A stretch of 64,000 bases of DNA from Macrostomum lignano (lineage: Eukaryota). This document shows, in pieces, positions 1 to 64,000 of this stretch. Below the pieces are notes generated by a model that was not told where the DNA came from, did not search any database, and saw only the letters and a program-made list of their open reading frames with translations. Where the stretch lies: NCBI GenBank assembly GCA_002269645.1, contig NIVC01002850.1, positions 62,001 through 126,000 of the forward strand, written 5' to 3'. A program made the position numbers and the translations under genes. Position 1 is the stretch's first letter. Each line of letters begins with the position of its first letter.

Positions 1-1719
1 GAAAACGAGGTAATAAAACGTAACAATATAGACTCAGAATCAGATTTGGATAAAAATCATTTGATTTTTTCATACTAAAGTCTATTTGTGTTACTACCGC
101 TAGCTTTAAATTCGTCACATTCTTTATCTAATTTATTATATATAATATAGAATAACATAATCACTTTTTACTTAACTTCAAGTCAAAGTTAATTAACAAT
201 TTGGTTTCTCTGACTTCGAGTATATTATATTAGTAGCAATCTTTTAATAAAAAAATAATTCCTCGAATTGTTCTACATTCCTAAACCTTTTGGTTCTAGC
301 ATAGTTTCATGATTTTTTTTCATAAATTTGATGTGTTAAAGTTCTCTATTTATAATGAAGCCTTTTGTTTTGCTTTGCTGTGAAACGTGTGCGATCATAA
401 TGGCATACTAACATATTTTTGTGTTTTTTCCTAGCTAGTAATTGATGTAATTTTTATTATGAATTAATCTTGACAGCTGAATAATGGCTTTAGTAATTTC
501 GTGCGCTCCTAACTAGTCTGTAATATTTGTTTGATCACAAATGTTTTTTCAGTCGTATTTACCCATTTTTATTTTCTTTCTTTTGACTCTGAGCTTGTAG
601 CTTTAAAGTATTGTAGTTTTTCTTGTGCAATTTTAATTTTAATTTTAGCATTGAGTAGTAAGTAATATTGATAGACATTTCCAACGAAAAAGTAAACTGT
701 AATCTTCAACCTAAAAACATGACTTTAGAGGTATAAAAAATCAGCCTTGAATTTTTTCCCCATTACTCCAATTTTAAATCGTCTTTTTAAAATTTGCTAG
801 CTACGACCTTTCTGACACCTGACGTGCGGATCTTCCTAAACATCTGATCTGACTTTGAGATTATTTTAGGCATCTGATCTTTGGACTCTTCCTAGACATC
901 TGACCTTGAGCATCTTTCAAGTATCTGACCTAGGGGAATCTTCCTATGAGACATCTTTTCTGTATTGCAATGGTGTTACATTTTGCCCTAAACTGTCATT
1001 CTGATGTACCGTACATGTAGGTAGTTGTCATTTTTGTAGGTCTATTGCTAGTTTTTTAAATTTCTATAGCGTTTTTGACTCTGAGATTAACTTTATGCCT
1101 TTTTAAATTAAATGCTCGAAGTTTCTATACAATTCCTGGTTGTTGAAGTTAGAGTGCCAATACCTATACTCTCTGAATTCAAATTTCGCGTACTTATATT
1201 TCTACTTCGAGTATCTGTCTAGTAGTTTCAATCTTACCATCTTCGAACCGTTTACTTTTGATAATTTGACAATTTAGTGAATAAACAATTTATTGTTATT
1301 AAGACGCATATCTTTCTTTAATATCGTTTGTTTGCGTAATCTATCGACAAACATCAGCGTGTTTTGATTTTTTTTAAAATCTAGTTTATCTAGGGATTTC
1401 AAGAATTGCTGTAAAGCCAACGCTCAAGTGAGAAGGCTAAAGGCTTAATGGGAGAATGCCGACTTGTATCTGAAAAACGAAAATTTTCGGTTTAAGTATA
1501 CATATACATAGAGCCCCAAAGGGGGTCGCGTGCTAGTCTATATGACTAAATCTTAACTGCACGTATAGTTCGTAGGTTTAGCCTAAGCGATTAGTATAAA
1601 AATAGTCACATGATCCAGTCAGTTTACGCTACCGGTATTAACCGACTGTGACTTGCTTCAGTTTTTTATCGACTCTAGCTACTTGCTGACTGTCAGAAAA
1701 ACAGAAATTTTCACGTATT

Positions 1720-1833
1720 TCAAGACTCTTTCAAGACAAGACTCAAGATCTCTTCATCAAGCGTTGGTCCTTTGGGAATGTGTTTGGCATCGGCCGAAGA
1801 TGGGATCTTAGCCTCGGTCGAAGATGCTGATGA
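1720..1833 (-). pseudogene. Diverged duplicate of a WASHC2 exon fragment
   Basis: 1751-1826 matches 6717-6792 with 6 mismatches in 76 nt. It is preceded by an AG acceptor at 1834-1835 and reads SSASSTEAKIPSSADAKHIPKGPTLDEEILSLVLKES* in the homologous frame. Confidence 0.6.
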
Positions 1834-2460
1834 CTGAATGACGTAATAAATATGACTAGTAAATCTGTTTCATGTGGCGTCAGTTTGTCTGACTGCCTTC
1901 CCGTTTCTATTGACAATGTTATCAAATCAAGAGGCAAATTGATTATAACAGTTCTTTTACTAATACTTACTAACTACTGCTACTATTACTGCCACTTCTA
2001 CTACTACCAAGGACTACTCAAGTAGAAATGCAGCAAGCAGCGTTTATTGAAAAATTTAGGGAGGCAGATTTATCCAAAAAATACATTACCGAGCTGAAGA
2101 GGTTTTCGTTTTTTAGCACGAAATGTGCTATTGCTTTTAATAGGAGGCAGACACATTGGTCATTTTTTGATGACTTGTTTTTATTATAGCTTTTATTGAT
2201 ATTTATAGAACTGTTCCTTTTGAAAAATAGGATTCTGTCAATTTTATATATAATACGTAATACGTACATGTCCTGTCTAACAATCATAAAAATGGCACAA
2301 CTTGATCCATTTGTTTTATGATTATTTTATCAAAAGCATACAAGTTACAAATTCTGTTCTGAAAAAATGAAACCTCTATCCTCCGTAATGTCTGTTTTGG
2401 TAAAACCTGCCTCCTATTTTTTCCAAGAAACGTACCTTCCGTCCTGCTTAAATAGTCCTG

Positions 2461-2594
2461 GACTACTATTACTATTACTATTACTTATAGTACTACTACT
2501 ATTGCTACTAGTACAACTATTACTACTAGTACTACTTATAATACTACTACTACTAATCCTACTACTATTACTATTATACTACTACTACTACTAA
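2461..2594. repeat. (ACT/ATT)n trinucleotide microsatellite
   Basis: Imperfect actact/attact run; it explains the poly-Leu ORF 2367-2594. Confidence 0.9.
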
Positions 2595-3597
2595 GCAATA
2601 AAACAAGGAAAACTTACAAACGGTTATAATTTCAGTTTTGGCAGAATCAATAAAACACCAACAATTACAAACAATCGTGCATGATTTTATTTTATTTGCT
2701 CAAGTGCCTCTCAAATCAGTGTGCGAATGTAACGTTGAATCAGGAAAAACGGCAATCAATTGTGAAAGACTATAATTATGGATCAATAAGGTAATTAACA
2801 AGAGTCAATTATAGCGACTGCCAACATGCAGTTGATACGGCTGGCCAAATTACTGCTGGAATACAAATGAATTATTTGAAGGTACAGAGCATGAAATAAA
2901 ATTATGGTATTTATACAGCAATTTACTTTTTAAATTTGGCGACGAGAAAAATTGAGATAGCGGTAAAAAGTTTTTTATAATCTGCATAACTAAATAACTA
3001 AATCGTAGTAAGACAGACTCTGTATAAGGCATAATTAACACAATAAAATAGACGAATATTTCACTGCATACTCAAGTCCAGTTTACCTACAACACACGCT
3101 AGTCTAAGAACTACTAGATCCACAAGTAGTAAAAAAGGCAAAATGTTATCAAAAAAGGAATTAATTATTTTACGAAAGAAAAATTATTTTACTTAGTGAA
3201 TAGTTCCGAAATTTTGGACAAACAAAAAAATAAAAAACGGATGATTATTAGTGGAGAAATTATTTTAGGGCTTTATTGACTGACGATGCGTATCAAAATT
3301 TAGTTTGCAAAGATAATCATTTCTTCTCGTTAATTAATACACTTGAAGGTTCATTGCCGATATGTATCGTAAATAATTTTATTAAGGTTAAATTTAAACA
3401 AAAAAGGATTGTATACCCTATTAATTATCGATGCGTAGCGCTATTAACTTAACAAAGGCATGAACGAATTTAATCGATTTTTAACAGACTTTCTCATTAC
3501 AATTGAAATTTAGGTGCACTACTAATAGTAGAAACACAAAACAACAAGCCATGTTATCAAATACAGGCTTAAGAAAAATGTCCCTATTATACTACTT

Positions 3598-6500
3598 CTA
3601 CTTCAACGCTCCCAATGGATCGTCAAAAATATTGTCAGTATCGGTCTGGCCCGCCGTCTTTTTCTTGGCTTTCTTTTTTCCATCGGCGGACTTTTTAGAG
3701 GCCGGCTGGCCAGCGGCAGTAGCAGCTGCTCCAGCCGAAGTATTGGCACCGAAAATATCGTCTGAAATAGTGAGAACGGATGCTTTAGTGATCAATTGAA
3801 TGACAGATTGCAGCTTTAAATAGTGGATCAAATTGAAGGTTTAAACAGTGTCAGATTGCAGGTTCAAATGGTGTCAGATTGCAGGTTCAATAGTGTCAGA
3901 TTGCAGGTTCAATAGTGTCAGATTGCAGCTTTAAATAGTGGATCAAATTGAAGGTTTAAACAGTGTCAGATTGCAGGTTCAATAGTGTCAGATTGCAGGT
4001 TCAATAGTGTCAGATTGCAGGTTCAATAGTGTCAGATTGCAGGTTTAAATAGTGTCAGATTGCAGGTTCAATAGTGTCAGATTGCAGGTTCAAATGGTGT
4101 CAGATTGCAGGTTCAATAGTGTCAGATTGCAGGTTCAAATGGTGTCAGATTGCAGGTTCAATAGTGTCAGATTGCAGGTTCAATAGTGTCAGATTGCAGG
4201 TTCAAATGGTGTCAGATTGCAGGTTCAAATAGTGTCAGATTGCAGGTTTAAATAGTGTCAGATTGCAGGTTTAAATAGTGTCAGATTGCAGTTTCAAATA
4301 GTGTCAGATTGCAGGTTCAATAGTGTCAGATTGCAGGTTCAATAGTGTCAGATTGCAGGTTCAATAGTGTCAGATTGCAGGTTTAAATAGTGTCAGATTG
4401 CAGGTTCAATAGTGTCAGATTGCAGGTTTAAATAGTGTCAGATTGCAGGTTCAATAGTGTCAGATTGCAGGTTCAATAGTGTCAGATTGCAGGTTCAAAT
4501 GGTGTCAGATTGCAGGTTCAAATGGTGTCAGATTGCAGGTTCAAATAGTGTCAGATTGCAGGTTCAAATGGTGTCAGATTGCAGGTTCAAATGGTGTCAG
4601 ATTGCAGGTTCAAATGGTGTCAGATTGCAGGTTCAAATAGTGTCAGATTGCAGGTTCAAATAGTGTCAGATTGCAGGTTCAATAGTGTCAGATTGCAGGT
4701 TCAATAGTGTCAGATTGCAGGTTCAAATGGTGTCAGATTGCAGGTTCAAATGGTGTCAGATTGCAGGTTCAATAGTGTCAGATTGCAGGTTCAAATGGTG
4801 TCAGATTGCAGGTTCAAATGGTGTCAGATTGCAGGTTCAAATGGTGTCAGATTGCAGGTTCAAATAGTGTCAGATTGCAGGTTCAATAGTGTCAGATTTC
4901 AGGTTCAATAGTGTCAGATTGCAGGTTTAAATAGTGTCAGATTGCAGGTTTAAATAGTGTCAGATTGCAGTTTCAAACAGTGTCAGATTGCAGGTTCAAT
5001 AGTGTCAGATTGCAGGTTCAATAGTGTCAGATTGCAGGTTCAATAGTGTCAGATTGCAGCTTTAAATAGTGTCAGATTGCAGGTTCAATAGTGTCAGATT
5101 GAAGGTTCAAATAGTGTCAGATTGCAGGTTCAATAGTGTCAGATTGCAGGTTCAAATGGTGTCAGATTGCAGGTTCAAATGGTGTCAGATTGCAGGTTCA
5201 ATAGTGTCAGATTGCAGGTTCAAATAGTGTCAGATTGCAGGTTCAATAGTGTCAGATTGAAGGTTTAAATAGTGTCAGATTGCAGGTTTAAATAGTGTCA
5301 GATTGCAGTTTCAAATAGTGTCAGATTGCAGGTTTAAATAGTGTCAGATTGCAGTTTCAAATAGTGTCAGATTGCAGGTTCAATAGTGTCAGATTGCAGG
5401 TTCAATAGTGTCAGATTGCAGGTTCAATAGTGTCAGATTGCAGGTTTAAATAGTGTCAGATTGCAGGTTCAATAGTGTCAGATTGCAGGTTCAATAGTGT
5501 CAGATTGCAGATTTAAATGGTGTCAGATTGCAGGTTCAATAGTGTCAGATTGCAGGTTCAATAGTGTCAGATTGCAGCTTTAAATAGTGTCAGATTGCAG
5601 GTTCAATAGTGTCAGATTGCAGGTTTAAATAGTGTCAGATTGCAGGTTCAATAGTGTCAGATTGCAGAATAGTGTCAGATTGCAGGTTCAATAGTGTCAG
5701 ATTGCAGGTTCAATAGTGTCAGATTGCAGGTTTAAATAGTGTCAGATTGCAGGTTCAAATGGTGTCAGATTGCAGGTTCAATAGTGTCAGATTGCAGGTT
5801 CAATAGTGTCAGATTGCAAGTTCAAATGGTGTCAGATTGAAGGTTCAATAGTGTCAGATTGCAGATTCAAATAGTGTCAGATTGAAGGTTCAAATAGTGT
5901 CAGATTGAAGGTTCAAATCGTGTCAGATTGCAAGTTCAAATGGTGTCAGATTGCAGATTCAAATAGTGTCAGATTGAAGGTTAAAATCGTGTCAGATTGC
6001 AAGTTCAAATGGTGTCAGATTGCAGGTTCAAATAGTGTCAGATTGCAGGTTCAAATGGTGTCAGATTGCAGGTTCAAATAGTGTCAGATTGCAGGTTCAA
6101 ATAGTGTCAGATTGTTACTTTAGAATGTCCGAATTTTAGCTTGAACATGTTATATCGTGAGATAAAAAGCATAAAATTCTTGAATTAATAGTGTCAGACT
6201 GCGTAGAACAAGTGCTAGAATAAAGTAGTGTGTCAGATCACGGAACTAATAAATCGTCAGATCTGGATGCAAAACATTGTCAGCTCCTTCTGAAGGCACT
6301 CACCCAAGTCCTGATTAGTGACAGCCTTAGACGGCTTAGCAGTGGAAGACTTATTATTATTGTTGTTGTTGCTTTTACTACTAGCAGCAACACCGGCTTT
6401 CTGACGCTTATTGCCCTTATTGGTAATCTTGGCTACATCAGCCGTGGCAAAAATATCGTCCAATTGGTCGCTAACAGAAGGTGCAGGGCCAGCAGCCTTC

Positions 6501-9500
6501 GAAGAACCGGCTGCAGTTGCCGAGGATTTCACCATTGGCGACTGGCCGCTGCCAAATAAGTCCCCTTCGTCATCCGAGGCGAATGGATCTTTCTTAGAAA
6601 CCGACGGCAGCGATTTTTGCTGCTCGGGCTGTCGGCTGCTTTTATTGTTGCTGACGCCGTCAAGGCTGGGATTCTTTTGGGAGGATTTCAAATCGGAAAA
6701 CAGGTCGTCGTCGTTCTCTTCTTCAAGCGTTGGTCGTTTTGGAATGTGTTTGGCTTCGGTCGAAGATGGGATCTTAGCCTCAGTCGAAGATGGGATCTTA
6801 GCCTCAGTCGAAGATGGGATCTTAGCCTCAGTCGAAGATGGGATCTTAGCCTCAGTCGAAGATGGGATCTTAGCCACAGTCGAAGGTGGGATCTTAGCCT
6901 CAGTCGAAGGTGGGATCTTAGGCTTAGCCGCCAGCCTACCGGGAGCAAAGATGTCCTCATCGTCCTGATCGCTATCCCAGCTATCTCTGCGAAGCAATCC
7001 CGTAGATGGAGCCGACGGCAGAGACTGGACGGTAGGAGCAGGTCGGTTAGCAACCGATTTGTCTCCGACATCAACTGGAGCCATGAATTCTTTAACAACG
7101 GCATCGTCGTTGGTTTGAGTAGAAATTTTTGCTGAAGCAGCAGCAGAAGAGGCTGCAGCAGTTGATGAAGCACCGCGTCGGGAAGGCAAGCGTCGACCAG
7201 GCATGCGAGCGCGATTCTGAAGTCAATGGTAAAAAAAAATTTTAACCGACCAGGTGAAGCATTGATCGGTAATCAAACAAACCAATAGCGTATACAAAAC
7301 TTTATTTTACCTTGGTAACTGAAACCAAAAGACCTCCAGTGGATGCTTCGTTTTGACTTTTCTCCGCAGCGGTAACTGTTGAAGGTTAAGGAAAAAGCAG
7401 ATTAAAATGAGTAAAAGTCGGTTATCATATACGAGTACGCCTCCCAAGCTAAAAACAAGCCTAAAAACACTCATCCAGATCGGCCAAAAACACGCACCCA
7501 CTCCGCCAATAAAACACCCACCACCCCACTCTGCCAATAAAACACCCACCACCCCACTCCGCCAATAAAACACCCACCACCCCACTCCGCCAATAAAACA
7601 CCCACCACCCCACTCCGCCAATAAAACACCCACCACCCCACTCCGCCAATAAAACACCCACCACCCCACTCCGCCAATTAAACAATCACCACCCCACTTC
7701 GCCAATAAAACAATCACCACCCCACTCCGCCAATAAACCACCCGCCACCTAACTCCGCCAATGAAACAATCACCACCCCACTCCACCAATAAACCAGCAG
7801 CCACCTAACTCCGCCAATAAAACACCCACCACCTAACCCCGCAACCCCGCCAATAAAGAACCACCACCCCACTCCGCCAATAAAACACCCAACACTCCAG
7901 TCCGCTAATAAAACACCCACCACCCCAGTCCGCCAATAAAACACCCAACACTCCAGTCCGCTAATAAAACACCCATCACCCTAGATTGCCAATAAAACAA
8001 CCACCACCCCACTCCGCCATAAAAGACCCGCCACACCCAATTTGTAAAAAAAACACTCACCAACCACAATAAAACACCCACAATCCTGTCGCCAATAAAA
8101 CACCCACCATCCCACTTCGCCAATAAAACACCCAAGTCACTATGACTTCCAAACGTAATTGAACAACGTATAAGCGATTCCGAGACCAACCTGATTCCAC
8201 ACTAGCTTCTCCGTCGTCTTCTTTGCTATCAACAGCCGCCGCGACGGGGGCAGCGGAAGAAGCAGCGGCAACGCCACCAGAAGCGGCTTTGGAGCGCAAA
8301 AGTGCAGCCGGTGGCATCGCGCCGCCAAACATGCTGACACCGCCCACCGGGGGTCGACGCCCACCAGCAGCAGCTTTTGAAATTGCGGCGGCAGCTGCGG
8401 CAGCACCGGCTGAAGTAGCGGAAGCTTTCGGCAGCGTCGGTTCCGGTTCCGGCTCCGGTGAAGAAGCCGGCGCGGGTTCTGACGCGGGTGCTGGCACGGG
8501 TGCTAGCGTGGGTGCTGGCGCAGGTACTGGCGCGGGTGCTGGCGCAGGTACTGGCGCGGGTGCTGGTGCAGGTACTGGCGCGGGTGCTGGCGCGTGTTTT
8601 TTAATAGCAGAAAACAGGTCACTATCGGTGCCATCGGAAGAATCAGAATCCGACGCAAAAGGTTGTCGTTTAATCGACGCAGGAGGCGCCGCCGTCGACG
8701 CCGCCGCCGTCACCGTTGTACTTGGCATCGGAGCGGCGGCAGTGGCAGTCTTGCTGCCACTAGGAGCAGCGCTCTTCGTTTTAGCCGCGGCAAATAGATC
8801 GCCATCGGAGTCATCCGAGTCGGAATCGAATAGATGCTTCGCTGGTGCTGATGGCTTTGCATTGGGTGCAGGGGCTGCTGCGGCGGCCTTGGCGGCGCCG
8901 CTTGGAGTGTCGGAAGTTTTCTTCTGTTCCGTTTGCTCCTGCTGCTGTTGCTGCTTTTTCGACGTATCGGCGCCGAAATCGGAGAAATTGTCGCTATCGG
9001 ATTCTGAACTGCTGACGGCTGTTGAATTGCAAATAAGTGGTTGGTTTTACGGTTCAATACCGACTTCGGTTAACTTTATTTAAAACTGTCATTCATTGCT
9101 TGGTAATCAAATTTCTGCTAACTTGTCAAAACAGCCACTCCTTAACAAGACCTAAAAAACACTTCAAATTAGGGTGTCATAAATCATAACTATGTTTTGC
9201 CATAAATCATAACTAGGGTTATCAAATCATTACTAGAGTGTCATAAACTGTAAATAAGGTGTCATAAATCATACTAGGATTGCATAAATCATAGCTAAGG
9301 TCTCACAAATCATAAGTAGGATGCCAAAAATCATAACTAGGGTGTCATAAATCATAAATAAGGTTGTCATAAATCATAACTAGGGTGTAATAAATCAAAA
9401 CTAGGGTGTAATAAATCAAAACTAGGGTGTCATAAATCATAAGTAAGGTTGTCATAAATCATAACTAGAGTTTCCATAAATTATAACTAGGGTTGTCATA

Positions 9501-12500
9501 AATCATAATTAAAGTGTTATAAACCTTCAATAAGGTGTCTTAATTCATCTAGGGTGTCATAAATCATATTAGGATAGCATAAATCATAGCCAGGGTCTCA
9601 AAAAATCATAACTACACTGTAGGGTGCAAAAAAGCATAACTAGGATGTCATAAATTATAACTAGGGTCTCATAAACCAGATTACCTCTTTGCTGTCTAAT
9701 TCGCTGCACAGCCGCAGGATCAACGGCACCGCCAAAAACGCTGACTCCACCAAATGGCCTGTTGCTAGGCGGCTGTTGAGCAGAAGCCTGAGCAGCAGGA
9801 GCAGCAGCAGTATCTTCCGATTCCGTACTGCTAACAAACTTTTTCTTATCAGCTTCGGAAGATTTTCGAACCGGCGCAAACAGGCCGCCGGCGCCGCCGA
9901 CGTCAGAGTCGTCGCTGCTGCCGAAGCCGCCACCGGCGCCAAAAAGACTGGTTGCCTTAGGCGCCGCTGTTGAGCTAGAGGCGGCAGCGGCAGAGGCGGC
10001 TGCCTCTGACGGCCGACTGTCGGGCTCGTCAACGAGAAGACTGCGGCCTCGCTCCTGCTTTGCGTCGGGCTGCAATTCGGGCAACGTGACATGTTGAAAG
10101 ACATGAAGGGCTGGGTTGAACACTGAATTAGCTCCGACACTTCATATCTCCGACACTTCATATCTCCGACAATTCATATCTCCGACACTTCATATCTCCG
10201 ACACTTCATATCTCCAACACTTCATATCTCCGACACTTCACACCGCCGACACTTGATATTTCCGTTAGAGTATAAAGTGTCGGAGATATTAACCCCCCCC
10301 CCCCTGAACAACACATCCTGGAGTGTAAATAACGCACCAATTTAGGCTTAACGGCAAACAAATCGTCATCGTCATCGTCATCATCGCTATCAAAGAGGCC
10401 CTTCTTCTGTGGCTGACTTCTAGTTGCTATTGCTGCTGCTGCTGTTGCAGACGCCGCAGCGGCTGGTGGGTTTCTAGCCGCTTCCGGCTTCGCTGATTCG
10501 CTGTTGCTGCCTGGAAAAACGAAAATGAATATTTAGAAAAATAAATTTAAAAAGCGAATCACACCTGCAGTATACTACTGAAAGCGACCAAGATTATTTT
10601 TGTATAATTAAAGAGAAAAAGGCTGAATCAAATTTAATTAGCGTGCAATCGCATTTTTCTCACTATTAGTCGACCGCTCTTTGATCTTTGCCGCCGTAGT
10701 CGCGGCCGGAGGCGCCTTTGATCTTGCCGCCGCACCCGAAGCCGCAGTTTTACTAGCGGCCGAGGTAATTTTAAACAAATCATCGCCCTCATCTGAAGAG
10801 TCCGAGTCTGCGATTAAAAAAATTCAAAAAATCACTGAACCGCGAGCCATGCAAATTAGCTTATACAAATTTTATGAAATTGGATAAAAAGTTTACGATT
10901 GAAAATCATGACAGCTACTAGCAGTAGTAGACTTTTGATTTTTACGCAATTTACTCATTTTTTAAAAAATCGTGACAAATCATAACAAAAATGCGTAAAT
11001 TATGATTTCTTACCATCTAGCAAAACTTATAAAATCTTACCCACACACCCAAAATCTCACCTTAAGTGAATAAAGACACCCAAAATCTCACCTTAAGTGA
11101 ACAAGGACACCCAAAATCTCACCCTAAAGTGGACAAGGACACCCAAAATTTTACCCTAAAGTGGAAAAGGACACCCAAAATCACACCCTAAAGTGAACAA
11201 GGACACCCAAAATCACACCCTAAAGTGGACAAGGACACCCAAAATCACACCCTAAAGTGGACAAGGACACCCAAAATCACACCGTAAAGTGGACAAGGAT
11301 ACCCAAAATCACACCCTAAAGTGGACAAGGACACCCAAAATCACACCCTAAAGTGGACAAGGACACCCAAAATCACACCCTAAAGTGGACAAGGACACCC
11401 AAAATCTCACCCTAAAGTGGACAAGGACACCCAAAATCACACCCTAAAGTGGACAAGGACACCCAAAATCTCACCTAAAGTGGACAAGGACACCCAAAAT
11501 CACACCCTAAAGTGGACAAGGACACCCAAAATCACACCCTAAAGTGGACAAGGACACCCAAAATCACACCCTAAAGTGGACAAGGACACCCAAAATCTCA
11601 CCCTAAAGTGGACAAGGACACCCAAAATCACACCCTAAAGTGGACAAGGACACCCAAAATCTCACCTAAAGTGGACAAGGACACCCAAAATCACACCCTA
11701 AAGTGGACAAGGACACCCAAAATCACACCGTAAAGTGGACAAGGACACCCAAAATCTCACCTAAAGTGGACAAGGACACCCAAAATCACACCCTAAAGTG
11801 GACAAGGACACCCAAAATCACACCGTAAAGTGGACAAGGACACCCAAAATCACACCCTAAAGTGGACAAGGACACCCAAAATCTCACCTAAAGTGGACAA
11901 GGACACCCAAAATCTCACCTAAAGTGGACAAGGACACCCAAAATCTCACCCTAAAGTGGACAAGGACACCCAAAATCTCACCCTAAAATGGACAGACCCC
12001 AGAAATCTATAAAACTGCCATAAAAATCTGCCATATATCGGTGCACAAGCCATAATAATTACCAAACAATCTAGCTGGTTTCAAGCCGCCTCGGCTGTTA
12101 TTAGCGGTGCTGGCATTGCTAGGACTTCTGCTGCTTGACTCTGTCGTCATACGAGCCGCAGCCGATGCTGAAGCACCATCTGGCACCAATCTCTGACTAT
12201 TAGAAACTGGCACCACTGCAAATTAATGATTTCAGTTAGCTGTTTACTCTCGTAGTTAATGATTGAATCAATTAGAAGAAAATCAATGACTGCAATCGAA
12301 TTATTTAGCGTCGCGCAATAAAATCAACGTTGAGACAAAAAAAAAACTGGTTTAACGCACCTGGCTTAGCCACAGCTTTCTGTTGCGTTGCAGACTACAA
12401 CAGTAAGGTAATTAAGCTTGGCAATTAAGTTAAATAAATTAAATCGCTCTCAAAACCAGCCACTGACACCAACCTCTGCAATCTCTTACCCTCAACCCCC

Positions 12501-15500
12501 ACAGCCCCGACACCAACCCCTCCACTCTCTTACCATCAACCCCCACAGCCCGACTCCCACCCCTCCACTCTCTTACCCTCAACCCCCACAGCCCTAACAC
12601 CAACCCCTCCACTCTCTTACCCTCAACCCCCACAGCCCTAACACCAACCCCTCCACTCTCTTACCCTCAACACCCACAGCCCCGACACCCACCCCTCCAC
12701 TCTCTTACCCTCAACCCCCACAGCCTTAACACCCACCCCTCCACTCTCTTACCCTCAACCCCCACAGCCTTAACACCCACCCCTCCACTCTCTTACCCTC
12801 AACACCCACAGCCCCGACACCCACCCCTCCACTCTCTTACCCTCAACCCCCACAGCCTTAACACCAACCCCTCCACTCTCTTACCCTCAACACCCACAGC
12901 CCCGACACCCACCCATCCACTCTCTTACCCTCAACCCCCACAGCCCCGACACCAACCCCTCCACTCTCTTACCCTCAACCCCCACAGCCCCGACACCCAC
13001 CCCTCCACTCTCTTATTCTTATCACCCCAGACTTAAAATCCAACTCACCGCAGCAGGCCTCGCCGGTTCCCGACTCTTTGGAGCAAAAATATCATCTTCA
13101 CTTTCGTCATCGTCGTCGTCCCACAGAGACGCTTTGTGACCTGAAGTACACAATGTACTTTTAACTACAGTGTACGAAACATACAGAATAAAATTACCAT
13201 TAAGTTAACCTGCTTTTTCGACTGTATAAACAGCGATCTTAGCACCACACATATCAAGTTTCGGTTACAGTAGCGAACACCTTTTTGTGTGAGTAAATTA
13301 TTAACTACAGATTCTTTGCATTTTCTGGCTAGTTAATAGGCAGGGGTTGTGTGCACCCTGGCGCACTTTAAGCGACATTGTCGCACAACCGGCGAGAGGC
13401 ATTGCTGCCCATTCCGCCGATTCCCCTGAGCAGGCACGCAAGCGCGCGGATACGTACGCAGTCATACGCACAGGCACACACTCACACAGGAGTGTACAGC
13501 GGCCCTGAATTTATTTATCGTTAGGCATGTACACTTCACTGTGCCTTGGGGTTGGCCCTCAAGCTGGGCGTTAATTGCACGAGCAGAGTCAAGACGAGAT
13601 TCCCATTTAGCCCCAAATTAATGTGACTGCACTTGGAATCGAGCCTGGGCCGCTGGCACATCAGAGCGCTGCGCTAGACCACTGGTGATTATTAAAGTGC
13701 ATTGCGCGATTCTAAAATTGCATTTTGTTATTCTTAAAGTGTATTGCGCGATTCTTGAAGTACATTGTGAGTTTCTTAAAGTGCATTGCGCAATTCTAAA
13801 AGTGCATTTTGTTATTCTCAAAGTGCATTGTGCGATTCTTGAAGTACATTGTGAGTTTCTTAAAGTGCATTGCGCGATTCTAAAAGTGCATTTTGTTATT
13901 CTTAAAGTGCATTGTACGATTCTTGAAGTGCATTGCGCGATTCTAAAAGTGCATTTTGTTATTCTCAAAGTGCATTGTGCGATTCTTGAAGTACATCGTG
14001 AGATTCTTAAAATGCATTGCGCGATTCTTAAAGTACAAGCAGCGAATCTCACCTCCAGGCGCGATGGATCCTTGCAGCAGCTTCTGCACTGAATCCTCCG
14101 CAGCCGCAGCCGCCGCCCCCGATGCCCCAGCAGCGGCAGAAGCGGCAGGAGCCTCAGACGAAGCGGATTTTGTTGCACTTTTCGGCGGCAATTTGCCGCT
14201 TAACCGAGCTTTCAACTCGTCAGTAACCGACATTGGTCGGTCGCTGCGACGTTCAGAGTCGTCTTCTTCTTCTTCCTCATCTTCGTCTTCCTTTTTAACT
14301 TCTTCTGCTGCCGCCCCTGCTGCTGCTGCTGCAGCTCCTCGTCGATTTGGAACAAACAAATCGTCATCTTCATCATCTTCTTCGCTATCATCGTCGCCAA
14401 AGAGGCGACGCTGTTGTTGTCGTTGCTTTTGCTGCTGCTGTTGATTTTGTTGCTGCTGCTGTTGCAGAGTCTGCTTCTGCTTAGGCTTCTTATTATCCCG
14501 TCGTAAACTGGTAAGTCTGTCCTCAGACTCTTGAAGATCATCTTCGTCGCTGTCGGATTGCTGGTGATTTGCTGCTGCGGCTCTGCGATCTTCTTCTGCT
14601 GCTTCATTATCTTCTTCTTCCTCGTCATCTTCTTCATCTGTCTCAGCTGCCTCAGCGGCGGCTCCTGACTGACCCGCGGCTGCTGCTCCACCGGTTGCGA
14701 CGGCGGACCCCGAGTCCAACTGAGGTGAACAAGGAGTGCGCATCATGTTGAAACTACCGGTGTCAGACAGGTGAAACTACCGGTGTCTGACTGGTGAAAC
14801 TAACGGTGTCTGACTGGTGAAACTAACGGTGTCTGACTGGTGAAACTAACGGTGTCTGACTGGTGAAACTACCGGTGTCTGACTGGTGAAACTACCGGTG
14901 TCAGACAGGTGAAACTACCCGTGTCAGACAGTGAAACTACCAGTGTCAGACTGGTGAAACTACCGGTTTCTGACTGGTGAAACTACCCGTGTCAGACAGG
15001 TAAAACTACCGGTGTCAGACAGGTGAAACTACCGGTGTCTGACAGGTGAAACTACCCGTGTCAGACAGGTGAAACTACCCGTGTCAGACAGGTGAAACTA
15101 CCGGTGTCAGACAGGTGAAACTACCCGTGTCAGACAGGTGAAACTACCGGTGTCAGACAGGTGAAACTACCGGTGTCAGACAGGTGAAACTACCGGTGTC
15201 AGACAGGTGAACTACCCGTGTCAGTTAAGTGAAACTACTGGTGTCAGACAGGTGAAACTACCGGTGTCAGACAGGTGAAACTACCGGTTTCTGACTGGTG
15301 AATCTACTGGTGTCAGACAGGTGAAACTACCCGTGTCAGACAGGTGAAACTACCGGTTTCTGACTGGTGAAACTACTGGTGTCAGACAGGTGAAACTACC
15401 CGTGTCAGACAGGTGAAACTACCCGTGTCAGACAGGTGAAACTACCCGTGTCAGACAGGTGAAACTACCCGTGTCAGACAGGTGAAACTACCCGTGTCAT

Positions 15501-18500
15501 ACAGGTAAAATTACCATTGTAATACAGGCAAAACTAAAATTTAAATACTATTGATTTTGAAACTTCCGATTGACAGTTCCTAAAAAACATTCCAGCATTA
15601 TCGATTCCCCACCTGCAGTTGCGAAGCCAGTCCAACCCAATCATCTGCCAACCAGGATGAAGAGCCAACCAAATAAGGCAGCCGCCTGTGCTTGTAGATG
15701 TCTCTGGCCTGATAAACCGGTTCCAGCATTGCCGCCGCCGCCGCGCGATTCCCCACAGCGCTTTGATCCTCTTCATCATCTTCATCTTCGCTGTCGCTAA
15801 CGTCAGCCAGCTCTACTCGGTCGTACTTTGTCTCCAAAATTGACAGGCCGAGCTTCATAGCCTCCTGTATCCATGGCACTCGTTCAGCTTCAAGTTGTTC
15901 GCGCGATTTTGGCTTGCCCTCCGAAGCGGCTGCGGAGGCTGAAGCGGACGAACCTTTGGCATTTTCAGCGACATTGGAGGTTGCTCCGGTTGTTGCTAAG
16001 TCTTCGTCGTAGACTCGCTGCGGTTAGAAGAGATAAGAGTAGGTGATTGCTTCCGGTTGCTAGGGATTTTTTTATCAATATCTACTTCCGGTTGCTAAGG
16101 AACAGAAATAGTGTCTACTTCCGGTTGCTGAGGAACAGGAATAGTAGCTACTTTGGTTGCTAAGGAACAGGAATATTATAAAATTCCGGTTGCTAAGAGA
16201 CAGGAATAGCAACTACTTCCGGTTGCTGAGGAACAGGAATAGTATCTACTTCCGGTTGCTAAAGAACAATAGTATCTACTTCCGGTTGCTGAGGAACAGG
16301 AATAGTATCTACTTCCGGTTACTAAAGAACAAGAATAGTATCTACTTCCGGTTGCTGAGGAACAGGAATAGTAGCTACTTTGGTTGCTAAGGAACAGGAA
16401 TATTATAAAATTCCGGTTGCTAAGGAACAGGAATAGCAACTACTTCCGGTTGCTGAGGAACAGGAATAGTATCTACTTCCGGTTGCTAAAGAACAATAGT
16501 ATCTACTTCCGGTTGCTGAGGAACAGGAATAGTATCTACTTCCGGTTGCTAAAGAACAAGAATAGTATCTACTTCCGGTTGCTGAGGAACAGGAATAGTA
16601 GCTACTTTGGTTGCTAAGGAACAGGAATATTATAAAATTCCGGTTGCTAAGGAACAGGAATAGCAACTACTTCCGGTTGCTGAGGAACAGGAATAGTATC
16701 TACTTCCGGTTGCTAAAGAACAAGAATAGTATCTACTTCCGGTTGCTGAGGAACAGGAATAGTATCTACTTCCGGTTACTAAAGAACAAGAATAGTATCT
16801 ACTTCCGGTTGCTGAGGAACAGGAATAGTAGCTACTTTGGTTGCTAAGGAACAGGAATATTATAAAATTCCGGTTGCTAAGAAACAGGAATAGCAACTAC
16901 TTCCGGTTGCTGAGGAACAGGAATAGTATCTACTTCCGGTTGCTAAAGAACAAGAATAGTAATCTACTTCCGGTTGCTGAGGAACAGGAATAGTATCTAC
17001 TTCTGGTTGCTAAAGAACAAGAATAGTATCTACTTCCGGTTGCTGAGGAACAGGAATAGTAGCTACTTTGGTTGCTAAGGAACAGGAATATTATAAAATT
17101 CCGGTTGCTAAGAAACAGGAATAGCAACTACTTCCGGTTGCTGAGGAACAGGAATAGTATCTACTTCCGGTTGCTAAAGAACAAGAATAGTAATCTACTT
17201 CCGGTTGCTAAGGAACAGTAATATTATCTACTTCTGGTTGCAAAGGAACAAGAACACGAATAATATCTACTTCTAGCTGCAAAGAAACAGGAATAGTATC
17301 AACTTCCGGTTGCTAAGGAACAAGAACAGGAATAGTATCTACTCTACTTCTGGTTGCTAAGGAACTCCTATCTACTTTTGGTTGCTAGGGAACATAGATA
17401 TTATCTACTTCTAGTTGCTAAAAAACAGGAATAGTATCTACATCTGGTTGCTAAGGAACTAGTGTCTACTTTTGGTTGCTAGGGAACACAGATAATATCT
17501 AATTCCGGTTGCTAAGGTACAGGGAAAAATCTGCTTTAGGTTGCAGGAGAAATTCTATTCCTTATTATATCGCTGGCAATTCTGTGAATCCGCATCTGTT
17601 TCTGTCTTATGGCGATCTCTATTTTGTGCTCAGTTGTTGTAAAATTGAAAAAAAATTGAATGATGTCACTCACATTTTCAACGAAACGTGTATCAGCCAA
17701 AGCGTTGAAATCGTTAAAAGTGTTATGCAGCAGAGTGCGAGAAGATCGGATCTCCTGCACACTGTCCTGTAGAGTCTTTTGAAACTCCGAAGTCTTGGCT
17801 AGAAGATTGCGATTGCTCTCTTCGAGGTAGAGTAGCAACTGTAGTGTTAGAGGTGAAATTGTGGAAATATGGAGAAATATATGTAAAAAATAGTTCATAA
17901 TTTCAATTCAAATATTTGTACATAGTTTGTTGTGTTGTGGGAATCTGTAATACATATCAGCAGTATTATCTCCTTACAGGTAGGGATAAGGATAAGGAAT
18001 AAAGTTAAGCAGATGAGGGAGGGCAAGAAGGTAAGCGGGCAAGAGGGGAAAGAGGGGAAGAGAGGAAAGTGGGGAAGAGGGGAAAGAGGAGAAAGAGGGG
18101 AGAGGGGAAAGAGGGCAAAGAGGGGGAGAGGGGGAAGAGGGGAAAGAGGAGAAAGAGGAGAAAGATGGAAGAGGGGAAGAGGGGGAAAGAGGGGGAAGAG
18201 GGGAATGAGTAAAGAGGAGAAAGAGAGGAGAGGGGGAAGAGAGGAAAGGGGAAGAGGGGAAAGAGGAGAAAGAGGGGAGAGGGGAGAGGGGAGAGGGAAG
18301 AGGGGAAAGAGGGGAAAGAGGAGAAAGAGGGGAGAGGGGAGAGGGGGAAGAGGGGAATGAGTAAAAAGAGGAGAAAGAGGGGAGAGGGGAAGAGGGGAAA
18401 GAGGGAAAGAGGGGAATGAGTAAAAAGAGGAGAAAGAGGGAGAGGGGAAGAGGGGAAAGAGGGGAAGAGGGGAATGAGTAAAAAGAGGAGAAAGAGGGGA

Positions 18501-21500
18501 GAGGGGAAAGAGGGGAAAGGGGAAGAGGAAAAGCAGCCTGTAGTTTGCAGACAAGACAAAAAGAATAAACAGCGATACTTTGATGTAAACAAACGCTAAA
18601 AACTCTACAACTCAAAACCCGTGGATGCACACACCGCAAGTTAATAAAGAATCAGTTAGTCAGCTCACCCCAGCATCTCCAGCTAGCGACCATTCGTGCG
18701 CCCGCTCACGAATTTCATCAAGCGTCCATGGCCGCTCCCACAGTTTTGGCTGAGCAACTGGTTGATCTGCTTGATTGCTAGACGAATCCAGCGTGTTGCA
18801 TGAAATATCAACATATTAACATGACCAACTGACCAAACCAATTAGCACATTCTAACCTCCTAAACTTTACCTTGCTAGTGCAGAATAGTTTTCTACAAAA
18901 AATGCAACATACTTGTATTTATTTCCCTAAGTTTTCCCTAAAACTTTTTATTTTTTTTCCACTTTTCCATGTTTTTTTAATTTTATCATAACAAATTTTT
19001 CTTGGAATAAAAAATCTACTGATCAAAATTTTATGCCAGTATATACCAAGCCTATTATGACTTCTTATAGCCAATATGATGCCAATAAAAATATTATGTT
19101 AACTATACAGTATATGCAACCCTTGAATTTGAAAACCAAATTTACAATGGAATCTTTTTTTAAATATTCTATATGATCTTCAATTTGTATACTTGCTTAG
19201 CTGATGAATTTTAAAACATCTGTGTCTTGTCTACTATTTTACCTAGCTAAAATAGTTACATATTATACATATGTATATATATAAGAATTGATATTTGCTA
19301 TCACTAGGATCACTGCCTTATTGATTATAATATTGGCATATTTAATTATTTTTCAATTTTAAATATAAGTTAAATAACTTCAACTATATAAGATAAATAG
19401 ATAGGCCTAGTGTTTATGATAATGCTTTCATAGATTGAGTCATTATATTCAATTCTTGCACAATCAGATCAAAATTGCATCAGTCAACTAAGCTTCCCAA
19501 CAGATAGATTTCTCTAGGATAGATCATATTTATAGGATAGTTGGCCTCCTAGCTATTTAAACCTGATAAGTATCAATTAAATATAAGAATTCTACATATG
19601 AAACAAACAACAAAAGATGAACCCTGCAGATTCCTATTATAATTAGACTATTTGAAAGACTATAGATAGACATTTATCAATAGAAATTTTGGTATAGACA
19701 TTTGTCCATAGACCAAGATATAATTTGTATATAAAAAATTTTGGACAAATTTTGTGGGTGCTGACAAAAACTTGGATACTTGCATAAGCATTTTTAATAA
19801 ACTTATAAAACTTTAAAGGAAGTGCTGATCCCCATGTTCCCATGCTGATAATTCCAATTTTATTCACACAGATTCATGTCAATAATTTTCAGCTTATCTC
19901 CACGGCAGCTTATTGGAATAAAGAACCTTATTATTCTAAACAAATTTTTATTCTAAACAAAGTTGCTTGCAGAAACTGTCATTTTTTATTATTTTACAAA
20001 TCTTCCAAATAAACAGCTGAATACTGAATAGTTTTGAGTACTTTGTTAAAACTATTGAGTTGTAAAAAGGGTTAATTTTAAATATTTGCTTAGCTGCTGG
20101 CTTTGCTTAGAATGACCAAACCCTTGAAGATTGTCAATACTGATGCACCAATATTAGTACTCAAAAACTAAACACAAAAAACTATACAATCTTAGCTGTG
20201 ACTCCTATGAGGATAAGCTGAAAATTATTAACACAGATCTGTGTGAATAGAATTGGGATTATTGACATGACTTGATTGATAGTAGCTATTTCAATAAGCT
20301 GCTATGGAGATGAGCTGAAAATTATTGACATGGATCCTGGATCCATGTGAATAAAATTGGAATTATTGGCACTGGACCATACATGCGCAACAGTCGGCCG
20401 AGTCGGCTGATCCAGCCAACCGATTTGGTGGCCAACCAAGGAATTTGAAAAAATGCCCACCCGAAAAATAACAAAGCAGTAGTACTAAGTAGCTGACGAG
20501 GCATTTTGGCTAAATAAGACAGTCATAGTTACTCTTGCTGTTTACCTAAAGTTGCATTAATTTTGCTTTAGGGTTTTTTTACATGTAAGTTGCATTTTTG
20601 GCCAAAAACTATGTCGCATTTTTGTTAAAACTAAGTTGCATGGCCGACCGAATTTTGGAGGTTGCGCATGTATGCACTGGACTGTGGGGATAAGCATTTC
20701 CAACTTAATAAGATTATATACAATTTGTTCTTTCCTGATTATCAAATAATTTGACTAGGCCTAGGCCTAGATTTGCCAAATTTTTCCTTGATGAACCTTT
20801 ACACCTAGACCCTATTGCCAAAAGATAGGCCTAATAAATATAACCATGTCCACTATACTATAGGCCTATCTATAATCTATGTAATGTATAGTCATAGATG
20901 TATAGTCTTCCTTCTATTTAAAAGTGAAGATTTAGACTCCCTTTGAAAAAGAATATCCTACTAGTACAGTTATCAACATAAAATAGGCCTATAAAGGCAT
21001 AGGCCTAGTCCTAATAGCCATAGCTATCATCAGTTAGGCCCTAGGGCCTATCACTAAAAACACTTCAGTAATATTTGAGCAATTGAGCTATAGGCATAGA
21101 ACTATGGCCTATTACTTGTAAAATTGTAAATAAACAGCTTGCCATATTTATTAACAGGGTAGGCCTACAAAAATACAATGTGTTTTAAGTTAAGCTTTTT
21201 ATTCAAAAATTATAAATCAACAAATGATTGAATGAGGAACTTAGTTTGTTTTAGGACTAGGAGTTAGAAAAAAATAAAATTATAGACAGTTCATGTACTA
21301 TTTAGGACCCAAGGTCAATCGATGGGGCCTAGGATAAGAAAGGCCTACTTCAAAGGATGAGAATGAAATTACCAGGCCTAGTATTTTGTAGGTATATGTA
21401 TGTGTACGTGTACAGGGTACTGCGTACTGCTACTGGTACGAGTACGAGCAAGGAAAAAATTGAATGAGGCAGAGAGAGGCGGTGGTTCACTTTCGGATGT

Positions 21501-21718
21501 TTGAAAGACACGATGGCATAAATTTTCACAAAGCAGTATTACTCCCAAAACTTTCAGCTTTGCGTGGGATTATACCATAGTGGGGTGGCCAGTGGGCAGT
21601 GGAATATTATTATATTTTTATTAACTGGATAAAATTTCATTCTTAGAAATCAATCTTGACTGAAATGGTGGCATTTTTATAGCCTTGAAAAACAAAATAG
21701 GCCTACCCACATACCCAT
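3598..21718 (-). CDS. WASHC2: WASH complex subunit 2 (FAM21), multi-exon, ~1440 aa
   Basis: Exons in transcript order: [21715-21718 and 18871-18892, tentative], 18669-18777, 17674-17838, 15613-16017, 14053-14719, 13049-13140, 12361-12394, 12063-12215, 10664-10807, 10338-10510, 9685-10069, 8191-9018, 7311-7375, 6304-7216, 3598-3761. All junctions are GT-AG with matching phases. Translation gives the FAM21 head (WERPWTLDEIRERAHEWSLAGDAG|LLLYL...LHNTFNDFNALADTRFVEN|RVYDE; PWIQEAMKLGL; RRLPYLVGS; DELKARL), many LF-acidic-LF (LFa) motifs such as LFDSDSSDEGDDLF and LFDSDDDDDDDDLF, a CPI motif, and the C-terminus NIFDDPLGALK*. Confidence 0.93.
3845..6114. repeat. Intronic minisatellite, 21-22 bp unit (agtgtcagattgcaggttcaat)
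   Basis: About 100 tandem copies fill the last WASHC2 intron. Confidence 0.97.
7490..8130. repeat. Intronic minisatellite, ~28 bp unit (caataaaacacccaccaccccactccgc)
   Basis: Tandem, degenerate toward the ends; lies in WASHC2 intron 7376-8190. Confidence 0.93.
9175..9680. repeat. Degenerate intronic minisatellite, ~21 bp unit (cataaatcataactagggtgt)
   Basis: Tandem copies in WASHC2 intron 9019-9684. Confidence 0.88.
10133..10255. repeat. Intronic minisatellite, 16 bp unit (tcatatctccgacact)
   Basis: About 7 tandem copies in intron 10070-10337. Confidence 0.9.
11045..11990. repeat. Intronic minisatellite, 31-32 bp unit (acacccaaaatcacaccctaaagtggacaagg)
   Basis: About 30 tandem copies in intron 10808-12062. 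Confidence 0.96.
12460..13015. repeat. Intronic minisatellite, 44 bp unit (cacccacccctccactctcttaccctcaacccccacagccccga)
   Basis: About 12 tandem copies in intron 12395-13048. Confidence 0.95.
13330..13690 (-). mobile_element. tRNA-derived SINE with a LINE-derived 3' tail
   Basis: The minus-strand head CCAGTGGTCTAGCGCAGCGCTCTGATGTGCCAGCGGCCCAGGCTCGATTCC has a partial A box and a B-box-like GGCTCGATTCC. The 3' ~100 nt align to the 3' UTR of the LINE relic at 40227-40353. Body-like relics occur at ~32860-32930 and ~33855-33960. Confidence 0.7.
13691..14040. repeat. Intronic minisatellite, 21 bp subunit (aagtgcattgcgcgattctta and variants)
   Basis: Tandem array beginning just inside the donor at 14052. 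Confidence 0.9.
14752..15505. repeat. Intronic minisatellite, 23 bp unit (gtgaaactaccggtgtcagacag)
   Basis: About 33 tandem copies in intron 14720-15612. Confidence 0.96.
16060..17510. repeat. Higher-order repeat: ~33 bp monomers in ~227-230 bp units
   Basis: Monomer tacttccggttgctgaggaacaggaatagtatc. Near-identical ORFs recur at 16157, 16384 and 16611 (227 bp spacing); the array degenerates after ~17200. Confidence 0.93.
18030..18530. repeat. Polypurine (GA-rich) low-complexity tract
   Basis: Almost pure G/A on the plus strand, in intron 17839-18668. Confidence 0.95.
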
Positions 21719-22436
21719 TCAACACAAATGCGCTAAATTTATTCAATAAAGTTTTATTTAACCAGTTATACTTTTATCTTTCAAATTATTCAATGCTGTT
21801 ATAGTAAACTAAGTAATTAATCATTTTCACGCATTCTACGCGCGGGTGATGTGTTCCCACCGATCTTTTATTAGCCACCAGAGATTTTCATCTACTAAAG
21901 TATTTTTAGAATTTACAGAATCAATACGCTGTATTTACAGAGTTTCCGTTACACGTACATGTACATGTACGGCCAGTCGGCCCGAGAGCAATTCCCTCGG
22001 TGCATGCCGCCAGCGGTCTGCTGCTACGCCGACCGCTACTATATACGTCGTACTATGCTAGCCGCCTGCGATTTTCCTAGTGGGCTACTACCTGAATTTA
22101 CATTACATGTAAATGTGTGCAGGTAGTCTTACGGTATGCATTATGATGTAGGCATTCAAGTCGTGCCACCCCCCCCCCCACTATTTTTGCGCACGCCCGA
22201 TTCCCTTCCCTTCACGACGTGATGACTCATTCTTATCGCACCACCTTACTCCCCCGCGCACTAAACCAACTGTACCTCCTTTCTATTGATCGAAATCATT
22301 CATGCGTGTGACACTTTTATGACCCACTATCTCGAAGCTTTTTCCTGCCTGCTGCATGCTGTAATCCCCCACCATAAATCATTATCCGCTGCGCCCCACA
22401 ATTTCTCGTCTTATCACAGCGCGGCTGGCGGCCGGG

Positions 22437-22444
22437 TGACGTCA
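22437..22444. promoter_or_regulatory. Perfect CRE palindrome TGACGTCA in a CpG-rich head-to-head interval
   Basis: Motif seen directly between the WASHC2 (minus) and kinase (plus) 5' ends. Function is not shown. Confidence 0.3.
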
Positions 22445-23570
22445 TCAGGGTTGCTTGCATGGTAACGGCCAGGTCAAGGACAAGTCACGGCGCGGCCTTC
22501 AATATCACGCATTACACGTGATCGCGACGTGACGCATATGATCCGATCTCAGGGCTAAAAATTCTAAGAACCTGCTTTGATCCCTGAGCGGCAACTCTCT
22601 TCCTTAACCTTTCCTTACCTTCTCCCACTCTCGTTTTACCGCCCACCCCCCACTTTACACTTTTTGAGTGTTTGTTACTCTTCCTCACTTAACTCTCGAG
22701 GTGACACGACTTGATTTAACCTCCCTCATCAGCTTCGATCTGACAAGTCTCATCGACTGATCGGCTGTAGCCGACTCCACCGTGACCATCCGAGGTTTTT
22801 TGCTCTGTTGCGCTGCCCTTAGGTACCGTCCGCCCCGGTCTCTCCCCCCAAAACGCCTCTGGCGTGTACCTTCAAACAACCCGGACCCGCTGTCTAAATG
22901 AATGGGATTTTGGCCGCAACGTCTGCTACCGCATCATCCAGAGGCGGACAAAGGCTAGGGGACGAGGCCTGGTGGCTGTACCTTTCAGCGCCAGAGCCCA
23001 GGGGTTTGCACAGGCGTTTTCATGCAGCCCCGGGTTACGTATGTTAGAGTTGATTAAGAAACAAATTTCCTTTACTTTACACTCGTATTTGATTCCTTAT
23101 GTTTGAGTGGTCATCGTGGAACTCCTGTAACACAATCTAAAAGACAGCTATTTGACTTAAATTATGCATGTAACATCGCACTTTAATTAATTGTTGTGAA
23201 AGGCATTGTTATACAAGTACCGGTACAAATGTGCGATGCACTTGTTTTCAGTGGCGATCAGCCTTTACGGTTGCATTCACACGTAATTGTACATTAACAG
23301 TCGAAACAAGCACCACTATACATGTTGCTAGACTCCATCTTGGAACTCCTGACAGACGTGCGCTCGAAATTTAATCCGGGCCATAGACGAAATTTCAGTT
23401 ATTCCTTGTAAACGATTAAAGTCACAACTAATTAAATACCTATCGATTGTAAAAAGACACAACCAAATATATAATTGTTTAAGAGTTTCAGGTCAAACAG
23501 CCTGCTGACATTACTAGTATAGGTGTACAGAAGTTCTCAAGCTCAGCTGAGAGGCACTGTGGTACACAAT

Positions 23571-26196
23571 ATGAGTCAAGAATCGTCCAATCAAGACGCA
23601 GCCACCCAGCTGCCAGCCGCTCTGAGCAAGGACAATTCAACTGACGCCAAGTCAGCTTCCCCAACGCAGGCTGATAGCATTGCCAGTTCGGCGAATTCAA
23701 TCAAGGCCAAAGTGGGCGGTCCGAACCAACCGCTTGGCTACCAACAGCAACTACAGCAGTCTCCTCCAACAGAGCAGCAGTCTGAAATGGAAATTCTTCA
23801 TCAGAAATTAAATTCTTTCAGTCAAAAAGAAGTAGATCGAATGACTGAAGCCACGATCAGCAAGAAAACGACAGCAGCAGTAGCAAAGACTCCTGCAGAT
23901 TCAGCGGACGAGCTGAAGTCAAAACCGGACCGAGCACCTTTCGACATGGTAAAAAGTGACGACACCTACTCCGAGTGGCTACTAATGGAGGCCGAACTAT
24001 TCCCTCTGAGGTACTTCAGCGATCGGCACGTGAAGACCATGCACAAGTACAGCATAGTGCGCGTGCTTGGCCAAGGCGGTTTCGGTCTTGTGCTGCTAGT
24101 TAGCGTTGAAAAAGGCGGCCCACTTTACGCTATGAAGGTCATGTCAAAGGAAAAGATCAGAGAGAAGAAAATGATTAAGTACATTATTGGAGAGCGGCGC
24201 GCTTTGTCGGCGGTGCACAATCCGTTCATCATGTCGCTAATAGACAAGCTCAAGGACAACTCCAACGTGTACATGATCCTGCCCTTCATCGAGTGCGGAG
24301 ACCTGTACCGCCTTATGTTGTCAACCAGGCTGAAACGGTTCAGCCACGAAGACGCAAAATTCTACATGTCGCAGGTGTTTCTGGCTTTCGAGTATCTGCA
24401 CCGGATGCGAGTGCTGTACCGAGACTTGAAGCCGGAGAATCTCATGCTGGACAGGTTCGGCTACTTGCAACTGGCTGATTTGGGCTTTGCCAAACTGCTG
24501 GATCCGAGCAGAGGTGAGAGACAGAACTGCAGATGCGATCCTCTGTGAAAATCCTGACTGTGGGTAGTGGGTGCAGATCGAGCAGATCGCACAGCCCTGC
24601 AGAGAGGCGAAGAACCATGCCCATTCCACAGATCCAATGAGTAAAATTTTTATGGACGACTTAAAAATTAATGTGACACCGTTTGTTTTAGTTCATGAAA
24701 AGGGTTATAGTAGGGTCCCATATTCCTATCCAGAGACAAGTAGTGAAGCTCCATCAAAAGAGACAGGTAGTGTAGTTCCATCAAAAGTGACAGGTAGTGA
24801 AGTTCCATCAAAAGAGACAGGTAGTGAAGCTCCATCAAAAGAGACAGGTAGTGAAGCTCCATCAAAAGAGACAGGTAGTGTAGTTCCGTCAAAAGAGACA
24901 GGTAGTGTAGTTCCGTCAAAAGAGACAGGTAGTGTAGTTCCGTCAAAAGAGACAGGTAGTGTAGTTCCGTCAAAAGAGACAGGTAGTGTAGTTCCATCAA
25001 AAGAGACAGGTAGTGAAGTTCCATCAAAAGAGACAGGTAGTGAAGCTCCATCAAAAGAGACAGGTAGTGTAGTTCCGTCAAAAGAGACAGGTAGTGTAGT
25101 TCCGTCAAAAGAGACAGGTAGTGTAGTTCCGTCAAAAGAGACAGGTAGTGTAGTTCCGTCAAAAGAGACAGGTAGTGTAGTTCCATCAAAAGAGACAGGT
25201 AGTGTAGTTCCGTCAAAAGAGACAGGTAGTGTAGTTCCGTCAAAAGAGACAGGTAGTGTAGTTCCGTCAAAAGAGACAGGTAGTGTAGTTCCGTCAAAAG
25301 AGACAGGTAGTGTAGTTCCGTCAAAAGAGACAGGTAGTGTAGTTCCATCAAAAGAGACAGGTAGTGAAGTTCCATCAAAAGAGACAGGTAGTGAAGCTCC
25401 ATCAAAAGAGACAGGTAGTGTAGTTCCGTCAAAAGAGACAGGTAGTGTAGTTCCGTCAAAAGAGACAGGTAGTGTAGTTCCGTCAAAAGAGACAGGTAGT
25501 GTAGTTCCGTCAAAAGAGACAGGTAGCGAAGCTCCATCAAAAGAGACAGGTAGTGAAGCTCCATCAAAAGAGACAGGTAAAGAAGCCCCATTGAAGAGCA
25601 CAGGGAATAAAGAGGTATGCACTTGAGCACCTTTCAAAGGAACTAGGGCACTAAAAAAACTACAGTGCAGTGGCCTGAAATTTTTCATGCACGATATCGC
25701 AATCGCAGAGCGAACCTACAGCACATTGGGCACGCCCGACTACATGGCGCCGGAGATTTTTTCGGCAAAAAACTGCGGCTACAGTTTCTCAGTTGATTGG
25801 TGGACAACGGGCTGTTTGCTATTCGAGTTTTTAGTTGGATTTCCACCGTTTCACACGCCCAACGGCAATACGATGCACGTGATTAAGAAGATTCTATCCA
25901 CAGAGATTCAGTTTCCAAACTTTGTAAAGCCGGACGCTAAAGACATGGTGAACTGTCTGTGCCAGAAGAATCCGCACAATAGGATGGGTTGCCAGAAGGC
26001 TGGACCAAGCGCCATACGCGAGCACGCCTTCTTCCGAGACGTGGATTTTGTACGCGTGTTCCACAAGCAGCTGCCGGCTCCGCACAAGCCAACTAGCAAA
26101 GACGACAAGAGGTTTTACACTGGTCGACCTGTGCCCAAAAATGTGATCAGGATCAGCAAGACTATGCGATACAATACGATGTTTGCAGAATTCTAA
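23571..26196 (+). CDS. Divergent cAMP-dependent protein kinase catalytic subunit-like AGC kinase (~476 aa)
   Basis: Exons 23571-24513 and 25709-26196 (phase 1; donor AG|GTGAGA, acceptor cgcag|). Motifs: GQGGFG, YAMK, YRDLKPEN, DLGFAK, RTYSTLGTPDYMAPE, DWWTTG, GFPPF, and the PKA-type terminal FxxF (FAEF*). Confidence 0.9.
24735..25580. repeat. 27 bp tandem repeat (ccatcaaaagagacaggtagtgtagtt) inside the kinase gene
   Basis: About 31 copies; reads PSKETGSVV in one plus frame. See findings for a possible cassette exon. Confidence 0.96.
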
Positions 26197-26766
26197 GAAG
26201 TTGAAGAAGCAAGCGCTCGGACATGGGCTATTTGTCATTTTTTATTTTCAATATCGATCATTTATAAACTATAAAATTTGTCAAACTTATTGGACTGTTT
26301 TTAATGTAGCCCTACAATAATAAGTTCTGCTCAGAACGACAAGAATATGTCTTTTTATTTCATTGTGACTTTTGTTCATTGAACTATTTAAAACTTTGTT
26401 TATCTACTATTAGAAAAAGCTTAACAAACGCAAACTGTAACAAATTTTCTATTGTCTTAATTTGCCACGTCGTACTATATTCAGCGAAAGCAGTCTCGTT
26501 TTTATCGCAAAAAGACCTGGAAACTTATTGAGATTTTACACTGAAATAAAAACTATTCAAGTTTAATCCGTAAGGCAATTATTAAGTTTAATAATAGATT
26601 TAGTTTTCCTCCTTGTCAACATTTATTAGTAAAATATACTTATTTATTTAATATTAAAAACATGCAGACAACACGAATAAACGACAAAACTTCTGAAGCA
26701 AGTTGATGAAAAAATACAACGTCAACACAGAGTTTAGAGTGGCAGTTTTGATCCTGTGGAGAAAAG

Positions 26767-28777
26767 TTATTCGGCACTCTCCTCTTCCTCTGCTGCCTCG
26801 GCCTCGCCTTCAGCCTCGGCCTCGCCTTCAGCCTCCGCCTCGCCTTCAGCCTCGGCCTCGCCTCCAGCCTCCGCCTGGTTGCCTTCGCCTGCCTCGGCGG
26901 CATCGGCGGCCTCTTCACCTGGCGGAGCTGCCGACGTCTCGGCGCCTGAAATTATTTATTGCAGTTGCAGATCACAAGCATACATATGCACGTACGTACA
27001 ATGTAGTGGCATTTCAATGAACTACACCAGCGAAATCTCAAAGTTTCAATGGAATCTTAACGGAATTCATGAGAGAAATATCAATGTACGTGCAAAGCTT
27101 GCCGAAAATTCAATTGAATCCTATTCATAGTTAGTAGAATCTATCTTATATGTTTGTTGCTACTTTATTAGAATCTTGAAACTCACGGATTAATCTGGAT
27201 GAAATCTCAATGGGAGTTTCAATTGAAGCCCCAATGAAAGTCTCATTAGGGATCTTAATAGAAGTCTCAATTTAAATAAATTTTATTGAAATTTTAGATT
27301 TATCTCATGAAATCTCACTAGAAGCAAAATGGGAATCTTAATGGAAGGCTTTTAAAAACCTGATTATAAATTCAATTGAAATCTTATGAAATCTCATTAG
27401 AAATTCTATGGAATCCTAAACGGATGCCTCAACGGAAATCTCATGAAATCTCAATAGAAATTCAATGGAAATCTCAACGGAAATCTCAACGGAAGTCTCG
27501 TAAACCTCAATTACGAGACTCAATTAAATCAGTCTCAATTAAATCTCGTGAAATATCACTAGAAGCCGCCGATGGAAATCTCACTGGAATCTAAGCGGAA
27601 TCTAAACTATGGAATCTCACACGCTCTGGATTTCTCTTCCTCTCACCTTCCTCCCCATCCTCCTTCGCCTCGCCGCCGTCTTCGTCGGCCTCGCCCTCCG
27701 GAATTTCCACCTCGGCGGCGGCCCGCTCAGCCCGCTGGCGCTCTTCCTCCTCCTCTCTCAGGCGGGCCTCTTCGGCTTCGCGACGTTGGCGCTCCTCCTC
27801 CTCGGCGCGTTCGCGCTCCAGCTGGCGCTTGCGCTCCATCATCTGGCGCTGCTCCTCGGCGATTTCCTGACGGCGCAGCTCTTCAAGTCGCTCGGCCTAC
27901 AGGCATGGCACGGATTAATTTACGTAGGACCAGTGGTCAACGGCAGCCTTAATCTAAATCTTTATCGATTAATTGGCTACAAAATACGTACCATTTACTT
28001 AATACTCTACTTGAAGTAAAAATATTAGAAATAGGAAAGTTTTTGATTTGCTCTACTAATAAGTAGTATGGTAGAAATAAATTCATGTCATGTCATCAAA
28101 CCATCAACGTTTACAAGATAAGTGTGCTATTTTATAAATGCACGATAATATTATTTTCCTGTGTCGATATATTTCAAATATTTGGTTGAAATTTTGACAA
28201 TTAGTTTGCGACTTTTTTGCATATTAAATAGTTAGATTATTATATTAGTTATTATTTGTCATTTGCTGGTATGTTGTTATTGTTACTTTTGCGTTCTTGT
28301 TATTATTGTTGTCACACTGTAAAATGCAATACAAATACGGTTGTGACTGTTGGAATTGTACGATACGACGTAGCATGGGTCATTTTAAATAAATATTTAG
28401 AAAATTAGACGTATTTCTTACGTCTTCTCTGTATTTCTCCCGATCCCTTTGAAATCCTCCTTCTCAAGTTCGAATGTGTCTTGTTTTGAACGAAATAAAA
28501 AACTCACCTCCTCTTCCTCCTTGATTCGCTGAGCCAGCTCCTCCTGCTCCTTGTGATACTGGATCGAGTCCGCGTGCTTCATCAAATATTGGCTGAGAAA
28601 TTCGATCGGATCGCGGGGCTTCTGTTGCACAATCTGGGCCACTCCCGCTGTGAGTGCCGGGCCTACCTGGTCAATCAGGTATTGAGCCTCTCTGGTGGCT
28701 TTCGAGTGCGGCTTCCTCGGCTCCGGTGTGAAGTCGCGGGTTTGCACTTTGTCCAAGTTGAATGGAGACGATGCCAT
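26767..28777 (-). CDS. DYDC1: Dpy-30 motif/coiled-coil protein, DYDC1/2-like (~232 aa)
   Basis: Exons 28508-28777, 27647-27896 and 26767-26945 with consistent phases (0, 1). YLIDQVGPALTAGVAQIVQQKPRDPIEFLSQYL is a Dpy-30 motif, followed by an E/R coiled coil and an acidic (AEGE)n tail. Confidence 0.82.
27130..27620. repeat. Degenerate intronic repeat (gaaatctcaatg-like)
   Basis: Many short variant copies in DYDC intron 26946-27646. Confidence 0.6.
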
Positions 28778-29842
28778 GCTGACGAAAAATGTTGATACAA
28801 ATTTAACAAAGCAACCGCAATGTTCTTTCTATCTGATTCTATTTATTCCGACGAGAATTAAAAGAATAAAGTCTTCTCTGTTTCGAAAATTAAATTTCCG
28901 CCAAATAGGTTTGGTTTGACCAGTCTGCTTAGAATATATAGCGATAGCGACTCGGTTGGCCTTGACGACGGTCTTTTCTTTTCTAGCCTGCGGCGGGTCA
29001 GAGAGCCCGTTGAAGTGAATGGGCAGAGGGGTGGCGGGGGTAAAGAGGGAGCCCTGTTGGGGAAAGGGGTGGGGGGCTGAATGTACAGTGTAAAATGTAC
29101 ACTCTATGATGCGTACACTCAATGTGTTAGTCCCCGCTTTTAGGCGAACGCGAGAAAGAAAGAAGGGTTTTATATCTTTTAAGTAGTTTAATGTGTTGAA
29201 CTGGCTACTCACAGATTTCATACCCCCTAGAACGTGATGAGCGACTATTGTACTCCGCCTAAACTATCATTAGGCACTGTATACTCGTATATATACAGTT
29301 CGCGATTTAATCAGGCCGGTTGTATACTTTTGATGAATAATTAATTAGGCTAGCTAAAATTGGCTTGGCTTATCTTCATTGTAGGGTTTTCAATTAATTT
29401 CTTACGTTCTCAAATTGTTTGCTGGATTAGCTTTATATAGCCAAACTATAATCATACAGAATGATGAATAATGTAAAAGATTGGTTTGGGATTTTGTCGT
29501 CTCCGGTCTCCCGCCCAGACATTCCCGTCCCCGTCTCTCCTTTTTAAATGGAAGTCAATTAATTAAGCGAGCCATTAATTAATTAAGAGTCGCACACATC
29601 ATGTATACTAGATTATATTCAACAACTCGTAGCACTCTTACATTAAAAAATCTAAACAGCTTGCTTACTCAACTGAAATTTGCTTTGGAGTGGTTGAAGA
29701 TTCCAGCGATAAAAATTGCATACTTTCCATGCTACGAAGTATCAAGTATCCCCTGATCAGTATCCTCTGTTCTGATCAAGTGATCAATATCCTCTGAATC
29801 ACTTGCAAGCTCATTCTTAAGCTCTCTTCTAGCTGCTCCCTC

Positions 29843-30790
29843 TCCCTCTCAATCTCACTTTCATTTTAATGTCTATCTATCTCTCCATATCCCCCTCTCT
29901 CTCCCTCCTGGTTTTAAGCTCTTACACTCTTCCTATCCTTCTCCTTCCAAATCTTCCTCTCCATCTCCCTCTCAATCTCACTTTCATTTTAATGTCTATC
30001 TATCTCTCCATATCCCCCTCTCTCTCCCTCCTGGTTTTAAGCTCTTACACTCTTCCTATCCTTCTCCTTCCAAATCTTCCTCTCCCTCACCCTCTCAATC
30101 TCACTTTCATTTTAATGTTTATCTATCTCTCCATATCCCCCTCTCTCTCCCTCCTGGTTTTAAGCTCTTACACTCTTCCTATCCTTCTCCTTCCAAATCT
30201 TCCTCTCCATCTCCCTCTCCCTCCCCATATCATTCTCCCTCTCCCTCTCCCTCTCCCTCTCCCTCATAATCTCCCTCTCCATCTCCCTCTCCATCTCCCT
30301 CTCCATCTCCCTCTCCATCTCCCTCTCCCTCCTCATCTCCCTCTCCATCTCCATCTCCCTCCCCATCTCTCTCTCGGCCTCTCCATCTCCCTCTCCCTCC
30401 CATCTCCCTTTCCATCTCCCTCTCCATCTCTCTCTCCCTCCCCATCTCCCTCTCCATCTCCCTCTCCATCTCCCTCATCTTCCTCTCCCTCTTCCTTTTC
30501 TCTTCCTCCTTCTCCCTCCTCTTTTTCCTCTCCCTCTCCATCTCCATCTCCATCTCCCTATTCCTCCCCATCTCCCTCTCCCTCTCTCTCTCCCTCTCCT
30601 TCTCCCTCTCCTTTTTCCTCTCCCTCTCCCTCTCTTTCTTCCCTTCCCTCTCCATCTCCCACTTCCTCTTTATCTTCCTCCCTCTCCCTCCTCCTCTCTT
30701 TCCTCTCCCTCTCCATCTCCCTATTCCTCCCCATCTCCCGCTCCCTCTCTCCTCCTCTCCCTCTTCCTCTCCACCTTCCTCTCTCTCTGT
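29843..30790. repeat. Three 123-bp tandem copies followed by a CT-rich polypyrimidine tract
   Basis: Unit recurs at 29869, 29992 and 30115; (CTCCAT/CTCC)n continues to ~30790. Confidence 0.92.
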
Positions 30791-31921
30791 ATTTCACATT
30801 ACGTCTCCATGTCACTTACTTTTCCGCCAAACCTATTTTCTTACCTCTAATATCCACGTCTCTTCTCTTTTTCTCCACCTCTGTCCAACCACCACTTGAT
30901 TTCTACATGTCTGAACTGTACATGTGTACAACCAAGCAACCATGTCAAACCAAACATGCAGCGGGCACAATAGCAAACGCACACAGACTGCTACATTGTC
31001 TGTTTACTTTATGACTTGTTCATCACAGTCCAACTGGTCCCAAGCATCTGCAGTCGTAACTGGTATGTAGCTTTATCGAAGTTCAATTCGTTTATCTCTG
31101 TCAAACGTGCATTCGCAAACATGCCCTACGATCTGGACCGTTTCTGCTCTTACTCAATCTCCATACTTCTTGTGTGGTCAGCCGTATAGTCAGATAGTAA
31201 ATTGGCTCTTACCACTTAAGCTCTGGACAGCAGGGTCTCTTTGCTTTCGGTGTCGGATTGGCTGATTGGACAAACCTAAGCTGTCTCTCTCTCCGACCGT
31301 CTCCCCGGTTCGCGCGCAGATTCTAACACTTTTCCGCCTTCTTTCTTCTTCTATAGCCATAGTTGAAGCAAATACTTAATTAAGCCATAAAAGTATCTAT
31401 CAGAATTATAACATGCGCATATTCAGTCGGCAAAACGAACACACCCACACTCTGCAGAGATCCGAAAATTAAAGACTTTAGTTGAAGTTTTAGTTGAATT
31501 GTTCAAACCTGAGGTCTGGTCACTATTTCGTAAGTTAGTGATTCTTTCGTGGTGGCTGAATCGGCCGCCACTTTGTCCTGTTGAGTGGCTATTGTCTATT
31601 GTGATAGAACTAATTGAGTCAAGTCGCGGAATACAACTGATTAGAGATTTAGTATATGTGGACTAGCCCACCCCCAACGGGGAAAACGAAGGGAAAACAA
31701 AAAAATTCTAACTTGGTATCTCAGCATTCCTTCTTCAGCCGTAACATCTCAACATCTCCCAATTATTCGATTTTTTGGAATCTTAGCGAGAACTGATTGA
31801 GTAGTGAGTCAGTAACAACTGATTGTGTTGCAAGAGGCGTTTGAAAAACAAACATTTCTTGAACCTAAAAACCTCAGTTTAACACTATAACTCATACATT
31901 CCCTGCAGCCTCGTTGTTACC

Positions 31922-34900
31922 ATGGCCTCAGCAGCGGCAGACAATGCTCCCCTGAATGGACAGCAGCAGCAGCAATATGAACTCCAGGATGACGCCTCCC
32001 CAGACCCGACCGCGGAGGAACCCAGCGTAGACTTCAGCTCAGCTGGTCCCACAGCTTCAGTCACGTATCGTCGCACAAAAGGTCGTGACAGTCTCCGACG
32101 ACTAAGCGACATTATGAGCGCCTACATCCCTGTGATGTCGGGACCGTCAGGACCGTCGGGACCGTCAATGCGGACGCAGAACCGATCGCAGCAGGAACAG
32201 CCGCTGCTCGAATCCGAAGAGATTGCACCTGACAGTCCCGACGCCAAGTCTGGTGGCAGCAACCGCGGCGGCTACCGAACCCTGATGCTGCTGAATGTTG
32301 CCAGCCTTCGAGCCGACGAACAATTCACTAGCAGCAGTAGGGAGAATCTTCTAGAAGCGGCTGACGACAACGACGAAGAGGATAAGAACAGGCCGCTAGT
32401 GGACGGAGACATTGTTGGAGTGGCCATGTCGGAGAACGGTCTGGCTTTCCTGATTTTCAAGGACAGTCCTGACATACTGCGGCTGGACACTCGGTCCGCC
32501 ACCGCTAGCGGTAACTTGCTTGGCACGGCCAAGGCTTGTAAAGTGCTGCAAATCCGGCTGCGTCAGGGCGTCAAGCTTCACCCAACGGATGTAAAAGTTT
32601 ACAAAGAGCGACTCTTTGTTTGCGGTCGGTTGACTAGGAAGATTGGAGAGAAGAGCGTTGCCTTGTCAGCTGTGGCTAGATGCAACCTGAATGGAGTGGT
32701 CGAATTGGTGAGTTAAATCTGTCTTAGATTTATTTTTTAGGGATTACGTGCGTAGAAGAAGTGTCAATGAAAATTTAACCCTAAGAAAAAGACTACCTAC
32801 ACAGCCACATTCATGGTCGTGCAAACGCACGAATGCATACCCAGATACGTGTTTACACGGAGTGTACATTGTACATGGCCCTGACTTTCTCGTCGGTTGG
32901 CCCTCGTAGGCGAAGCCCTAGGCGAATTTTATTGCAAGGTCCCCATCGTTCGCTCATATATGGAAACACTACTAAGAATTAACAAACTCTTCGAACCTTT
33001 GCAGTGGCCATCGAGAAAGAAAATGTAAACAAAAACGATGTATATACTTCATAATCTATCGTACTGCACCGTATTTGTGAATTCAAGAAGTAAACGATAT
33101 AATTTGTTACCCCCTAAAGGGTACAAAATATTTTTAAAACCCTATTAGCTTTGCAAGTTTAAAAACTGTTCACAGTCATCTTTCTACTCGTACCTAACGC
33201 TTTGCGCATCAAAGCTTTGGTCGAAAAAGTATTTGCAAAGTGTTGAATCTGTCTTATAGCGTATAGCGTTTTGATTAACTTGAATTCAGTCTAACTGTGC
33301 GAAGTTAGCTATATAGCTTAGCTAGAAAGCACAGCTAGCTGCCCAAGTATATCCGCTGGCATGAATTTTGTGTTGGCATAAGTATCAATATTAATGAAAC
33401 TTTTGACCAGGCGTGTAAAAAAGATTTCTTATTGCCATCTTATTACCATTGCTTTCTTATTACCATTCCATTTTGAGTTGGCGCCACTTCCCTTAAGGTG
33501 CCATCCATTTTGAGGTGGCGCCACTTTCCCTGAAGGTGCCATCGCATTTTGAGGTGGCGCCACTTTATCTGAGGGGTGCGCCAATTATTAAAGACACTTA
33601 ATTCAGCTTTGTATACAACTTGACGGGTGTCTGTTAAAATTAGGCAATCCACTCTGTATCCGTGGGCGTGTTCAGGTGTCAGAGTAATTATCTAATTATC
33701 CTTGATTGAATCCTCGCTGTCTGTCTAGTTGATAAAAAATCCACAATGTTCTTTTACAGGAGATAGCCTACTGAGAAGTAGCAATAAATGAATATGAAGG
33801 TAATATCTTTAACTTGAATGTGTATGTTTGTTCCGCTGACAACTGAGCCTGACCCCATTGATACTCACACACTCACACAGGGTGTGCAGGGCCCTGATTT
33901 CTCATCATCTGACTGTGTACTTTTTGGCCCGATAGTGGGACGCGTTAACCTATGAGCGTATATTAGTCTTTATAAGCTCATCGGTCAATTGAGAAGAGTC
34001 GCAAGAACTTGAAAGCTGGTCGTATTCTCCCACCCTTACCTTAGCTTTATCTTTCACTTAACTATCGAAGGAATCGAAGGAGTTGCCGGAGCCGCGGTTC
34101 CTCGGTTTCGACATTGACCCCACCGACGACCAGCTGGTGGTGGCCAGCCCCATGCCCGATGGTCACGGCTCGCAGGTGTTTAAAATGAGCTCGGATTTCA
34201 AGGAGAAGAAATTTAAAATCCAGCTTGGCACCCGAGGAGACAGCTGGCACAGGCCCGAGTTTGTAGCCTGCATCGGCGGCGAGCAGCCGGTGTGCTGGGT
34301 GGCTGTGCAGCAGTCCGCCAGTCCCAGTGGCCTGGCAACTGGTCAGGTGACTCACCGGCTGCTCTCATTCCCGTTAAGACGCCCGCCAGTAACTGATGAA
34401 GCTACAGCTGAAGGTGCAGCTGCACCAGCGAGCACAAAGGATTGGATGAAGGTGATCATTTGTTATCTAGCAAAAAGTTCCTGAAGTACGATTTCAGACT
34501 ATGACGCATATTAAAATTTTTGGATATGAGATTAGGGTTTGTGTGAAATGCTTTAATGCCACCAAGTCAGAGATTATTTTTGAATATCAGTTTTTCTACA
34601 TCTAATCCCTTAGATTCTAGATTTTTTCAAAATTTTTATCGTCATTCTAACGATTCTAAAATTCATTTTAAGAATTCAAGAGTATCACCTCAATGTGTTA
34701 CCCTAATATTTATTCTCAGCTCGAGACTTTTGTCTTAATTTATTATTCTAGTCTATCGTGTGAGTTTAGTTCCAGCCTAAGATTCTAATCTCTGCTAATT
34801 CTTAGATTCTAGTTTCACCTTGAGATTTAGTACGTCTCACCATGAGATTTAAATCTTATTTGACGATCCAATCTCATCCTAAAATTCTATTTTCACCCTA

Positions 34901-35584
34901 ACATTCTGGTCTGACCCTAAGATTTTGTCTTATCTTATGATTCCTGTCTCACCCTAAGACTCTAGTCTCACCCTATGACTCTAGTCTCACCCTAAGACTC
35001 TATTAGACTCTAAGATTCTAGTCTCACCCTAAGACTCTAATCTCACCCCAAGATTTTAGTGTAAGCCTAAGTTTCTAGTCTCAGGCTAAGATTCTAGTCT
35101 CACTCTAAGACTCTAGTCTCACCCTAAGACTCTAGTCAGACTCTAAGACTCTAGTCGCACCTTAAGACTCTAGTCAGACTCTAAGACTCTAGTCTTACCC
35201 TAAGACTCTAGTCTCACCCTAAGACTCTAGTCTCACCCTAAGAATCTAATCCCAACTACATAACCGGCCCAGGTGAGCGTCTGGAAATTTGAAGGCCTCC
35301 AACCTGGCCGCCTGCTGGCTCTGCAGTCGCCAAACAATTCCTTGGGCCGGCTGCTCATGTTGAGCCGCGACCGTGGCAACATCTACAGCGTCAGCGAGGA
35401 ATTCGGCTGCTTCCCGTTGACCCACCCGGCGTCCGAGGGAGGTCAGGCCTTCACGGCATTCTGCTCGTTGAATGAGCGACCAGCTGCGGTCAGCAGCAAT
35501 GGTGACACAACAACAGCATCAGCTACTACCATCGACATCTTGGCAGCCACGAAGGATTCTCTGTACTTGCTACAGGCGTCGTAA
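31922..35584 (+). CDS. Uncharacterised protein (~492 aa): disordered N-terminus plus a probable divergent beta-propeller
   Basis: Exons 31922-32707, 34071-34451 and 35273-35584, all phase 0 with GT-AG and GC-rich coding composition. An acceptor tccctgcag lies just before the ATG. Strand-like segments (IVGVAMSENGLAFLIF, FLGFDIDPTDDQLVVAS) suggest propeller blades (inference). Confidence 0.75.
34900..35250. repeat. Intronic minisatellite, 19 bp unit (ctaagactctagtctcacc)
   Basis: Tandem copies, more degenerate upstream. Confidence 0.88.
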
Positions 35585-38500
35585 AAATTGATTCTAAATT
35601 ACCAATTATTAATATTGCCAGTATAGTTTTATGAGCTGCCAGGTTTGTCTAAACCAACTGAAATTTAGTATATCTAAACGGTAAACAACCGATCGCCGTA
35701 GTTTTAACCATAATTTCCCACGTTGCAATAGAACATGCAATAACAATAACTCTTTAAAGTGGACATAAGTGTTATTAAATCGAAAATTTCATAAATTTTC
35801 TCAGCTAATGAGTTAATTGCCTGTTTTTAAAATGACATAGTGATCAAAATCAACATAAGAATTTCCGCGATTGCAATAGAATTGTATTTAAAGTTATTGT
35901 ATACGAAAACTCTGACAAGGCAAAATACTTTTTCTGTTGAAGCTTTGCAATAGATAAATTATTTTCAGCAAATTATAGACTAGAAATTTAATAAAACTAA
36001 TTTCAGTTCCTTGACACAATCGTTTATTTGCAATATTTTTAACTTGTTTTGTTATAGTTGGAAGTAAATTAGTTTTTCTGATTTCATAGAAAAATTAAAG
36101 CGCTCTATAATCAATATCTACCGAACTACTACAATAAATCAAATATTTCCTATTTATTAGCTAAATTAATTATACCAATCTGAGCAAAAAAAACACTAAA
36201 TAACGGAGAAATAAAATTTTGCGTCTAACTCTAATATAACACGCATACACGTCATATATAATTCTTATTTTAGTTCAAGCCTTCTTAATTCGTTAATTAA
36301 TAAAATCCACGACAAACAAGAATTAATAATACTAACAATAACCCCTAACGAAACCAAATTTTACCTCGAAACGCATTTAAGTTAACGATTTTCAGACTAA
36401 TTGTTGCTATGATAGGTTTCGGCCTTTTCGGCCCCATTCGGGAAGCCTTCGGGCCTCAGGTCTTAGAAATAAATCAATTAGAGTCCTGGCCCCCCACTCC
36501 TGTCAGATGGTCAGCCCCATGGTAGCTTGATCTGTGGCGAGCAGTCTAGGTTCTAAAGCTAAGAGAGGGACAGCGAGAGACAAGCAGGGAGAATTTTGAA
36601 GATAGAGATCAGCTAATCCGCAGATTAACTAACCCGCTGCCACCAGCCCGTGCGTCCTGGCTCACCACACCGGGACTCTCGAAATCGGGCTTCCGACTAG
36701 AAGGGGGCTTGCACTACCTGCCAACTAGTGTCTTTTTGCTGTCAATCTCGAAGTCCTAGCCGGTGATAAGGGACACTGCTGGGACTAGATCGCATTGGCC
36801 ATGCAGGTACAGAGGGGACTTGTGCAGGGGATTCTTGCAGTGGCGAGACTATGGGGTAGCTACATGTACTATTACATTGCTAAATACGAAGAATTGTACT
36901 TTTGGCCTTCAACGCACAAATCAGCCTCTCGTAGCACTGATGATAGACTAACTCGAACCTCAGAGACCGCATGATTCATTACCCGAGCCGCTTGGCGAAC
37001 CTAGGGTGCACAGAGTACACCTCTAGCGCCGGTTTCGCACTATTGGCAATTTCGCTAACTGATTCGATAGATTGATCGACTGAGAACTGCTTTGCCATTG
37101 GTCCACTGTGACCGGCGCCTACTAGCTTAGCTACTCATCTGAGTCATCGGCAAACAAAAAAATAAAACCGATTAAAATAACCTTCTCCTTAGATAACTTC
37201 ACACTTCAGATTGAATTGGAACAATCAGACTACTAGCAGTATTATTGAATGATTTCTGGCTCAATAACAGCACTGCTGAACAAAATGAGCAAAAGTGTGC
37301 GCCTAATCCAGCTACTGAAACAGGGGACAGGTAAGGGATCACCCAATCAAGCAAGTCTAGGTAGCCTCTCACCCAACCAATCAGAAACTCAACAGCTGGA
37401 GACCAGGAAATCCACAGTGACCGAATCGGCTTAGTGCTTCGCAGCTGTAGACTCGGGATGATGCTGATGTCACAACCTTCGCAGATAGCTATCAGGTGAT
37501 GCTCTTAACCTTGATGTTCGCTGCTGACGACCGGGGCGATTCGTCCTTGATGATGATGGGGGGAGTCGTGATCCGGGGATCAAGAGACGACGGTCGAGCT
37601 CCGGGAGGTCTAAGTTAGGCCAAAGTCCCAGGAGGCGGGCGGAGCAGGAGGTTGAGTCCGAGCGGGCCAAAAACACCGGTTTAAATAGCCGCCAACTGGA
37701 CCGCAATTTGTTATAATGGAACACCTCGACGCTGATTGGCTGAGCCGATTTTTTATAACGCACGTAGAATTTTCTGATTGGCTGAGCTTGTTGCCACCCA
37801 AACTCACGTGACCAGAAGATCCTATCAGTTTCCTCGGGGTCATAGAAATACGACAGGTGCGGTCATAAATCACTCAAAATCGCTACATTGATTTATGACC
37901 TTTCGCATAGCAATGACAAAAATTAATGAAAAAATATACATTAGAAAGCTCTTACTATTAAGTAACTATTCAGTAGAAAGTGAAGAAATCGCTAATCGCT
38001 AATTCCAACGTACTTTTAGGGGTAAAACGTTTAGTTTTCAAAGCTGTCACACGCTTGAGCAAACACGAACAATAGGTCCTGACCTCATAAATCTTGATGG
38101 CCTGTCAAAATGATGAGAAAAAAGCTACCGCCCGCATCCTCTCAGACCATCTGGCGCCAGTCTCAGTATTGAGTGAGGCGCAGGTGGCTGTCAGACCAGC
38201 TCGAAAGCAATGATTTATGACCCAAAAGCCGCACCTATGTTATTATAACTACAAGTATGGCAAAATCATATAACTATTATGAATTCTAGGAAAATTACAT
38301 AAAGAGAAGTAAAAATGCACATAGCCTGTTGTTAGTAGGCTAGTAAGTTTGGAGCCCATGTGCGAACGTGAAGTTTGGAAAAAGTGCGTCCTCATCAGCT
38401 ATATTAATTTGGCATGGCACACAAACACCTGAACTTTATTATCAGCGCCACACTAACTTATTCTGTTCCTTAACTACTACTACATACACCAGCTAAGTAG

Positions 38501-39044
38501 CAAATCAGGGATATAAAATTATTTATTACAGCTTTGCTACACGAGTACTGATTTTACTGTAGCAATTCACGAAAAATAGATCAGCTAAAAGACAGGTCAG
38601 ATTAAAGAAAAGTTGCAATAGCCCGAAGGGCAAGCTTATATGGGCATGCGATATCTTCTTTGATTGATCTGCAGTCACTATCTAATCGGAAGTGAGCTGC
38701 AGTCTGCATGCATGCTTGGCATAGCTTGGTGACTAGCCAGATGACTTAGCATGCATATCGATCGACAAAATGAGAGTGCAGGAGAGAAAACGATTCTCGG
38801 TTTTTTTGACGACTCTCCATCATCTACAATATTGTACGCAATGATTTATATTAGCTAAGATCTCTTTGCTTCTTTGTGCTTCTTTTGACTTCGAAGTTGT
38901 TATAGATACTCGCTGCAGTGCATACCCCGCCATGGTAATATCTAAATCCTGTAACCATGCATATACTTGTTGAATCTTCTCACACTTCCTGAAGTCATCA
39001 CGCCGCCCTAAAGTTTTCAAAACTCCCTTCGTGAAGTCATCAAA

Positions 39045-39665
39045 CCTCTCTGAAGTCATCAAACCTCTCTGAAGTCATCAAACCTCTCTGAAGTCATCAA
39101 ACCTCTCTGAAGTCATCAAACCTCTCTGAAGTCATCAAACCTCTCTGAAGTCATCAAACCTCTCTGAAGTCATCAAACCTCTCTGAAGTCATCAAACCTC
39201 TCTGAAGTCATCAAACCTCTCTGAAGTCATCAAACCTCTCTGAAGTCATCAAACCTCTCTGAAGTCATCAAACCTCTCTGAAGTCATCAAACCTCTCTGA
39301 AGTCATCAAACCTCTCTGAAGTCATCAAACCTCTCTGAAGTCATCAAACCTCTCTGAAGTCATCAAATCTCTTTGAAGTCATCAAACCTCTTTGAAGTCA
39401 TCAAATCTCTCTGAAGTCATCAAACCTCTCTGAAGTCATCAAACCTCTCTGAAGTTATCACACTTCCCTGAAGTCATCAAGCCTCTCTGAAGTCATCAAA
39501 CCTCTCTGAAGTCATCAAACCTCTCTGAAGTCATCAAACCTCTCTGAAGTCATCAAACCTCTCTGAAGTCATCAAACCTCTCTGAAGTCATCCCACCTCC
39601 CTGAAGTTATCACACTTCCCTGAAGTCATCACACCTCCCTGAAGTCATCACGTCTTCCTGAAGTC
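39045..39665. repeat. Minisatellite, 19 bp unit (aaacctctctgaagtcatc)
   Basis: About 30 near-perfect tandem copies. Confidence 0.96.
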
Positions 39666-40210
39666 ATGGGTCATGGAAATTCCTAAAAAGTTTTCAGATC
39701 TTTCAGCACTCTTCCTGAAGTTATATTTATCGCATCATGCACACAACTCGTACCTAATATAAATAAACTTGCTCAACATTTTGTTGTTGCTTTTACAAGC
39801 TTCCAGACTAGAACCCAAATAACTATATTCTCTATACCGCAGACATCTGCCCATTGCATATCAATGAGCAGTCTCTCTCCCCTTGGGAGACTTTGGTTTG
39901 ACCAGCCAATCACCCAACCAAAACCGCTTCCTTACAATGTCTGTCGCTCTCTCTTTCTCTCTCTCCCTCTCGATCTCCTTTTTTACCCCACTCAGTCTCT
40001 CCTTTGAGTCTTTTCCTACTTTCACTTGGCTCGCTTTCGCAAGCGCAGAATTGCTTTTATAGTTCAGAGTTGTAGATTGTTTCCTTGCTAAATTGAATTT
40101 GGAAGCACTTAAAAAGCGGCAAAGAAGATTCTTAACTTGCTAATAAAACCGACACAAGCACTGAACGTTTTTGTGGTGAGTTTGTATCTTAATGTGTTTT
40201 GGGTAGCCAT

Positions 40211-40745
40211 TTTTTTATTAGAGGCCGGGGCTTTCTGCAGCCTAGTGCACGTTGAGCGGCATTGTCACACAACCGGCGGGATCGCATCGGCGAGGCCGGT
40301 CTGTAGACACAGCGGCGAGGCAAGCGTCGCCCATTCCGCTAATCGCTGAGAAGCCCCCATAGGCTAGGGCGCGGGGCCGGTCAGGGAGGTCTGCCGGTCC
40401 TGTCTGCAGTGTTGTCTTCGGTGGGTAAGACGGAGGTTCCGGAGGTGGCCCGGAGGAAGCGGGTGAGCCGTGGGATGTTTTCGGGTCTGCAGGCGTCGTT
40501 TAGGGACGGGTTGGGCCCGAGGTATTTGAGCCGGTCTCGGTTGAAGCCCGGGCAATGGCAGACGAAGTGCTTAGCGTCCTCGGTCTCGAGGTTGCAGAAG
40601 GGGGAGAGTTCGCTCCTGCAGTGGTCGCCTTGGAGGAAACAATGCTTGGAAAAGCAACAGGGACCTGTGAAGATCATAGTGAGAGCGCGGATACCTTTTA
40701 GATTCTGGTGCCCCCGAACCTCAGAGGGAAGAGCAGCTCTGCGAA
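40211..40745 (-). mobile_element. 5'-truncated relic of a LOA/Lian-like LINE (C-terminal zinc finger plus 3' UTR)
   Basis: ORF 40381-40785 (SPFCNLETEDAKHFVCHCPGFNRDRLKYLGPNPSL...PENIPRLTRFLR) is homologous to the C-terminus of the 47476-49926 ORF (CPFCRSGSENAEHFICHCPVFTRARLTHLGPNPVL...PESIPLLARYLR). It ends in an A-rich tail (TAATAAAAAAA on minus). Confidence 0.85.
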
Positions 40746-41549
40746 AAACGCGTTTTGCACCATGTGTGAGCGTACGTAACTTCATGCATGTGTGCTCAGA
40801 GGTCAGTGTAATGCTTAGAATTGCTTGTTATACTGGGCAGCAATGGGAATAGCCGTATTGATTTTCGGCAGTGCCCCGAATTCCCCTGCAATCTGACTGA
40901 CTACCCACGAGGATAAAAATGACACTATGTACTACTGACCTTACAATAAACTTTTATAAACGTACAGAAAGCACTCTACTGGTTGCCGCAACAGTACCTT
41001 AGATGGGTGTTGTCCTTAGTTCTTTTGATAGTTTTGATTTTCTAGGATTTTATCTAAGAAATGGGTGCCTCTCGCCTAAATCTTGATTCTGGTTTCATCA
41101 TTTTCTTGTTGCAGTAGAAAATTCATTTCCGATTCATGAGAAAGTCGAGTTTTGGACTCGACTGGCTCTTATTCATTATACTCTAGTCTATACTTATTAT
41201 ACTCTAGTATTTACATAAGTGTATGTAGTATTACATAGTACTTATGTAATATATATAGTATGTAATATATAGTATAGTGTAATATATATATAGTATTTTA
41301 GTATGCTGTATTATACTCTCTAGACAGAGTTTGGGTGGCCAAGCGTTCGATGCTGCTGTGGACCGAGGTCCCCCATTGGCGTTAAGGCTATTTTACAAAC
41401 TCAATATTGCATATGCTTGAAACTAATAATATATTGTCCTTTCCTCTTTTCTAGTCTCTCATTCTCTCCTTCTCTGACAATTTTTAAGTATATAACGCAA
41501 TTTCTTATAATATGGCGTCATTTCTGGTAGTCTCATCTAATCTTCTCTC

Positions 41550-41825
41550 CTCTCCGCTCCAATCCTCTCCTCTCCCCTGTCTTCTTCTCTCATTTCCTCT
41601 CCTCTCATCTCCCCTCTCCTCTCCTCTCCTCTCCTCTCCTCTCCTCTCCTCTCCTCTCCTCTCCTCTCCTCTCCTCTCCTCTCCTCTCCTCTCCTCTCCT
41701 CTCCTCTCCTCTCCTCTCCTCTCCCTTCTCTCCCTTCTCTTCTCTCCTCTTCTCTCCCTTCTCTCCTCTCCCCTCTCTTCTCATCTCCTCTCCTCTCCTC
41801 TCCTCTTCCCTCTCCTCTCCTCTTC
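41550..41825. repeat. (CTCTC)n microsatellite
   Basis: Pentamer run seen directly. Confidence 0.95.
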
Positions 41826-43069
41826 TCTCTTTACAGTTAGTTACAGAGCACTTAGTATATTAATTTATTAAAAACTGTCATTCATTCCGGACTTTATATT
41901 TACAGAACATCGGCTTAGAGCACATATTGCGGATTGTTACATTGTCTAATCCTGTGCCAGACTGTCTCTACCCAGCAAAAGGTCTTGATTTGTTTGAGTG
42001 GCAGCGGATTAATATTCACACGGGCTGTAAAAAAACTAAAGTATGAAAAAATGTATGTCTGTCTATAATATCGTGAGGTCAGGAATCAGAGAAATAGAAT
42101 TTCAAAAGTATTTTGCCTAAAACTCTTTCCTGGCGAAGTTAGCTCCCGATTTTCGGCGATGAAATGAATGATCGGCCATCAGATGAACTAAGATTGTTGT
42201 CAGCATTCATTCTATAGCATCCATGATGTATGCATGGCGTAATTTCCACTAGTCTAAGCGCCATTTCTAATAGTCTAAGCGCCACTACTAGAAGTTTAAG
42301 AGCTACTTCGAATAGTGTAAGCTGTAGAAAAAACAATTACAATAATAACTTATCGATGTGTACATACATGTAAGCTCGCATGTACGGTTGATTTGCGTTA
42401 TGTGGCATTCAGCTAGTTATCGAATGGCGCTCACGCAGAGAGCCCCGGCTAGCCAAATAATTATTTTGATGGACCGACAGACCGTCGATAAGGCGAGAGA
42501 TAACACGGCTAAAATTGGCCCGCCACCGTCCCTAATTAGCTTTAATGGCTACTGCGAGAGCTGAGCTCAGCTGATGCGAACACACAACGCGCGGGCGATA
42601 ATGGACAAAGTGGGTATAAATATTACGCTCGTAGGATACCTACAGCATGCTATCTTTTGCGCTCTAATTTTTAACGAATCTTGGGAAACCTGGATAAAAA
42701 GAAGACTTGTACTTCTCCTCATTTTCTGTGTGCGAAAATTCAGAGCTGTGTGTTTGTGTCTCTCAGTTTATCTCTCTCTCTTGACTGCGACTGGCAGAAA
42801 AAGTCAATAAGTCAGACAGTAAATCGATTTTTTAGGAGTTTTTTTACGAGCTATTTGCTTCGTTGTCTCAGTTTGGCAAAATTATCAATTTTTTTTATTG
42901 AGTTCCTTTAAGCGGATAAAGAAGTAGTTCCTTTTCCGATGTTTAAAAATCATTTTTGTAAACTTTTAAATTCTACTTTGCGAATCCCATGAGCCTAGTA
43001 AAAGAATTCACTGAATTTAAAAATCTGCTCTGTTTAATAATAGATTATTTTCACTTTTTAGTGTATGTA

Positions 43070-43465
43070 GAGCCTCACTCAAAGATAATAGTGCGGAGGG
43101 TAGAAGCCTCACTCAACAATAATATATAGTGCGGAGGGTAGAGAGCCTCACTCAACGATAATATATAGGGCGGAGGGTAGAGAGCCTCACTCAACGATAA
43201 TATATCGAGCGGAGGGTAGAGAGCCTCACTCAACGATAATATATAGAGCGGAGGGTAGAGAGCCTCACTCAACAATAATATAGTGTGGAGGGTAGAGAGC
43301 CTCACTCAACAATAATATATAATGCGGAGGGTAGAGCGCCTCACTTAACAATAATATATAATGCGGAGGGTAGAGAGCCTCACTCAACAATAATATAGTG
43401 CGGAGGGTAGAGAGCCTCACTCAACAATAATATAGTGCGGAGGGTAGACAGCCTCACTCAACAAT
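43070..43465. repeat. Minisatellite, 37-40 bp unit (gagcctcactcaacaataatatatagtgcggagggtaga)
   Basis: About 10 tandem copies. Confidence 0.93.
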
Positions 43466-44226
43466 AGTATAAATTGAATGCTGTAAGCAGGGAGACCTCT
43501 CAAGTATGGAAGACAGAGGGAGTGTATAGTATGCAATATAGAGCTGCTTTGGTCCATTGGCTATGAATACTGCTATAATACGAGCACGCTGCACCCAGAT
43601 AAAAAGTGCCCATCTTGATTGGCGACTGGTTTAGAGAGGACTGCGCTGAGAGAGTGCTAACGAAATTTTCTTTTGCTAGAGTGATCACCGCTTGAAGACC
43701 AGTCAGCCGGTCTCTCCGATCAAGCTTCAGTAGCCGCATAGCAGCATCCCAGGAAAGCAGCTAAATTTGCTATCTCTGCTTTTGCTACTAGGGGTGAAAT
43801 TATAGCTAGTCTACTGTAATCTAACTATATCTCCGGCAGCTTAGTGATGCGTGAGACGGACAGAGAGACAGAAAGCGATGATGAAGCGCCGCGATGAAGG
43901 ATAGGACTCCAGCTATATCTAGGAACTAGCTATTGCTAATATTAGACTAGATGGAGATAAGAAGGCTATTGCAAGAGAGTCTTGAAGGATCGAGTGACAC
44001 AGAGTTGCACTGAGTTGGTATTCTCTGAGGCAAGAGGTGTCAAGCGGTGTGTCCACTCCAGCAGTTGCTGAGCCACTCTCTAAAGTCCTCTCTTCTACAG
44101 ATCTCTCCCCTATCCTCTCTGAAGTCTGCCGGTAACCACTTAAAATCGCCTGATCATATATACTCGTATGCATATTGCACTTCGCGTAGTTACAAAAATT
44201 CGTATCATGTATATATATGTATGTAT

Positions 44227-47200
44227 ACAACAACAACAAACAACAGAGTACGCTGCCAGTTCACAAAAGCAGCGTCAGATGGCGCGCTTCAAAGCTTGGG
44301 CGCGAACAAAAGCCGCACCGCCGGCAGAGTCCGGGGCGCCGGCGTCAGCCAGCAGACAGTCGACGTAGCGCCGAGTCCTCGCCTGTCCCCGCCGGTAGGG
44401 TGCCTGCAACGTAAGCAGCAGCACCTCCTGCACCGGCTCCGGACAGTAGGCCTCGGCGCGGATGACGTGGCCTGCCAGCTGGAGTCGCCGACGGCGCAGC
44501 AGATCGCTAGGACGGGCCAGGCCGGCGCGATGATAGAGCGCCGTGTTGGTGACTCGCTCGTTGCCGATCTTGAAGGCGGCGCGCAGCAGGCCAGCGTGCG
44601 CCGCGTCGACTTGAGCCTCGAGCGAGTCCGTCAGCGTCCAGGTCTCGGCGTTGTATAACAGGACGGTCTCGATCACCGCCTGGAACAGCGCCGCCCTCTG
44701 GCGGTCCGGTAGGGCCTCGGACTGCAGGACTGACCTTATAGAACGAAAGGCAGCCCAAGCAAGTCCTCGGCGACGCCGCAGATTCTCGCGGACGTCGGGA
44801 ACCAGACCGCCGAGGTAGACGAACTGCTGACATCTTGGAAGCTCACTCGCCTGTCCGTCAGCGCCTCGGCAGAAGATTGCAGCCTCGGTGTCGTCCGGCA
44901 CGCATAGCACGACGGTCTTCTGCGTGTTGACCACCAGGCCGACGCTCGCCGCAACGGCAACCAGCCTATCCAGCTGTCGTTGGGCGCCCTCGACGGTCGA
45001 GGACAGCAGGGCGAGGTCATCGGCGTAGCCAAGCACGCTGAGCCGTCTCTCCGGTTGGCGTCGACCCACGCGTCGCCGCAGCAGGAAGCCGTCGTCGTTG
45101 GAAGGCAGAGCAGTCCGTAGCACCCAGTCAAGCACCAGAATAAATAGAAACGGCGCTAGCGTATCTCCCTGGAGCACCCCGGAGGATGTCTCGAAGAAAT
45201 CCGATAGGCCGTCCGGTGTTGAGACAGCAGCCGTCGTGCCGTGGTACAGCGCCATGACAGCAGAAATCAGCAGCTCTGGCACGTTGTACGCACGGAGCAC
45301 CTCTGGGAGCGCGTCCCTCACGACCGAGTCGAAAGCCTTCCTGAAATCGACGAAGATCAGGATCAGGGTCAACTGGCGGATGCGCGCCTCCTCGATGACT
45401 CGTCGAAGAGCCAGGATCTGCGTCACTGTGCCGCGATGGGGCCGGAATCCGTTCTGCTCAGGTCGCAGGTACGGGTCCAGCACAGGCTGTAACCGCGATA
45501 GCAGCATGCGGTTGAACAGCTTCGCGGCGCAGGACTGTAGGCAGATTGGAATGGCGACGATGTGCGCCGTGGTCCATTCGTTTGGCGCCACCTCACCGAA
45601 AAGCACGCGGTTCATCACTCTGGCGACCTCAGTGGCCACGCAGTGGATCCGCAGCGCCTCGGTGGGCACCTCGTCCGGACCAAGCGCTTTGCCGCCCGGC
45701 GTCTGCCGAGCGAACTTCACAACGTCGGCTGTGCTGACTGGGGCAACATTGAAGCTCTCCTCCGCCGGCAACGGCGTCTCCGGCGGCAGCCTCAGATTTT
45801 CTGGAAGCGGAGGGGGCGGCGCGTTGACAATGGCGGCGAAGAACTCGCGCAGCTCGTTCCTGCGCTCATCCGGAGTGTCGCCTGCCAGGTTGAGCGCAAT
45901 GCGCCGCTTTCGCCCCGTCAGAGTGTTGATGGCGGACCAGGCCACGCGCCCTCTGGCATCGGGCCCTGCGGCAGAGACGGCTTGGATGGCGTCATCGACA
46001 GCGGACTGCTGCCGCTGCAGGTAGACAGCCGCCAGAGCCTCCTCCGCCTCGCGAGTTGGCCGCCCACTCAGACGAAGCTTCTCCAGATCTTCCCTCGCTT
46101 CGTCGATCGCGGGGTCGTCCTGCCAGACCGGCTGCCCGCGCTGGGCCGGTCGCATCAGCGGGACTGCTTGCTCCGCAGCGGCTCGAACTGCAGCGCTCAC
46201 CTCCGCGTACTCGGCTCCTCCACGCTTGTCGCCCATCGCAGTGACAAAGGCACCGGCAAAGCGACGTCGCGTCTCGGCGTCTCTGAGCGCGCGGTAGTAG
46301 CGCCGCGGTGGCCGCTTTGGCGGACGGTAGAGCGGGTCCCGAAGCCGAAGGTCGCAGATGAGCAGCCGATGGTCGGACCGCAGAGCCAGCGGCGTAATGG
46401 TGTGGCAGTTGGTGACGCGGCGGCGCTCACGAAAGCGCACAAGCACGTGGTCGAGCTGTGCCAGCCTCCGCGTAGCGTTCCGGCCACGCGCGTTCCGCCG
46501 CCTCCGCTTGCAGCCCACGAAGGTCGCGAGCCTGCCCGGCGACTTGCGGAATCTGGTGTTGGCCGACACCATGTCCTGTCTCTCCAGGAAGTCCTCTAGC
46601 GCTCCGGTGTTGCCGTTCTCGCGCGCTGTCACAAACAGCGATCGCTCGGACCTACGCAGAACTGCGTTCAGGTCTCCGAGAATGACCACTGTGTCACGTT
46701 GCGCCATCTCCTCCACCCGCACCGAGAGTTGCTCGAAGAAGGCCTGAGCCTCATCGGAGCGGGTAGCAGGCGGCGCATACGCGCAGAACAGGCGGGTGTT
46801 CCGGCCGCGAAGCCGGACGTCGACCCGAAGCAGCCGAGAAGACAGGGAGATGCAGCGACAGCTCTGCTGCAGCCTCGGTCCGATCAGCGCTCCAACTCCT
46901 CCACGGCCTCGCTCATCCGCTGAGGTGTACCAGAGTGTCCAACCGGCGCCCAGGTCCTCACAGTGAAGTCCGGGGTCGGCTCTGATAGACACCTCCTGTA
47001 GTGCGATGACATCACAGCTGAGGTCGAGCGCTAGCCTCGCCAGCAGCCCTCTCCGCCATGTGGCCTTGAGAGTGCGGCAGTTCAGCGTCCCGACCCGAAG
47101 CGTGCCCTCTGGTACGGCTGGGGCTCGATGCTGGTGAGCCTCATGGTCCCCGGCGCCACCCGGAAGATCCAATTGGGCCAGCGCAGCAGCAGCTCGGCGG

Positions 47201-47360
47201 GCGGCGCCACGTTGCCGACCTCGCCAGTTTCGCTCGCGACGGCGTTCAACTCGCCGACGCGCGCTCCGCTGCCCTCGCTTGGTCCTGCCGCATTTGGCCG
47301 CCGCAGCAGTTAAGCGCGGCTCTCCACTCTCACCACGAGGAGGTAGCGGCATTTATCTGC
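44227..47360 (-). mobile_element. RTE-like non-LTR retrotransposon (single APE+RT ORF), 5' end interrupted
   Basis: ORF 44275-47352: APE (TLNCRTL, LQEV, AYAP, GDLNA, SDH) and RT (QNGFR, VDFRKAFDSV, GVLQGDTLAPFLF, YADD). Short 3' UTR hairpin ACGCUGC/GCAGCGU and a (TTG)n tail at 44227-44245. Its 5'-most sequence lies at 53173-~53210. Confidence 0.92.
47286..47351 (-). ncRNA. HDV-like self-cleaving ribozyme core at the RTE 5' end (P1 5' strand and J1/2 displaced to 53173-53209)
   Basis: P2 UGCCGC(47351-46)/GCGGCA(47291-86); P3 ACC/GGU; L3 UCCUCGU; P1.1 CC/GG(47325-24); P4 GCCGC..GCGGC; J4/2 C(47296)AAA-U. Order and spacing match the HDV fold. Confidence 0.72.
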
Positions 47361-47475
47361 TTGACTTACTTGACTTAGCTGCAGGGGGCGTCCGGCGGAT
47401 GCAGCGAGGAGGCGGAGGAGACCGCCCATTCCGCTAGCCCCTGGCGACCAACGACTTCCGTTGAAGTGGTGTCGC

Positions 47476-50400
47476 TCAGGGGGACCCGTCGGTCTCGCCT
47501 GCAGCGCGGTCCTCCTCACCGACGGTGGGGAAGAAATCAGCTCGTCCGGTGTCCCTGAGGTACCGGGCGAGCAGTGGGATGCTCTCGGGCCTGCAAACGT
47601 CGGAGAGAACCGGGTTTGGCCCGAGGTGAGTAAGCCTGGCCCTGGTGAAAACCGGGCAGTGGCAGATAAAATGCTCGGCGTTTTCACTGCCTGAGCGGCA
47701 GAAGGGGCACCGCTCCTCGGGTACTTGGCCCTGAAGGAAGCGGTGGCGAGAGAAGCAGCCATGCCCGGAGAGGGCCATGCTAACTGCTCTGAGGTCTCTG
47801 CGGTTGAGCCTGAGGAGGGCTCTACGCAGGAGAGGAGAGGGACAGGGGACGGCAGCACGGGATTGCCTACAATTCCGGGTGTCGTGCCACCTGCGGAGAT
47901 GCTCGGAGTCAGCCCAGCGCTTAACGCGGGAATTGATCACCGAGGCGGGGATGGGGGCACCCGGGCCCGGCCCCAATAGCGCGCCGGCGGAGCCAGCCTT
48001 GGCCAGCAGGTCAGCGCGCTCGTTGCCGAGGAAGCCGGCGTGGCCCGGGATCCATCTGAGCTCCACCTGGTTGCCTAGCGCAAGCCCGTTGAGCTGGGTG
48101 TTGCAGTCCAGGACGGACCTGGAGCTGGCGGTGCTGCGGCAGAGGGCCCGAAGGGCTGCTTGGCTGTCAGAGTGAAAAATAAATTTCCGGCCGCTAAGCT
48201 GCCTTCGGCGCAGCTCTGCCGCGCAGGAGCTGATGGCAAGCACCTCGCTCTGAAAAACACTGGAGTTGAGCCCAGTGTGCTGGGAGTAGCTCCACACCAC
48301 TTCTCCCTTGAAGAAGACGCAAGCTCCGAAGCCTGAAAGACCATGCCTCATAGAGCCGTCAGTGTAACAGTGGACTTCAGAGTCGCTCCAGCTGTCACTC
48401 GCCTCGTGTCGAGGCTGAATGGTGACCTTATACCTTTGGCTCAGGAGAAGGGTGGCTGGGATCGAGTCCGTGAGGATGTTGAGCCCGCCACACTCCTCGA
48501 GAGCCTTGAGGCAGAGGTCAGAGTGCGGGATAAGCGACCGCTTCTTAAAGGCCCGCACTTTCTTGAAGGCCACCCCAGCATCCAGAAGACGCCGGGTGCT
48601 CTTCGCCGCCTCTCCTTTGATATAAATATCCAAAGGAGGGGCGCAGAGGAAGGCATTCATGCCTTCAAAAGGAGTAGAGGGTGGAGCGCCCATAGTCATG
48701 CGGCAGGCTCTGCCCTGGATTTTGTAGAGAGCGTCGAGGTTGCTCTTGACGCTCAGGCCGCTAGCCCACACGAGGCTGGCGTAACTGATCGAGGGGCGGA
48801 TGATGGCAGTGTAAATCCACCACAGCTTCCTGGGGGTGAGCCCCCAGGTGGTGCCCACGGCGCGCCTGATCTGAGCCAGTACAGCCAGGGCTTTTTTGGC
48901 TTTAGTTTGAATGTGCGGAGTCCAGTTAAGCCTGTGGTCCAGAGTGAGGCCCAGGCAGCGGACCTGCTTCTCCATGGAAATATTCTTTCCATAGAGGGTG
49001 AGGGGCTTAATGGTCCAGAGCAGTTTGTTGGTAAACATGACTGCTGTGGTTTTCGACTCTGAGAGTCTAAGGCCACATTGGTCTGCCCAACGCTCCGCTC
49101 GTCCCAGAAAGCCCTGCAGAAGGTCTCTGATGGTATCAACCGAGGGGCCCGCGCATATCGCGGTCACATCATCGGCATAGCCCACCTTGAGAATGGGGTC
49201 GTGGAGATCACTGCAAAGCAACTCATCCATGACCATGTTCCAGAGAACGGGGGTGAGAACGCCGCCCTGGGGGCCCCCTTTCAGGACAGGCACCGAAAGA
49301 GAGCTGCCGCTCAGGTGGGCCACAACAGTGCGGTTTCGGATCATGAACATGATCCACCGGACAAGGTGAGGGTGCGTGGCCCTGGATTCCAGGGCTCTGC
49401 AAAAGGCCTCGAAGATGACGTTGTCGAAGGCCCCCTCAATGTCCAGGAAAAGCGAGAGGGCAAAGCCGCTGCCAAGAACGGCCCTCTCCAGGAAGTCAAC
49501 AATGACATGGAGAGCACTCTCGGTTGACCTGCCCGCGCGGAAGGCGTGCTGGTTCTGCGAGAGTGGGAAGCGCTTCAGCTCGACCGAAAGTAGGCGCCAA
49601 AGCACCAGTCTCTCGAGGAGCTTGAGGCAGAAAGAAGTGAGGCTGATAGGCCTGAAGGCCTTCACCGATTGGTAGTCGCTCTTTCCAGGCTTGGGGATAA
49701 AGACCACCCGGGCCTCTCTCCATGCAACTGGTACATAGCCCAGCTCCATACAAGCTCGAAGGAGACGACAGAGCAGGTCCAGGAAGCGGTGGTTTTTCAC
49801 CGCCTCGTGCAAGAACGCTGGGTAGATGCCGTCGGGCCCAGGCGCCTTGAACGGGTTAAAGGACCTTGCCGCTCTAATAATGCGGTCTTTGGTGATCATA
49901 GACTTTGCTAGGCCTTGCCCTCCCACTGTGTGGTCGGGCGGGCCCTGCTGAGTCGGAGATTTAGGGAAAAAAACTGTTGAGCATGAGCTCTAGAGTCTCT
50001 TCCGAACTCTCTGTGACCGAGCCGTCAGGTCTCTTCACAACAGAGAGTTTAGAAAAACGGTCATTAGTGAGTGCCTTAACCACGCGGGCTACGGGGCGAG
50101 AGCCCTCAAGCCCTTCGCAATATTGGCGCCACTTGGCCGTCTTGGCCCTTCTGACTTGGCCCTTAAACTCGTGGATCGCACGGGTATAGGCCTCTCTGTC
50201 AGATGGGTCTTTGGTTTTGAGCGCTCGCCTTTGGAGGGTCCTGGCTCGGCGCCGAAGGGCCCCGAGCTCTGGGTTCCACCAGGGAGCAGATTTCTTGCCT
50301 TTATAGGCCTTTAGGGGGCAGGCTGCTTCAAAGGCAGTGGTGATCGCCCCGCCCAGGGAGGAGGCGAGATCGTCCACCACCTGGCAGTCAGAGAGGTCAC

Positions 50401-51180
50401 TGGGGGGTCAAGATCCCGAAGGCCGCGGCTCAGCTTCGAGCCAAAGGCGGCCCAATCGGTGTTTCTGACGTTCCGACTCCAAGTGACCTTAGGCTTTTGC
50501 TTGGTCGGCCCAATGCAAAAGCGGATAAAGCGGTGGTCCGAGAGCGAGTCCTCGTCCCACACTCGCCAGCCCGTAACTGCGGAAAGCAGTCCGGGTGAGG
50601 CGATGGTGGTGTCGATGACTTCGGCCCACCGCCCATTATTGAACGTTGGTGCATTGCTCACGTTACAGAAGTTGAGGTTAGTGCTGCTGACATAGGCCAG
50701 CAGCTCCTCGCCTCTGCTATTGATGTTCTTGCTGCCCCAATGCAGGTGGTGTGCGTTCACATCCCCTGCAATGAGCAGCTCGAACCGATGGGACGCAGCA
50801 TAGTCAGTAAGGTTGACTAACGCGTCGCAGACAACTGGGGCATCGCCCGGGAAATAGGCAGAAGCTACCAGCACAGGTTTATTGGGAATGAGGTTATTGA
50901 TTTGAACAACACAGATGTCCCCAGTCGAGAGATCAGGTCTCATCCATGCCTCAAAAGCTTTTGCAGCAAAGACCAGAGATCTTGGGCGAGGCTGAGAGCC
51001 CGCCATGCAAAAACAGTGGTAGCCAGATGGCACATTATTTGGCTTACCTTTAGTCATCCAGGGCTCCTGTACGAAGACCAGGCCCGGAAGCTGTTGCTCT
51101 GCCGTGCGCATCAGGTTGACCGACGCCGCCACGCAGTGCTGGGTGTTGATCTGCAGACACCAGGTAGTCGTTGGCATCAT
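47476..51180 (-). CDS. LINE ORF2 (APE, RT, RNase H) with two compensating 1-nt frameshifts
   Basis: ORFs 50311-51180 and 47476-49926 share a frame; the linker 49961-50380 is shifted. The breaks map to homopolymers G6 (50402-50407) and A7 (49967-49973). Confidence 0.85.
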
Positions 51181-52697
51181 TGCAGATCGGATGTTGCAGC
51201 CGCCAGGAGTTCCTCCTCCTCCTCGGCGCTCACCGGCTTCGGGTCGGGGTCGCCGGTGTCCATGGGCTCTTCTTCAGCAAAAGGCCCCCGATTGGCCGGA
51301 AGGCAGTAGGCAGCGTTCGCCGCCCTTTGCCCACCATCCATGGGGTCCTCCGCCTCAGATTGGCCCAATGCCCTGGAGCAGCCAGCCGCCTGGGCAGGCG
51401 GGTCCGTCTCCAGTCGGCCCTGCCCCGAGGGGTTGGGCCCAGCTGGGACGTCCCCACCCTCCCTGGACGAACTGGTGCGCCTAGGCGTCCCGGCGACCTC
51501 TCGCCTCAGCTGGGAGATTTTGGCGGTACGGACTGCCTCAGCTGCACGCTGGTACAGGCCGCGCCGCTTGGTGCTACGCGCCGGGCGTCGGTCGCCTCCG
51601 CCCTCAGCAGCGCGCTCAGCTTTGCCCGCGCGGCCGTGCTGCCGGGCAGGGCGGTTTGCTTTGGCAGTCTGAGCAGAGGCTTGCGCCTCGGCCCCGGCCG
51701 CCTCCGCATCCCGCCCGCCCTGCTCACTGCCACGGGGAGGGTCGGCCTCGTAGGAGCGGATGCGCAGCTTCCAAAGGCCGACGTTGATGAAGCTGCCGTG
51801 TGGATAACGCCTCATCCAGGCGTCCGACAGCCCCAGGATGGCTGTGAAGCCAGTGCCGTCGGTGCGCTTAAGGGTGTCATGCACCACTAGGCCCGCGGCG
51901 GGAAGCTCCCGGTTGACTGCTAGCAGTCCTTTCCGGAGCTCGTCAGCAGAGGTAACAACGCTCCTGGCCGGGACCCAGATTCGATGCCTCTTGGTCCGGG
52001 GGCGCTCGTCCTCTCTGCAGAAGGCTAGGTTGAGGTCCCAGCTCTGCTCGGGCAGCAGCTCAAGGAGCCGCCGACCCGAGTCAGCATCACTGGGCCAAAT
52101 GAGAAGGCACGAGTCCCTCGTCGCATTCGAATGAATGTTCAGACGCGTGCCCTTCAGAGTTTGCTTCCACAGGAGGCCATCAACGGCACTTCTCACCTGC
52201 TTCAGCTGATCGGGAGACAGGCGCGCGTCCTTTCCCAGGATGACAACCGCCGGTTGCCTCTTTGCCGCATCAGCGTAGGAGGCCCGGGGGTCAGTGGAGC
52301 TTTCTTCAGGTGGGCTGTCCACCCTCCCGGCTGCATCGGCCTCCCTATCCTGGGCAGGGGCTTCCGTGGGCTCGAGGCCCTCTTCCGCCACCGCCCCAGA
52401 CTGGGGAGCTTCCGCTGCCGCGGGCCGTTGGCCCCTGGCACCGGTTTGGCTTCCGCCCTCCTTGGCCCGCCTCGCCTTGTTAAGTCGACGGCGGGCAGCT
52501 CCAGAGGTGGTGCTGCGTTTCTTAGCAGCTGGAGTAGCAGGTGTCTTCTCGGAGGCACCGCTCAGAGTTGGCTCCACGGGTCTCGCCGAGGCGTCCCCGA
52601 TGGTAGCAGGTGGTATGGCCGAGGAGTCCACGGCCCCAGCCGAGGCCGGAGGCACTGTGTCATCCACAGCCGGTTTGTTACTTCGGTTAGAAGCCAT
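51177..52697 (-). CDS. LINE ORF1 (nucleic-acid chaperone; DUF4780-like region)
   Basis: Open frame from MASNRSNK. The segment RIWVP...LLAVNRELP...LGLS...VGLWKLRIR resembles ORF1 of LOA-type elements (from memory, not searched). The stop overlaps the ORF2 ATG. Confidence 0.75.
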   Translation of the reverse strand: MASNRSNKPAVDDTVPPASAGAVDSSAIPPATIGDASARPVEPTLSGASEKTPATPAAKKRSTTSGAARRRLNKARRAKEGGSQTGARGQRPAAAEAPQSGAVAEEGLEPTEAPAQDREADAAGRVDSPPEESSTDPRASYADAAKRQPAVVILGKDARLSPDQLKQVRSAVDGLLWKQTLKGTRLNIHSNATRDSCLLIWPSDADSGRRLLELLPEQSWDLNLAFCREDERPRTKRHRIWVPARSVVTSADELRKGLLAVNRELPAAGLVVHDTLKRTDGTGFTAILGLSDAWMRRYPHGSFINVGLWKLRIRSYEADPPRGSEQGGRDAEAAGAEAQASAQTAKANRPARQHGRAGKAERAAEGGGDRRPARSTKRRGLYQRAAEAVRTAKISQLRREVAGTPRRTSSSREGGDVPAGPNPSGQGRLETDPPAQAAGCSRALGQSEAEDPMDGGQRAANAAYCLPANRGPFAEEEPMDTGDPDPKPVSAEEEEELLAAATSDLQ

Positions 52698-53191
52698 TGG
52701 CTGGAAGTAAAAAGGTGGGACTTCCTGCAGAACACAGGCAAAGAGCCGCAAGGCCGCAACCCCAAACCAAGCGGCAGGCCCCCAAAAAGCAAAATACCAC
52801 CCTGCGGGGGACCCAAAAGCGCAAGGGGAACCGTTAGCGACCAGACTACTCCCTGGCCAAGCGTCCATCAGCACGGAGTTACACTGGGACATTAGAGGGT
52901 GCGTTTATGGTCACACCAGGACCCGGCGCCAACGAATCAGCTCGGCAGGGCCCAAGGGGGCCTGCCTTAACACCCACGGGACGAGTACCCATCGAAGTGC
53001 GCCTTGCAAGGTGAAAATCAGGAGACAGAGTCTCTTGAGCTATCAGCCCGCCAGGGGAGGCAGGTGTGAGCATCGCTGGCTGGGATAAAGGCCATACCAG
53101 TCTCATACTGCACAGATAGTTCACCACGCCATTACGTGCAGGACCCGGGGTCCTGGGGGCAACAGCCCCGGCGCATTTATCTGCACCGTGG

Positions 53192-53797
53192 TGCAAATAA
53201 ATTAAGACTGCAAATAAATTAAGACTGCAAATAAATTAAGACTGCAAATAAATTAAGACTGCAAATAAATTAAGACTGCAAATAAATTAAGACTGCAAAT
53301 AAATTAAGACTGCAAATAAATTAAGACTGCAAATAAATTAAGACTGCAAATAAATTAAGACTGCAAATAAATTAAGACTGCAAATAAATTAAGACTGCAA
53401 ATAAATTAAGACTGCAAATAAATTAAGACTGCAAATAAATTAAGACTGCAAATAAATTAAGACTGCAAATAAATTAAGACTGCAAATAAATTAAGACTGC
53501 AAATAAATTAAGACTGCAAATAAATTAAGACTGCAAATAAATTAAGACTGCAAATAAATTAAGACTGCAAATAAATTAAGACTGCAAATAAATTAAGACT
53601 GCAAATAAATTAAGACTGCAAATAAATTAAGACTGCAAATAAATTAAGACTGCAAATAAATTAAGACTGCAAATAAATTAAGACTGCAAATAAATTAAGA
53701 CTGCAAATAAATTAAGACTGCAAATAAATTAAGACTGCAAATAAATTAAGACTGCAAATAAATTAAGACTGCAAATAAATTAAGACTGCAAATAAAT
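53192..53797. repeat. Homogeneous 17 bp satellite (gactgcaaataaattaa), about 36 copies
   Basis: Perfect tandem array abutting the displaced RTE 5' end. Confidence 0.97.
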
Positions 53798-53859
53798 AAG
53801 TATAAGTATATAAGTATATAAGTGTAAGTATATAAGTATATAAGTATATATATAGTTTA

Positions 53860-56800
53860 AATCCAAGACATCTATAATACCCTTCTATGATATGAAGAGC
53901 GGAGAGAGGTAAATAATTAATTGAGACTAGCTACAACTCCCCCGAGACTGTGCGATAATAGTGTGGAGATGAACAAAATGTGAAATTCTTCCATATTTTT
54001 TGTGGAATTTATCCACTCATGTCAAAATTAATTCGCGGCGCTTGGGCTCCGTATGGACCGTAGAGACCTTACTCATAGAGCACTCAGACCCTGCTCATAT
54101 AGGACCAAGACCCTACTCATAGAGGACTCGGACCCTGATCATAGAGAAAACAAGCCCTACTCAGACAAGATCGACTTAGTCCTTACTCAGCGAGAAATCT
54201 ATTTCAGAGATTAATGAGATGTTGCGAATGTAAGGAGTGATGCTGAGAAGGAGTGATGCTGAGAAGGAGTGATGCTGAGAAGGAGTGATACTGAGAGGGA
54301 GTGATACTGAGAATGATGCTGAGAGGGAGTGATGCTGAGAAGGATTGATGCTGAGAGGGAGTGATACTGAGAGGGAGTGATGTTGAGAAGGAGTGATGCT
54401 GAGAGGGAGTGATGCTGAGAGGGAGTGATGCTGAGAGGGAGTGATGCTGAGAGGGAATAAGTATGTATATATATATATATATATATATATAGTTTAAATC
54501 CAAGACATCTATAATACCCTTCTATGATATGAAGAGCGGAGAGAGGTAAATAATTAATTGAGACTACAACTCCCCCGAGACTGTGCGATAATAGTGTGGA
54601 GATGAACAAAATGTGAAATTCTTCCATATTTTTTGTGGAATTTATCCACTCATGTCAAAATTAATTCGCGGCGCTTGGGCTCCGTATGGACCGTAGAGAC
54701 CTTACTCATAGAGCACTCAGACCCTGCTCATATAGGACCAAGACCCTACTCATAGAGGACTCGGACCCTGATCATAGAGAAAACAAGCCCTACTCAGACA
54801 AGATCGACTTAGTCCTTACTCAGCGAGAAATCTATTTCAGAGATTAATGAGATGTTGCGAATGTAAGGAGTGATGCTGAGAAGGAGTGATGCTGAGAAGG
54901 AGTGATGCTGAGAAGGAGTGATACTGAGAGGGAGTGATGCTGAGAATGATGCTGAGAAGGAGTGATGCTGAGAAGGATTGATGCTGAGAGGGAGTGATAC
55001 TGAGAGGGAGTGGTACTGAGAGGGAGTGATGCTGAGAGGGAGTGATACTGAGAGGGAGTGGTACTGAGAGGGAATGATGCTGAGAGGGAATGATGCTGAG
55101 AATGATGTTGAGAAGGAGTGATGCTGAGAGGAAGTGATGCTGAGAAGGATTGATGCTGAGGGGGAGTGATGCTGAGAGGGAGTGATACTGAGAGGGAGTG
55201 GTACTGAGAGGGAGTGATGCTGAGAGGGAATGATGCTGAGAATGATGTTGAGAAGGAGTGATGCTGAGAGGAAGTGATGCTGAGAAGGAGTGATACTGAG
55301 AGGGAGTGATGCTGAGAGGGAGTGATGCTGAGAGGGAGTGATGCTGAGAGGGAGTGATGCTGAGAGGGAGTGATGCTGAGAGGGAGTGATGCTGAGAGGG
55401 AGTGATGCTGAGAGGGAGTGATGCTGAGAGGGAGTGATACTGAGAGGGAGTGATGCTGAGAGGGAGTGATGCTGAGAGGGAATGATGCTGAGAATGATGC
55501 TGAGAAGGAGTGATGCTGAGAGGGAGTGATGCTGAGAGGGAGTGATACTGAGAGGGAGTGATGCTGAGAGTGGTGATGCTGAGAGGGAGTGATACTGAGA
55601 GGGAGTGATGCTGAGAGGGAATGATGCTGAGAATGATGCTGAGAAGGAGTGATGCTGAGAGGGAGTGATGCTGAGAGGGAATGATGCTGAGAATGATGCT
55701 GAGAAGGATTGATGCTGAGAGGGAGTGATACTGAGAGGGAGTGGTACTGAGAGGGAGTGATGCTGAGAGGGAATGATGCTGAGAATGATGCTGAGAAGGA
55801 GTGATGCTGAGAGGGAGTGATGCTGAGAGGGAGTGATGCTGAGAATGATGCTGAGAAGGAGTGATGCTGAGAAGGATTGATGCTGAGAGGGAGTGATACT
55901 GAGAGGGAGTGGTACTGAGAGGGAGTGATGCTGAGAGGGAGTGATACTGAGAGGGAGTGATGCTGAGAGGGAGTGATGCTGAGAGGGAGTGATGCTGAGA
56001 GGGAGTGATGCTGAGAGGGAGTGATGCTGAGAGGGAGTGATGCTGAGAGGGAGTGATGCTGAGAGGGAGTGATGCTGAGAGGGAGTGATACTGAGAGGGA
56101 GTGATGCTGAGAGGGAGTGATGCTGAGAGGGAATGATGCTGAGAATGATGCTGAGAAGGAGTGATGCTGAGAGGGAGTGATGCTGAGAGGGAGTGATACT
56201 GAGAGGGAGTGATGCTGAGAGTGGTGATGCTGAGAGGGAATGATGCTGGGAGTGATGCTGAGAGGGAATGATGCTGAGAATGATGCTGAGAAGGAGTGAT
56301 GCTGAGAGGGAGTGATGCTGAGAGGGAATGATGCTGAGAATGATGCTGAGAAGGATTGATGCTGAGAGGGAGTGATACTGAGAGGGAGTGATGTTGAGAA
56401 GGAGTGATGCTGAGAGGGAATGATGCTGAGAATGATGTTGAGAAGGAGTGATGCTGAGAGGAAGTGATGCTGAGAAGGATTGATGCTGAGGGGGAGTGAT
56501 ACTGAGAGGGAGTGATGCTGAGAGGGAGTGATGCTGAGAGGGAATGATGCTGAGAATGATGCTGAGAGGGAGTGATGCTGAGAAGGAGTGATGCTGAGAG
56601 GGAATGATGCTGAGAATGATGCTGAGAAGGAGTGATGCTGAGAGGGAGTGATGCTGAGAAGGATTGATGCTGAGGGGGAGTGATACTGAGAGGGAGTGAT
56701 GCTGAGAGGGAGTGATGCTGAGAGGGAATGATGCTGAGAATGATGCTGAGAGGGAGTGATGCTGAGAAGGAGTGATGCTGAGAGGGAGTGATGCTGAGAA

Positions 56801-56912
56801 TGATGCTGAGAGGGAGTGATGCTGAGAGGGAGTGATGCTGAGAGGGAGTGATACTGAGAGGGAGTGATGCTGAGAGGGAGTGATGCTGAGAGGGAGTGAT
56901 GCTGAGAGGGAG
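53860..56912. repeat. 627-bp-period tandem duplication, each copy ending in a 16 bp minisatellite (gagtgatgctgagagg)
   Basis: The unique block starting agtttaaatcc occurs at 53864 and 54491. The minisatellite spans ~54228-54455 in copy 1 and ~54865-56912 in copy 2. Confidence 0.93.
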
Positions 56913-57425
56913 GTGTCAGTTGTGTGGAATATTAATGTCACTATAGGATTTCATTGCCAAGTGCATTTTACTGACTTGAACCCTTTGAGTGAGATTCTTG
57001 ACTGGATTTCCACCGACTGCATGGGATTTTCCTGTGTTGGCCCAGCGTAGCGAGGGGTCGCCTATTCAGCAACAAAAGCGCGCAATTCACCGTGCAGATT
57101 AATGATTGAATGTCCTGCTGCTCTCAAGTCTCAATGAAGAAGATATTGCGACTGTGCAGGTATTACCAGCTAAGAATTCTGGGTGGCTTTGTGTACTGAT
57201 GATTGATCTGCTCTGGCTATAGAAAATATGCTTTATTTGCAAGTGAATTTTCAGCTCTATGGGTCTTTTAAAGGGCCTGTATGAGCTCAATAATACTGAT
57301 TGGTCACTTTTTCAGTGTTGATTGTAAATAAATTCACCGTAATATACTCATATTTCAACTTACCGCATTCAAAAGTATATATTTGATCATTGACTTACTG
57401 ACCCCAAACACCTGCTTGCAGACAG

Positions 57426-64000: not shown

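What the first reader, a model, noticed from the sequence alone, without database searches (positions are those of the whole stretch)
47286..53209. Hidden HDV-like ribozyme at the RTE 5' end, split by a 5.8-kb insertion
Seen after excising the insert and one TSD (minus strand): AGUCUU-AA-[UUUAUUUGCAC-CACG-GUGCAGAUAAA hairpin]-UGCCGC-U-ACC-UCCUCGU-GGU-GAGAGU-GG-AGA-GCCGC...GCGGC-CAAA-U-GCGGCA. This gives P2 (6 bp), P3, an HDV-type L3, a two-pair P1.1, P4 and a catalytic-C-position J4/2 (C47296) in canonical order. P1 (AGUCUU/GAGAGU) has one G-G mismatch. An alternative helix CACCACG(53193-87)/CGUGGUG(47337-31) would sequester L3/P3, suggesting a conformational switch. The element's ATG (47352) lies at the J1/2-P2 junction, so the ORF is read through the ribozyme. 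Established: HDV-like ribozymes process 5' ends of R2, RTE and some other non-LTR elements. Inference: a probably uncatalogued ribozyme of this family that ORF- or contiguous-motif scans would miss here.
Basis: partly seen in the sequence, partly recalled or inferred. Interest (0 to 1): 0.85.

Follow-up and report, generated by a model that had tools for sequence, protein, structure and literature searches.

The report
Split HDV-like ribozyme in flatworm RTE
The 5' end of a flatworm (Macrostomum-type) RTE retrotransposon carries a self-cleaving-ribozyme fold of the hepatitis-delta-virus type. In this copy a second retrotransposon has cut the fold in two and its first helix pairs poorly, so this is an uncatalogued but unsurprising member of a known class.

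Summary
A 5,812-bp non-LTR element (47361-53172) with a perfect 12-bp target-site duplication separates the P1/hairpin part from the P2-to-P2' core.

The core is HDV-like. Rfam drz-Agam-1 scores 28.8 bits (cut-off 37), with P3/L3 ACCUCCUCGUGGU identical to the family consensus. An HDV descriptor hits only this site in the window.

The strongest support comes from eight related RTE 5' ends in metagenome and Macrostomum-run contigs. On a 9-sequence alignment, 95.5% of pair cells are paired, against 32-48% when partners are slid. Seventeen pairs carry compensatory changes. P1 is perfect and covarying in five relatives, and it starts at the element's first base.

Corrections:
- P1 in the window copy is no better than chance (4-5 of 6 pairs).
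- The conserved J4/2 cytosine is C47297, not C47296.
- The proposed switch helix is not conserved.
- The P1 5' strand lies in a 17-nt unit repeated 35.6 times. Such arrays recur in relatives and begin at the predicted cleavage site.
- Relatives carry a helix inside L3 and escape Rfam.

Verdict: a real ribozyme-family element, a new member of a known kind. This copy is disabled, and cleavage is untested.

The parts
53192..53797 (-). Tandem array of a 17-nt unit (GUCUUAAUUUAUUUGCA on the minus strand), 35.6 copies at 100% identity. Each unit is nt 1-17 of the element: the P1 5' strand, a linker, and most of the 5' half of the J1/2 hairpin.
   Evidence: TRF, the repeat finder D1, and 35 exact copies counted. 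Homologous 16-17-nt arrays occur in L012, L018, L003, L017 and L001.
53203..53209 (-). Candidate P1 5' strand of the last unit. The family register is GUCUUA, with G1 at 53208.
   Evidence: Pairing with GAGAGU is 5 of 6 (one G-G mismatch) or 4 of 6, which is not above chance in this copy. In relatives the homologous position forms a perfect P1.
53176..53201 (-). J1/2 hairpin (P1.2-type peripheral helix): 11 bp with loop CACG.
   Evidence: Fold energy -11.8 kcal/mol. Conserved with covariation in 9 of 9 sequences. Found by family model R1 at 53137-53208, 27.7 bits.
53173..53184 (-). Target-site duplication copy 1 (GCAGATAAATGC) of the inserted element. It lies inside the hairpin's 3' half, the ATG and the start of P2.
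   Evidence: family D3.
47361..53172 (-). Inserted non-LTR retrotransposon, 5,812 bp. It has ORF1 (571 aa), an APE endonuclease and RT+RNase H. ORF2 is broken into three ORFs. Its 3' end is ...TAAGTCAAGTAAGTCAA.
   Evidence: ORFs, Pfam, boundaries.
47349..47360 (-). Target-site duplication copy 2 (GCAGATAAATGC).
47346..47351 (-). P2 5' strand UGCCGC. The ATG of the RTE ORF (47352-47350) overlaps its start.
   Evidence: P2 is fully compensated in L012 (CGUUGGC/GCCAACG).
47332..47344 (-). P3 (ACC 47344-42 / GGU 47334-32) closing L3 UCCUCGU (47341-35). C47340 and C47339 are the P1.1 cytosines.
   Evidence: Identical to the drz-Agam-1 consensus ACCUCCuCGuGGU. P3 covaries as GUC/GAC, GCC/GGC, GCC/GGU and ACC/GGU.
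47324..47331 (-). P1 3' strand GAGAGU (47331-26) followed by the P1.1 GG (47325-24).
   Evidence: GG is invariant in 9 of 9 sequences.
47300..47320 (-). P4: GCCGC (47320-16) / GCGGC (47304-00), extended by two further pairs, with an 11-nt distal part.
   Evidence: Invariant 5 bp plus two covarying extension pairs.
47292..47299 (-). J4/2 GGCCAAAU. The conserved G-C-N-A-A motif puts the catalytic-position cytosine at C47297.
   Evidence: Alignment A2 columns 140-147 and the Rfam alignment.
47286..47291 (-). P2 3' strand GCGGCA.
44275..47352 (-). RTE-like single ORF of 1025 aa (APE endonuclease + reverse transcriptase), read through the ribozyme core. The element's (TTG)n 3' tail ends near 44228.
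   Evidence: The (TTG)n tail is shared with L003 and L017.

Best explanation
The outer element is a ~3.16-kb RTE-like non-LTR retrotransposon of a Macrostomum-type flatworm. It has a single APE+RT ORF and a (TTG)n tail.

Its first ~100 nt encode an HDV-like nested double pseudoknot in this order:
- P1 (6 bp, starting at the element's first base)
- a stable J1/2 hairpin (P1.2-type)
- P2, P3 and a 7-nt L3 (UCCUCGU)
- P1.1 (CC/GG)
- P4
- J4/2 GC-N-AA, with the catalytic-position C at 47297
- P2'

Inferred function: in the family, this fold cuts the element RNA out of read-through transcripts just 5' of G1. That defines the element's 5' end and leaves an uncapped RNA whose AUG sits about 33 nt in, at the hairpin/P2 junction. 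The ORF is then translated through the ribozyme sequence.

In this copy a second non-LTR element inserted into the hairpin/AUG region with a 12-bp target-site duplication, putting 5.8 kb between P1/P1.2 and the core. The P1 pairing itself is poor. The ribozyme is therefore disabled here, and it may already have been slow or inactive before the insertion.

Shown: the sequence anatomy, the insertion and its duplication, homology to a family with strong helix covariation, and conserved core nucleotides.

Inferred: self-cleavage, the cleavage site, and the role in 5' processing and translation.
For: Anatomy and target-site duplication.

ORF and host:
- EN+RT ORF.
- Best protein relatives are Macrostomum lignano entries and 3.3-4.2-kb contigs.

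RNA-model evidence:
- Rfam drz-Agam-1 at 28.8 bits, E=4e-4 locally, with P3/L3 identical to the consensus.
- The descriptor hits only this site in 128 kb of both strands.
- Family model R1 finds both halves (50.6 and 27.7 bits) and nothing else in the window.

Family covariation (9 sequences):
- 95.5% of cells paired, against 32-48% when partners are slid.
- 17 pairs with changes on both sides, against 1-6 in slid controls.
- 0 of 500 shuffles reach the observed values.

P1 in relatives:
- GUGCCA/UGGCAC (L003), GAGCCA/UGGCUC (L013), GUUCCU/AGGGAC (L014), GUGUUG/CAACAC (L017, L018).
- In each, the only 6-of-6 complement upstream is at the element's first base.

Other points:
- P2 is fully compensated in L012.
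- RNAalifold recovers the nested helices unaided.
- The J4/2 motif G-C-N-A-A and the P1.1 CC/GG are invariant.
- The junction ATG is kept in 7 of 9 sequences.

Precedent:
- HDV-like ribozymes cleave at the 5' end of RTE and other non-LTR elements (PMC6765202, PMC3774820).
- A stable J1/2 helix accelerates drz-Agam-2-1 (PMC4908430).
Against: - No cleavage assay and no mapped RNA 5' ends.
- The window copy's P1 is 4-5 of 6 with a G-G mismatch next to the putative cleavage site, which is no better than chance. L012 (4 of 6) and L001 (no P1) are also imperfect.
- No Rfam HDV-family model reaches its gathering score in the window, and relatives get no hit even at E<=5.
- P4, P1.1 and most of P2 never vary, so they give no covariation evidence. 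They also lie in coding sequence (AAAK.G).
- The sample is small: 9 sequences, with L017 and L018 closely related. I derived the pseudoknot part of the structure from these same sequences.
- No other copy of the window's own subfamily could be retrieved. L020 is 5'-truncated.
Confidence: 0.8

Rival explanations
1. The family has a working ribozyme, but this copy's lineage had already lost cleavage before the 5.8-kb insertion. On this view the window carries a relic: the P1 strands no longer match.
For: P1 is 4 of 6 in the family register or 5 of 6 with a G-G mismatch at the second pair. L012, which has the same GUCUUA 5' strand, also pairs poorly. The window has lost the L3 helix that all 8 relatives keep.
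Against: The ORF is intact at 1025 aa and the 35.6-copy array is 100% identical, so the copy looks young. Every other core position is canonical, and L3 matches a proven ribozyme family's consensus. A 1x1 G-G mismatch flanked by a 4-bp run and an A-U pair may still allow slow cleavage.
Confidence: 0.4
2. The conserved fold is a structured 5' leader used for cap-independent translation or for binding the element's protein, and it does not self-cleave.
For: The AUG is embedded at the hairpin/P2 junction and the ORF runs through the fold. Relatives have a helix in L3 where canonical HDV ribozymes have a 7-nt loop, and no Rfam HDV model recognises them.
Against: Features needed only for catalysis are kept: the G-C-N-A-A J4/2 motif, the CC/GG P1.1, and a P1 that begins exactly at the element's first base. 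The 17-nt units start at that same base, which fits an RNA end made there. Translation and cleavage roles coexist in known cases (reviewed in PMC4908430 and PMC6765202).
Confidence: 0.1
3. The resemblance is chance in a GC-rich coding region. The apparent conservation reflects protein constraint on the N-terminus.
For: The descriptor gives 0.18 hits per shuffled window. The GCCGC/GCGGC strands are invariant and encode Ala-rich peptide. The Rfam score is below threshold.
Against: P1 pairs non-coding bases upstream of the ATG with coding bases and covaries in four independent lineages. P3, the L3 helix, the hairpin and P2 of L012 covary. The peptide itself is poorly conserved and varies in length. 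The motif sits exactly at the 5' end of the element.
Confidence: 0.04

Closest known systems
drz-Agam-1 (Rfam RF01787), an HDV-like ribozyme of Anopheles gambiae
   Same: It is the best Rfam match, covering model positions 1-82 of 82. P3/L3/P3' ACCUCCUCGUGGU is identical to the consensus. The order P2-P3-L3-P1'-GG-P4-J4/2-P2' is the same, and the conserved J4/2 C aligns to C47297.
   Different: The score of 28.8 bits is below the gathering score of 37. The P1, P2 and P4 sequences are unrelated. The window has a 26-nt J1/2 hairpin. The host is a flatworm RTE. Relatives are not detected at all.
drz-Agam-2 family: HDV-like ribozymes with a structured J1/2 (P1.2) domain. I recall from memory, not from a text I could open, that Ruminski et al. 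2011 map them to mosquito RTE elements.
   Same: Both have a stable helix between P1 and P2, which in drz-Agam-2-1 speeds cleavage by pulling P1 and P2 together (PMC4908430). On the recalled mapping, both also sit at the 5' end of an RTE-type element.
   Different: I could not compare sequences. The Macrostomum hairpin is short (10-14 bp), AT-rich and carries the start codon at its base. The 17-nt terminal arrays and the L3 helix of relatives are not features I know from that family (from memory, not tested).
R2 / R4 / Baggins / L1Tc 5' HDV-like ribozymes
   Same: Same logic: self-cleavage frees the element RNA from a co-transcript and sets its 5' end. An ORF or its initiation region overlaps the ribozyme (PMC3774820, PMC6765202, PMC3185411).
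   Different: Those elements belong to other non-LTR clades. R2 is site-specific, and many R2 ribozymes use upstream 28S sequence for P1. Here all of P1 belongs to the element: units are absent from 3' flanks and covary with the element.
Twister-variant ribozyme of Perere-3 (RTE clade) in Schistosoma mansoni
   Same: It is also a flatworm RTE-clade element with a self-cleaving ribozyme at its 5' end that allows downstream translation after loss of the cap (PMC8501958).
   Different: The ribozyme class differs (twister versus HDV-like). In Perere-3 the P1 5' strand comes from the target-site duplication, whereas here it is internal to the element.
Genomic HDV ribozyme
   Same: The double-pseudoknot order is the same. 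L3 is UCCUCGU against my remembered UCCUCGC for HDV. P1.1 is CC/GG, and J4/2 is G-C-N-A-A as in G74-C75-G76-A77-A78 (from memory).
   Different: P1 is 6 bp rather than 7. In relatives G1 pairs with C rather than forming the G-U wobble. There is a large J1/2 hairpin, and the context is a retrotransposon.

Membership tests
HDV-like self-cleaving ribozymes | Nested double-pseudoknot order: P1 - J1/2 - P2 - P3 - L3 - P3' - P1' - P1.1 - P4 - J4/2 - P2' | tested here: met
   All segments are present in this order in the reconstructed window RNA and in 8 relatives. 95.5% of pair cells are paired, against 32-48% in slid controls.
HDV-like self-cleaving ribozymes | P1 of 6-7 contiguous base pairs beginning at the cleavage site (G1) | tested here: inconclusive
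Relatives L003, L013, L014, L017 and L018 have 6 of 6, covarying and starting at the element's first base. L012 has 4 of 6 and L001 has none.
HDV-like self-cleaving ribozymes | 3-bp P3 closing an L3 of about 7 nt whose two cytosines pair with GG after P1' (P1.1) | tested here: met
   Window: ACC-UCCUCGU-GGU, then GAGAGU-GG, identical to the drz-Agam-1 consensus. CC and GG are invariant in 9 of 9 sequences, so there is no covariation evidence for P1.1. Relatives differ: U-CC-[helix]-A.
HDV-like self-cleaving ribozymes | Catalytic cytosine in J4/2 (C75 equivalent), followed by N-A-A | tested here: met
N-G-C-[C/A/U]-A-A-N-N occurs in 9 of 9 sequences. This corresponds to C47297.
HDV-like self-cleaving ribozymes | Score at or above the gathering threshold of a curated Rfam HDV-family model | tested here: not met
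   There is no hit at gathering score on the window. The best is RF01787 at 28.8 bits against 37. Relatives get no hit at E<=5. This tests the existing models, not the fold.
HDV-like self-cleaving ribozymes | Mg2+-dependent site-specific self-scission giving 5'-OH and 2',3'-cyclic phosphate ends | not testable with these tools
   This needs in-vitro transcription and cleavage assays.
RTE-clade non-LTR retrotransposons | Single ORF with N-terminal APE endonuclease and RT, no ORF1, length about 3.2 kb, short 3' UTR ending in a simple repeat | tested here: met
   The 1025-aa ORF contains Exo_endo_phos and RVT_1. The element is about 3,157 nt without the insert. It has a (TTG)n tail.
RTE-clade non-LTR retrotransposons | Phylogenetic placement of the RT within the RTE clade | not tested
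   No reference RTE sequences were available for a tree. The clade label rests on architecture only.

The most novel reading that the evidence does not exclude
Macrostomum-type RTEs may carry a distinct sub-type of HDV-like ribozyme with two unusual features.

1. In most members P3 continues into a long helix. The two P1.1 cytosines bulge from it, giving U-CC-[helix]-A in place of the 7-nt L3.

2. The first 17 nt of the cleaved RNA (the P1 strand plus most of the 5' half of the J1/2 hairpin) are repeatedly re-added at the 5' end. For example, the reverse transcriptase could jump templates after reaching the ribozyme-made end. This builds arrays of up to at least 35 units, each offering a further P1 substrate strand.
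Probability: 0.3. Interest if true: 0.7.

Novelty: new member of a known kind. Interest (0 to 1): 0.45.

Why it matters
HDV-like ribozymes at the 5' ends of RTE elements are established, so the window adds a flatworm family rather than a new principle. Three points give it some value.

1. The family escapes the Rfam models. Only comparison of element 5' ends reveals it, so ribozyme censuses of flatworm genomes are probably incomplete.
2. A parasitic flatworm's RTE (Perere-3) uses a twister variant at the same position (PMC8501958). RTE lineages within one phylum have therefore recruited different ribozyme classes for the same job.
3. The relatives' helix inside L3, and the 17-nt terminal arrays that start at the predicted cleavage site, offer testable handles. 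The first bears on how much the HDV core tolerates. The second bears on how non-LTR reverse transcription finishes at an RNA 5' end.

Tried and rejected
- **Rfam gathering scan of the whole window:** no hit.
- **Rfam E-value scan of ten related loci:** no HDV-family hit.
- **Other copies of the window's own subfamily:**
  - The exact-protein look-up found nothing.
  - The closest retrievable relative, L020 (86% aa identity), is 5'-truncated just after the ribozyme.
  - L004 lacks the 5' end.
- **Viral-contig scan for the P4-J4/2-P2' pattern:** 14 matches, all chance hits in GC-rich phage DNA with no upstream P2, L3 or GG.
present in the window but not conserved.
- **A second complement to the P1 5' strand immediately 3' of P2':** 4-6 bp in 6 of 8 sequences, but no better in energy than shuffles, so not claimed.
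- **The 17-nt array as a host target satellite supplying P1, as 28S does for R2:** rejected for three reasons.
  - Units are absent from 3' flanks.
  - L013 and L014 carry the segment once, next to unrelated flanks.
  - The unit's hairpin half covaries with the element's unique half.
- **Type-B relatives** (different N-terminus: L002, L015, L016): no ribozyme found by Rfam or by family model R1.
- **Literature:** Ruminski et al. 2011 and Webb et al. 2009 are not held in the library, so I cite them only through papers that cite them.


Full report
**1. What is in the sequence**

- Upstream part: AGUCUU (53209-04), AA, and the hairpin UUUAUUUGCAC-CACG-GUGCAGAUAAA (53201-53176).
- Core: UGCCGC, U, ACC (47344-42), UCCUCGU (47341-35), GGU (47334-32), GAGAGU (47331-26), GG (47325-24), AGA, GCCGC (47320-16) ... 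GCGGC, CAAAU and GCGGCA (47291-86).

The two parts are separated by 47361-53172 (5,812 bp). This stretch is flanked by a perfect 12-bp direct repeat, GCAGATAAATGC, at 53184-53173 and 47360-47349.

The insert is another non-LTR retrotransposon on the same strand. It has a 571-aa ORF1, an APE endonuclease, and RT plus RNase H. Its second ORF is broken into three pieces.

The outer element has one 1025-aa ORF with Exo_endo_phos and RVT_1 domains, starting at ATG 47352. It ends in a (TTG)n tail near 44228. Without the insert it is about 3.16 kb, which is RTE-like in architecture.

Its best protein relatives are Macrostomum lignano entries (up to 94% identity over part of the protein) and 3.3-4.2-kb environmental or sequencing-run contigs. 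The window is therefore most likely from Macrostomum or a close relative. That is an inference.

**2.

The proposed P1 5' strand and most of the 5' half of the hairpin belong to a 17-nt unit, GUCUUAAUUUAUUUGCA. The unit is repeated 35.6 times at 100% identity (53192-53797).

**3. Is the core more than chance?**
- The Rfam gathering scan of the window finds nothing.
- A permissive scan of 47200-47420 gives drz-Agam-1 (RF01787) at 28.8 bits (cut-off 37), E=4e-4 for that 221-nt search. It covers the whole model. P3/L3/P3' ACCUCCUCGUGGU is identical to the family consensus.
- A descriptor for the HDV core, written after seeing the sequence, hits only 47286-47351 on either strand. It gives 0.18 hits per dinucleotide-shuffled window.

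Taken alone, the motif is moderately significant. Its position exactly at the start codon of an RTE makes it much more so.

**4. Relatives**

I retrieved eight related 5' ends with the ribozyme region: L001, L003, L012, L013, L014, L017, L018 and L019. All share one layout:
- a 6-nt strand beginning with G
- 1-3 nt of linker
- a 10-14-bp AT-rich hairpin
- UGCCGC-type P2
- a 3-bp P3, then U-CC
- a 6-nt P1 3' strand, then GG
- GCCGC/GCGGC P4
- N-G-C-[C/A/U]-A-A-N-N
- P2'

RNAalifold, given only the MAFFT alignment A2, recovers the hairpin, P2, P3 and P4. It also recovers a further helix, described below.

Counting my full pseudoknotted structure on A2:
- 95.5% of 311 cells are paired, against 32-48% when partners are slid by 1-3 columns.
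- 17 pairs have changes on both sides, against 1-6 in slid controls.
- None of 500 shuffles reaches the observed values.

P1 is perfect in five relatives:
- GUGCCA/UGGCAC (L003)
- GAGCCA/UGGCUC (L013)
- GUUCCU/AGGGAC (L014)
- GUGUUG/CAACAC (L017, L018)

In each of these, the only perfect complement in the upstream region lies exactly at the first base of the element. P2 is completely compensated in L012 (CGUUGGC/GCCAACG). P3 occurs as GUC/GAC, GCC/GGC, GCC/GGU and ACC/GGU.

Caveats:
- There are only nine sequences, two of them close relatives.
- P4, P1.1 and most of P2 never vary.
- I derived the pseudoknot from these same sequences.

A family covariance model (R1) finds both halves in the window (50.6 and 27.7 bits). 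It finds no other instance there or in the type-B relatives.

**5.

(a) Catalytic C. By family alignment, P4's 3' strand is the first GCGGC (47304-00) and J4/2 is GGCCAAAU. G and C of the G-C-N-A-A motif are invariant. The next base is C, A or U. The catalytic-position cytosine is therefore C47297, not C47296. The Rfam alignment agrees.

(b) P1 in this copy. The family register (G1 = 53208) gives 4 of 6. Two other upstream 6-mers also reach 5 of 6. P1 here is supported only by positional homology. L012 carries the same GUCUUA strand with a different P1 3' strand and is also imperfect. L001 has no P1.

(c) The switch helix. CACCACG/CGUGGUG is real (-13 kcal/mol; 1% of shuffles reach it). None of the eight relatives has a hairpin-top/L3 complement better than shuffles. 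A conserved conformational switch is not supported.

(d) The ATG. Its position at the hairpin/P2 junction is confirmed and conserved in 7 of 9 sequences. It is mutated to ATT in L003 and AAG in L013. A continuous ORF runs from it in the window, L001 and L012.

**6. How it most likely works**

By analogy with characterised cases, the ribozyme would cut read-through transcripts 5' of G1. This would define the element's RNA 5' end and leave an uncapped RNA that is translated from the embedded AUG.
- Cleavage at the 5' end of RTE and other non-LTR elements: PMC3774820, PMC6765202.
- A stable J1/2 helix accelerating drz-Agam-2-1: PMC4908430.

In the present locus the fold is interrupted by 5.8 kb inside the hairpin/AUG region and is certainly disabled. 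Given the P1 mismatch, I put about 40% on the copy having been impaired even before the insertion. None of the catalytic steps is shown here.

**7. Unusual family features**

First, all eight relatives replace the 7-nt L3 with U-CC-[4-6-bp covarying helix with a variable loop]-A. RNAalifold extends P3 by a U-A pair, so the two P1.1 cytosines bulge from a continuous helix. These relatives get no Rfam HDV hit at all, yet they are the ones with perfect, covarying P1. The window copy has the canonical loop instead. I do not know of HDV-like ribozymes with a helix in L3. That statement is from memory, and I found nothing on it in the searchable library.

Second, the 16-17-nt terminal arrays recur:
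- L012: at least 8 copies.
- L018: at least 7 copies.
- L003 and L017: about 1.8 copies.
- L001: about 1.35 copies.
- L013 and L014: the same segment once, next to unrelated flanks.

The duplicated segment always starts at G1. It ends 1-4 nt before the top of the hairpin's 5' half. Units are absent from 3' flanks, and their hairpin half covaries with the unique 3' half. They are therefore part of the element and not a target satellite.

A start at G1 fits addition of units at the ribozyme-made RNA end. One possibility is reverse-transcriptase template jumping, perhaps onto unit-length RNAs released by successive cleavages of multi-unit leaders. The fixed end at nt 17 is unexplained, and this model is speculative.

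**8. Comparison and novelty**

The closest catalogued family is drz-Agam-1, but the match is below threshold. In function and architecture the element resembles the P1.2-containing drz-Agam-2 ribozymes, which I recall (without being able to open the source) as RTE-associated. Within flatworms, the RTE-clade Perere-3 of Schistosoma uses a twister variant at the same position (PMC8501958). R2 of a planarian has an HDV-like ribozyme (PMC3774820). I found no paper on ribozymes in Macrostomum.

I file the window feature as a new member of a known kind. The L3-helix form and the arrays could amount to a new variant if cleavage is confirmed. I score interest at 0.45: the feature is real and uncatalogued, but its class and role are expected and this copy is dead.

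Noticed in passing
window 53192-53797 (minus strand); L012 1-144; L018 1-127; L003 1-30; L017 1-30; L001 79-112: 16-17-nt tandem arrays sit at the 5' end of ribozyme-bearing RTE relatives. The repeated segment is nt 1-17 of the element, starting exactly at the predicted cleavage site (G1) and ending 1-4 nt before the hairpin loop. The window has 35.6 copies at 100% identity. The origin is unexplained; template jumping at the RNA 5' end is a hypothesis.
   Followed up: partly
L003 44-100, L013 84-125, L014 212-248, L017 59-98, L018 156-195, L012 170-197, L001 146-173, L019 46-73 (approximate): All eight relatives have a covarying 4-6-bp helix inserted in L3 (U-CC-[helix]-A), and no Rfam HDV model detects them. 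The window copy alone has the plain 7-nt L3.
   Followed up: partly
L002 1-700; L015 1-90; proteins P0004, P0007, P0009, P0012, P0016, P0017, P0019: A second 5' type exists in the same RTE family. The ORF starts MTS..RR.YSR..LL.LR, and an unrelated 5' UTR precedes it. Neither Rfam nor family model R1 finds a ribozyme there. This suggests modular exchange of 5' ends.
   Followed up: partly
window 47361-53172 (minus strand): The inserted element is a non-LTR retrotransposon with ORF1 (571 aa, no Pfam hit), an APE endonuclease and RT+RNase H. ORF2 is split into three ORFs (51180-50311, 50380-49961, 49926-47476). It has a 12-bp target-site duplication and its 3' end is TAAGTCAAGTAAGTCAA. I did not check whether it has a 5' ribozyme of its own.
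   Followed up: no
window 44228-44245 (minus strand); L003 and L017 3' ends: The RTE ends in a (TTG)n/(GTT)n simple-repeat tail, shared with relatives. The element sits in TA-rich microsatellite, with (TATACTTA)n on the 5' side (53798-53850) and TATACATACATATATA on the 3' side.
   Followed up: partly
window 43069-43471: A 39-bp tandem repeat of 10.6 copies (91% matches) lies about 750 nt beyond the RTE 3' end. Its relation to the element is unknown.
   Followed up: no
window 54234-54456 and 54867 to beyond 56000: There are long arrays of a 16-bp unit (GGAGTGATGCTGAGAG; over 70 copies). A 44-bp repeat is duplicated at 54064-54163 and 54697-54796. The 710-aa 'ORF' at 54809-56941 is probably an artefact of this repeat.
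   Followed up: no
L020 60-80: The closest retrievable relative (86% aa identity) is a copy truncated at its 5' end within or just after J4/2-P2', so it lacks the ribozyme.
   Followed up: yes
window 47285-47281 and the equivalent positions in L003, L012, L014, L017, L018: The P1 5' strand also has a 4-6-bp complement immediately 3' of P2' in 6 of 8 sequences. This is a possible alternative pairing enclosing the whole ribozyme. Its energy is no better than shuffles, though the fixed position is suggestive.
   Followed up: partly
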